NCBI RefSeq assembly: GCF_000018465.1
Contig: NC_010085.1
Location: 510,001 to 542,000 of the forward strand
DNA length: 32,000 nucleotides
Source of the DNA: Nitrosopumilus maritimus SCM1
Lineage (GTDB): Archaea > Thermoproteota > Nitrososphaeria > Nitrososphaerales > Nitrosopumilaceae
Reading direction: 5' to 3'
In this document: piece after piece, positions 1-32,000 of the stretch
How positions within the stretch are numbered: position 1 is the first letter of the stretch
How the letters are laid out: each line of letters begins with the position of its first letter
Notes under the pieces: generated by a model
Database searches by the model: none
The model's input: only the letters and a program-made list of their open reading frames with translations
Told to the model about the DNA's origin: nothing
Program-made: the position numbers and the translations under genes

Positions 1-80
1 AATTCTTATCATAATTTGTACCATAAGCTTAGCCTTAGCAAGTTTTTTTAATAGAAAATAACACAATACTTTTGAAAATC

Positions 81-596
81 ATGCGAATTTCTCCAAAAAT
101 GAAAAAAGCTCTCAATGATCAAATTGCTTTAGAGGCTGCAGCTTCTAATAGCTACTTGGCAATGGCTTCATGGTGTGAAGTTACAGGATACCAAGGCGGT
201 GCTGATTTTTTTTATGCACAATCTGATGAGGAAAAAACTCACATGCTAAAAATAATCCATTACCTAAATGACATTGGAGCTACCGCAACAATTCCTGCAG
301 TAAAAGCACCAACAAGTTCTTACAAATCACTTGAAGGTGTAGTTAAAACTGCTCTAAAAAGTGAACAAACTGTTACAAAAGCAATTCACAAAATGGTTGA
401 ACTCTCTCACAAAGAAAAAGATCATTGCACATATGCATTTTTAGAATGGTTTGTCAACGAACAAGTACAAGAAGAAACAAAATTTGAAACTATATTGCAA
501 AAATTTGATCTTCTTGGCAGAGACAAATTAGGAATTAATGAAGTAGACAAATTCTTAGCTGCCCAAGCTGGCGATTCTGCTCCTCCTGCAGCTTAG
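81..596 (+). CDS. ferritin-like iron-storage protein (ferritin/Dps superfamily)
   Basis: The ORF 72-596 translation resembles non-haem ferritins ('KMKKALNDQIALEAAASNSYLAMASW', 'EEKTHMLKII', 'EWFVNEQVQEE'), a four-helix-bundle E/H ligand pattern. ATG at 81 is preferred over TTG at 72. Confidence 0.85.
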   Translation: MRISPKMKKALNDQIALEAAASNSYLAMASWCEVTGYQGGADFFYAQSDEEKTHMLKIIHYLNDIGATATIPAVKAPTSSYKSLEGVVKTALKSEQTVTKAIHKMVELSHKEKDHCTYAFLEWFVNEQVQEETKFETILQKFDLLGRDKLGINEVDKFLAAQAGDSAPPAA

Positions 597-599
597 AAC

Positions 600-607
600 T
601 TTTTTTT
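600..607 (+). terminator. oligo-T run (T8) immediately after the ferritin stop codon
   Basis: tttttttt begins 4 nt after TAG at 594-596. Archaeal intrinsic termination typically uses oligo-T tracts. Confidence 0.4.
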
Positions 608-665
608 AAAATAATTAACACGGTATTGTTTTCAATTTTGTTTTAATTTCAATTCGCTCTAAACT

Positions 666-776
666 CTAAGGTTTGTATTTTTCACATTTACAGCCTCGAA
701 CCATACATTTTCCATTTCCATCCATATGAATTGAATTATCATGATAACATCCAATTATATTATTACTGCACTTCAT
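666..776 (-). CDS. tiny Cys-rich protein (36 aa), hypothetical
   Basis: Hand-translated ATG ORF below the track cutoff: MKCSNNIIGCYHDNSIHMDGNGKCMVRGCKCEKYKP. It has 5 Cys and 2 His, including a CxC. No homology check was possible. Confidence 0.3.
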   Translation of the reverse strand: MKCSNNIIGCYHDNSIHMDGNGKCMVRGCKCEKYKP

Positions 777-799
777 TTTGATTTTCCTCAAATTAGAAA

Positions 800-913
800 T
801 TATTTTGACTCGTTATGGTCTTTACCAATGTGAGTAGCAAGGTCAATTACACTACTTCCAAAGTCCTTTCCGCAAAACTTGCAATGAAACGTATACTCAT
901 TTGACAAGGACAA
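800..913 (-). CDS. stand-alone mini C2H2 zinc-finger protein (about 37 aa)
   Basis: Hand translation gives LSLSNEYTFHCKFCGKDFGSSVIDLATHIGKDHNESK. This fits the classical C-x2-C-x3-F-x6-L-x2-H-x4-H pattern. Only TTG starts (913 or 907) are available after the upstream in-frame stop. Confidence 0.35.
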   Translation of the reverse strand: MSLSNEYTFHCKFCGKDFGSSVIDLATHIGKDHNESK

Positions 914-958
914 TTCTTGAACATAATATTATTTAAAAAATTTCTAATCTTGATTGAT

Positions 959-1132
959 TTATCCGTAAATTAGACAATGTTCGCATTCACAAACATCTTG
1001 TTTTCCTGCTTTCTTCAAACAATTCTTGTGTTGCCCTGCTTGACACTGGACACAAATCTCATCTAGGTTCTCAACAGATGTATATTTTTTTGATTGATCA
1101 AATCCAAAACCTCCATCTTGTGGTCCTACCAT
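959..1132 (-). CDS. small Cys-rich protein (57 aa), putative metal-binding
   Basis: Hand-translated ATG ORF: MVGPQDGGFGFDQSKKYTSVENLDEICVQCQAGQHKNCLKKAGKQDVCECEHCLIYG. It contains CxxC...C...CxCxxC. Confidence 0.4.
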   Translation of the reverse strand: MVGPQDGGFGFDQSKKYTSVENLDEICVQCQAGQHKNCLKKAGKQDVCECEHCLIYG

Positions 1133-1163
1133 ATTTTTACATGTATGATGTAGTATTTCTAGT

Positions 1164-1466
1164 TCACTGATTTATTGCAGATTTTATTGTATCAAGTAAT
1201 TCATTTTTATGTTCTTCAATGATTCCTCTTATCTCAAATGAATCAACATATCCTCCAGCTGATGCACGTGTTGCTTTTAGTAAATAATGCAATGCACCCT
1301 CTTCAATTTTTCCAATATAGTATCCATACAAAAAATCTATTTCATTTTCACACTTCCAAATTTTTTTAATGTTTGGAAATGTTTGTTTTATCTCCGAATT
1401 AATTTCTAAAATTCTATTTTTTATGTATTGATCAAGTGATTTTCTAATTGTGGAATCTTGTAACAA
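1164..1466 (-). CDS. hypothetical protein (100 aa)
   Basis: ORF-track entry with a TTG start. Composition is helical and soluble-looking, with no recognisable family. Confidence 0.45.
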   Translation of the reverse strand: MLQDSTIRKSLDQYIKNRILEINSEIKQTFPNIKKIWKCENEIDFLYGYYIGKIEEGALHYLLKATRASAGGYVDSFEIRGIIEEHKNELLDTIKSAINQ

Positions 1467-1492
1467 TTGTAATTTGTTTAGAATCCTTGTTT

Positions 1493-1636
1493 TTAGTCCT
1501 TTTTCTCATCATTGGCATCTTCTGGGTTATCCCACATGTGCATTGTTCCTCTGATCATAAATGAGCCTACGATAATGGCTACTAGCCCTCCTACGATAAA
1601 CACAAAAAATTTACCTACGTCTTTTATGCTTGCCAA
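1493..1636 (-). CDS. possible small single-pass membrane protein (47 aa)
   Basis: Hand translation gives LASIKDVGKFFVFIVGGLVAIIVGSFMIRGTMHMWDNPEDANDEKKD: one hydrophobic helix plus an acidic tail. Only a TTG start is available. Confidence 0.25.
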   Translation of the reverse strand: MASIKDVGKFFVFIVGGLVAIIVGSFMIRGTMHMWDNPEDANDEKKD

Positions 1637-1721
1637 TGATGCTTTATTGTTGTCATTCTAATTATAATTGTCTAAGTGATTCAATTAGATTCAATAATGA
1701 GATTGAAATGAATTTTATCAT

Positions 1722-1820
1722 ATGTCTAGGATTAAACAAATCGCTATTTGGATTGGAATAATCGGTGGAGGAATAGGATTCTTCTTCTTTTCAATAGAAG
1801 CTGCAGAATTTATGCGATAA
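1722..1820 (+). CDS. possible small membrane peptide (32 aa)
   Basis: ATG ORF MSRIKQIAIWIGIIGGGIGFFFFSIEAAEFMR, with a single Gly-rich TM helix. Confidence 0.3.
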   Translation: MSRIKQIAIWIGIIGGGIGFFFFSIEAAEFMR

Positions 1821-1860
1821 TTCTCAAAAATTAATTACATCCTAACAACTTGTAAAAATA

Positions 1861-2307
1861 TTGTTTGAAATTACTGAAGAAATCAAGAACTTTTTGAATC
1901 TACAAAAATTAGGTTATGTTGCCACAGTATCTTCCGATGGAATGCCAAACATTTCTCCTAAGGGAACCATAATTGGATGGTCAAAAAACCAATTAGCATT
2001 TGCAGACATTCGTTCTCCTGACACCATGAAAAATTTGCAGACTAATCCTAATGTCGAAATTAATGTAATTGATCCTTTGTTACGCAAGGGATTTTTATTC
2101 AAAGGTTCAGCCAAAATCCTTGAAGATTCCACTATTTATGATGAAATCTTGAACTATTATCGTAATAATGGCATAAAGAGTCCAATCAACTCAATTGTTC
2201 TAGTTGATGTGGCTGAAATTTCAGAAGTAACTTCCCCTCTATATGATATGGGTATTGGTGAAGAGGAAATTAAATCAAAATGGAAAAAGCATTTTGATAG
2301 TTTATGA
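1861..2307 (+). CDS. pyridoxamine 5'-phosphate oxidase-like FMN-binding split-barrel protein
   Basis: 'LGYVATVSSDGMPNISPKG...LAFADIRSPDTMKNLQTNPNVEINVID' matches the PNPOx-like family pattern. The TTG start is forced: there is an in-frame stop at 1843 and no ATG until codon 28. Confidence 0.7.
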   Translation: MFEITEEIKNFLNLQKLGYVATVSSDGMPNISPKGTIIGWSKNQLAFADIRSPDTMKNLQTNPNVEINVIDPLLRKGFLFKGSAKILEDSTIYDEILNYYRNNGIKSPINSIVLVDVAEISEVTSPLYDMGIGEEEIKSKWKKHFDSL

Positions 2308-3066
2308 TTTTTCTGATTTTAATTTGTCTAATTCTTTTTTAGTCTCTTCATGCTCTTCTCTTTCTTTTTCTAAAAGCAATTGAATTGCTTCTAATTCTTT
2401 ATGTGCATTGTTTAATTTTGATTTTAACGAGCCTACAACAGCACTTGCAGCCTCTATTACTCCAGCAGAACTTTTGTTATCTCCTTGTATGAATTCTCTT
2501 TCTTTTGGTGTAAGAATATTGGTATCTTGAAATTCATCTTTTTTGTTTAATTCTTCTTTTGCATTGTATAATCGTGAATTTGCCTCATCTAGTTCCTTTT
2601 CTGCTTCGACTTGCTGTTTTCTAATTTGAGATAGCATTGATTGCTCTGATGCAACACTTTCTTTAGTTTTCTCATATTCTTTTGTAATTTCTTCTAACTC
2701 TTGTTTTACCTTTGATAAGTTCTCTTCTGTTTTTGTAAACTCTTCAAATGATTCTGAATTTTTGATTTTCTCTGATTCTATAATTTTTTCTTTAGTTTCT
2801 TTGTATTCTCGTAAAACAATGTCTAACTCCATTTTTTTTTGATTAAGTTCCTTTTTAACTAACATCAAATTACTAACCGCTGTTTCATATTCTTCTTTGA
2901 CTGAATCAATTTTTTGTTGAATATCATTTAACTCATCTTGTTTTCTTCTAAACTCATTTTGTAGACTTTCAACTTCAGTTTCTAATTCTTTTTTTAGAAC
3001 AGATTCTTCATTATTTTCTGATACTGCGTCTTCCTTTTTCCCAAACAATCCCAATTCATTTCTCAC
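2302..3066 (-). CDS. E/K-rich coiled-coil protein, hypothetical
   Basis: 254 aa, almost entirely heptad-like charged sequence, with a GTG start. It follows the small membrane ORF on the same strand after a 28-nt gap. Confidence 0.6.
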   Translation of the reverse strand: MRNELGLFGKKEDAVSENNEESVLKKELETEVESLQNEFRRKQDELNDIQQKIDSVKEEYETAVSNLMLVKKELNQKKMELDIVLREYKETKEKIIESEKIKNSESFEEFTKTEENLSKVKQELEEITKEYEKTKESVASEQSMLSQIRKQQVEAEKELDEANSRLYNAKEELNKKDEFQDTNILTPKEREFIQGDNKSSAGVIEAASAVVGSLKSKLNNAHKELEAIQLLLEKEREEHEETKKELDKLKSEKS

Positions 3067-3094
3067 CGTATTTCTCTAAGAGACCCATCTTTCT

Positions 3095-3295
3095 TTATGG
3101 TTGTTTTGTTCTGTGTCTGATGAATTTGAGATAGAATCCCAATCCTCCAATTAACAGACCTGCAACCCATGTTGCTATGCTCATGCTTTTAGGAACAATT
3201 GCTTCTTGTGGGCCTATGATGAGTAATAGTGCCCCTAAGATGATTAATGCAAATCCTCCACTCCTTTTTGATTTGTTGTGCTCAGAATGGGCCAT
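3095..3295 (-). CDS. small two-TM membrane protein (66 aa)
   Basis: Two hydrophobic segments (GGFALIILGALLLIIG; IATWVAGLLIGGLGFYL) with a basic C-terminus. It starts 3 nt after the lysK stop. Confidence 0.55.
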   Translation of the reverse strand: MAHSEHNKSKRSGGFALIILGALLLIIGPQEAIVPKSMSIATWVAGLLIGGLGFYLKFIRHRTKQP

Positions 3296-3298
3296 TTT

Positions 3299-4888
3299 TT
3301 ACGTATACTCTGATATTGTTTTTGCTACTTGCTTTCTTCCAATATCTGAAATGAATGGACCTATCTTTGGACCTCTAGATGTCCCCAAAATAATCTGATA
3401 AAGTATTTTGAAGAAATCTTTTGGTTGCACATCATTTGATTTTGCAATTTGGTAAATTGTATTTTGAATATCTTCTGGTTCTTCGTCTGCTCCTAATGCT
3501 TCAGACAAAATCTTTAATGCTTTTTTTGAAGTTTCATCTAAATCGATTTGTGTTTTCTCTTGTTCATCAAATTCATCTGAATAATTACCTGCAAGATCTA
3601 TGAGTTTTTCAATTTCTGGTTCTGGATTTTTTATAACTCCATAATCTAGTAATTTTTTCATCACTCTTTCGTTTCTGTTTTCTTTGAATATCTTTGCTAA
3701 TTCAATTAACAATCTATAGTTTACATGTGTACTTGCTTGCTTTGGCGGATTTAACAAATTAACATACTCGTACAGTCCTTTTGATTTTGTGAGTTTTGCT
3801 GGATTGTCTACTTTGATTCTTCCAAAGAAGATATCTTCTAATTCATTATATTCACTCATCAATGATGGAATGTCTTCTAACCCTAATTCTCTTGCACCTG
3901 TGATTCTTTTGTATAGTAACAATAGAATTGATTTTGGACTGCCAAACTCCATCCATCTTTGAGCAGTCAACACATTTCCTAGAGATTTTGAAATCTTTTT
4001 TCCACCTTTATCTAGAAACATTTCATATTTTACGTGATGAGGATGTGGGAACTGTAAAATTTCATCTGCTACCCAATCATTTACTTTGACTGAGTCCATG
4101 ATATCTTTCCCATATGCTTCAAATCTAATATCAAATGCAGACCATCTTGCAGCAAACTCTACTTTCCAGGCTAGTTTCCCTAAATCTTTTGTAATGTCTG
4201 CTTCTCCTTCATAACCACATCCTTTGACCATTTTCCCACCGATTTCTGCATCATGGCATCTGTACTTTACCTTCTTTTCATCAGCAATGTACTCTATTGC
4301 TTCTGCTGTGTAGAGACGATTACAATTAGCACATACTGGGAAATATGGCAAATATTTTTGATATTTCTCTTGTCCTACTAGTTCTGCAATTTTATCTCCA
4401 ATCTTTGTACTGTTTTGGAGGATTGTGTGGATTTGGTCTTTGAGTAATCCTTGTTTGTAAGTGTCTTTGGCTCGTCTGAATTCATATTTTATTCCAACTT
4501 CGTCTAGTCCTTCTAAGAGTATACTGCTCATATGCATTCCATACGAATCATGTTCTCCATATGGATCTGGAATGAGTGAAACTGGTTTTGCAATATGTTC
4601 TTCTAATCCAAAATCTTTCATTCCTTCAGGAATTTTTCTTAATCCATCAAGATCATCTGAATATGCAATTAATTCTGATTTGTATCCTAAATTCTCTAAC
4701 GCAAGTTTAACACCATATGCTCTTACTGCATCACCTAAACTTCCAATGTGTGGAATTCCGGATGCACCAAGACCGCTTTCGACTCTTAAAACATCTGTAT
4801 TTCTACCAAGTGCTTTTTCTCTTTCTAGTAATTCATATGCTAACTTGTCAATCCAAGTCCCTTTACCAATAATTTCTTGTTCAGACAT
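3299..4888 (-). CDS. lysK: lysyl-tRNA synthetase, class I
   Basis: Class I signatures are visible: HIGH-type 'PHIGSLGD' and KMSKS-type 'KKISKSLGN'. Length and overall sequence are typical of archaeal class I LysRS. Confidence 0.95.
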   Translation of the reverse strand: MSEQEIIGKGTWIDKLAYELLEREKALGRNTDVLRVESGLGASGIPHIGSLGDAVRAYGVKLALENLGYKSELIAYSDDLDGLRKIPEGMKDFGLEEHIAKPVSLIPDPYGEHDSYGMHMSSILLEGLDEVGIKYEFRRAKDTYKQGLLKDQIHTILQNSTKIGDKIAELVGQEKYQKYLPYFPVCANCNRLYTAEAIEYIADEKKVKYRCHDAEIGGKMVKGCGYEGEADITKDLGKLAWKVEFAARWSAFDIRFEAYGKDIMDSVKVNDWVADEILQFPHPHHVKYEMFLDKGGKKISKSLGNVLTAQRWMEFGSPKSILLLLYKRITGARELGLEDIPSLMSEYNELEDIFFGRIKVDNPAKLTKSKGLYEYVNLLNPPKQASTHVNYRLLIELAKIFKENRNERVMKKLLDYGVIKNPEPEIEKLIDLAGNYSDEFDEQEKTQIDLDETSKKALKILSEALGADEEPEDIQNTIYQIAKSNDVQPKDFFKILYQIILGTSRGPKIGPFISDIGRKQVAKTISEYT

Positions 4889-4891
4889 TTA

Positions 4892-6475
4892 CTAACTCAA
4901 CTCTTTTGCCATGTATGGCCCATATAACGAATACCCTAATTTTTGGTAATACTCTCTTGTTCCAACTGCACTAATTACCAACATCTTCTTTGCATCAAAC
5001 TCTTCTTTTGATATTTTCTCAGCTTCTTTCATCAATTTTTTACCAAATCCTGAATGCTGAATTTCATTTTCTTCTTTTTCTCCAATCTTTAGAGACTTTC
5101 CATAAACATGTAATTCTCTTACAATACATGTGTCTTTGACTTCATCTCTATGTGCATCATCACTTGGTTTTCTTAATCTCAAAAATCCATAAATTGATTC
5201 ATCTTCATCCTCAAATGACAAGAACACTTCTTTTCCTCCTGATGAATCATAATTGATTCGTGTTAGTTTGATGTCTCTTTCCTCTGGGTTGGATTTGGTT
5301 AATCCTGCCTCTCGGCATCTGATACATTTGCATTTTAGTCCTTGTTTTGTCAAATTTTGATGCACAATCTGTCTTAGATTGCCTGATTTTGGACCTGCGA
5401 TAATCTCATTTGGAGATATTTCTCTTTGAACACGCATGATTCTGACCCATTTTGGGATGTCTTTCTTTACTTCTGTTAGAACCTGAATCATATCTTCATC
5501 TGAATATGGAGTGTATTTTCCGTCCTTGTATTCTTGATACATTGGGGTGTTTTCGATAACTAATGATGGATATATTTTGAGCATATCTGGACGTAACTGT
5601 GAATCTGAAAACAATTTTTTAAAATCTGCAATGTCTCCTTCTGGCGTCATTGTAGGAAGTCCTGGCATCATATGTGCAACTAGTTTGTAACCTGCATCTT
5701 TTGAAATTTGAAATGATTCGACTACGTCATTGTAATTGTGACCTCTGTTGATAATATTGTAGACTCTTTCTTGCAGTGACTGTACCCCAATCTCTATTCT
5801 TGTCACTCCATAATCTAACATCCAATCAACATGTTCTTTTTTACAAAAATCTGGCTTTGTTTCAATTGTAAATCCTACATTTCTTATTGATGCATGTTCA
5901 TTGTTTGATTTTGCTTCTTCCAAATTTTTAGAGTCTGTACCATTTAGCGCATCATAACATGATTTGATAAAATTTTCTTGGTAATCTCTGGGCATAAAGA
6001 GAAATGTCCCTCCGACAATTACTATCTCCATTTTTGATGGGTCATGTCCAAATGCAATCAGCTTATCAATTTTAGTTGTGATTTGTAATTTTGGATCATA
6101 CTCGTTTTCAATTGCATTTAGAGTTGATGGTTCATTTCCTGTGTAACTGTTTGGTGAATTAAATTCAATTCCTCCTGGGCAATATGTACATCTTCCATGT
6201 GGACATGCATATGGTTTTGGCATTAATGCAACTACTGCAACTCCTGATGCAGTTTTTGCAGGTTTCTTTAACAAGACTTTTCTGAGTTTATCAAATTCTG
6301 ATTCTTTTGCCATTGAAAGTATTTCGTGATTTCTTGGAATTCTTTCAAGTGAGTATTTGGCACAAATTCTCTTTATCTCTTCTTTTACTTGCTTTTTGCT
6401 TGGTTCATTGATTGTAAGCAAATTCTGAGTAATTTCACTACATGCCTTTGAGAATACTGAATCTAACTTACTCAT
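4892..6475 (-). CDS. elp3: Elp3-family radical SAM/GNAT enzyme (tRNA U34 modification / acetyltransferase homologue)
   Basis: It has a radical-SAM region with a Cys cluster ('CPHGRCTYCPGG') and a C-terminal GNAT motif ('HSGFGKKLM'). At 527 aa it matches archaeal Elp3. Confidence 0.92.
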   Translation of the reverse strand: MSKLDSVFSKACSEITQNLLTINEPSKKQVKEEIKRICAKYSLERIPRNHEILSMAKESEFDKLRKVLLKKPAKTASGVAVVALMPKPYACPHGRCTYCPGGIEFNSPNSYTGNEPSTLNAIENEYDPKLQITTKIDKLIAFGHDPSKMEIVIVGGTFLFMPRDYQENFIKSCYDALNGTDSKNLEEAKSNNEHASIRNVGFTIETKPDFCKKEHVDWMLDYGVTRIEIGVQSLQERVYNIINRGHNYNDVVESFQISKDAGYKLVAHMMPGLPTMTPEGDIADFKKLFSDSQLRPDMLKIYPSLVIENTPMYQEYKDGKYTPYSDEDMIQVLTEVKKDIPKWVRIMRVQREISPNEIIAGPKSGNLRQIVHQNLTKQGLKCKCIRCREAGLTKSNPEERDIKLTRINYDSSGGKEVFLSFEDEDESIYGFLRLRKPSDDAHRDEVKDTCIVRELHVYGKSLKIGEKEENEIQHSGFGKKLMKEAEKISKEEFDAKKMLVISAVGTREYYQKLGYSLYGPYMAKELS

Positions 6476-6531
6476 GGATACTCACACTGATTTGGACATA
6501 AATTCGTTAAATAATTTGGCTAATTTTGAGC

Positions 6532-6855
6532 CTATCGTCGCCTAGTTTTCTTTTTTGATTTTGATGCTTTTCTAACTACTTTTCTCTTTGTAGTCTTTCT
6601 AGCTGGTTTTCTCTTTACAGTCTTTTTCTTTGCAGCAGTCTTTCTCTTTGTAGTCTTTCTAACTGGTTTTCTCTTTACAGTCTTTTTCTTTGCAGCAGTC
6701 TTTCTCTTTGTAGTCTTTCTAGCTGGTTTTTTGGAAATACTTACTTTAAGATTCTTTAATTCATTTAATTCATCTTGAATTTTCTTGATCTCTGCAACCA
6801 TCCTTTCTTTGAATGATTGGCTATCTGCATCAGCTGACATGTTACTAATTTTCAC
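6532..6855 (-). CDS. lysine-rich basic repeat protein with N-terminal coiled coil (histone H1-like composition)
   Basis: An N-terminal helix (FKERMVAEIKKIQDELNELKNL) is followed by three 20-aa repeats, KP(A/V)RKTTKRKTAAKKKTVKR. GTG start at 6855; alternative ATG at 6840. Confidence 0.7.
   Translation of the reverse strand: MKISNMSADADSQSFKERMVAEIKKIQDELNELKNLKVSISKKPARKTTKRKTAAKKKTVKRKPVRKTTKRKTAAKKKTVKRKPARKTTKRKVVRKASKSKKKTRRR
6581..6730 (-). repeat. 60-bp in-frame tandem repeat, about 2.5 copies
   Basis: 6601-6660 and 6661-6720 differ at a single base (6602 g vs 6662 a). Flanking partial copies lie at 6581-6600 and 6721-6730. Confidence 0.95.
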
Positions 6856-6886
6856 GAATTTTTGTAGAATTTAAGACTTGCTCGGT

Positions 6887-8137
6887 TTACTCTGGCTTTT
6901 GTTCTATGCTTTGTTCTGGTTCACCACTTCCACTTCTTTGCTCTTTTCTGTATTCCATCTTTAACCAAATTGGTGTAATTATTGTAGTGACTGCAACCAT
7001 GATTACAATTGTAGAGTATACTTCTGATGTTAATACTCCTGCAGTAACTCCTACTCCTGCAACAATTAATCCTACTTCTCCTCTTGAAATCATTCCAATA
7101 CCCACTCTCATTCCCTGAGCTTTGTTTTTCAAGAAGAACATTGCTGGCAATCCACAACCTAACAACTTTGTAACAATTGCAACTGCAATGATTACTCCAC
7201 TGATCATCAAAATATTCAAATCAACTGCCCGTAGGTCTACCTGCGCTCCAATAATTGCAAAGAATAACGGTGCAAAAATCAATCCAATCTTTCCGATATA
7301 ATTCTCAACCTTTTCAAACACTTTGGTAGTCGACAATGCCATTCCTACTGCAAACGCACCAACAATCGGTGACAATCCAATTGAGCCTGCAAGCGCTGCA
7401 GCACCAAAGAACGACGCTGTGGCTATTCCTTCAACACTACCCTTTGCCTTCCATAAACGTGGAGTGATGACTTTGGGAATTACTATTACTGCTACAATTA
7501 ACATAATTGCAAAGAATCCTAGTACTTGCAAAATTGTTATCATCACATCTGTGATTACTATGCTTTCAATTCCTGCATCTGAACCTGTTATTGAAATTAC
7601 AACTGACAAAACTGCAATCGCTAATATGTCATCAACTACTGCAGCACCAATAATCAATCTAGCTTCAGGTGCCTTTAGCTTACCAAATTCACTAAGTACT
7701 TGAATCGAAATTGCAATACTGGTAGCTGTGAGCGCTGTTGCAATTAACATCGATTCTAACGCTTCGAATCCAAAAAATCCAAAAATTAGAAAACCTGCAA
7801 AGAACGGGACTACCACCCCTAATGTCCCAACGGTAAACGACGCCTTTCCACCTTTCAGGAATTCTTTTGGTGTCATTTCTAATCCTGCCATAAACAAAAT
7901 TACAATTGCGCCCATTTCTCCTAGAATTTTTATCTCATCATTGATGTGCAACAACTGTTTTCCATCTATGATGAAAAACTGACCTAACGCAAATGGTCCA
8001 ACAATCATTCCTGCTAATAATTCGCCTAATACAATTGGAAGCTTTAATCTCAAGAAAAGCTCTGCCATTAATTTAGCTGCAAAAAGGAGTATGCCAATCC
8101 CGATAATTGTTTCAATGAAATGTGCATCTGCAGCCAT
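6887..8137 (-). CDS. monovalent cation:proton antiporter (CPA2 / Na+/H+ exchanger family)
   Basis: 416 aa with about 12 TM segments. The N-terminal 'LLFAAKLMAELFLRLKLPIVLGELLAGMIVGP' is typical of Kef/NapA-type exchangers. Confidence 0.88.
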   Translation of the reverse strand: MAADAHFIETIIGIGILLFAAKLMAELFLRLKLPIVLGELLAGMIVGPFALGQFFIIDGKQLLHINDEIKILGEMGAIVILFMAGLEMTPKEFLKGGKASFTVGTLGVVVPFFAGFLIFGFFGFEALESMLIATALTATSIAISIQVLSEFGKLKAPEARLIIGAAVVDDILAIAVLSVVISITGSDAGIESIVITDVMITILQVLGFFAIMLIVAVIVIPKVITPRLWKAKGSVEGIATASFFGAAALAGSIGLSPIVGAFAVGMALSTTKVFEKVENYIGKIGLIFAPLFFAIIGAQVDLRAVDLNILMISGVIIAVAIVTKLLGCGLPAMFFLKNKAQGMRVGIGMISRGEVGLIVAGVGVTAGVLTSEVYSTIVIMVAVTTIITPIWLKMEYRKEQRSGSGEPEQSIEQKPE

Positions 8138-8211
8138 CTTTCTCTTATTGTTCTGGAGAAATCTGTAATATAAGGCGATACTAGGTTGAAAATTATTTTA
8201 CTATTGTTAAA

Positions 8212-9234
8212 TTATGCAATTTTTTGTGAATTTACAAAAACACCTTTCTTAGAAACAATTTGGCCTATCTCCTGACTTGAGATCTTGTATTTTTTGAATA
8301 TTGATTTGATTTTTGTTGCCTGATCTTTTGGTGCCACCACACAAAATCCTACCCCCATGTTGAATGTCTTGTACATTTCTTCAGACTTTACTCCTTGTTC
8401 TGCAATGAGACCCATGATTGGTGGGATTTTTGGCAAGGAATCTATTTCGTAGCCTATTTTCTTTAGTCGTAACAGTTTGGTAAATGAGCCTCCAGTTATA
8501 TGTGCAAGACCGTTAATCTTGCATTTTTCAACCATCTCTAAAACTGGTTTTGTATAGATTTCAGTTGGTTTTAGTAATGCATCCCCAATGGTTCCTACTC
8601 CTTTTACTTTGTCTTTAACTGAATATTTTTTCAATAATGCTTTTCTTGCAAGTGAATACCCGTTTGAATGAATTCCTGTACTGTTTGCACCAATTATTAC
8701 GTCTCCTGCTCTTATTTTGTTTCCAAGCACCATCTGTTTTTTCTCTACTAATCCTACAACCATCCCTGCTAGATCAAATGCAAAACCTTTCCCTTCTATG
8801 ACATCTGGCATGATTGCAGTCTCTCCTCCTACAATTGGCATTGCAGATTTTTTTGCACCTTTCACCAACCCTTCTACAATTTTTTTGAAAATTGGCACAT
8901 CATTTTTGTTTGCAGCAATGTAATCTACAAATGATATTGGTGTTGCACCAATACAGATTATATCATTAACATTCATTGCAACACAATCAATTCCTATTGT
9001 GTTGTATTTTTTCATCATGTTTGCAATAACTACTTTGGTTCCAACCCCATCAGTATGTGTAGCTAAAAGTTTTCCTCCTGGAATTTCTACAATTCCTGCA
9101 TAATGACCAAACCCATGTGCTATCTTTGCTTTTTTTTGTAGTTTATGAGTTGATGAAATTAATTTGCCAATTGCCATCTGGCTTTGTTTAATTTTGGAAA
9201 TGTCTACTCCTGCTTTTTTGTAGGTTAGAGCCAT
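8212..9234 (-). CDS. purM: phosphoribosylformylglycinamidine cyclo-ligase (AIR synthetase)
   Basis: The N-terminal 'YKKAGVDI' and 'THTDGVGTK', 'GGETA' and 'HITGGS' blocks are typical of PurM. Length is 340 aa. Confidence 0.92.
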   Translation of the reverse strand: MALTYKKAGVDISKIKQSQMAIGKLISSTHKLQKKAKIAHGFGHYAGIVEIPGGKLLATHTDGVGTKVVIANMMKKYNTIGIDCVAMNVNDIICIGATPISFVDYIAANKNDVPIFKKIVEGLVKGAKKSAMPIVGGETAIMPDVIEGKGFAFDLAGMVVGLVEKKQMVLGNKIRAGDVIIGANSTGIHSNGYSLARKALLKKYSVKDKVKGVGTIGDALLKPTEIYTKPVLEMVEKCKINGLAHITGGSFTKLLRLKKIGYEIDSLPKIPPIMGLIAEQGVKSEEMYKTFNMGVGFCVVAPKDQATKIKSIFKKYKISSQEIGQIVSKKGVFVNSQKIA

Positions 9235-9283
9235 AGTTTGTTGCCCTCTTGTTGTGAATAAAAGAATTTGCCCGTTATCTCGA

Positions 9284-10009
9284 TCACATGTACATTCCAG
9301 CTATCTCTTCTCTATGTTCTACATATTTTTGAGACAACTCACTAAACTCTGAATGAATTCTATCTTTTTCTTCTTGCAGATCCGTTGTGTCTATGTCTGT
9401 ATCATAGAATCGATTTAAAGCCTCAATTAATGTGGCTGCAGCCCCAGAATCTGTGGTATCTCTACTTGCCTTTGCCAACAATGTCAATCCTTGAATTTCT
9501 CTTACCAAACATTCGTTTAGTATTCCTCCTGGAATTCCTGTGATGAATCCTTGTGGAATCATACTGATGTCTTTGTCGGCCATGGTTCTTACCAAATCTT
9601 CTTCAGCAGCACAATACGCTTTATCGTCGTGTTCCGTACTTGCAACTCCGTCTAAAATAACAATTTCTTTTGATCCCTTTGCCGCGGCCCAATCTAAAAT
9701 TGATGCAACCAACGAATACAGACCTTCCATTCTTAGTGTAATTTCGCAAATAATTGCACAAATTGTACCTTCTTTGTTTGCATAGAATCTAAATGGGTGA
9801 CGTAATCTGCCTCTCATAAATACTGTTGATGGTGGAAGATGTTTTGATCTCATAACTGCAATTTCATCCATTTCTAATTTCTCAATTATGTGATTAATTG
9901 CAACAGGTCCCACTAAACCTGCACCAACAAAACCTGCAAAAATTACAGGACTCTTTAACTCTCTTTTCTTTATTTCAAAAACTTCTGCTTCTGGAAATTC
10001 TTTTGGCAC
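9284..10009 (-). CDS. PAC2-family protein (archaeal proteasome assembly chaperone/activator-like, PbaA/PbaB type)
   Basis: 'VIFAGFVGAGLVGPVAINHII' is typical of archaeal PAC2/ATP-grasp-like proteins. The C-terminus ends '...GMYM', a hydrophobic-Tyr-X (HbYX) motif. Confidence 0.72.
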   Translation of the reverse strand: MPKEFPEAEVFEIKKRELKSPVIFAGFVGAGLVGPVAINHIIEKLEMDEIAVMRSKHLPPSTVFMRGRLRHPFRFYANKEGTICAIICEITLRMEGLYSLVASILDWAAAKGSKEIVILDGVASTEHDDKAYCAAEEDLVRTMADKDISMIPQGFITGIPGGILNECLVREIQGLTLLAKASRDTTDSGAAATLIEALNRFYDTDIDTTDLQEEKDRIHSEFSELSQKYVEHREEIAGMYM

Positions 10010-10406
10010 TGTTTACGTCGATTTGTTCTGTCTAATTACTATACTGACTAAGTATTTTGTACACTTTTTGTTAGACAGAATTTAGTAATCTTTCTGTAAT
10101 AATTAGAACTTAAGACCAAAAACGGTTTGTTACTTGGTGACAGTTCTAACTATGATCTCATTTTGTAAAATAGTATTTAGCATATCCTGATGATTTGTAT
10201 GAATCATTTCTACGTGTCTTTTTTATGTAAATTGTGTTTAGTATTGTTGTACAATTGATGGGAGTCATTCATCAATCCTGTGCCAGACCATAGCGTTTTG
10301 TCAGGTCAAAAATGGCCTGACTCTTCCCTTACTTTGTTCGTAAAACTCAAAATTTTACTAATGATTCATCAGTGCCCGCTAAATATCAAAATTCCAAATT
10401 TTGTGC

Positions 10407-12080
10407 ATGAGGGGCATAGGATACATGCTTGTAATGGGCGTATTTTTCACGATTTTTCTAAATTCCGCACATGCTCAAACTGTGGGGGATCAGACAACTT
10501 TGTCAGGAGATCTACAAAACAATCCTATTGCCCAAGACATTCTTAAAAAAATTGAACAAAGTAAAAAATGGATTGCAAAAATTGAACAAAGAAATTTTGA
10601 AGATTCTCAACGACAAGCAGAATTAGAACAAAAGCGTGCTGAAATTTTACAAAGTTTGGAAGACGATTTAAGAAAATGGGAAGAACTTTGGGGTTACTAT
10701 ACATTTGATAATATACTTGAAAGAGCATTAGAAAATAGTCCTGCAAAGGACACTTCTAGCATTTATGATCATCCTCTAAAATTTACTGCTTCTAAAATTA
10801 ATGCTGGAAAAGAAGCTTTGCAAAAAGTAATCTTAGAAGGGGGAAATTCTGAACAAGCAAGAGACGCATTTGTCAAAGCTGCAAAAATAACAAGAGCTGA
10901 AATGGTGTCTGTTAATGCATTTTATAATATTTTGAACAATAATGCTTACTACAATCAACAAGTACTCTTTGAATCTGATGGTAGATTCAACTATGATTTG
11001 TCTGGGGAAGAATTGAGAAAATACTATCAAGATTTTAGAACAAATCCTGCATATTTTGAAGCAAATCCTCTTGATGAAGTTTCTTGGTCTGATCTTGGCA
11101 AAACTAATTTTGATACTGAATGTAGAACAGGACATGTTTTAGTTTACAGAACTCATGCAGATGATTATGTTTGCACTACTGAATATACTGCTGAAATGTG
11201 GGTACGACATGATATGGGAAAACTTGCTAATGGAATTAATGAAGAACGACATAATCTGCTAAATGAACAGAAATTCAACAAAGACAGAATTTTACAAAAG
11301 GCAGATAGTTTAAACTCTAAAATCAAAACCATACAAACACACTATGAAGCAGAAATCTCAGAAATACTTGCAAAATATGACTCCCTTATGACTGATATCG
11401 AACTAGACAAACGTGCTGAAGAAAAACAAATTCTTGAAAATTCTGACTCTGATTCAAAAAAGACAATCAGTCAACAAATTGCCAATATTCGAGAAAAATT
11501 TGATGAACTTGAAAAAAACACTCTTGATGAAAAAGACGACGTTTTGAAGATTCTAGCAAATCAACATATTACCTCAATAGAAGAATTTGCATCTCTCTAT
11601 GAACTTGATGATGAAATCAAAATTGAATGGAATGCTGATTCTCTGACTTTTTACCCATCTGCATATTATTTTCCACAACAATCTGAATCTAGTTTAATCG
11701 TAAAGACTAGTTCTGAAAATACTATTTCTGATTTTCTTGTTGATGACACAAGTTTCAAAAATGCATTTGGTGAAAAAATACATTCACTAAAACCAGGTCA
11801 ATTAGTTCAGATTGCTTCTGATGTTACAAATAATGATAATTTTTCAAAAAAATTTGTTTATCTAGTTGAAATTAAAGATGAACAAAATCAAATAGTTCAA
11901 CCTCTAAAGTGGATAACAGGCCAACTTGATTCAGATCAAGTCCTTAATTTGGGATTGTCTTGGATTCCACAAACTCCTGGTAATTTTTATGCAGATGTTT
12001 TTGTTGGAACTAGCTTAGACTTTGTGTCTCACACAGAAACCATTTCTATTTCTGTAACTCCACAAGATCATTTGTCCTAA
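10407..12080 (+). CDS. secreted hypothetical protein (signal peptide, coiled-coil middle, beta-rich C-terminal domain)
   Basis: N-terminus MRGIGYMLVMGVFFTIFLNSAHA|Q looks like a signal peptide. Alternative starts are TTG 10401 and ATG 10425. No family recognised. Confidence 0.7.
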   Translation: MRGIGYMLVMGVFFTIFLNSAHAQTVGDQTTLSGDLQNNPIAQDILKKIEQSKKWIAKIEQRNFEDSQRQAELEQKRAEILQSLEDDLRKWEELWGYYTFDNILERALENSPAKDTSSIYDHPLKFTASKINAGKEALQKVILEGGNSEQARDAFVKAAKITRAEMVSVNAFYNILNNNAYYNQQVLFESDGRFNYDLSGEELRKYYQDFRTNPAYFEANPLDEVSWSDLGKTNFDTECRTGHVLVYRTHADDYVCTTEYTAEMWVRHDMGKLANGINEERHNLLNEQKFNKDRILQKADSLNSKIKTIQTHYEAEISEILAKYDSLMTDIELDKRAEEKQILENSDSDSKKTISQQIANIREKFDELEKNTLDEKDDVLKILANQHITSIEEFASLYELDDEIKIEWNADSLTFYPSAYYFPQQSESSLIVKTSSENTISDFLVDDTSFKNAFGEKIHSLKPGQLVQIASDVTNNDNFSKKFVYLVEIKDEQNQIVQPLKWITGQLDSDQVLNLGLSWIPQTPGNFYADVFVGTSLDFVSHTETISISVTPQDHLS

Positions 12081-12089
12081 ACTTGATGT

Positions 12090-12437
12090 TTAGTTGTTCT
12101 TTTGCATAAAGAGACTCAGCATTGTATGGCCCTTGTCTGTAATTGTATAGATCATATTTGATCCAACTGCTTCTTTTTTGACAAAGTTGTAATCAACACA
12201 TAGGTGAAGATAGTTCAGAAATGACTTTTTCATTCTGATCTTTGATTTTGAATACAATTCTGAGAATGTCATTGGATTTCCTCTTAATTGATACAGTAAT
12301 TTCAGTAATGACAATGTACTGTAATCTCTAGTTCTTGCTTTTACTGCTCCTAGAATTTCTTCATCTCTTTTGATTATGAAATCTTCGAATTGCTCTGCCA
12401 CTTCTAGTGGTACGTATGTTAGTCTTGCTCGCATCAT
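12090..12437 (-). CDS. putative winged-helix DNA-binding regulator
   Basis: 115 aa. 'LSLLKLLYQLRGNPMTFSELYSKSKIRMKKSFLNYLHLCVDYNFVKKE...YTITDKG' has wHTH-like helix-turn-helix-wing spacing. It is divergent from the PII-like gene. Confidence 0.5.
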   Translation of the reverse strand: MMRARLTYVPLEVAEQFEDFIIKRDEEILGAVKARTRDYSTLSLLKLLYQLRGNPMTFSELYSKSKIRMKKSFLNYLHLCVDYNFVKKEAVGSNMIYTITDKGHTMLSLFMQKNN

Positions 12438-12624
12438 ACCGTATGGTACGGTACATTACTTTATTAGTCTTTAACTTGAGCTTTGTTGATCTTTCTAGCT
12501 GATTTTTTTACACTTGTATTTGACGCCTATAACATCAATTCATCATATATGATCTGAATACGATCTGCTATTATCTGTGGGAATAGCCTAATGTCATAAA
12601 TACCCCCTTTTTTGAAAATTATTT

Positions 12625-13080
12625 ATGAAAAAAATTGAGGCTGTCATTAGGAGAAAAAATTTTCCGACGATTAAATCTCATTTACATATTATTGGTAGTT
12701 ACATTATAGATAAACGAAATTTAGAAGACAGTAACATCTATGATGAATCAAAAGGTTCACGTGTAGGTTCTACTGGTCTCAAATCAATTCCTTTAGCAAA
12801 AATCGAAATGGTGGTACCTGACAAAGATGCACGAAAAGTTGTTGAAATGATTTCTACAAACTCTGGGTTATCTGCAACCCATGGTGGCAAGATCTTTGTA
12901 TCTGAAATGGAAGAAGTCGTTGACATGGAAACAAATGATGCTACACAAGATCTTGAACTTATCCTAGACGAAAAACCCTCTTCAGTACAATTACCAAAAC
13001 GTAGTAGACTTGTTCCATTACAAAAATTCACTTTGCATAAACTACAAGTAATCTATGAGGAGAACAAAGAAACTCTTTGA
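12625..13080 (+). CDS. divergent PII-like (GlnB/GlnK fold) protein with C-terminal extension; reading frame continues past an in-frame TGA to 13206
   Basis: 'MKKIEAVIR...', 'AKIEMVVPDKDARKVVEMI' and 'GGKIFVSEMEEVVDMET' align by eye to GlnB beta1, beta3-alpha2 and the B-loop/beta4. The T-loop region is not canonical. The tail 'RLVPLQKFTLHKLQVIYEENKETL*' resembles the first half of an RHH domain. Confidence 0.7.
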   Translation: MKKIEAVIRRKNFPTIKSHLHIIGSYIIDKRNLEDSNIYDESKGSRVGSTGLKSIPLAKIEMVVPDKDARKVVEMISTNSGLSATHGGKIFVSEMEEVVDMETNDATQDLELILDEKPSSVQLPKRSRLVPLQKFTLHKLQVIYEENKETL

Positions 13081-13206
13081 ACTGATTATAGAATAAAATC
13101 ATTTAGTGATTTTGTAAATCATTGTATTATGAAATACATTCCAACATTGGAAAAACAACTAAAGAATCCTACAATTGTTTACGAAAACAATTTTGGAGAT
13201 TTTTAA
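13081..13206 (+). other. in-frame stop-free extension after TGA encoding the second half of an RHH-like domain
   Basis: 41 sense codons directly in frame after TGA 13078-13080: TDYRIKSFSDFVNHCIMKYIPTLEKQLKNPTIVYENNFGDF. 'SFSDFVNHCI' resembles RHH helix 2. The only internal start (ATG 13129) falls after that helix. Confidence 0.45.
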
Positions 13207-13209
13207 TTT

Positions 13210-13308
13210 CTAGAAAATATAATCTGAAAACAACCACAATCCAACTAAAGTTAAACCTACTCCTGCCATTATCACTTTTGCAATGAAAATTTTTCTAGAA
13301 GTCTTCAT
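13210..13308 (-). CDS. micro membrane protein (32 aa)
   Basis: ATG ORF MKTSRKIFIAKVIMAGVGLTLVGLWLFSDYIF. Its ATG overlaps the stop of the upstream micro-ORF (atATGA). Confidence 0.3.
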   Translation of the reverse strand: MKTSRKIFIAKVIMAGVGLTLVGLWLFSDYIF

Positions 13309-13394
13309 ATGAAGAATAATAATATTGGTGGTATAACAATTATTCCAATGATTGCAGCAACTTTTGGATAATCCTTAGGCTTGATTGGTTGCAT
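13305..13394 (-). CDS. micro membrane protein (29 aa)
   Basis: ATG ORF MQPIKPKDYPKVAAIIGIIVIPPILLFFI. It lies 45 nt downstream of the PII gene on the same strand. Confidence 0.3.
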   Translation of the reverse strand: MQPIKPKDYPKVAAIIGIIVIPPILLFFI

Positions 13395-13439
13395 CTTTTC
13401 TCTTTTGAATAGATTGTTTTTACGAATACTCATACCAAA

Positions 13440-13772
13440 TCACATAACAGTCTCTTCGCCCTCTGTGTCAGTTGCAATATCTACTGCGCGCAAAACCTGT
13501 GAGACAAAAATCTTGCCAATTCTACCATTATCTTTGATTATCTTTACTACTTCGTCTTCTCTGGCGTCTGGAATAATAGCTGTGATGAAATATTTTTCTG
13601 TAAATTGTGGGACAAAAATTTCACTTCCTTTTGATGCGTGAATTTCTGGGGCTGGTCTCTTTCCTCTACCTCTTACTTTGGTAACTGTGAGTCCTCCTAT
13701 TCCAATCTTCTTTAATTCTTCACTTATTGCCATTACATCATTTTCGCCGAGAATAGCTTCTATTTTGAGCAT
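13440..13772 (-). CDS. PII-family nitrogen regulatory protein (GlnB/GlnK-like)
   Basis: 110 aa. 'MLKIEAIL...GGLTVTKVRGRGKRP...GKIFVSQVLRAVDIATDTEGEE' matches the PII architecture and length. It is divergent from amt. Confidence 0.8.
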   Translation of the reverse strand: MLKIEAILGENDVMAISEELKKIGIGGLTVTKVRGRGKRPAPEIHASKGSEIFVPQFTEKYFITAIIPDAREDEVVKIIKDNGRIGKIFVSQVLRAVDIATDTEGEETVM

Positions 13773-13822
13773 TTGATAATTGTAATTTCAACTTGATAAA
13801 TATAATTTCTGATTTTGTATAC

Positions 13823-13839
13823 CAAATGATTATCATTTG
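13823..13839. promoter_or_regulatory. perfect 8-1-8 palindrome (caaatgat t atcatttg) in the PII/amt divergent promoter region; candidate operator
   Basis: The central base 13831 is exactly 59 nt from the first base of both divergent start codons (13772 and 13890). A/T-rich TATA-like tracts flank it on both sides. Confidence 0.4.
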
Positions 13840-13889
13840 ACAATCAAATTAGGATATTGTTATTAATTAAAAACTAATTTTTTTGTCTA

Positions 13890-15197
13890 ATGGTACTTGA
13901 TTCTGGAGATACAGCGTGGATGCTTGTAGCTGGAAGTCTTGTATTGCTTATGATCCCTGCATTGGGTCTTTTTGAATCTGGTTTACTAAGAAAGAAAAAT
14001 GCAGCTTCAATTTTCATGCAAATCTTTTTCGGATTGGCACTTTTGAGTGTCATGTGGTTTGTATTTGGATTTAGTTTATCATTTAGTCCTTCAGAACATG
14101 GTTTAATCGGAGATATGGAATGGGTGTTCCTCAAAGGTGTACCTTCTGATGATTCATTACCATTTGCTCCAACTATTCCTGGTGTACTATTTGTAAAATT
14201 CCAATTGATGTTTGCATGTATTACGCCATTACTCCTTACAGGAACAATTGCTGAAAGAATGAAATTTAGTTCCTTTATTGTTTTCATATCTGCATGGTCT
14301 ATGTTGATCTACTATCCTCTTGTACACTGGGTATGGGGTGGCGGTTGGTTAGCCCAATTAGGTGTTGTAGACTTTGCTGGTGGTATTGTAATTCACACTA
14401 GTGTTGGTATGGCAGCTCTAGCTGCTGCAATAGTATTAGGAAAGAGACGAAATTACGGTCCTGCTATTATGATTCCTCACAGTATCCCACTCGCGGTTCT
14501 TGGTTCATCTTTGCTATGGCTTGGATGGTTCGGATTTAACGCAGGTAGTGCTCTTGCAGCATCTGGTGGTGTTGCAGGTAATACTGTAATTGTAACTCAC
14601 ATGGCTTCTTCAGTTTCAGCTTTGATTTGGGCTGGACTTTCATGGGTAAGAACAGGAAAACCATCTGTTGTTGCTACCATTAATGGTGCAATCGCAGGTC
14701 TTGCTGGAATTACTCCTGCATCAGGATTTGTCAGTGCTGAACACGCATTTGTAATTGGAATTGCTATCGGTGTAATCTCTTACTCTGGTGTAGTGTTATT
14801 CAAAGAGAAATTACACATAGATGATGCACTTGATGTTAGCTCAGTCCACGGTGTTGCAGGTATTGTGGGTTCTCTTGCAATTGGTATCTTTGCAAGTACT
14901 ATGATTAACCCTGGTGGCGTTGATGGATTACTATTTGGCAATCCTGACCAACTATGGATTCAAGCAGTAGGTGTTGCAGTTGCAGCCGCAATCGGATTTG
15001 GTGGAACATGGATACTGATGCAGATAATCAAACATCTTATGGGAATTAGGGTTAGTGCGCGTGTAGAAGATGTTGGTCTTGATATAAGTGAACATGCTGA
15101 GTCGGCATACTCTGATGAAGAAGAATTCATGCTAGATATGGATACGTACACTGATTCATTACAAGAAAAAGATGAAATCTTTAGAAAGAAAAAATAG
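13890..15197 (+). CDS. amt: ammonium transporter (Amt/MEP/Rh family)
   Basis: 435 aa with about 11 TM segments. It shows 'DSGDTAWMLVAGSLVLLMIPALGLFESGL', 'VDFAGGIVIHTSVGMAAL', 'GWFGFNAGS' and 'VHGVAGIVGSL', all hallmark Amt blocks. Confidence 0.95.
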   Translation: MVLDSGDTAWMLVAGSLVLLMIPALGLFESGLLRKKNAASIFMQIFFGLALLSVMWFVFGFSLSFSPSEHGLIGDMEWVFLKGVPSDDSLPFAPTIPGVLFVKFQLMFACITPLLLTGTIAERMKFSSFIVFISAWSMLIYYPLVHWVWGGGWLAQLGVVDFAGGIVIHTSVGMAALAAAIVLGKRRNYGPAIMIPHSIPLAVLGSSLLWLGWFGFNAGSALAASGGVAGNTVIVTHMASSVSALIWAGLSWVRTGKPSVVATINGAIAGLAGITPASGFVSAEHAFVIGIAIGVISYSGVVLFKEKLHIDDALDVSSVHGVAGIVGSLAIGIFASTMINPGGVDGLLFGNPDQLWIQAVGVAVAAAIGFGGTWILMQIIKHLMGIRVSARVEDVGLDISEHAESAYSDEEEFMLDMDTYTDSLQEKDEIFRKKK

Positions 15198-15212
15198 ATT
15201 TGGTGTATCTTC

Positions 15213-15581
15213 TTGGGAAATAATTATGACGAACTAACACAAAAAATTCTTGCTTTAGATCCTCAAGTAAGATTTGCTGGTGTTGCAAACAATAAGGGTG
15301 AACTTGTTGCTGGAGGACAAAAAGATGATGTTGAAAAATTACTTGCTGAAGATGATGTTAAAATGTCCATTCACTATGCTTTACAAAAACGAGACTTGTA
15401 TACAAACTTGGCATATAGAATAGGAAATGAGACTTCATCAATTACAGAATATGAAAAAGTCACAATGATTACTATTCCAATAAGTTCTAGTGAATTATTC
15501 TTAGTCAGTACAGAACCCCGTGCAGATTATCTGAAAATTATTGATGCAGTTCGCTCTGAACTTGGTTTATCTGGTGATTAA
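15213..15581 (+). CDS. hypothetical protein, Roadblock/LC7-like by sequence pattern
   Basis: 122 aa, starting 15 nt after the amt stop. 'VRFAGVANNKGELVAGG' and the later 'ITMITIPISSSELFLVSTEP' resemble the Roadblock alpha-beta-beta...beta-alpha pattern. The TTG start is forced: the stop is at 15195 and the next in-frame ATG is at codon 50. Confidence 0.5.
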   Translation: MGNNYDELTQKILALDPQVRFAGVANNKGELVAGGQKDDVEKLLAEDDVKMSIHYALQKRDLYTNLAYRIGNETSSITEYEKVTMITIPISSSELFLVSTEPRADYLKIIDAVRSELGLSGD

Positions 15582-15726
15582 TTTACCTCGTCGAATCACA
15601 GTTACGATGGATGATGAACTAGTAAAGAAAATCTATATTCTCCAATCAAAAGAAATTGCAAAATTCCAAAAACACATCAGTTTCTCAAACGTTCTTAATT
15701 CACAATTAAAACGTGCACTGAAATAG
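15574..15726 (+). CDS. small ribbon-helix-helix (CopG/Arc-like) DNA-binding protein
   Basis: VINLPRRITVTMDDELVKKIYILQSKEIAKFQKHISFSNVLNSQLKRALK reads as a beta-strand (RRITVTM) plus two helices. GTG 15574 overlaps the upstream stop by 8 nt. The start is uncertain (TTG 15562 or ATG 15607 are also possible). Confidence 0.5.
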   Translation: MINLPRRITVTMDDELVKKIYILQSKEIAKFQKHISFSNVLNSQLKRALK

Positions 15727-15857
15727 GAATCTAGGCTTATTTTTTGACTATTTTGTGCCTAGCAGATTTTGATATTTTAGAAATTAACTCTAATTGCTTG
15801 AATTGTAAAATTCTAGTGAATGATTCCCTTTAAACCCCTAAACCTTCAAACTTTCTT

Positions 15858-16793
15858 GTGGAAATTGTAATCAGTGCAGTTCTAACTGTTGTTGGATTAG
15901 TGATGTTGTGTTTTGGTGGCAACTGGTTAGTTAGTGGTGGTGTTGCCATTGCACGAAAATTTCGCATTAGTAATCTTGTAATTGGTATGACTATTGTTGC
16001 ATATGGTACCTCTACTCCAGAACTTGCAGCAAGTATTGCAGCTGCTGGGGAACATAGTGCAATTATTTTGGGAAACATCATTGGAAGTAACATTGCAAAC
16101 GTTGGTATGGTGATTGGAATTGCTGCAATCTTGGTACCTCTTTCAATTCACAAATCTATACTTCGAAAAGAAATTCCTATAATGCTTGGTGTTTCTGTTT
16201 TGTTGATTTTAATTTCGATTGATGGCGAACTATCAACCTATGATGGAATATTGTTGCTTGTTGGATTGGGAGTCTTTGGATATTATACTTTTAAGGATGC
16301 AATGAAACGACGAGAAGACAATAAAGATGACATTCAACAAGGTGGCAATAATGTATATCTCAAGTCTATTGGTCTGATTGGACTTGGAATTGGCCTCTTG
16401 TATGTTGGTGCACTTTTGACAGTTGATAATGCTGTAATTCTTGCCAAAGAATTTGGATTGTCTGAAAAAATTATTGGTCTAACAGTTATTGCAATTGGAA
16501 CATCTCTTCCAGAACTAATCACATCCATCATTGCAATCAGAAAGGGACATAGCGATATTGGAGTTGGAAACATCATTGGAAGTAATATTTACAATATTTT
16601 GATGATAATGGGTGTTGGTGCTGCACTTGGTGGCGTGATGATTTCAGATGATGTTTATGTTGATTATGCAATTATGATTCTGTTTAGTATTTCATTGTTA
16701 ATTGGACTAAAAACAGGCGTAATTAACAGGGCCATGGGTGTGTGTTTGGCAATTGGATATGTTACCTATCTTGTCTTGACCTTTTTCAAATGA
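15858..16793 (+). CDS. Ca2+/cation antiporter (CaCA family, YrbG-type Na+/Ca2+ exchanger)
   Basis: Two alpha-repeat signatures are present, 'GTSTPELAASI' and 'GTSLPELITSI', each followed by 'GNIIGSNI'. Length is 311 aa with a GTG start. Confidence 0.9.
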   Translation: MEIVISAVLTVVGLVMLCFGGNWLVSGGVAIARKFRISNLVIGMTIVAYGTSTPELAASIAAAGEHSAIILGNIIGSNIANVGMVIGIAAILVPLSIHKSILRKEIPIMLGVSVLLILISIDGELSTYDGILLLVGLGVFGYYTFKDAMKRREDNKDDIQQGGNNVYLKSIGLIGLGIGLLYVGALLTVDNAVILAKEFGLSEKIIGLTVIAIGTSLPELITSIIAIRKGHSDIGVGNIIGSNIYNILMIMGVGAALGGVMISDDVYVDYAIMILFSISLLIGLKTGVINRAMGVCLAIGYVTYLVLTFFK

Positions 16794-16807
16794 TTTGTAT
16801 GTATTCT

Positions 16808-18166
16808 TTAAATTGTGATTACTTTGATTTTTTCTGCCTTGATTGATGGTGTGATAGATGGCAATGATGCCCATTGGATAACATTTTGTTGATTATTTCC
16901 AATCTCTGAAATATTTTTCAACATTGTTGGAAGATTGTGAATTATTCTAACTGATTTTCCTGGATTTTTAATTTCTCCATCTTCAATAATTCTAACTCCA
17001 CTTCTTGCAGTACATGAAAAATCTCCTTTGATGGGATTTACTGCATATGTGTACCATAACCTTCCAACTAGTATTCCGTGTTTTGTATCTTTGATCATAT
17101 CTTCTTGAGAAGTTTTTCCTGAATCAATTTTTAGATTATGCGGGGCTGAAATTGAAATTGGTTCCGAACTTCTGCCCATAGGAGAACCAATTCTGGCACC
17201 ATTTCCTGTTGATTTTTTATTTTCTTTGTAACTATCAAACAAATTTGAAAACGTGTTTTTGAAAACCCCCTTTTCAATCAAATTATTTTTTTGTGTAATA
17301 ACTCCTTCATCATCAACTACTTTTGTTCCTACACCATCTGCCATATGTGGGTCATCTGTTAAGTTAAAATCATCAACTGCAATTTCATCATCAAAATTAT
17401 TTGAAAAACAACTCTTTTTTTCTGAAAATGTCTTAAAATCAAAATTTGATGAGACAACAAATGCTAGCAATTCTCCTACTGAATATGGTTCAAAAATTAT
17501 ATCATAAGTATCTGAATCAATCTTCTTAGGATTTATCGATTCTATGCACATCTTTTTTGCGTCTTCACCAATTTGCTCTGTTGCAAAGTTTGCCAAAATT
17601 CTGCCACTTGCATGACCTATTCCTGATACTGGTAAAATTCCATGTTCTGATTCAGCGTTAATTATTCCTGAAATGTATGTTGATTTGTCTTTGAAGAAAA
17701 GCCCATTGGAATTTTCAATCTCAAATAACTCTGAAACTATGTTCAATGAACCTGTAATCGTATCGATTTTATCAGAATTTGCTGAATTTATCATGGATTG
17801 TGTGATATCCATCATCTCTGAGCCTGAAATTTTATCTAATTTCTCATCAAACGTTCCTTCTAGATTTGTACTTGAAACAGTTGTGGGTAATCCTTGCCAA
17901 AACTCTCTTGGTTTGAGATTTGGGATTGTCAAAAATGCTGAATCAATTGCTTTTTCAATATCTTCTTTTTTTGTGGTTTGAATAGATGCAATTTTTTTGC
18001 CATGAATTATTCTTATTCCAAAACTCTCATCAAAATTTTGTTTAATCTCTGCAATTTCTGAATCCGTGATTCTTACTGTTGTGATATTTTTTTTAACAGA
18101 AACTATTTCACACTCATCGATTTGTTTTTTCTTTGAATGTTGTAATGCCTTTTCTAAGGCAGGCAA
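16808..18166 (-). CDS. PmbA/TldD-family metallopeptidase (peptidase U62)
   Basis: 452 aa. The N-terminal 'EIVSVKKNITTVRITDSEIAEIKQNFDESFGIRIIHGKKI' and the C-terminal Gly-rich blocks are typical of PmbA/TldE. It abuts the cofH stop with a 0-nt gap. Confidence 0.82.
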   Translation of the reverse strand: MPALEKALQHSKKKQIDECEIVSVKKNITTVRITDSEIAEIKQNFDESFGIRIIHGKKIASIQTTKKEDIEKAIDSAFLTIPNLKPREFWQGLPTTVSSTNLEGTFDEKLDKISGSEMMDITQSMINSANSDKIDTITGSLNIVSELFEIENSNGLFFKDKSTYISGIINAESEHGILPVSGIGHASGRILANFATEQIGEDAKKMCIESINPKKIDSDTYDIIFEPYSVGELLAFVVSSNFDFKTFSEKKSCFSNNFDDEIAVDDFNLTDDPHMADGVGTKVVDDEGVITQKNNLIEKGVFKNTFSNLFDSYKENKKSTGNGARIGSPMGRSSEPISISAPHNLKIDSGKTSQEDMIKDTKHGILVGRLWYTYAVNPIKGDFSCTARSGVRIIEDGEIKNPGKSVRIIHNLPTMLKNISEIGNNQQNVIQWASLPSITPSIKAEKIKVITI

Positions 18167-19432
18167 TTATTTTCTCCTTGGGTTTTCATAATTGAATTTG
18201 TTTATCTTAATCAATTCAGTATATGATCCAAACTGTGATGTGTTTGAAATCTTGTCTAATTCGTCTTCGTGCTCTGTGTCATCTTCAAATTTTCGCAATA
18301 TTTCATATTTTGTGTTCCTTTCTGCTGGAATTCTTTTAATTTCTCTTATCATGCGTCTGATTTCTTTTGGTTTTAACAATTGTCCGTGCTCTGAACCTGC
18401 AGAAGTCGAAATACTCTCGTTAATCAAAGTTCCTCCAAAGTCATTAGCTCCCCACATTAACAATAATTGAGACATTTTTTGTCCCTCTTTAACCCAAGAC
18501 ATTTGTATGTTATTGATGTGATTATTCAGCATTATTCTTGCAATTGCATGAGTGAGTAAGACATCATTTCCACTACCTCCTTGTTTGATTCCTTCATGTA
18601 ATTGATGTTTGTACATTGGTGCTTCTGTATGAATAAAGTTAAGTGGAACAAATTCTGTAAACCCTCCTGTCTCTTTTTGAATATCTCTTAATTTCTCAAT
18701 GTGTTTGACTCTGTCTTCTTGTGATTCCAAATGTCCAAACATCATAGTTGATGTTGTGTTTATTCCCATTTTGTGGGCATTTTTGATGACTCTCTCCCAA
18801 TCTTTTACACTTATTCTGCCTGGTGAAATCTTGTCTCTGAGTTCTTGGTCTAAAATCTCTGCAGATGTTCCTGGGAGTGTATCTACTCCTGCTTCCTTCA
18901 TTCGTTTTAGAAATTCTTCTATTTCTACTCCTGAACGTGTTGCGCCATAGAGAATCTCTTCAGGTGAGAATCCATGAATGTGGATATCTGGAACCTCTTT
19001 TTTGATCTCTCTGCAAATGTTTTCATAAACATCTCCTTCCATGTCTGGTGGAAGACCTGCTTGGACGCAAACTTCTGTTGCTCCTAGTTGATGTGCTTCC
19101 TTTGCTCTGCGTACGATTTCTTCTGTTGGAAGAAAATACCCTTCTTCTTCTCTAAAGTCTCTGCTAAATGCACAAAATCCACATTGTTTTATGCAGACAT
19201 TAGTAAAATTGATGTTCCTGTTTACTACGTAAGATACAACATCTCCTACCCTTCTCTTTCTTAGCTCATCTGCAACTAATCCTACTAGGTGAAAATCAAT
19301 ACCTGATGTATCGTACAACTCTAATCCTTCTTTTGATGTAATCTCTTTTTCTGATAGTGCCCGGTTTAGAATTTCTGATACAACTGGATCTGCATTTTTA
19401 AAAAGTGAGTCTATGTTTAGTGTCATCTCCAA
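18167..19432 (-). CDS. cofH: radical SAM enzyme, FO synthase subunit 2 (CofH-like; an MqnC/MqnE-type paralogue not excluded)
   Basis: 'NINFTNVCIKQCGFCAF' is a CxxxCxxC radical-SAM cluster in CofH-like context. It is paired with a CofG-like gene upstream, overlapping by 10 nt. Confidence 0.72.
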   Translation of the reverse strand: MEMTLNIDSLFKNADPVVSEILNRALSEKEITSKEGLELYDTSGIDFHLVGLVADELRKRRVGDVVSYVVNRNINFTNVCIKQCGFCAFSRDFREEEGYFLPTEEIVRRAKEAHQLGATEVCVQAGLPPDMEGDVYENICREIKKEVPDIHIHGFSPEEILYGATRSGVEIEEFLKRMKEAGVDTLPGTSAEILDQELRDKISPGRISVKDWERVIKNAHKMGINTTSTMMFGHLESQEDRVKHIEKLRDIQKETGGFTEFVPLNFIHTEAPMYKHQLHEGIKQGGSGNDVLLTHAIARIMLNNHINNIQMSWVKEGQKMSQLLLMWGANDFGGTLINESISTSAGSEHGQLLKPKEIRRMIREIKRIPAERNTKYEILRKFEDDTEHEDELDKISNTSQFGSYTELIKINKFNYENPRRK

Positions 19433-20595
19433 TACTCCTCTTTTACCAACCCTTCCTCATTTTGAATCTCTTTCATCTTCTCTTGTAGTTCTTTACTAAT
19501 AAAAGAAAAGAATTCCGGGTATATTGGGAATCTGCATTTCAAATCAAATCCTGCACTTTTTGAATTTTCATCGACTTTGTTAATTTCTGGCCAAGAAAAT
19601 TCGGGGTTCACAAAATCAGGAGTCAAAGGTGAAATTCCTCCCCAATCATTAATTCCTACAGACAAAAAACTCTGATAAGACTTTGGAGATAGATTTGGTG
19701 GAATCTGTATGTTCATCTCTGGCATAATTATTCTAGATAGGGCAACAATTGTTTTGAAATATTTTTCATCTGCAGATGGTTCATCTTTCATTCTTGTGTC
19801 TTGTTTTGGTTGGAAATTTTGTAAAATTACCTCTTGAATGTTTCCATATTTCTGGTGTAACTCTTTGATTGTTAATAATGAATCAATGATTTCTTCTATT
19901 GTTTCTCCTATTCCTACAAGAATTCCTGTAGTCATTGGAATTTGTAATTTTCCAGAGTTTTCTAAAATTTCTAATCTTGCTTTTGGTCTTTTACTAGCTG
20001 CCAAATAATGTGGCATTCCTTTTTCTGTTAATCTTTCACTAATGTTTTCAAGCATTAGGCCCATTGAAACATTTGTTTTCTTTAGTTCTTTCATCTCTTC
20101 AAAATTCAAATTTCCTGCATTTGTGTGCGGGAAAAGTCCTTTTTCTAATGCAATTTCTGATGCATGAATTAGATATTCTGATGTAGATGTGAATCCATTT
20201 TCTTTTAGCCAGTCTTTTGCTTCTTGGTATCTTTGTTCTGGTTGTTCCCCTGTTACAAACAATGCTTCAACACATCTGTATTTTTTTGCAAGATCTAGTA
20301 ATTCTGTAATTTGTTGTTTTGACATTAATGATAGTTTCTCTTCTCCGGGCTCTGCTTTGTATGTACAGTATGAACAACTGTCTTTACAGAGATTAACAAT
20401 GTTGAAGAATGCTTTTTTTGAAAATGTTACAGAATTCCCTTTGTGTTTTTTTCTTAGAACTTGTGCTGTTGAAAAAAGTTCATTTGGGTTTTTTATTGCA
20501 TTATGATAAATTTCTAAAATACTGTGACGAGAGATTTCTTTATTGTCTAAAACATTGTTTAAACTCTCAGAATTTAATACAAGTTTGCTCAACAA
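19423..20595 (-). CDS. cofG: radical SAM enzyme, FO synthase subunit 1 (CofG-like)
   Basis: 'FFNIVNLCKDSCSYCTY' cluster motif, 390 aa, adjacent to and overlapping the cofH-like gene. Confidence 0.72.
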   Translation of the reverse strand: MLSKLVLNSESLNNVLDNKEISRHSILEIYHNAIKNPNELFSTAQVLRKKHKGNSVTFSKKAFFNIVNLCKDSCSYCTYKAEPGEEKLSLMSKQQITELLDLAKKYRCVEALFVTGEQPEQRYQEAKDWLKENGFTSTSEYLIHASEIALEKGLFPHTNAGNLNFEEMKELKKTNVSMGLMLENISERLTEKGMPHYLAASKRPKARLEILENSGKLQIPMTTGILVGIGETIEEIIDSLLTIKELHQKYGNIQEVILQNFQPKQDTRMKDEPSADEKYFKTIVALSRIIMPEMNIQIPPNLSPKSYQSFLSVGINDWGGISPLTPDFVNPEFSWPEINKVDENSKSAGFDLKCRFPIYPEFFSFISKELQEKMKEIQNEEGLVKEEYWR

Positions 20596-20633
20596 AATGG
20601 TTCTTGACTATGACTATTTATGCTTGTATAACA

Positions 20634-21773
20634 CTAATTTCCATTTGGTCTTTCTTGAAGAATAATTGAGATGTCTGTAGTCCTACCATCTCTTAAAACC
20701 TCTAAAACCATCTCATCTCCAACTGATTTTGCTCTTTGAAGATGAATCAAAATATCGTCTATTTTTCTCACTTCAATTCCATCTACTGCTAAAATTATAT
20801 CTCCTCCCATTGGATAATTTACTCCGTCAACATCGATTGTTTTCTCTGAACCTATCAGTCCCGCTTTTGATGCTGGACTGTCTTCTATCACTGTCACAAC
20901 CAAAAATCCTACTGCATCTGGAAGTTCTAGAACTTTAGCCAAATCAGGATCAATATCTCTTCCAGAAATTCCAATCCATGGGTGTTTGTAATCTCCATCT
21001 TCAATTAATGTTGGAACTATCTTTGCAACTGTTTGTGATGGGATTGCAAATCCAACTCCCGTAAATTCTCCTGTGGCTGATTGAATTGCTGTGTTAATTC
21101 CTACAATCTCTCCTCTCATATTCAACAGTGGACCTCCAGAGTTTCCTGGATTGATGGCAGCATCTGTTTGAATAACATCTGGAATTGAATATCCAGAACC
21201 TGATGGAAGTAGTCGACCTAATTGACTAACTATGCCTGATGTCATAGAGCCAGATAGCCCAAATGGGTTTCCTATTGCTGCAATGGGCTCTCCTACTTTG
21301 AGATTAGAAGAATCCCCAATTGAGAGTGGATGCAATAATGCCAAATCTGCATTTACTTTTACTACTGCAAGGTCTGTAAATTCATCTGTTCCAATAATTT
21401 CTGCATTATATGATCTACCGTCAAGAAATGTTATGATGATTTTTTTTGCATCATCAATTACATGTTCGTTTGTTATTATGTGACCTTGTTTGTCAAACAC
21501 AAAACCTGAACCCACTCCTCCTACATCTGACACTTCTTCTCTTTGAACATTAACTCTAACAACACCTGGTTCTGATTTTTCAAATATCTCAATTAGTGAT
21601 AGATCTTTTGAATAAACTGGAGTGACTTCTCCTACAGTACTTGGACCATGACCGTTACTTACTACGATATCGGGTTTTACTGATTCAGGTGGAGATACAA
21701 ACAAAACTGCAAAAATTGCTACTACAATTACGGCACCTATTGCTCCTCCTACAAACACTCCTGATTTATCCAT
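20634..21773 (-). CDS. HtrA/DegP-family serine protease with N-terminal TM anchor and C-terminal PDZ domain
   Basis: Catalytic-triad contexts are present: 'ITNEHVI', 'DLAVVKV' and 'GNSGGPLLN'. The C-terminal PDZ-like region includes 'GDIILAVDG'. Confidence 0.9.
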   Translation of the reverse strand: MDKSGVFVGGAIGAVIVVAIFAVLFVSPPESVKPDIVVSNGHGPSTVGEVTPVYSKDLSLIEIFEKSEPGVVRVNVQREEVSDVGGVGSGFVFDKQGHIITNEHVIDDAKKIIITFLDGRSYNAEIIGTDEFTDLAVVKVNADLALLHPLSIGDSSNLKVGEPIAAIGNPFGLSGSMTSGIVSQLGRLLPSGSGYSIPDVIQTDAAINPGNSGGPLLNMRGEIVGINTAIQSATGEFTGVGFAIPSQTVAKIVPTLIEDGDYKHPWIGISGRDIDPDLAKVLELPDAVGFLVVTVIEDSPASKAGLIGSEKTIDVDGVNYPMGGDIILAVDGIEVRKIDDILIHLQRAKSVGDEMVLEVLRDGRTTDISIILQERPNGN

Positions 21774-21811
21774 GAGATTTTTTATTTCCTATTTTACATC
21801 TAAAAGGCTTG

Positions 21812-23020
21812 CTATACGCTAATCGAACTTTGAGAGTGATCTTTCATAGAGTAACTCCTTCCCCTCCAAGTAACTGATGATGTTTTTTTAGCTTGCAATA
21901 ATCCACTCAAAAATCCTAACACAACTACAAGGCTTCCAAGTGGAGCAAATATTGCATATCTAAATTTTAATTCTAATCCTATTTTGGCTTCAATCACTGC
22001 TCCAATGTAAATTAACAATGATGCTGCAAACGCCGTTGCACAAAGAATTTTTGATGATAATGTTTCTGCAGGTAACAAAATAGATGTTGCAAAAATTGGA
22101 AATGGTACAAAAAGCAAAAACAATACTGCAAAGAAAATTCCTATTGCGATTTTCCCACTTTGAAGATACAAAGGTATCATCAATCTTTTTAGTGCATTCC
22201 AAAGGGTACTTTTGTCTCTTGCCCAAACTGCTTCTACTAGATGTTCTCCTCTTACCATCTTCATTTTGTATCCTGCTTCCTTTACTTTTTTTCCAAGTGC
22301 CCCATCTTCAATTATTTCGTGTTTGACTCCCTCATGCATACCAACTTGTTCATACGTACTTTTCTTCAAAATGAAAAAACTACCAAAAAAATAACCTGTC
22401 TTTTTTGATGGATTGTTCACATTTAGTGCAGAGAATCTTGTATGCAAAAACGTAGAAATCATTGGAAGGGTAATGTTTGTCCAAAAATCAAATGTGAGCA
22501 TTTTTGGTATGGTTGATAATGCATCTAGTTCAAATGATAAAAGATGTGAGACCGCAAGTGATATGACATTTTTTTTATGTGTAGTGTCTGCATCTGTAAA
22601 TAACAATAGTTCTCCTGTTGCTTTTCTATATCCTTCCATACATGCCCAGTTTTTTCCCATCCATCCTTCAGGTTTTTCTCTTGCAGAAACATGAATGACT
22701 TTGGAGTTTTTCTTTGCATATTCTGAAATTATTTTTCCCGTAGAATCTTCTGATGAATCATCAATTACAATAATTTCATAATCTTTGTAATCCTGATCAA
22801 TTAATGAATCCAAACATTTTCCAAGAAACTCTTCTTCGTTTCTTGCAGGTAAAATTATTGAAACTTTGGGAAATCCCTTTGATGTATTTTCAAATCTATC
22901 CAAGTAAGGTGTTAATCTAAATGAATCAACCATTGATTTTATCAAAAATAACCACGCTCCACATATTCCAATTAGGATTGCTGATAATGAATAATTCAAA
23001 ACATCAAATGCTATTTCCAT
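21812..23020 (-). CDS. family 2 glycosyltransferase with C-terminal membrane domain
   Basis: 'VSIILPARNEEEFLGKCLDSLIDQDYKDYEIIVIDDSSEDST' and 'FTDADT' (DxD) are present, with several C-terminal TM helices. Confidence 0.85.
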   Translation of the reverse strand: MEIAFDVLNYSLSAILIGICGAWLFLIKSMVDSFRLTPYLDRFENTSKGFPKVSIILPARNEEEFLGKCLDSLIDQDYKDYEIIVIDDSSEDSTGKIISEYAKKNSKVIHVSAREKPEGWMGKNWACMEGYRKATGELLLFTDADTTHKKNVISLAVSHLLSFELDALSTIPKMLTFDFWTNITLPMISTFLHTRFSALNVNNPSKKTGYFFGSFFILKKSTYEQVGMHEGVKHEIIEDGALGKKVKEAGYKMKMVRGEHLVEAVWARDKSTLWNALKRLMIPLYLQSGKIAIGIFFAVLFLLFVPFPIFATSILLPAETLSSKILCATAFAASLLIYIGAVIEAKIGLELKFRYAIFAPLGSLVVVLGFLSGLLQAKKTSSVTWRGRSYSMKDHSQSSISV

Positions 23021-23023
23021 AAA

Positions 23024-23440
23024 CTATCTCTCTATCTCTTCTTTGATGCTTTGCATGGCTTGTTCTGTACCACTTTTTATGTGATTTTTTATCATACCTG
23101 TAAACATACTCATCATTCCTGTTAGTTTTACATCCCACACTGTTTGCAGTGTAGTTTCATCACCTTCTGGAATTACTGATACTATTTTTTCACCATTAAT
23201 GATGCCTTTGGTAAATTTTGCATGAATCTGTTTCATTGGGTCTATGGTAACTTCTTGCATACACTTTTGATCCCGAAATGCTATTGTTATCTCTCTGTTG
23301 ATGGTGTTTTCATTTTTTGAAATGTTTCTAACTTCTTTTGTTCCCTTCCAAAATTTTGGTTCATTGTCAATATCTGAAACCACTGTCCAAACTTTTTCTA
23401 CAGGTGCATTGATTTTGACTTTGACTTCTATTGTGGCCAT
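23024..23440 (-). CDS. SRPBCC (START/polyketide cyclase-dehydrase-like) ligand-binding protein
   Basis: 'IEVKVKINAPVEKVWTVVSDIDNEPKFW' is a typical SRPBCC N-terminus. Its stop lies 3 nt upstream of the GT2 start. Confidence 0.72.
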   Translation of the reverse strand: MATIEVKVKINAPVEKVWTVVSDIDNEPKFWKGTKEVRNISKNENTINREITIAFRDQKCMQEVTIDPMKQIHAKFTKGIINGEKIVSVIPEGDETTLQTVWDVKLTGMMSMFTGMIKNHIKSGTEQAMQSIKEEIER

Positions 23441-23595
23441 GCGACATAATTACTCATTCCGCATTAAATATATTAGATTCCAACTTTATTGCAAATAGAC
23501 TGTGATGGGCAACATGCCTAAAATCCAGAACAGTAACTCCAGTTCTAATGGCATTTGCCATTCTTCCGTCACAGTCAATCAATCTTTGAAAGAAA

Positions 23596-23811
23596 ATGAA
23601 ACCCTCGAAATACATGCCAAAAATAGGAACCTTTGATGGTGTAGGCTTTTGGAAAAATGCATATGCACACCAACGCGGAAAATTATTGAAAAAAGTCAAT
23701 GTCCCTGAAGATCAAATTATAGAACTGGTAAACAAAAAGTACATGGAACTCCCTGCGCCACTACGATATGAAATTGAAACTAGTGGTATTGATAAAAAAG
23801 AATTACAATAA
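23596..23811 (+). CDS. hypothetical small protein (71 aa; possibly starting at ATG 23614)
   Basis: The plus-strand ORF has balanced composition. The overlapping minus-strand ORF 23454-23699 is Phe-rich and looks like an antisense shadow. Confidence 0.45.
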   Translation: MKPSKYMPKIGTFDGVGFWKNAYAHQRGKLLKKVNVPEDQIIELVNKKYMELPAPLRYEIETSGIDKKELQ

Positions 23812-23848
23812 TCAAAATTCATTTAAGAGGCAAAGTTTGTGTCACTTC

Positions 23849-24178
23849 ATGTCGCATGTTTCATATGATGATTTTGCAAAACTCGATATCAGAGTCGCAA
23901 AGATTATTGACACAGAACCTATTGAAGGAAAATCTAGAATTATCAAAGGTAAAATTGATTTGGGAAATGATGATCAGCGTGATGTAATTATTGGTGGTGC
24001 ACAATACTTTCAACCAGAAGATATTGTTGGAAAAACTGTGATTGTTCTTGCAAACTTGGAACCAAAAAAAATGGCTGGAGTAGAATCTAATGCGATGCTT
24101 TTAGCTGCAGATGTTGATGATAAACCATTTTGGTTAACTGTTAAAGAAGACGTTCCACTTGGCAGTCCTATCAAATAA
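23849..24178 (+). CDS. tRNA-binding domain protein (Trbp111/CsaA-like OB fold)
   Basis: 'FAKLDIRVAKIIDTEPIEGKSRIIKGKIDLG...VIVLANLEPKKMAGVESNAMLLAA' matches the MetRS-C/Trbp111 domain. ATG 23849 is chosen over the upstream ORF-track start. Confidence 0.85.
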   Translation: MSHVSYDDFAKLDIRVAKIIDTEPIEGKSRIIKGKIDLGNDDQRDVIIGGAQYFQPEDIVGKTVIVLANLEPKKMAGVESNAMLLAADVDDKPFWLTVKEDVPLGSPIK

Positions 24179-24313
24179 TTTTTGTATAATTCCTTTAGTT
24201 TAATTCATTTTTTCAAATCTCTCTTGACAATATGCTGTTCTAAATTGGATGATTGCAATTGAAAATTTGTGTGCCTTTATAACTAAAATTTAGAAAATTA
24301 ATGAAAATATGTT

Positions 24314-24337
24314 TGATTTATGACTAGTCATAAATCA
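24314..24337. terminator. 24-bp perfect palindrome (tgatttatgactagtcataaatca) centred on the TBP stop codon, between convergent genes
   Basis: All 12 base pairs were checked symmetric around 24325/24326. It overlaps the TAG of TBP (24324-24326). This may be a bidirectional terminator hairpin or a protein-binding site. Confidence 0.35.
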
Positions 24338-24884
24338 TGAGATCTTTTTCTTCTAGTAATGCATGTAGATTATTTACTGATCTGTAAACATCTGGCTCTT
24401 TCTTTGCTCCTGTACAGACAAGTTTTCCTGAGGAAAATAACAAAATGACTGTTTTAGGATCTAGCATTCTATGAATAAGTCCTGGAAACTGTTCTGGTTC
24501 ATACATACTTCTTGGCAATGTTCTTGCAGCTTGTTCCAAGTGGATTTTTCCTCCAAGATTAATTGATGCAACAATGTTTTGAATTTCTACAACCGCATCT
24601 TTCTTTACTTTAATTCCACCTTTTCGAAGTTTTTGAACAACTGTTTTTACTGCTTTTCTTGCCATCTCTTCTGATTTAGAACCGGTACATACCATTTTAC
24701 CTGAAGTGAAAATCAATGTTGCAGTTTTTGGACTCTTTAATCTGAAAACTAATCCTGGAAATTGATCAGGATGATATTCTACATCAGGAAATGTTCTTGT
24801 AATTTCATTCAAGTCCATCTTTTGATCAACAGATGCTGATGCTACTACATTTTCCACACTTACGATAGGTTTGGTTTGTGGCAT
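24324..24884 (-). CDS. tbp: TATA-box binding protein
   Basis: Two direct repeats have the canonical 'ENVVASASV...FPGLVFRL...TATLIFTSGKMVCTG' and 'QNIVASINL...FPGLIHRM...VILLFSSGKLVCTG' structure. Confidence 0.96.
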   Translation of the reverse strand: MPQTKPIVSVENVVASASVDQKMDLNEITRTFPDVEYHPDQFPGLVFRLKSPKTATLIFTSGKMVCTGSKSEEMARKAVKTVVQKLRKGGIKVKKDAVVEIQNIVASINLGGKIHLEQAARTLPRSMYEPEQFPGLIHRMLDPKTVILLFSSGKLVCTGAKKEPDVYRSVNNLHALLEEKDLMIYD

Positions 24885-25022
24885 ATTCGATTTTTTTGTA
24901 TTTTAACTATAATAAAAGCACTCGCCATCTTTTTTCGTATTTGTAGGCATTTTTTACAACTTTTTGGCCCTATTTACTATTAGACGAATGGTTTAATTGA
25001 GATCTGACGATCGGGGAATTTA

Positions 25023-26144
25023 GTGGATTTTACAAATTTTGATATTGATCAATTGTTTGGGATGAAAGACGATTCTAATCCTCTGATGATGTTGATTTGG
25101 ATTCTACCAATTGTTATTTTCATTTTTTATGGTCAACGAATTCAACTGTATGTCACATCAGGTGAAATAAAAAAAGGAATAAAAAAACTAGATGGATTTC
25201 GTGAAGAATCTAGAAATGAATTAATCACTTACATTAACAAACATCTCAGCCCAAAAAATAATCCTGAAAAAAAGATTGATCAATTCTTAGAATATTTTAC
25301 CATCATGCCTGTTGATATGGATCCTAATGGTATTGTTGAAAAAGTACAACATACTGTAAGGTCAAGAGAAGATTACACTCGTGAACATGTTAAATCACTT
25401 TTTTCAGAAATTAATGAAATTGAATTATCTAAAGTCCAAACTTTGCTTGAAATTGCATCTTCATTGCAAATGATACATAAAATTATCAATCACATGTTTT
25501 TGACTGCAAAAAAACAAAACAATTATCCGTTAATCTTGCCCCTCCAAATGATTCTTCCTTTTATAATGGAACAGGCAGAAGCAATGAAAGAAGCCATTCC
25601 AGTATTTAAAACAGGGCAACCCGTAGGTGATGGAATTGGTCCTATGGTTGTTGGGAAAATGATGTTAAATAGTCCAAAAGAAATCATTTCATTTCAAACA
25701 GCACTTGCACAAACTACATTTGAAAATCGAAATCTGTTTTTATTAAAAGCAGAAGGACCTGGTTCCACTGTTGGCAGACCTTCTGATGCATTACAATCAA
25801 TTGTTTCTAAAAATAAAATTGATGCTGTAATTATGATTGATGCTGCATTGAAAATGGAGGGTGAAGACTCTGCATCTATCGCAAGAGGATTTGGTGCTGC
25901 CATTGGTGGTATTGGAACTGAAAAATTCCATATTGAAGCTGTAGCAACTGACAATCAAATTCCAATATTTTCTATTGTAGTAAAACAATCAGTAAAAGAA
26001 GCTATTACTCTGATGACAAAAGAAATTGCAGACCAAGCAGATGATGTTCGCTCACAAGTTTATGAAATAATTCTAGAAAATACCAAGGAAGGCCAATCTG
26101 TAGTTGTTATTGGTGTTGGAAATACTATAGGAGTTCCTCAATAA
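25023..26144 (+). CDS. conserved archaeal membrane-anchored protein (resembles the DUF1512 family; recalled from memory, unverified)
   Basis: 373 aa with an N-terminal TM ('LMMLIWILPIVIFIFYGQRIQ') followed by a soluble domain. GTG start at 25023; alternative ATG at 25062. Confidence 0.6.
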   Translation: MDFTNFDIDQLFGMKDDSNPLMMLIWILPIVIFIFYGQRIQLYVTSGEIKKGIKKLDGFREESRNELITYINKHLSPKNNPEKKIDQFLEYFTIMPVDMDPNGIVEKVQHTVRSREDYTREHVKSLFSEINEIELSKVQTLLEIASSLQMIHKIINHMFLTAKKQNNYPLILPLQMILPFIMEQAEAMKEAIPVFKTGQPVGDGIGPMVVGKMMLNSPKEIISFQTALAQTTFENRNLFLLKAEGPGSTVGRPSDALQSIVSKNKIDAVIMIDAALKMEGEDSASIARGFGAAIGGIGTEKFHIEAVATDNQIPIFSIVVKQSVKEAITLMTKEIADQADDVRSQVYEIILENTKEGQSVVVIGVGNTIGVPQ

Positions 26145-26323
26145 TGTTCTCAAAAGAAAAAATTACTGTAGCTTACACTGTAGAAAAATGTGAAAAATGT
26201 GACATGCAAAAGAAACGAAAATTTTCTGAAGGTGATGTTTTGTTTGCAGAAATATCAAAATGTAATTCCTGTGACGGAATTACTGTAATTGATAAAATAT
26301 TTGGTGAAACCCTAGAACAATAA
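26144..26323 (+). CDS. small zinc-ribbon protein (59 aa)
   Basis: Hand translation gives MFSKEKITVAYTVEKCEKCDMQKKRKFSEGDVLFAEISKCNSCDGITVIDKIFGETLEQ, with two CxxC pairs. Its ATG overlaps the upstream stop (TAATG). Confidence 0.5.
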   Translation: MFSKEKITVAYTVEKCEKCDMQKKRKFSEGDVLFAEISKCNSCDGITVIDKIFGETLEQ

Positions 26324-26324
26324 A

Positions 26325-27218
26325 CTATGCTTTAGTAGTTACTGTAACCCCATCTTCTGTTGGAATAAACGTATGTTCTGCTTGAGCCACTCTTTGTTCA
26401 TTTACTTCAATTAAAACTGGATACGCCTGAACTGCTTTTTTCTTTACTAGAATGTCTAACAAGTCTTTTGCTTCTTTTTCATCTCTATCTTTTGTAATCC
26501 ATCTTAATGCAAATGGTAACATGTTAAAATTCTCCCAGATATAGTCCAGTAGTTTATCTGCTTCTGCATTTTTTGTTTTCTTTCTAGAGTTTATTGCAAA
26601 AATGTTTTTTATTTGCCCATTTCTAACAAATCCTCCTCCCTCTGATGTTGTGACAAAAGGTTCACACGCATATGCAGAATTTTCAGAAAGTGAAAATCCT
26701 CCAATTGACCAGATATTTGGAATGGATTTTCCTGCATGAATTGTATACTGTTCCAAGGAATGACCACTGAGATTTGCAATTGGTTTGTATCCCATTTGTT
26801 TTATTGTAGTTTCTATAGTTCTGCCAATGTCACTTGCTTTTACTCCTGCTTTGATCATTGACATTGCATTTGCCAACCCTTCTTCAGCTGCTTGTACTAG
26901 TCCATCATATTGTGGATCGTAACATACTGTTACTGCAGTATCTGCAATGTATCCGTTAATCTGTGCCCCTAGATCAATTTTTATCAAATCTGTATCCTTG
27001 ATGGTGATTGGATCATTTGGTTCTGCAGTATAATGAGCTGCAACTTCATTGATACTTGTATTAACTGGAAATGCACATTTTGCTCCTCTTTTTCTAATTT
27101 CATCTTCTACCCACTCACAAATTTCATAAACTGTTTTTCCAACCCAATCTTTGACTCTGACCATCTCTCTTACTTCGGATGCAATTTTTCCTGCTTTGAT
27201 GTATTCTTCTGTTTGCAC
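26325..27218 (-). CDS. map: methionine aminopeptidase, type 2 (archaeal)
   Basis: 'FPVNTSINEVAAHYTA', 'IKIDLGAQINGYIADTAVT', 'GHSLEQYTIHAGKSIP' and 'AQAEHTF' are the metal-ligand blocks of MetAP2. GTG start. Confidence 0.92.
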   Translation of the reverse strand: MQTEEYIKAGKIASEVREMVRVKDWVGKTVYEICEWVEDEIRKRGAKCAFPVNTSINEVAAHYTAEPNDPITIKDTDLIKIDLGAQINGYIADTAVTVCYDPQYDGLVQAAEEGLANAMSMIKAGVKASDIGRTIETTIKQMGYKPIANLSGHSLEQYTIHAGKSIPNIWSIGGFSLSENSAYACEPFVTTSEGGGFVRNGQIKNIFAINSRKKTKNAEADKLLDYIWENFNMLPFALRWITKDRDEKEAKDLLDILVKKKAVQAYPVLIEVNEQRVAQAEHTFIPTEDGVTVTTKA

Positions 27219-27290
27219 ATTTTTGCTCCTTTGTGTGCCTTTAAAATGATTATCTGTGAAGCTTAAATTGGGCGACTTTTAGGATTTACT

Positions 27291-27367
27291 GGGATCGTGG
27301 TCTAGCTTGGTATGATTCTGCGTTTGGGACGCAGAGGTCGCGCGTTCAAATCTCGCCGATCCCACCA
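27291..27367 (+). tRNA. tRNA-Pro (anticodon UGG) with genomically encoded CCA
   Basis: Folded by hand. The 7-bp acceptor stem GGGATCG/CGATCCC is perfect. The anticodon stem is CTGCG/CGCAG with loop TT-TGG-GA (G37). The T arm is GCGCG-TTCAAAT-CTCGC with one C52:U62 mismatch. Discriminator A is followed by CCA. Confidence 0.9.
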
Positions 27368-27402
27368 TTATCTTATTATCAAATCAATTCTACTCTGATA
27401 TT

Positions 27403-27472
27403 GCCGAAGCAATGAGGAAGAGTTAGAGTAATGACTTTGATATGAAGTAAACTAATGGCTCTGAGCTCCGGC
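27403..27472 (+). ncRNA. candidate C/D-box sRNA (2'-O-methylation guide)
   Basis: An 8-bp terminal stem (gccgaagc/gctccggc, one mismatch) is followed by a 3-nt bulge and C box AUGAGGA (27412-18). D box CUGA (27461-64) abuts the 3' stem. Internal D'-like AUGA (27431-34) and C'-like AUGAAGU (27442-48) are present. Both spacers are exactly 12 nt. A T5 run at 27476-80 follows. Confidence 0.42.
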
Positions 27473-27505
27473 ATGTTTTTATCAATTCTTTGAGGTCTTG
27501 TTTTA

Positions 27506-27751
27506 TTGAAATTTGAGCGACGAGATATTATTTTGATTGCCGGTCTTTTGCTTTTTATGATTGGGCTAATTCCATTTATGAGCCCCGCTTACGCTGTAAT
27601 TATTGTAATTATCATGTATTTTGGAATCAAATTCTATGTTGCAAAGAGACGGCAATTAATGGAACAAGATGTCGGTGAAGGACTGTGCCTAGATTGTGGT
27701 GCTAAAATACATGAAAAAAAATGCCCTAATTGTGATTCTTCTAAGGAATAA
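27506..27751 (+). CDS. small membrane protein with C-terminal zinc ribbon (81 aa)
   Basis: Two TM helices (IILIAGLLLFMIGLIPF; AVIIVIIMYFGIKFYV) are followed by 'CLDCGAKIHEKKCPNC'. TTG start. Confidence 0.5.
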   Translation: MKFERRDIILIAGLLLFMIGLIPFMSPAYAVIIVIIMYFGIKFYVAKRRQLMEQDVGEGLCLDCGAKIHEKKCPNCDSSKE

Positions 27752-27874
27752 TTCCTACGTAGTGCTTAAAACGGAAAAATCTCCAAAATTTGTATGGTTT
27801 TAAGATATAGGACTTTAACAACAAACTCGGTCCGAAAAGTCAGACTTTTAACACTTTTACCATAATTCCACGTA

Positions 27875-29041
27875 ATGTCATCATTCTTGCTAAAGAAAAA
27901 ACGCCTAAAAACATGGGATGAAAAACTATCCAACAAATCCCAGAGGACAAAAGATGGTTATACTTTAGTTATCAAATCCTTTGAAAAATTCTGCAGCGAG
28001 TATTATGGAGGTAGAACAAAAGACGATATCTTTGATGAATTATCTGTTCTAAAAGATGCTGAAAAGACTCTTGCTACTGTAGATTTGATTCAAAATTGGA
28101 TTAATTGGCATTATTCTCATGGTGTAAAAACATCCGTTGTAAAGTTGTATCTTGCATGGCTAGGAAAATACTTTGATTATAGAGAGATTTCAATAACTCA
28201 AAAGATAAAGGATGAACTTGACTTTAAACGCGATCTAAAAGACGAACCCTTTGCACTTGAAATTCAACATATTCAGAATATTTTCAAATTTGCTAGTCCT
28301 AAAAAGATTGGATTCTATCTCGCACTAGTCTCTACTGGCGCAAGACCTGCTGAACTATTACAGGTAAAAAAGCGTGACATTATCACATCTACAAAAAGAC
28401 TCAAGGTATTGATTCAACCTGAAGGTGTAAAGACTCGACATGGACGTTCAGCATATCTTACAAAAGAAGCTGCACGATACTGTTTGATGAGATTACGTCA
28501 AATTAGTGATGATGATCTAGTCTGGGGTAAACATGAAGATTATAGCAAAACAGAAAAAGCAGAATCAAAGACATTTTCAAGATATTGTGATAATGCAGGC
28601 TATGTTGAACGATATCATTCTAATAATTATAGAAAAATCACCCTCTATTCTTTTAGGTCCTTTTTCTTTAGTGCTGCAGCAGACGTAAATCGTGAAGGAT
28701 ATGCACACAAAATGACTGGTCATGGGGGATATCTGTCTCAATATGACCGAATGTCTGATGAAAAGAAACTTGAATGGTTTTTGAAAGTAGAGCCATTTTT
28801 GACTATAGATGATGATGAAAGATTACAACTTGAAAATAAACAACTAAAGAAGGAAAATACAGAGAAAAAACAATTCGAAGAAGAAATCAAAAATTTAAAG
28901 AAAAGACAAGTAGAGCTTGAATATAATCAAAAAGAATACGAATCAATCAAACCTGATGTAGAGAAACTTGTTTTAAATTATTTTGAAGAACTTGGAGAAG
29001 ATTTTTTCAGAAAAGTATTTTCAAAAAATAGCATAAATTAA
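27875..29041 (+). CDS. tyrosine recombinase / phage-type integrase with C-terminal coiled-coil tail
   Basis: Catalytic contexts are present: 'STGARPAELL' (Arg I), 'YSFRSFF' (the H/Y-x-x-R box), 'GHGG' and 'YLSQYD' (candidate Tyr). There is an N-terminal SAM-like domain, and the last ~70 aa are E/K-rich. Confidence 0.88.
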   Translation: MSSFLLKKKRLKTWDEKLSNKSQRTKDGYTLVIKSFEKFCSEYYGGRTKDDIFDELSVLKDAEKTLATVDLIQNWINWHYSHGVKTSVVKLYLAWLGKYFDYREISITQKIKDELDFKRDLKDEPFALEIQHIQNIFKFASPKKIGFYLALVSTGARPAELLQVKKRDIITSTKRLKVLIQPEGVKTRHGRSAYLTKEAARYCLMRLRQISDDDLVWGKHEDYSKTEKAESKTFSRYCDNAGYVERYHSNNYRKITLYSFRSFFFSAAADVNREGYAHKMTGHGGYLSQYDRMSDEKKLEWFLKVEPFLTIDDDERLQLENKQLKKENTEKKQFEEEIKNLKKRQVELEYNQKEYESIKPDVEKLVLNYFEELGEDFFRKVFSKNSIN

Positions 29042-29060
29042 TTTATAAATTATTTTTGGA

Positions 29061-29183
29061 AATTTATAACTTATTTTTATTTATAAAAAATTATGCATAA
29101 TAAGTTAAAACAGATTATATACTTGTGCACAAACATCTGTACATAAAAATTAATTTATAACTTATTTTTATTTATAAAAAATT
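29061..29183. repeat. two perfect 32-bp direct repeats (29061-29092, 29152-29183) within an array of (a)atttataa motifs
   Basis: aatttataacttatttttatttataaaaaatt was verified base-by-base at both positions, with a 91-bp period. The palindromes ttatgcataa (29091-29100), tgtgcaca (29124-29131) and tgtaca (29138-29143) lie between the copies. Confidence 0.9.
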
Positions 29184-29452
29184 TCAAATAATTTATAAAA
29201 AATTATTTGTAAAAAATAAAACCTGATTTCTCTATTGATGTAAAAATATTCTAAAAAATTGTTTGTAGTTGCAGAAACACAGAAATTCATTTTAGAATTT
29301 TTATGCAATTTTTTTATTAGTTTGGAATATTTTTTTAGTTTTTTAGTTTGAGGCTATTGAGATTATTTTGCTCATATTGCATATTTGAATTCTAAACTTT
29401 CTGAAAATTTTTTTAGCATTTTAAAAATTAAAAACAATGTCACATTCAATTT

Positions 29453-29460
29453 TTTAAATA
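29453..29460 (+). promoter_or_regulatory. TATA-like box (tttaaata) about 27 nt upstream of ATG 29483, implying a leaderless transcript
   Basis: The sequence and spacing fit the archaeal TATA-to-TSS distance (about 25-27 nt). No Shine-Dalgarno-like sequence lies between it and the ATG. Confidence 0.35.
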
Positions 29461-29482
29461 CTAGTGCATTGCAAAAGTCTTG

Positions 29483-30115
29483 ATGAAATCTAATACCACT
29501 ACAAAGAATGATTCGATCTCAAATCAAACTGATGATTCTTGGATACAATACAAAAACAATCTTCACATACAAAAAAACAAAATTTCAAAAGAATTTCGTT
29601 GCATTACTTGTAAACTTTCATTGGGTGAAAATCAAGGCGGTGCTGGAGGTCATAGCAAATCCAAACATAAAATGACTTTGAGTGGAGAACCAATTCAAAC
29701 TAAATCTTTTCATGATTCTGATTCTGACAAAAACCCTGCCCCTTCATATATTGATGAAATTGATGAAGAACTTCTTAGACGAAGAACTGCCACACAAGAT
29801 TTTTCTGATGATACTGTTGAATCTATGACTTTGCTTGATGTCTACAAAGATGTGGCCTCAGGTGCGGCTAAAATCACCAAAGATCCAGAATTACAGTTTG
29901 AATATGGGCAATTAAAATTACGACGCATAATTCCGCCGGATTGGGATTTTCGTATGTGGATTAAAATGACAGTTGATTTGTTTAATAGAATTCATAAAAT
30001 AAATATACAATTCACCCAAAACCTTGATGAACTCAGCCCTGAACAATTAGAATGGCATAAGTTAGTTTATCAAGAAAATTTGGAATGGGAATATGAACAA
30101 GAACCCACTTCGTAA
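29483..30115 (+). CDS. orphan hypothetical protein with N-terminal C2H2-like zinc knuckle and acidic C-terminus
   Basis: 'FRCITCKLSLGENQGGAGGHSKSKH' has the C-x2-C-x13-H-x4-H pattern. The C-terminal third is acidic and Trp-rich (EQLEWHKLVYQENLEWEYEQE). ATG 29483, with TTG 29480 adjacent. Confidence 0.55.
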   Translation: MKSNTTTKNDSISNQTDDSWIQYKNNLHIQKNKISKEFRCITCKLSLGENQGGAGGHSKSKHKMTLSGEPIQTKSFHDSDSDKNPAPSYIDEIDEELLRRRTATQDFSDDTVESMTLLDVYKDVASGAAKITKDPELQFEYGQLKLRRIIPPDWDFRMWIKMTVDLFNRIHKINIQFTQNLDELSPEQLEWHKLVYQENLEWEYEQEPTS

Positions 30116-30146
30116 TTTTTACAATTACTGATTTTATGAAAGTAGC

Positions 30147-31508
30147 CTAAACTTTGACTCTGATTTTGCCTGTCAAAAGTTTCTGCATTAGTCCTTTTTT
30201 GAGAGATTCTAGAGATTTCTTTTTTAATTCAAGATTTGATATGTTAGAATCAACATCAGAAAGTACTGAAATGATTTTTTCTTGTTCTTCTATTGAAGAT
30301 ATGTATGGAATTAACAGATTTTGTTGATTTGTTATTCCTATGTAATCTCGTGTAGATTGTTTTGCTAACGATTTTAGTTGTTTTTGAAAATCAAAACTTT
30401 GAAAAATATAATATAGAAATTTAGGAATAATTTTACTGGATAATCGATAGTAAGTTGTTTGAGGTGAAAGAATAATTCTATCAAATTTATTTCCAACAAC
30501 TGCCACATTTCCAACACTTCCTTTATGAGACAGTAAAACATCTTTTTGTTTGGCAAATCCGATTCTTAGTATTTTTAGAAATTTTTCAGGTAGGAATTTA
30601 CATAAATCATAGTTAATGTTATCGTTCATCAAACAATCTGCTGTAACAAACGGAATTCCTTTTTGAATAAAATCTAAAGATTTAGGATGTAATTCTCCAT
30701 GATTTCCATCTTGAATTTCTAGAATTCTCTTTTCATCAACTAATTTTTTGATTTTCACATATTCCCAAGAATCAGGAATTTCAAAATAATTTCCAAATCT
30801 GTCGAATACTTTCTTAAATTTCTTATGTTTGATTCCTTTTGTTAGGAGTTGCTGTAGTAAGCCAATCTTGAGATGTTTTGTTTGATCTATGATTTTCTCA
30901 TATGAATAGATTAGATTATCAACATTAGACAATATGGAAAGAATTTTTTGTTGTTCAGAAATTTTTGGAGTTTTGATTAACAGATTTTTGATAATTCCGG
31001 TATTCAATCCTCCCATAACCAACCCCCTTGATTCTTTAATTATCTGACGATAAACAAAATTTGATTTCAAAAAATAATACAAGAACTTAGGAAGAAGTTT
31101 CTCGTGATCTAGAGAAATTTTTAAAAGATGGGATGAAATAATTGCTCTTCCTATATCTTCAGGGACAATTGCTGTTTTCCCTAATGTTCCCATCATTGTA
31201 ATTAGAACATCGTTTGGTTTTACAGTAAATCCTTTTAGTTTCTCATATTTTTCTTCAGTAATGAATTTTTGATATTTCCAAGTAAACTTATCATTCACAA
31301 TATTTTCAATCCAAAGTGTTTTAATTTTTCCAGAATTCAATAATTCATGAGTCTTTAAACTACTTCCAAAAGGTCCCATCCGAATTGATGATTTTTCATT
31401 TTTTGGAGTCAATTTGTCCAAAATTACATAATTCCAATCTTCAGGAATTTCTTCGTATTTTCCAAAAAGTGACTTTACTAGTTTGTATCCTGGTTTTACT
31501 TTTGCCAA
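30147..31508 (-). CDS. hsdS: type I restriction-modification specificity subunit
   Basis: Two target-recognition halves each open with 'IPEDWNYV...'/'IPDSWEYV...'. The conserved central region ('LKIGLLQQLLTKGI') and C-terminal region ('LKKGLMQKLLTGKIRV') are typical of HsdS. Confidence 0.9.
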   Translation of the reverse strand: MAKVKPGYKLVKSLFGKYEEIPEDWNYVILDKLTPKNEKSSIRMGPFGSSLKTHELLNSGKIKTLWIENIVNDKFTWKYQKFITEEKYEKLKGFTVKPNDVLITMMGTLGKTAIVPEDIGRAIISSHLLKISLDHEKLLPKFLYYFLKSNFVYRQIIKESRGLVMGGLNTGIIKNLLIKTPKISEQQKILSILSNVDNLIYSYEKIIDQTKHLKIGLLQQLLTKGIKHKKFKKVFDRFGNYFEIPDSWEYVKIKKLVDEKRILEIQDGNHGELHPKSLDFIQKGIPFVTADCLMNDNINYDLCKFLPEKFLKILRIGFAKQKDVLLSHKGSVGNVAVVGNKFDRIILSPQTTYYRLSSKIIPKFLYYIFQSFDFQKQLKSLAKQSTRDYIGITNQQNLLIPYISSIEEQEKIISVLSDVDSNISNLELKKKSLESLKKGLMQKLLTGKIRVKV

Positions 31509-31509
31509 T

Positions 31510-32000
31510 CTAGACCTTGAATCCTAATTCCTTTAGATCTTGTTTGACTTTTAGTTCAAGCTCGTCTCTTTCCTTGTCCAGTTTCTTGAGTTCATCTATT
31601 GTTGCCTGAATGTCTATGATTTTTTCTTCTTCTGAAATATCCACATATCTAGGAACGTTGAGGTTGAACTCATTTTCTCTGATTTCATCGAGTTCTGCAA
31701 CATGACAATACTTATCCTCATCTTTGAATGCCTTGAATGCCTTAACAATATGTTCGATGTCTTTGTCTCTTAACTTGTTTCTTACTTTTCCTTCTTGAAA
31801 TTCATTAGCTGCATAAATGAACAAAATTTTGTTTTTTCTTTCCTTTGGTTTGTTTTTGTTTAAGATTAAGACACATGCTGGAATTCCTGTTCCATAGAAT
31901 AATGCAACAGGTAATGCAATTATTGCCTCTATCATATCTCCTTGCAAGTTTTCATCCTTGTTTCCTGCAATCATATTTTCTCTGATTTTTTGCTCAGAAC
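31510..32000 (-). CDS. hsdM: type I restriction-modification DNA methyltransferase subunit, C-terminal part (N-terminus beyond the window)
   Basis: 'AIIALPVALFYGTGIPACVLILNKNK' and 'NEFNLNVPRYVD' are typical HsdM C-terminal blocks. The frame stays open upstream of Met 31974 to the window edge. Its stop lies 1 nt before the hsdS start. Confidence 0.88.
   Translation of the reverse strand, partial: SEQKIRENMIAGNKDENLQGDMIEAIIALPVALFYGTGIPACVLILNKNKPKERKNKILFIYAANEFQEGKVRNKLRDKDIEHIVKAFKAFKDEDKYCHVAELDEIRENEFNLNVPRYVDISEEEKIIDIQATIDELKKLDKERDELELKVKQDLKELGFKV

Follow-up and report, generated by a model that had tools for sequence, protein, structure and literature searches.

A PII-like protein with a putative DNA-binding domain in the conserved Amt1 gene cluster of Nitrosopumilus maritimus

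Which genes accompany an ammonium transporter when no PII gene follows it, and do they control it? The question is raised by Amt1, the low-affinity ammonium transporter of Nitrosopumilus maritimus SCM1, within the window of 32,000 nucleotides, positions 510001-542000 of the genome, that was analyzed as a whole. The amt1 gene (gene F; 13890-15197, plus strand; 435 aa) scored 380 bits against Pfam Ammonium_transp and 414 bits against TIGR00836, and was identified as Nmar_0588 through position 14425 of the window, which is position 524425 of the genome, within Nmar_0588, in Table S5 of PMC7490402. In the bacterial and other archaeal loci of the same scan, a PII gene was located directly downstream from amt, in support of the initial annotation, which had set this locus apart from the amtB-glnK operon. 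The open reading frames it had listed, here lettered A to H, were all found in place, as were the spacings and overlaps it had given (15 nt between amt1 and G, the overlap of C and D, and that of H with the end of G). Taken as a whole, its observation was partly confirmed and its interpretation partly supported.

The amt1 gene and the PII gene E (Nmar_0587, ABX12483; 13440-13772, minus strand; 110 aa) are transcribed divergently from a shared region of 117 bp (13773-13889), and this divergent position of E is kept in loci L001-L007 and L009. E matched Pfam P-II over its full length with 55.3 bits (gathering score, 25) and GlnB/GlnK in PDB with E = 1e-8; the PII assignments of both E and B thus held, each above the Pfam threshold. 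As in amtB-glnK of E. coli and the amt-glnB/glnK pairs of methanogens and Archaeoglobus, an Amt-family transporter has as its neighbor a PII of about 110 aa, which presumably plugs it. E carries a full-length T-loop with a basic residue at the Arg47 position, and the T-loop sequence PEIHASKGxE and Lys60, equivalent to Lys58 of GlnB, are conserved in the alignment of its orthologues with E. coli GlnB. In contrast to the PII proteins of amtB-glnK systems, the B-loop of E is 5 residues shorter (GRIGKIF versus TGxxGDGKIF), there are substitutions at Arg101, Arg103 and Gln39, and Tyr51 is missing. In the E. coli GlnB alignment, the PII domains of both E and B were without the canonical ATP and 2-oxoglutarate residues, and E combines a GlnK-like T-loop with a non-canonical nucleotide pocket. 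The arrangement also differs from that of amtB-glnK, in which PII is downstream and co-transcribed: E is divergent from amt1 and shares an operon with two tiny membrane proteins, and low ammonia depresses amt1 expression instead of raising it (PMC7490402).

The first of these membrane proteins, D (WP_274377695; 13305-13433, minus strand; 42 aa, tail-anchored), begins 6 nt past the stop codon of E, while the unannotated C (13210-13308, minus strand; 32 aa, single-pass), the start of which overlaps the stop codon of D by 4 nt, closes the E-D-C operon. No family match was obtained for either in profile searches, and the exact sequence of C was absent from the protein collection searched. The two frames, noted earlier as micro-membrane ORFs, are real conserved genes: related loci gave 28 distinct intact variants of D, with the conserved basic cytoplasmic motif RKxKLFxREKMQP..KDY, and 32 of C, with the motif MK.SKI.IAKL.LA..GMTLVGL.LF, and gene calls for D exist in L082, L085 and L086.

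Gene B (frame of Nmar_0586; 12625-13206, plus strand) is convergent on the E-D-C operon. In the reference it is annotated at 12625-13080 (plus strand), its 151 residues being exactly ABX12482.1, and it had been described as a 151-aa PII protein with a long tail. The reading frame, however, runs 41 codons beyond the TGA at 13078-13080 (plus strand); the read-through translation is identical to P0121, with Arg152, and the homologues listed, more than 100, all measure about 193 aa and carry Arg at this position, several of them being named 'transcriptional regulator' by NCBI. In each of four further assemblies of this strain (L081-L084), which share 99.96% identity with the window, position 13078 is C, and the codon reads CGA (Arg152) instead of TGA. 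On these grounds the 151-aa form with a tail was ruled out, and B is a 193-aa protein shortened in the reference sequence at codon 152, inside its C-terminal domain and after the first helix of that domain.

The PII match of B (41.5 bits, Pfam P-II) is confined to residues 44-103, but archaeal GlnB/GlnK chains in PDB are matched across residues 1-109 (E = 4e-8). The C-terminal domain (residues 125-193; 12997-13203, plus strand) includes an invariant basic arm, KRSR, followed by a putative strand, LVPLQK, with an alternating hydrophobic pattern and then by two helices. Full-length B joins a degenerate PII domain to a conserved basic-arm/two-helix domain of about 70 aa. In the AlphaFold model, which is of moderate confidence (pLDDT 69 overall), the helices are at residues 132-151 and 160-180 (pLDDT 70-81) and the strand is absent. 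The C-terminal domain is confined to Nitrososphaerota, with only 18 representative clusters among 1.84 billion proteins. Its standalone homologues of 57-69 aa adjoin capsid and portal genes of proviruses and are divergent to those operons, the usual position of a small DNA-binding regulator in provirus-like regions.

The tail of B had been called RHH-like. No placement in the RHH superfamily was obtained by Pfam, PDB-sequence or viral-fold comparison, the profile gave no significant match to classical RHH proteins (Arc, E = 0.21), and no sequence relationship to NikR was detected; the match to H was weak but in register. The KRSR arm, the two helices and the resemblance to H thus speak for the earlier call, while a match at the family level was not found, and the domain is probably an RHH-type DNA-binding domain. 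B is similar to NikR in that one polypeptide holds an RHH-type module, putative in B, and a beta-alpha-beta-beta-alpha-beta sensor driving oligomerization, but the order of the domains is reversed and the sensor is a trimer-forming PII domain, not an ACT-like one. With NrpR, GlnR, NtcA-PipX and AmtR, B would share a PII-tied transcriptional control of genes for ammonium uptake and assimilation. There, PII either is a distinct polypeptide or plays no part in DNA binding, whereas B joins a PII-like and a putative DNA-binding domain in a single chain.

Up to three DNA-binding modules had been proposed for this locus. Gene A (Nmar_0585, ABX12481; 12090-12437, minus strand; 115 aa) is a probable winged-helix regulator: its UniRef orthologues are named 'ArnR1-like winged helix-turn-helix', while its Pfam matches, all to winged-helix families (DUF7347, HTH_45 and DUF6293_C), were below threshold. 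A is 98% identical across Nitrosopumilus species and adjoins B in 8 of 32 metagenome loci. The unannotated H (15574-15726, plus strand; about 50 aa) was taken to start at position 15574 with a GTG that overlaps the stop codon of G, as GTGATTAA; the longest frame is 15541-15726 (plus strand; 61 aa). Its designation as a small RHH gene agrees with the hhalign matches to the N-termini of NikR (E = 2.5e-5) and CopG (E = 0.012), while Pfam RHH_1 stayed below threshold (E = 0.054 for its homologue P0243). Just 2 homologues of H were called among 5.8 billion proteins, and about 13 of 75 loci contained H, which is a pseudogene in several and also occurs as intact divergent copies. A and H are thus patchy and outside the core of the cluster, and the sole core DNA-binding module, itself putative, is the C-terminus of B, which is halved by the stop codon in the window sequence.

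Gene G (15213-15581, plus strand; 122 aa, TTG start) follows amt1 after 15 nt and is 100% identical to an NCBI protein of N. maritimus. Its sole Pfam family match was DUF6659 (31 bits; gathering score, 27). In Foldseek, its AlphaFold model matched Roadblock/LC7, MglB and LAMTOR structures (E of about 1e-4, TM 0.5-0.63) at 7-16% sequence identity, upholding the Roadblock/LC7 fold guessed earlier. By structure comparison this fold is common to G and to Roadblock/LC7 proteins such as MglB, LAMTOR2 and Asgard Roadblock, but G is classed as DUF6659 and has no partner small GTPase gene nearby, nor was one found anywhere in the 32,000 nt. Since such a gene is lacking from the window and G persists undamaged where natural deletions have removed amt1 together with the PII genes, a role of G as a partner of Amt1 is doubtful.

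The order B-C-D-E-F-G (PII-RHH, two micro-ORFs, PII, Amt1 and DUF6659) was observed in 32 of 39 informative metagenome loci, in 66 of 76 loci the gene immediately before G was amt, and the two were 15-30 nt apart or overlapping in nearly all, but all 80 metagenome loci come from close relatives (G 65-93% identical), the synteny loci nearly all come from one family, and shared ancestry inflates the counts. B, a convergent PII gene and Amt were also found in Nitrosotenuis-like genomes, and recur in a distant lineage with entirely different flanking genes, in which the C-terminal domain of B is just 48% identical. The synteny suggested as a check was therefore conserved among relatives, with the core trio present in the distant lineage as well, and the arrangement is no peculiarity of this genome. 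In natural deletions, B and E were lost or truncated along with amt1.

Several of these observations can be read differently. The TGA at 13078 could have arisen as a real mutation in the culture from which the reference was sequenced, marking a lineage with a defective regulator, rather than a base-calling error, and we hold this as a tentative possibility. The locus does gather laboratory mutations: Table S5 of PMC7490402 lists 11 non-synonymous changes, and 3 of them are at window positions 8060, 9513 and 14425. Two non-synonymous changes in E occur in another lineage, L082, and the T>C difference at 13078 is not in that table. All four independent assemblies, however, have C at 13078, including L082, which is without the A179V change of Amt1 and so branched early; C is therefore the simplest state to assume for the common ancestor, and a single-base error of the reference fits the T equally well. 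It is rather unlikely that the C-terminal domain of B serves protein interaction or oligomerization, making B a PII-type regulator whose docking partner is Amt1, E or an enzyme. Known PII proteins do act through protein-protein contact, and both the want of an RHH match at the sequence level and the strandless model fit such a role, but the invariant KRSR arm with its strand pattern and two helices, the standalone homologues beside capsid and portal operons, and the resemblance to H, itself similar to the N-termini of NikR and CopG, favor DNA binding.

For G, another identity is conceivable, that of a small alpha/beta protein, profilin-like or otherwise, whose role is unrelated: profilins were among its Foldseek matches with similar E-values, the central helix of its model is of low confidence (pLDDT <50 at residues 43-64), Pfam places it in DUF6659 only, and no GTPase gene is near. 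Its top matches, the best included, are nonetheless mostly Roadblock/LC7, MglB or LAMTOR, the modeled order of secondary structures fits the Roadblock fold, and UniRef independently names it 'Roadblock/LAMTOR2 domain-containing', so that this alternative is improbable. Finally, only E and Amt1 might be functionally linked, as a GlnK-Amt pair divergent by chance, with B, C, D, G, H and A kept beside them by ancestry. The close kinship of the loci, the persistence of G after the loss of amt1, B and E, the patchiness of A and H and the missing ligand residues of B agree with this proposal. Against it stand the presence of the trio in Nitrosotenuis-like genomes and, between entirely different flanks, in the distant lineage, the tight joining of E-D-C, the short amt1-G spacing, and a DUF6659 gene that in L002 is again near B, at a different position; we regard it as rather unlikely.

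The reading that we prefer, with about an even chance of being correct, is that the locus may form a nitrogen-control island of the low-affinity Amt1 in Nitrosopumilaceae. The T-loop of E would bind the cytoplasmic face of Amt1 as GlnK does, Lys48 standing in for Arg47 of GlnK; given a B-loop shortened by 5 residues and the lack of the C-terminal arginines, E probably responds to a ligand signal that is different or altered, and D and C may anchor E at the membrane or modulate it there. B would be a one-component transcription factor, the PII-like domain of which forms trimers and acts as a sensor or as a partner for E. The candidate operator of E and amt1 is a pair of tandem palindromes, TGATTATCA-tt-TGACAATCA (13827-13846), located between two divergent TATA-like boxes and kept in the corresponding intergenic region of orthologous loci, from Nitrosopumilus through to Nitrosotenuis-like genomes; the motif showed no enrichment within the window. 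The RHH-like domain of B would pair between trimers and bind these palindromes, and perhaps also a TGATAAT site that precedes the TATA box of B itself; the action of B could bring about the published fall of the amt1 transcript once ammonia is exhausted. In the A/B intergenic region (12438-12624), the palindrome ACCGTAtggTACGGT (12438-12452), directly 5' of the ATG of A, opens a stretch of some 80 bp that is highly conserved in the orthologous alignment, and was also detected as a stem; it is a candidate autoregulatory site. G and the occasional H would be co-transcribed accessories, with functions not tied to Amt1.

The initial annotation had regarded the whole as a candidate undescribed module, which is only partly true. 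PII genes adjoining the low-affinity Amt of group 1.1a ammonia oxidizers were reported in 2016 (PMC4836417), and the joint loss of amt1 and extra PII copies in sponge symbionts has also been published (PMC11812461), while no description of the B fusion, of the micro-proteins C and D, or of the link between DUF6659 and Amt1 was found in the literature. B is a previously undescribed fusion of a sensor and a putative DNA-binding domain, inside a conserved Amt1 cluster of the marine ammonia oxidizer N. maritimus.

All ORFs that the initial annotation had placed around the ammonium transporter gene of Nitrosopumilus maritimus SCM1, together with the spacings between them, were confirmed in the sequence. 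Amt1 (Nmar_0588, 13890-15197, forward strand) was recognised by Pfam PF00909 (Ammonium_transp, 380 bits) and TIGR00836 (414 bits), both above the cut-off. By exact look-up, the probable winged-helix gene A (12090-12437, reverse strand) corresponds to ABX12481 (Nmar_0585), the fusion gene B (12625-13206, forward strand) to ABX12482 (Nmar_0586), the PII gene E (13440-13772, reverse strand) to ABX12483 (Nmar_0587) and the micro membrane protein D (13305-13433, reverse strand) to WP_274377695. The exact sequences of a second micro membrane protein, C (13210-13308, reverse strand), and of the small ORF H (15574-15726, forward strand) were absent from the protein collection searched, and these two genes therefore appear to be unannotated. 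The outline of the initial annotation holds, with some pruning and with one important correction, the truncation of B. The core of the locus consists of B, E, D, C and Amt1; G (15213-15581, forward strand; a 122-aa DUF6659 protein) is tightly linked yet separable, and the accessory genes are H and A. Of greatest interest is B, a fusion of PII with a ribbon-helix-helix (RHH)-like domain, which is truncated in the reference sequence.

B had been described as a 151-aa PII protein with a long tail, and the RefSeq protein WP_012214969 (151 aa) has the same form, as in the reference sequence. Among the matches listed, however, the homologues of B are about 193 aa in length and not 151, indicating that the 151-aa form is a truncation. 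When the frame was read past the TGA at 13078-13080, 41 more codons matched the homologous protein P0121 residue for residue, with Arg replacing the stop. Position 13078 is C, giving CGA, in four of the four Logan assemblies of the same strain, which come from different sequencing runs and are 99.96-99.97% identical to the window. One of them, L082, is without the laboratory mutation A179V in Amt1 and so represents a separate lineage, for which reason the ancestral state is most simply CGA. The T at 13078 in the reference reflects either an error of base calling or a mutation private to the culture that was sequenced; the difference is absent from the mutations in Table S5 of PMC7490402. Programmed read-through or selenocysteine insertion at this TGA was rejected, since CGA in other assemblies of the same strain makes recoding unnecessary. 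In the C-terminal domain, the stop lies right behind the first of two predicted helices; the 151-aa product would therefore be without the second, and cloning or modelling of Nmar_0586 from the reference leads to a protein missing half its C-terminal domain. In a genome bin of Nitrosopumilus sp. PfA (L009, 3738-4314), B is split over two reading frames near codon 25, through either a frameshift or an assembly error.

The presence of two PII-like genes near amt1 was borne out by Pfam PF00543, for which both genes exceeded the gathering score of 25 (E, 55.3 bits over residues 1-102; B, 41.5 bits in the N-terminal domain). GlnB/GlnK structures in PDB were matched by E (E = 1e-8) and, among archaeal entries, by residues 1-109 of B (E = 4e-8), for which the model predicts the order strand-helix-strand-strand-helix-strand. 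The two PII domains were aligned with E. coli GlnB and Archaeoglobus GlnB-2. The E family retains GG(L/I)TV, RGRGK and a full-length T-loop, of which PEIHASKGxE is conserved across genera; Lys48 of E aligns to the canonical basic tip residue Arg47, and Lys60 to the canonical Lys58. The B-loop of E carries a 5-residue deletion, GRIGKIF versus the canonical TGxxGDGKIF, and Gln39, Arg101 and Arg103 are replaced at the aligned positions by Arg39, Asp98 and Ala100, so that the canonical ATP/2-oxoglutarate pocket is not found in E. Because the T-loop is intact but these B-loop, Gln and Arg residues are changed, E is, by alignment, a GlnK-like protein with an altered nucleotide pocket. In B, GGKIF is kept only in close relatives and the GxTVT motif is lost: the region for GxTVTxVxGxG reads SYIIDKRNLED, Asp and Glu occupy the Arg101/Arg103 positions, and the canonical nucleotide motifs are missing. 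The N-terminal domain of B is a degenerate PII domain, for which the ligand, if any, is not predictable from sequence.

In 116 homologues, residues 123 to the end rank among the best-conserved parts of B, and the arm K125-R126-S127-R128 is invariant. The AlphaFold model of B (pLDDT 69 overall) gave a PII fold in which the T-loop is disordered, a linker that is likewise disordered, and a C-terminal domain of two helices, 132-151 and 160-180 (pLDDT 70-81), with no strand in this single-chain model. An exhaustive HMMER search with residues 115-193 against 1.84 billion representative proteins detected 18 clusters only: fusions to PII (177-216 aa), fragmentary proteins, three standalone proteins (57-69 aa) and two false positives rich in repeats. 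The domain alignment consists of a basic arm, x-V-x-L-Q-K, a helix with Y-E-x-N-K-E-x-L, a short loop, and a helix starting S-F-S-D-F-V-N. This predicted order of elements is that of the RHH layout; conservation covers the KRSR arm and the V8/L10 pattern, and the two helices are predicted while the strand is not. Database comparisons of the domain gave no Pfam match at E up to 10, none in NCBIfam and none in PDB by sequence or by profile. No significant match was obtained by hhalign against Arc, Mnt, CopG, NikR and MetJ, nor did a Foldseek comparison of the B model with structures of viral proteins give a match at E <= 0.001 or anything interpretable. In provirus-like regions of contigs from Nitrososphaerota, two of the standalone homologues lie beside portal and capsid genes and are divergent from them; a position divergent from capsid or portal genes is the usual place of small DNA-binding regulators. 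The loci with standalone 57-69-aa relatives divergent to portal/capsid genes in Nitrososphaerota provirus-like regions are L171-L174. This distribution suggests a domain common to viruses and the cellular PII fusion. On balance, we regard RHH-type DNA binding by the C-terminal domain of B as putative and moderately probable. The nearest analogue of B by design is NikR, in which RHH is combined with a ferredoxin-like sensor domain.

By gene context, the nearest analogue of the locus is amtB-glnK. In the species-level genome scan with Amt1, glnK was located downstream of amt in bacterial and other archaeal loci, and an E-type PII gene was divergent from amt in every ammonia-oxidiser locus with enough flank to be counted. 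The lack of a canonical downstream PII gene holds for these ammonia-oxidiser loci, in which the E-type gene is adjacent but divergent and not a co-transcribed downstream gene. B adjoins E in Nitrosopumilus and Nitrosotenuis-like genomes, and in the latter the two are convergent and 3 nt apart. The synteny with amt was also examined in a metagenome scan seeded with DUF6659 (80 loci): Amt was directly upstream of G in 66/76 loci with a median gap of 21 nt, and the full order B C D E F G, where F is Amt1, was kept in 32 of the 39 loci having at least 3 kb of upstream sequence, although these counts overstate the independent support because the metagenome loci are close relatives. More telling than such counts is the locus of P0254, a distant PII-RHH protein of 177 aa (domain 48% identical), where the same arrangement, with a convergent 112-aa PII gene and then two Amt genes, is found among otherwise different neighbours. 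As variants of the arrangement, amt1 and G overlap by 4 nt in L087, and a 42%-identical DUF6659 gene is located upstream of B in L002. Genes for dCache_1-HAMP sensors (guanylate cyclase, histidine kinase, chemoreceptor) repeatedly adjoin the Amt1/PII cluster or a B-domain relative in other lineages (L087, 5432-7180; L168, 2512-4662; L170, 4617-6740).

Environmental variants that have lost amt1 were also detected. In L109 and L138, residues 1-98 or 1-111 of B are joined to the last 46 residues of Amt; in L140, Amt is gone together with the first 33 residues of E; and in L136, all of B to F is gone. G is full-length in all four. The decay of B and E alongside amt1 supports a functional tie among them, and the intact G indicates that G is not dependent on amt1. 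Deep-ocean and sponge-associated lineages lack amt1, and the sponge-associated ones also have fewer PII genes (PMC7490402, PMC11812461), published losses with which these natural deletions are in agreement.

The two micro-membrane ORFs are real genes, as judged by 32 (C) and 28 (D) distinct intact variants. In D, the conserved cytoplasmic motif RKxKLFxREKMQP..KDY precedes a hydrophobic tail of variable sequence, and C has a conserved single membrane span; the E stop is 6 nt from the D start, and the D and C reading frames share 4 nt. The proposed Roadblock/LC7-like nature of G was upheld at the level of the predicted fold. G, which has 100% identity to an NCBI protein of N. maritimus, scored 31 bits for DUF6659 (gathering score 27), and its AlphaFold model (pLDDT 72, pTM 0.70, central helix poorly defined) shows the order helix-strand-strand-helix-strands-helix of a Roadblock/LC7 fold. 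The best Foldseek matches of this model in PDB were Roadblock/LC7, MglB and LAMTOR proteins (E = 8e-5 to 1e-3, TM 0.5-0.63), with profilins also in the list; no match to Pfam Robl_LC7 was obtained, DUF6659 alone being found at E up to 1. No GTPase domain that could mark a nearby small GTPase partner (MglA-type) was detected in any ORF of the window or among the neighbours listed for L081-L087.

The locus had been credited with up to three DNA-binding modules. The one in the C-terminal domain of B, RHH-like, belongs to the core fusion, and the other two, H and A, are accessories. Since the homology search for H gave only two proteins, its conservation was judged by tblastn on related loci: H was found in about 13/75 loci at a cut-off of 1e-3, always at the G stop codon. 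Its likeliest start in the window is the GTG at 15574, overlapping the G stop as GTGATTAA. Intact and quite divergent copies share the pattern KR(I/V)T(I/V)V.D(D/E)...KK(I/L)R..Q.K......VSFSS, and internal stops interrupt the copies in L086, L089 and L092. The H protein of the window had no Pfam match, and its homologue P0243 gave a sub-threshold RHH_1 hit (E = 0.054, 13.9 bits versus 20.5). By hhalign, the H profile aligned in register with the N-terminus of NikR (probability 75%, E = 2.5e-5) and of CopG (E = 0.012), and three control proteins gave no match; H also shows a weak in-register alignment to the C-terminal domain of B (probability 6%, E = 0.006). For A, the winged-helix assignment agrees with the name 'ArnR1-like wHTH' of its orthologues in UniRef but is not backed by an above-threshold Pfam match: four of five sub-threshold hits were to winged-helix families (E = 0.006-0.13 for the five), and the best PDB matches, AspA and NmtR, were not significant. 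A is 98% identical across Nitrosopumilus species and adjacent to B in only 8/32 loci. Upstream of A lies an ORF of 559 aa (10401-12080); its N-terminus is hydrophobic, it matched no family, and its identity to the copies in related Nitrosopumilus genomes is 64-75%.

The 117-bp intergenic region between E and amt1 contains two TATA-like boxes, each located about 24-26 nt from the ATG, suggesting leaderless transcripts. Between these boxes, the tandem palindromes TGATTATCA-tt-TGACAATCA (13827-13846) form a candidate operator. Their conservation extends from Nitrosopumilus to Nitrosotenuis-like genomes, with traces beyond, and is the only support for the motif as an operator; TGATNATCA had three matches in the window versus 2.1 expected, indicating no enrichment. 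A TGATAAT element is located just upstream of the B TATA box in orthologues, where the window reads TGGGAATAG. Within 12438-12535, the palindrome ACCGTAtggTACGGT abuts the ATG of A and is followed by about 80 bp near-invariant among Nitrosopumilus species, in contrast to the variable half of the A-B intergenic region nearer B. This block may serve as an operator for A or encode a small RNA; it had no Rfam match, Rfam on the window giving tRNA-Pro only. A sigma-70 promoter/terminator scan was uninformative for an archaeon. Behind the tRNA-Pro (27291-27367) come a gene for a phage-type integrase (27875-29041) and a region of low GC content (26-28% at 29001-31000) with type I restriction-modification genes, and 27291-31974 looks like an element integrated at the tRNA.

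Laboratory mutations of SCM1 are located at 8060, 9513 and 14425 (genome 518060, 519513 and 524425), in Nmar_0581, Nmar_0583 and Amt1 (A179V), respectively. The position 14425 corresponds to genome 524425 in Nmar_0588 of Table S5 (Qin et al. 2020, PMC7490402), which places the window at 510001-542000 of the SCM1 genome. Three of the 11 genome-wide non-synonymous changes in that table thus fall into a 6.4-kb stretch of the window, for which the expectation is about 0.08 (20 listed mutations, 1.65 Mb). Logan assembly L081 carries all three, and L083, spanning only 14425, carries that one. L082 (run ERR14380316), from which A179V is absent, has two non-synonymous changes in E, at 13621 and 13687, one affecting the T-loop (E51G) and one the conserved GLTVT motif (T29I), as the only differences in 6.8 kb besides 13078. 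This hints that separate lineages altered either Amt1 or its PII partner.

Amt1 is the low-affinity ammonium transporter in the literature, and its expression is reportedly depressed at low ammonia or in short starvation (PMC7490402). That the low-affinity Amt of group 1.1a ammonia oxidisers has PII genes nearby was reported in 2016 (PMC4836417), and these PII proteins are treated as GlnK/GlnB-type in reviews (PMC10432482). In the part of the literature that was searched, no mention was found of the PII-DNA-binding fusion, DUF6659 or the micro-proteins. The same papers contained nothing relevant on PII with ribbon-helix-helix or on a DNA-binding domain fused to PII in Thaumarchaeota, and named no transcription factor for ammonium uptake of ammonia-oxidising archaea. 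Mechanism at this locus is inferred throughout, and its most far-reaching reading is possible, if somewhat on the doubtful side: B may be the founder of a Nitrososphaerota-only class of transcription factors, with a PII-type domain fused to a DNA-binding domain, and, together with the pocket-altered GlnK, the micro membrane proteins C and D and the tandem operator TGATnATCA, may constitute the long-sought circuit that turns the low-affinity transporter off as ammonia falls, hidden by a stop codon in the reference genome of the model strain. For the ammonia-oxidising archaea, among the most abundant organisms of the ocean, ammonia is both fuel and nitrogen source. The locus provides testable material: full-length Nmar_0586 as a candidate regulator, 13827-13846 as a candidate operator, a PII that has an unusual ligand pocket and may bind the transporter, and two conserved micro-proteins often overlooked by gene callers.

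What the first reader, a model, noticed from the sequence alone, without database searches (positions are those of the whole stretch)
12625..13206. In-frame TGA splits a PII-like::RHH fusion reading frame
The 151-aa PII-like ORF ends at TGA 13078-13080, but the same frame continues for 41 more sense codons to TAA 13204-13206. Read across the stop, the sequence is RLVPLQKFTLHKLQVIYEENKETL-*-TDYRIKSFSDFVNHCIMKYIPTL. It has the strand/helix/loop/helix layout and spacing of the intact RHH ORF at 15574-15726 (RRITVTMDDELVKKIYILQSKEIAKFQKHISFSNVLNSQLKRAL), including the shared 'SFS-x-(V/F)-(L/V)-N' start of helix 2. The stop falls in the inter-helix loop, and the downstream half has no start codon ahead of helix 2. 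Possible explanations are a PII-RHH one-component regulator inactivated by a recent nonsense mutation, a sequencing error, or regulated stop-codon readthrough producing sensor-only and sensor-plus-DNA-binding isoforms.
Basis: partly seen in the sequence, partly recalled or inferred. Interest (0 to 1): 0.65.

Follow-up and report, generated by a model that had tools for sequence, protein, structure and literature searches.

The report
Reference-only stop codon in Nmar_0586
The in-frame TGA is a single C-to-T change found only in the published Nitrosopumilus maritimus SCM1 reference sequence; every other read set of the strain and every related species encodes an intact 193-residue P-II-like protein with a conserved extra C-terminal domain, so this is a nonsense allele or error, not regulated readthrough.

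Summary
A 151-codon P-II ORF ends at TGA 13078-13080, and the frame runs 41 more sense codons to TAA 13204-13206. The window is N. maritimus SCM1, genome 510001-542000; the gene is ABX12482 (probably Nmar_0586), next to a second P-II gene and Amt1. The TGA is not a conserved feature. Six of six other SCM1-like read-set assemblies have CGA (Arg), and 13078 is the only surveyed position where all of them disagree with the reference. All 61 GTDB species loci covering the site have a sense codon (mostly Arg or Gln). The tail is 85% identical across 52 species, more than the P-II domain. TGA ends six other genes in the window. Programmed readthrough is therefore rejected. What remains is a reference-private nonsense allele, either real in the 2007 DNA or an artefact. 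Two very early runs (SRR000222/3) carry a different hit 21 bp away, Ser159Pro at an invariant residue. Lineage-private, protein-changing mutations also cluster in this P-II/amt locus, which hints at laboratory selection. The 'RHH' label for the C-terminal domain is plausible in layout but failed every profile and fold test. The domain is an uncharacterised, narrowly distributed family that also occurs as 56-69-aa stand-alone proteins.

The parts
12625..13206 (+). Full reading frame of the P-II-like / C-terminal-domain gene (ABX12482, probably Nmar_0586): 193 codons plus TAA, interrupted in this sequence by TGA at codon 152.
   Evidence: P0001 from other SCM1-like assemblies is identical apart from R152.
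12625..12939 (+). P-II-like sensor domain, residues 1-105.
   Evidence: PF00543 at E 1.7e-10. PDB GlnB/GlnK chains at E 5.7e-08 to 4e-06 over residues 1-109. Mean identity across species is 79%.
12940..12993 (+). Variable acidic linker, residues 106-123.
   Evidence: Mean identity 47%, with 1 of 18 columns invariant. pLDDT is about 30.
12994..13203 (+). Conserved basic C-terminal domain, residues 124-193. It starts with the KRSRLVPLQK segment, followed by helix about 132-154, loop 155-159 and helix about 160-180. It is a putative RHH-like nucleic-acid-binding module.
   Evidence: Mean identity 86%, with 27 of 70 columns invariant. The AF2 domain model has pLDDT 67.8, reaching 73-85 over the helices. 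pI is 9.4. Only 19 cluster representatives exist among 1.84 billion proteins.
13078..13080 (+). The in-frame TGA (genome position 523078 is its T). It is CGA (Arg152) in every other SCM1-like read set.
   Evidence: The genome offset comes from matching three Table S5 mutations of PMC7490402.
13099..13101 (+). Codon 159 (TCA, Ser, invariant in 53 of 53 sequences). It is CCA (Pro) in the assemblies of the early runs SRR000222 and SRR000223.
13204..13206 (+). TAA, the native stop codon of the 193-aa protein.
   Evidence: Orthologues end at the same place.
12090..12437 (-). Divergently transcribed 115-aa winged-helix-like protein (ABX12481; UniRef name 'ArnR1-like winged helix-turn-helix domain-containing protein').
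   Evidence: Weak wHTH Pfam hits, names, and presence upstream in at least 24 species loci.
13305..13433 (-). 42-aa small ORF between the two P-II genes, annotated as a hypothetical protein in several Nitrosopumilus genomes.
13440..13772 (-). Canonical-length P-II / GlnK-like gene (ABX12483, probably Nmar_0587), convergent with the gene in question.
   Evidence: PF00543 at E 8.8e-15. Present on the minus strand in 57 of 63 species loci.
13890..15197 (+). Ammonium transporter Amt1 (ABX12484, Nmar_0588).
   Evidence: and PMC7490402. Present in 56 of 63 species loci.

Best explanation
The gene natively encodes a 193-residue protein: an N-terminal P-II-like sensor domain, a variable linker and a conserved basic C-terminal domain of about 70 residues. 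In the deposited SCM1 reference sequence, one C-to-T transition turned Arg152 (CGA) into TGA, cutting the C-terminal domain between its two helices. The T is private to the reference and was never fixed in the strain. I commit to the reading that it was a real loss-of-function allele present in the culture DNA or clones sequenced around 2007. It would be one of several protein-changing variants that arose in the P-II/amt locus during laboratory cultivation at high ammonium, and the lineages that later took over carry the intact gene. Shown: the private status of the T, the intact conserved gene everywhere else, and the clustering of lineage-private mutations. Inferred: that the T was real rather than an artefact, that selection drove it, and that the C-terminal domain binds DNA.
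For: (1) Six of six other SCM1-like read-set assemblies have C at 13078. It is the only position in up to 28 kb surveyed where all of them differ from the reference. They include lineages on both sides of the Amt1 A179V sweep. L001 and L003 carry the evolved alleles of Table S5 of PMC7490402. L002, L071 and L072 carry the ancestral allele. (2) All 61 species loci that cover the site have a sense codon: 52 by motif match (CGA 22, AGA 12, CAA 8, others 10) and 9 more by tblastn. (3) Nothing else differs in the gene, and the tail is 85% conserved, so the change is very recent. (4) Evidence that the allele was real rather than an error: the early runs SRR000222/3 differ from the reference at only two positions in about 17 kb, 13078 and 13099. 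The second is Ser159Pro at an invariant residue 21 bp away. So the DNA behind the reference and the DNA behind those runs were genuinely different populations at this very domain. (5) Five of seven lineage-private differences in the surveyed window fall in the 2.6-kb Nmar_0586-0588 cluster (P = 4e-4, or 2.6e-3 excluding 13078). All seven change the protein, against 0.03 mutations expected there per 3000 generations.
Against: No independent read set shows the T, and the 151-aa product occurs only in the reference record. That is exactly what a plain base-calling, finishing or cloning error would also give. Qin et al. mapped the 2011 and 2016 reads to this reference and did not list 523078 among 20 variants, which may mean they treated it as a reference error. 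The age and origin of SRR000222/3 are inferred from the accession numbers and marker alleles, not verified. The clustering statistic is post hoc and rests on seven differences.
Confidence: 0.5

Rival explanations
1. A pure artefact of the 2007 reference. The T would be a base-calling or finishing error, or a mutation selected during cloning in E. coli for the Sanger libraries. It never existed in the culture at appreciable frequency, and the strain has always encoded the 193-aa protein.
For: The T is absent from six of six other read sets, including the earliest. The truncated product is known only from the reference record. The site is missing from the published mutation list although evolved-lineage assemblies have C. 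The practical conclusion is the same as for the best explanation: the native protein is 193 aa.
Against: In 28 kb of comparison this is the only candidate reference error. It happens to create a stop 21 bp from an independent missense change at an invariant residue in other early reads, in a locus with a significant excess of lineage-private protein-changing mutations. The reference's T at 13099 is the wild-type base, so reference and early runs really sampled different molecules.
Confidence: 0.42
2. Programmed or regulated TGA readthrough (or recoding) yields a 151-aa sensor-only isoform and a 193-aa sensor-plus-effector isoform.
For: The frame stays open and conserved after the stop. A low level of spontaneous UGA readthrough is possible in any cell (general knowledge).
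Against: No orthologue has a stop at this codon: zero of 61 species loci covering the site and zero of six other SCM1 read sets. Residue 152 varies (R, Q, H, L, K, A, M, E), so there is nothing to conserve. TGA terminates six other well-supported genes in the window at the same lengths as in related assemblies. Orthologues encode Arg, not Cys or Sec.
Confidence: 0.02
3. The TGA was fixed in the original SCM1 isolate, making a true strain-level pseudogene, and all later cultures regained the gene by back-mutation to CGA.
For: The reference is the oldest published sequence of the strain.
Against: It needs the same T-to-C reversion in at least three separately marked lineages: early C/C, the ERR14380316 lineage with the ancestral amt allele, and the evolved Stahl lineage. 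It also needs reversion to exactly the synonymous codon (CGA) that is commonest in relatives.
Confidence: 0.04

Closest known systems
GlnB/GlnK P-II signal-transduction proteins (Pfam PF00543)
   Same: The N-terminal 105 residues match the P-II profile above threshold and align end to end with archaeal GlnB/GlnK structures. The gene sits beside a second P-II gene and an ammonium transporter, the classic glnK-amt neighbourhood.
   Different: It carries a linker and a conserved 70-residue C-terminal domain that canonical 112-aa P-II proteins lack. In the alignment to 3ncp, the 'VRIRT' segment is 'VDMET' here. From my own knowledge of P-II, that removes the two C-terminal arginines used for nucleotide binding. 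Ligand binding was not tested.
NikR-type one-component regulators (ribbon-helix-helix DNA-binding domain fused to a ferredoxin-like ligand-sensing domain)
   Same: If the C-terminal domain is RHH-like, the logic is the same: a small-molecule-sensing beta-alpha-beta-fold oligomerisation domain is fused directly to a minimal DNA-binding module. This is a 'works like' comparison from general knowledge.
   Different: The domain order is reversed, with the sensor N-terminal. The sensor is P-II (trimeric), not ACT-like (tetrameric). No sequence or fold match to any RHH family was obtained, so membership is not established.
CopG / Arc / MetJ ribbon-helix-helix superfamily
   Same: The layout and size fit: a basic extended N-terminal segment, helix, short loop, and a helix beginning S-F-S-D-F. 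Stand-alone relatives of 56-57 aa have a Gly in the loop (G-I/V-R-S). hhalign places the domain on canonical RHH sequences in the expected register.
   Different: Helix A is about 8 residues longer. All profile matches are below threshold (best RHH_5 E 0.04, over 11 residues). The hhalign probability is at most 2%, and Foldseek found no hits.
Laboratory-evolution mutations of N. maritimus SCM1 (Qin et al. 2020, PMC7490402, Table S5)
   Same: Same strain and same locus. Their Amt1 A179V (524425), Nmar_0581 (518060) and Nmar_0583 (519513) mutations are the differences I see at window positions 14425, 8060 and 9513. They interpret the Amt1 change as adaptation to high ammonium.
   Different: Position 523078 (TGA/CGA), position 523099 (S159P) and the two Nmar_0587 changes of the ERR14380316 lineage are not in their list.
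Split or truncated ORFs caused by errors or private alleles in first-generation reference genomes
   Same: A single-base difference private to the reference truncates an otherwise conserved gene, and the truncated product then propagates into RefSeq and UniProt (WP_012214969.1, A9A353).
   Different: Here a second, independent hit in the same small domain in other early reads makes a simple error less certain.

Membership tests
P-II (GlnB/GlnK) family, PF00543 | Profile match above the curated threshold over the whole domain | tested here: met
   41.5 bits against a cutoff of 25, E 1.7e-10. phmmer against PDB P-II chains gives E 5.7e-08 over residues 1-109.
P-II (GlnB/GlnK) family, PF00543 | Genomic linkage to an ammonium transporter gene | tested here: met
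   amt lies downstream on the plus strand in 56 of 63 species loci, with a second P-II gene between them in 57 of 63.
P-II (GlnB/GlnK) family, PF00543 | Canonical nucleotide / 2-oxoglutarate binding residues and trimer formation | tested here: inconclusive
   The 'GGKIF' B-loop and the Lys of 'AKIEMVV' are invariant. The segment aligned to 'VRIRT' of 3ncp reads 'VDMET'. Binding and oligomeric state cannot be tested here.
Ribbon-helix-helix (CopG/Arc/MetJ) superfamily | Significant match to an RHH sequence profile | tested here: not met
   No RHH family appears for the tail, 26 fragments, 12 diverse domains or 14 stand-alone relatives, apart from RHH_5 at E 0.04-0.11 in 3 of 14, covering 11 residues. 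NCBIfam and PHROGs give nothing. PDB profile searches give nothing.
Ribbon-helix-helix (CopG/Arc/MetJ) superfamily | Strand-helix-helix secondary structure in about 45-50 residues | tested here: inconclusive
   The AF2 domain model has an extended N-terminal segment (pLDDT about 50), then helices at 132-154 and 160-180 with a 5-residue loop (pLDDT 73-85). In a monomer model the strand cannot pair.
Ribbon-helix-helix (CopG/Arc/MetJ) superfamily | Structural similarity to solved RHH dimers | tested here: not met
   Foldseek against the PDB gives 0 matches at E <= 10. Against BFVD nothing falls below E 4. The power of this test is low for a 70-residue monomer model of moderate confidence.
Ribbon-helix-helix (CopG/Arc/MetJ) superfamily | Dimerisation through an antiparallel beta-ribbon that contacts the DNA major groove | not testable with these tools
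   This needs a multimer prediction or an experiment.
Programmed stop-codon readthrough / recoding site | The stop codon is conserved at the same position in orthologues | tested here: not met
   Zero of 61 species loci covering the site and zero of 6 other SCM1 read sets have a stop.
Programmed stop-codon readthrough / recoding site | Coding-type conservation downstream of the stop | tested here: met
   85% mean identity over residues 153-193. This is explained by the codon being a sense codon everywhere else.
Programmed stop-codon readthrough / recoding site | Evidence that TGA is decoded in this organism | tested here: not met
   TGA ends 6 other long ORFs in the window, at lengths equal to the gene calls in related assemblies.
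Recent nonsense allele / reference error | A single-base difference from an otherwise identical intact gene, private to one sequence | tested here: met
   13078 T versus C is the only difference in the gene compared with L001-L004. It is private to the reference among 7 sequences.
Recent nonsense allele / reference error | Read-level support for the variant base | not testable with these tools

The most novel reading that the evidence does not exclude
Nmar_0586 and its orthologues are a previously unrecognised one-component regulator of ammonium uptake in marine ammonia-oxidising archaea. In this reading, a P-II sensor is fused to a minimal RHH-like DNA-binding domain that also exists as a stand-alone archaeal protein family. 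The reference TGA, the S159P allele of the earliest reads, the two P-II (Nmar_0587) changes of another lineage and Amt1 A179V would then be parallel laboratory adaptations that rewire the same amt control circuit under millimolar ammonium.
Probability: 0.25. Interest if true: 0.65.

Novelty: new member of a known kind. Interest (0 to 1): 0.35.

Why it matters
SCM1 is the model marine ammonia oxidiser. Its reference proteome (RefSeq WP_012214969.1, UniProt A9A353) carries a truncated 151-aa form of a protein that is 193 aa in the living strain and in all relatives. Proteomic searches therefore miss the C-terminal peptides, and comparative studies mis-score the gene. The full-length protein has a P-II sensor plus a highly conserved, unclassified basic domain, and it sits beside a second P-II gene and Amt1. 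It is an obvious but unstudied candidate for how these archaea couple nitrogen status to ammonium transport. Several independent protein-changing mutations hit this small locus in different laboratory lineages. This suggests the locus is a target of adaptation to culture conditions, which matters for anyone using long-passaged SCM1 as a proxy for oceanic populations.

Tried and rejected
Readthrough or recoding was rejected: there is no conserved stop, and TGA is a normal stop here. Homology between the tail and the ORF at 15574-15726 was rejected at the level detectable here (BLASTP E > 100). That ORF is itself poorly conserved and disrupted in relatives.

RHH membership was tested with Pfam (single sequences, 26 fragments, diverse and stand-alone members), NCBIfam, PHROGs, three PDB profile searches, two Foldseek searches and hhalign. 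Nothing was significant. The full-length AF2 model was too poor to use (pLDDT 55.6).

A scan of JGI metagenome contigs for either allele found nothing. The genomic context of a stand-alone homologue (P0188) was uninformative. Literature searches for the locus tags, the run accessions and P-II fusions gave only Qin et al. 2020. The SCM1 genome paper, the 2018 stress-response proteome paper and the N. viennensis paper are not held, and two recent AOA papers have no held supplements. The sigma-70 promoter scan does not apply to an archaeon and was ignored.

Full report
**1. Observation**

An ATG at 12625 opens a 151-codon ORF that ends at TGA 13078-13080. The same frame then runs through 41 sense codons to TAA 13204-13206. 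No in-frame ATG, GTG or TTG lies between the TGA and the proposed second helix. The N-terminal part is a genuine P-II domain. It matches Pfam PF00543 at 41.5 bits against a cutoff of 25. It also aligns with archaeal GlnB/GlnK structures over residues 1-109, at E down to 5.7e-08.

**2. Source of the window**

Exact-sequence look-ups identify the neighbouring proteins as ABX12481, ABX12483 and ABX12484 of Nitrosopumilus maritimus SCM1, whose chromosome is 1,645,259 bp. The 151-aa product is ABX12482.1 / WP_012214969.1 / UniProt A9A353, 'P-II family nitrogen regulator'. Three laboratory-evolution mutations in Table S5 of Qin et al. 2020 (PMC7490402) fix the coordinates. They are 518060 C>A, 519513 T>C and 524425 C>T (Amt1, Nmar_0588). 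They coincide base for base with differences I found at window positions 8060, 9513 and 14425. The window is therefore genome 510001-542000, and the T of the TGA is genome position 523078. By accession order the gene is probably Nmar_0586. That locus tag is my inference.

**3. The stop is private to the reference**

- The read-through product has 1361 homologues. Of the best 120 listed, nearly all are 193 aa, and all 14 sequences I retrieved have Arg at position 152.
- Four assemblies that are 99.95-99.97% identical to the window have CGA (SRR6025869, SRR6025865, ERR14380316, SRR27204715).
- Two more, from the very early runs SRR000222 and SRR000223, also have CGA.
- After fetching further contigs of these runs, 13078 is the only position, in up to 28 kb surveyed, where every read set disagrees with the reference.
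- These read sets are not one lineage. L001 and L003 carry the evolved alleles of Qin et al. L002, L071 and L072 carry the ancestral Amt1 allele. So C is present on both sides of that sweep.
- The truncated 151-aa product is on record only in the reference.
- Among 63 GTDB species loci, mostly labelled Nitrosopumilus, Nitrosarchaeum or Nitrosopumilaceae, all 61 that cover the site have a sense codon. The 52 matched by motif are CGA 22, AGA 12, CAA 8, CGT 3, CGC 2, AGG 2, CAT 1, CTA 1 and AAA 1. The other 9, matched by tblastn, have Arg or Gln. None has TGA.
- More distant members have A, M, H, K, Q or E at this position. It is a variable, probably exposed, position at the end of the first helix.

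**4. The tail is coding sequence under strong constraint**

Across 52 intact species orthologues, mean identity to the SCM1 protein differs by region.

| Region | Residues | Mean identity | Invariant columns |
|---|---|---|---|
| P-II domain | 1-105 | 79% | 36 of 105 |
| Linker | 106-123 | 47% | 1 of 18 |
| C-terminal domain | 124-193 | 86% | 27 of 70 |
| Post-stop residues | 153-193 | 85% | 16 of 41 |

Inside SCM1 nothing else in the gene differs from the intact alleles, so the change is very recent or not real. TGA terminates six other long ORFs in the window, at the same lengths as the gene calls in related assemblies. Programmed readthrough, selenocysteine and codon reassignment are therefore rejected.

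**5. Real allele or artefact?**

The tools do not give read-level data, so this cannot be settled, but there is relevant evidence.

- The assemblies of SRR000222/3 are identical to the reference over about 17 kb of the window except at 13078 and at 13099.
- At 13099 they have C, which turns the invariant Ser159 (53 of 53 sequences) into Pro.
- The reference's T at 13099 is the wild-type base. So the molecules behind the reference and those behind the early runs really differed within this 70-residue domain.

Three haplotypes therefore exist:

| Haplotype | Bases at 13078 / 13099 | Protein effect | Where seen |
|---|---|---|---|
| Wild type | C / T | R152, S159 | Later cultures and all other species |
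| Reference | T / T | Stop at 152 | Deposited reference only |
| Early runs | C / C | R152, S159P | SRR000222, SRR000223 |

In addition, the ERR14380316 lineage carries two private missense changes in the adjacent P-II gene (T29I and E51G). The evolved Stahl-laboratory lineage carries Amt1 A179V.

Corrected for coverage, 5 of 7 lineage-private differences in the surveyed window fall in the 2.6-kb Nmar_0586-0588 cluster (P = 4e-4). Excluding the ascertained site gives 4 of 6 (P = 2.6e-3). All seven change the protein. The genome-wide rate of Qin et al. predicts 0.03 mutations there per 3000 generations.

This pattern favours the view that the locus was a target of selection in culture, and that the TGA was one real, unfixed loss-of-function allele (my estimate 0.5). 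Against this, nobody else has ever seen the T, and Qin et al. did not list 523078 although evolved-lineage assemblies have C there. That is what a reference error would look like (0.42). Both readings lead to the same practical conclusion: the native protein is 193 aa.

**6. What the protein is**

The gene sits in a conserved arrangement:

- a divergent wHTH-like gene upstream, found in at least 24 loci;
- the P-II-like / C-terminal-domain gene itself;
- a 42-aa ORF;
- a convergent canonical-length P-II gene, in 57 of 63 loci;
- amt, in 56 of 63 loci.

The C-terminal domain is basic (pI 9.4, and its first 12 residues, PKRSRLVPLQKF, have pI 12). A domain-only AlphaFold model (pLDDT 67.8, and 73-85 over the helices) gives an extended N-terminal segment, a helix at about 132-154, a five-residue loop and a helix at about 160-180. 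The TGA falls at the C-terminal end of the first helix, so the truncated product would lack the second helix.

The domain is a narrow family, with 19 cluster representatives among 1.84 billion proteins. These include more divergent P-II fusions of 177-216 aa and stand-alone proteins of 56-69 aa from Thaumarchaeota and Bathyarchaeia. One example is MVEGWRPVVIPVEIYEKAKEYYEENKEELRLRDGIRSATAFINFCIREYLKSKGII.

Their size and their strand / helix / Gly-loop / helix layout are what one expects of a ribbon-helix-helix protein. However, no test confirmed it:

- No Pfam, NCBIfam or PHROGs RHH model is matched. The best result is RHH_5 at E 0.04 over 11 residues, in 3 of 14 stand-alone members.
- Three PDB profile searches find nothing.
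- Foldseek finds nothing.

I therefore describe the domain as 'RHH-like in layout, membership unproven'. The most likely mechanism is inferred, not shown: the P-II domain senses nitrogen or energy status, and the C-terminal domain binds nucleic acid, or a partner protein, to control the neighbouring P-II/amt genes. A NikR-like logic with the domain order reversed is the nearest analogy.

**7. The comparison ORF**

It was not called as a gene in related assemblies. It is detectable in only about a dozen related loci and is disrupted by stops or frameshifts in four of them. It shows no pairwise similarity to the tail. An intact paralogue in L018 gives a weak RHH_1 hit (E 0.21). It may be a small, decaying RHH-type gene, but it does not support homology with the tail.

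**8. Verdict**

The TGA is an ordinary, reference-private nonsense base in a conserved gene, not a regulatory device. The parts worth following up are the uncharacterised P-II plus C-terminal-domain architecture beside Amt1, and the unexpected concentration of independent laboratory-lineage mutations in this locus.

Noticed in passing
window 13099 (genome 523099); L071 and L072: Assemblies of the very early runs SRR000222 and SRR000223 have C instead of T here, turning the invariant Ser159 of the C-terminal domain into Pro. This and 13078 are their only differences from the reference in about 17 kb.
   Followed up: partly
window 13621 and 13687 (P-II gene 13440-13772, minus strand); L002: The ERR14380316 lineage keeps the ancestral Amt1 allele but has two private missense changes in the neighbouring P-II gene, E51G and T29I. 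From my own knowledge of P-II, position 51 is the T-loop tip and T29 is a conserved core residue.
   Followed up: partly
window 8060, 9513, 14425 (genome 518060, 519513, 524425): [quoted passage not shown] 2020 lie within 6.4 kb of each other in this window. That is a striking concentration for a 1.65-Mb genome.
   Followed up: partly
window 15574-15726 (+); L018 2240-2383 (-): A small RHH-looking ORF with a GTG start overlaps the end of the DUF6659 gene. It is not called as a gene in related assemblies and is disrupted in L007, L008, L009 and L011. An intact paralogue in L018 gives only a weak RHH_1 hit (E 0.21).
   Followed up: partly
window 27875-29113: Contigs of four read sets all end at window 29090, just past an integrase-like gene (27875-29041, weak Phage_integrase hit). 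The ERR14380316 contig diverges at 29093-29113. This may be a repeat or the junction of an integrated element.
   Followed up: no
L059 3460-3640: In one Nitrosopumilus MAG the orthologue follows the family up to residue 155 and then continues into unrelated sequence. This looks like an insertion, a rearrangement or a misassembly at almost the same place as the SCM1 stop.
   Followed up: no
L044, L058, L060, L064, L067: Several MAG orthologues are split by frameshifts in the P-II part. These are probably assembly errors, but they show that broken copies of this gene are common in draft genomes.
   Followed up: no
P0167, P0168, P0170, P0188, P0190, P0192-P0201; L068-L070 3001-3174: Stand-alone proteins of 56-69 aa homologous to the C-terminal domain occur in Thaumarchaeota and Bathyarchaeia. 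None has a Pfam annotation. One sits near a MazE/PIN pair but has no obvious operon partner.
   Followed up: partly
window 13305-13433 (-): A 42-aa ORF lies between the two P-II genes. It is annotated as a hypothetical protein in several Nitrosopumilus genomes and was called in some related assemblies. Its function is unknown.
   Followed up: no
window 12922-12936 (residues 100-104): Where canonical P-II proteins have 'RIRT' (two arginines that contact the nucleotide, from my own knowledge), this protein and its orthologues have 'DMET'. Its ligand specificity may therefore differ from that of GlnB/GlnK.
   Followed up: no
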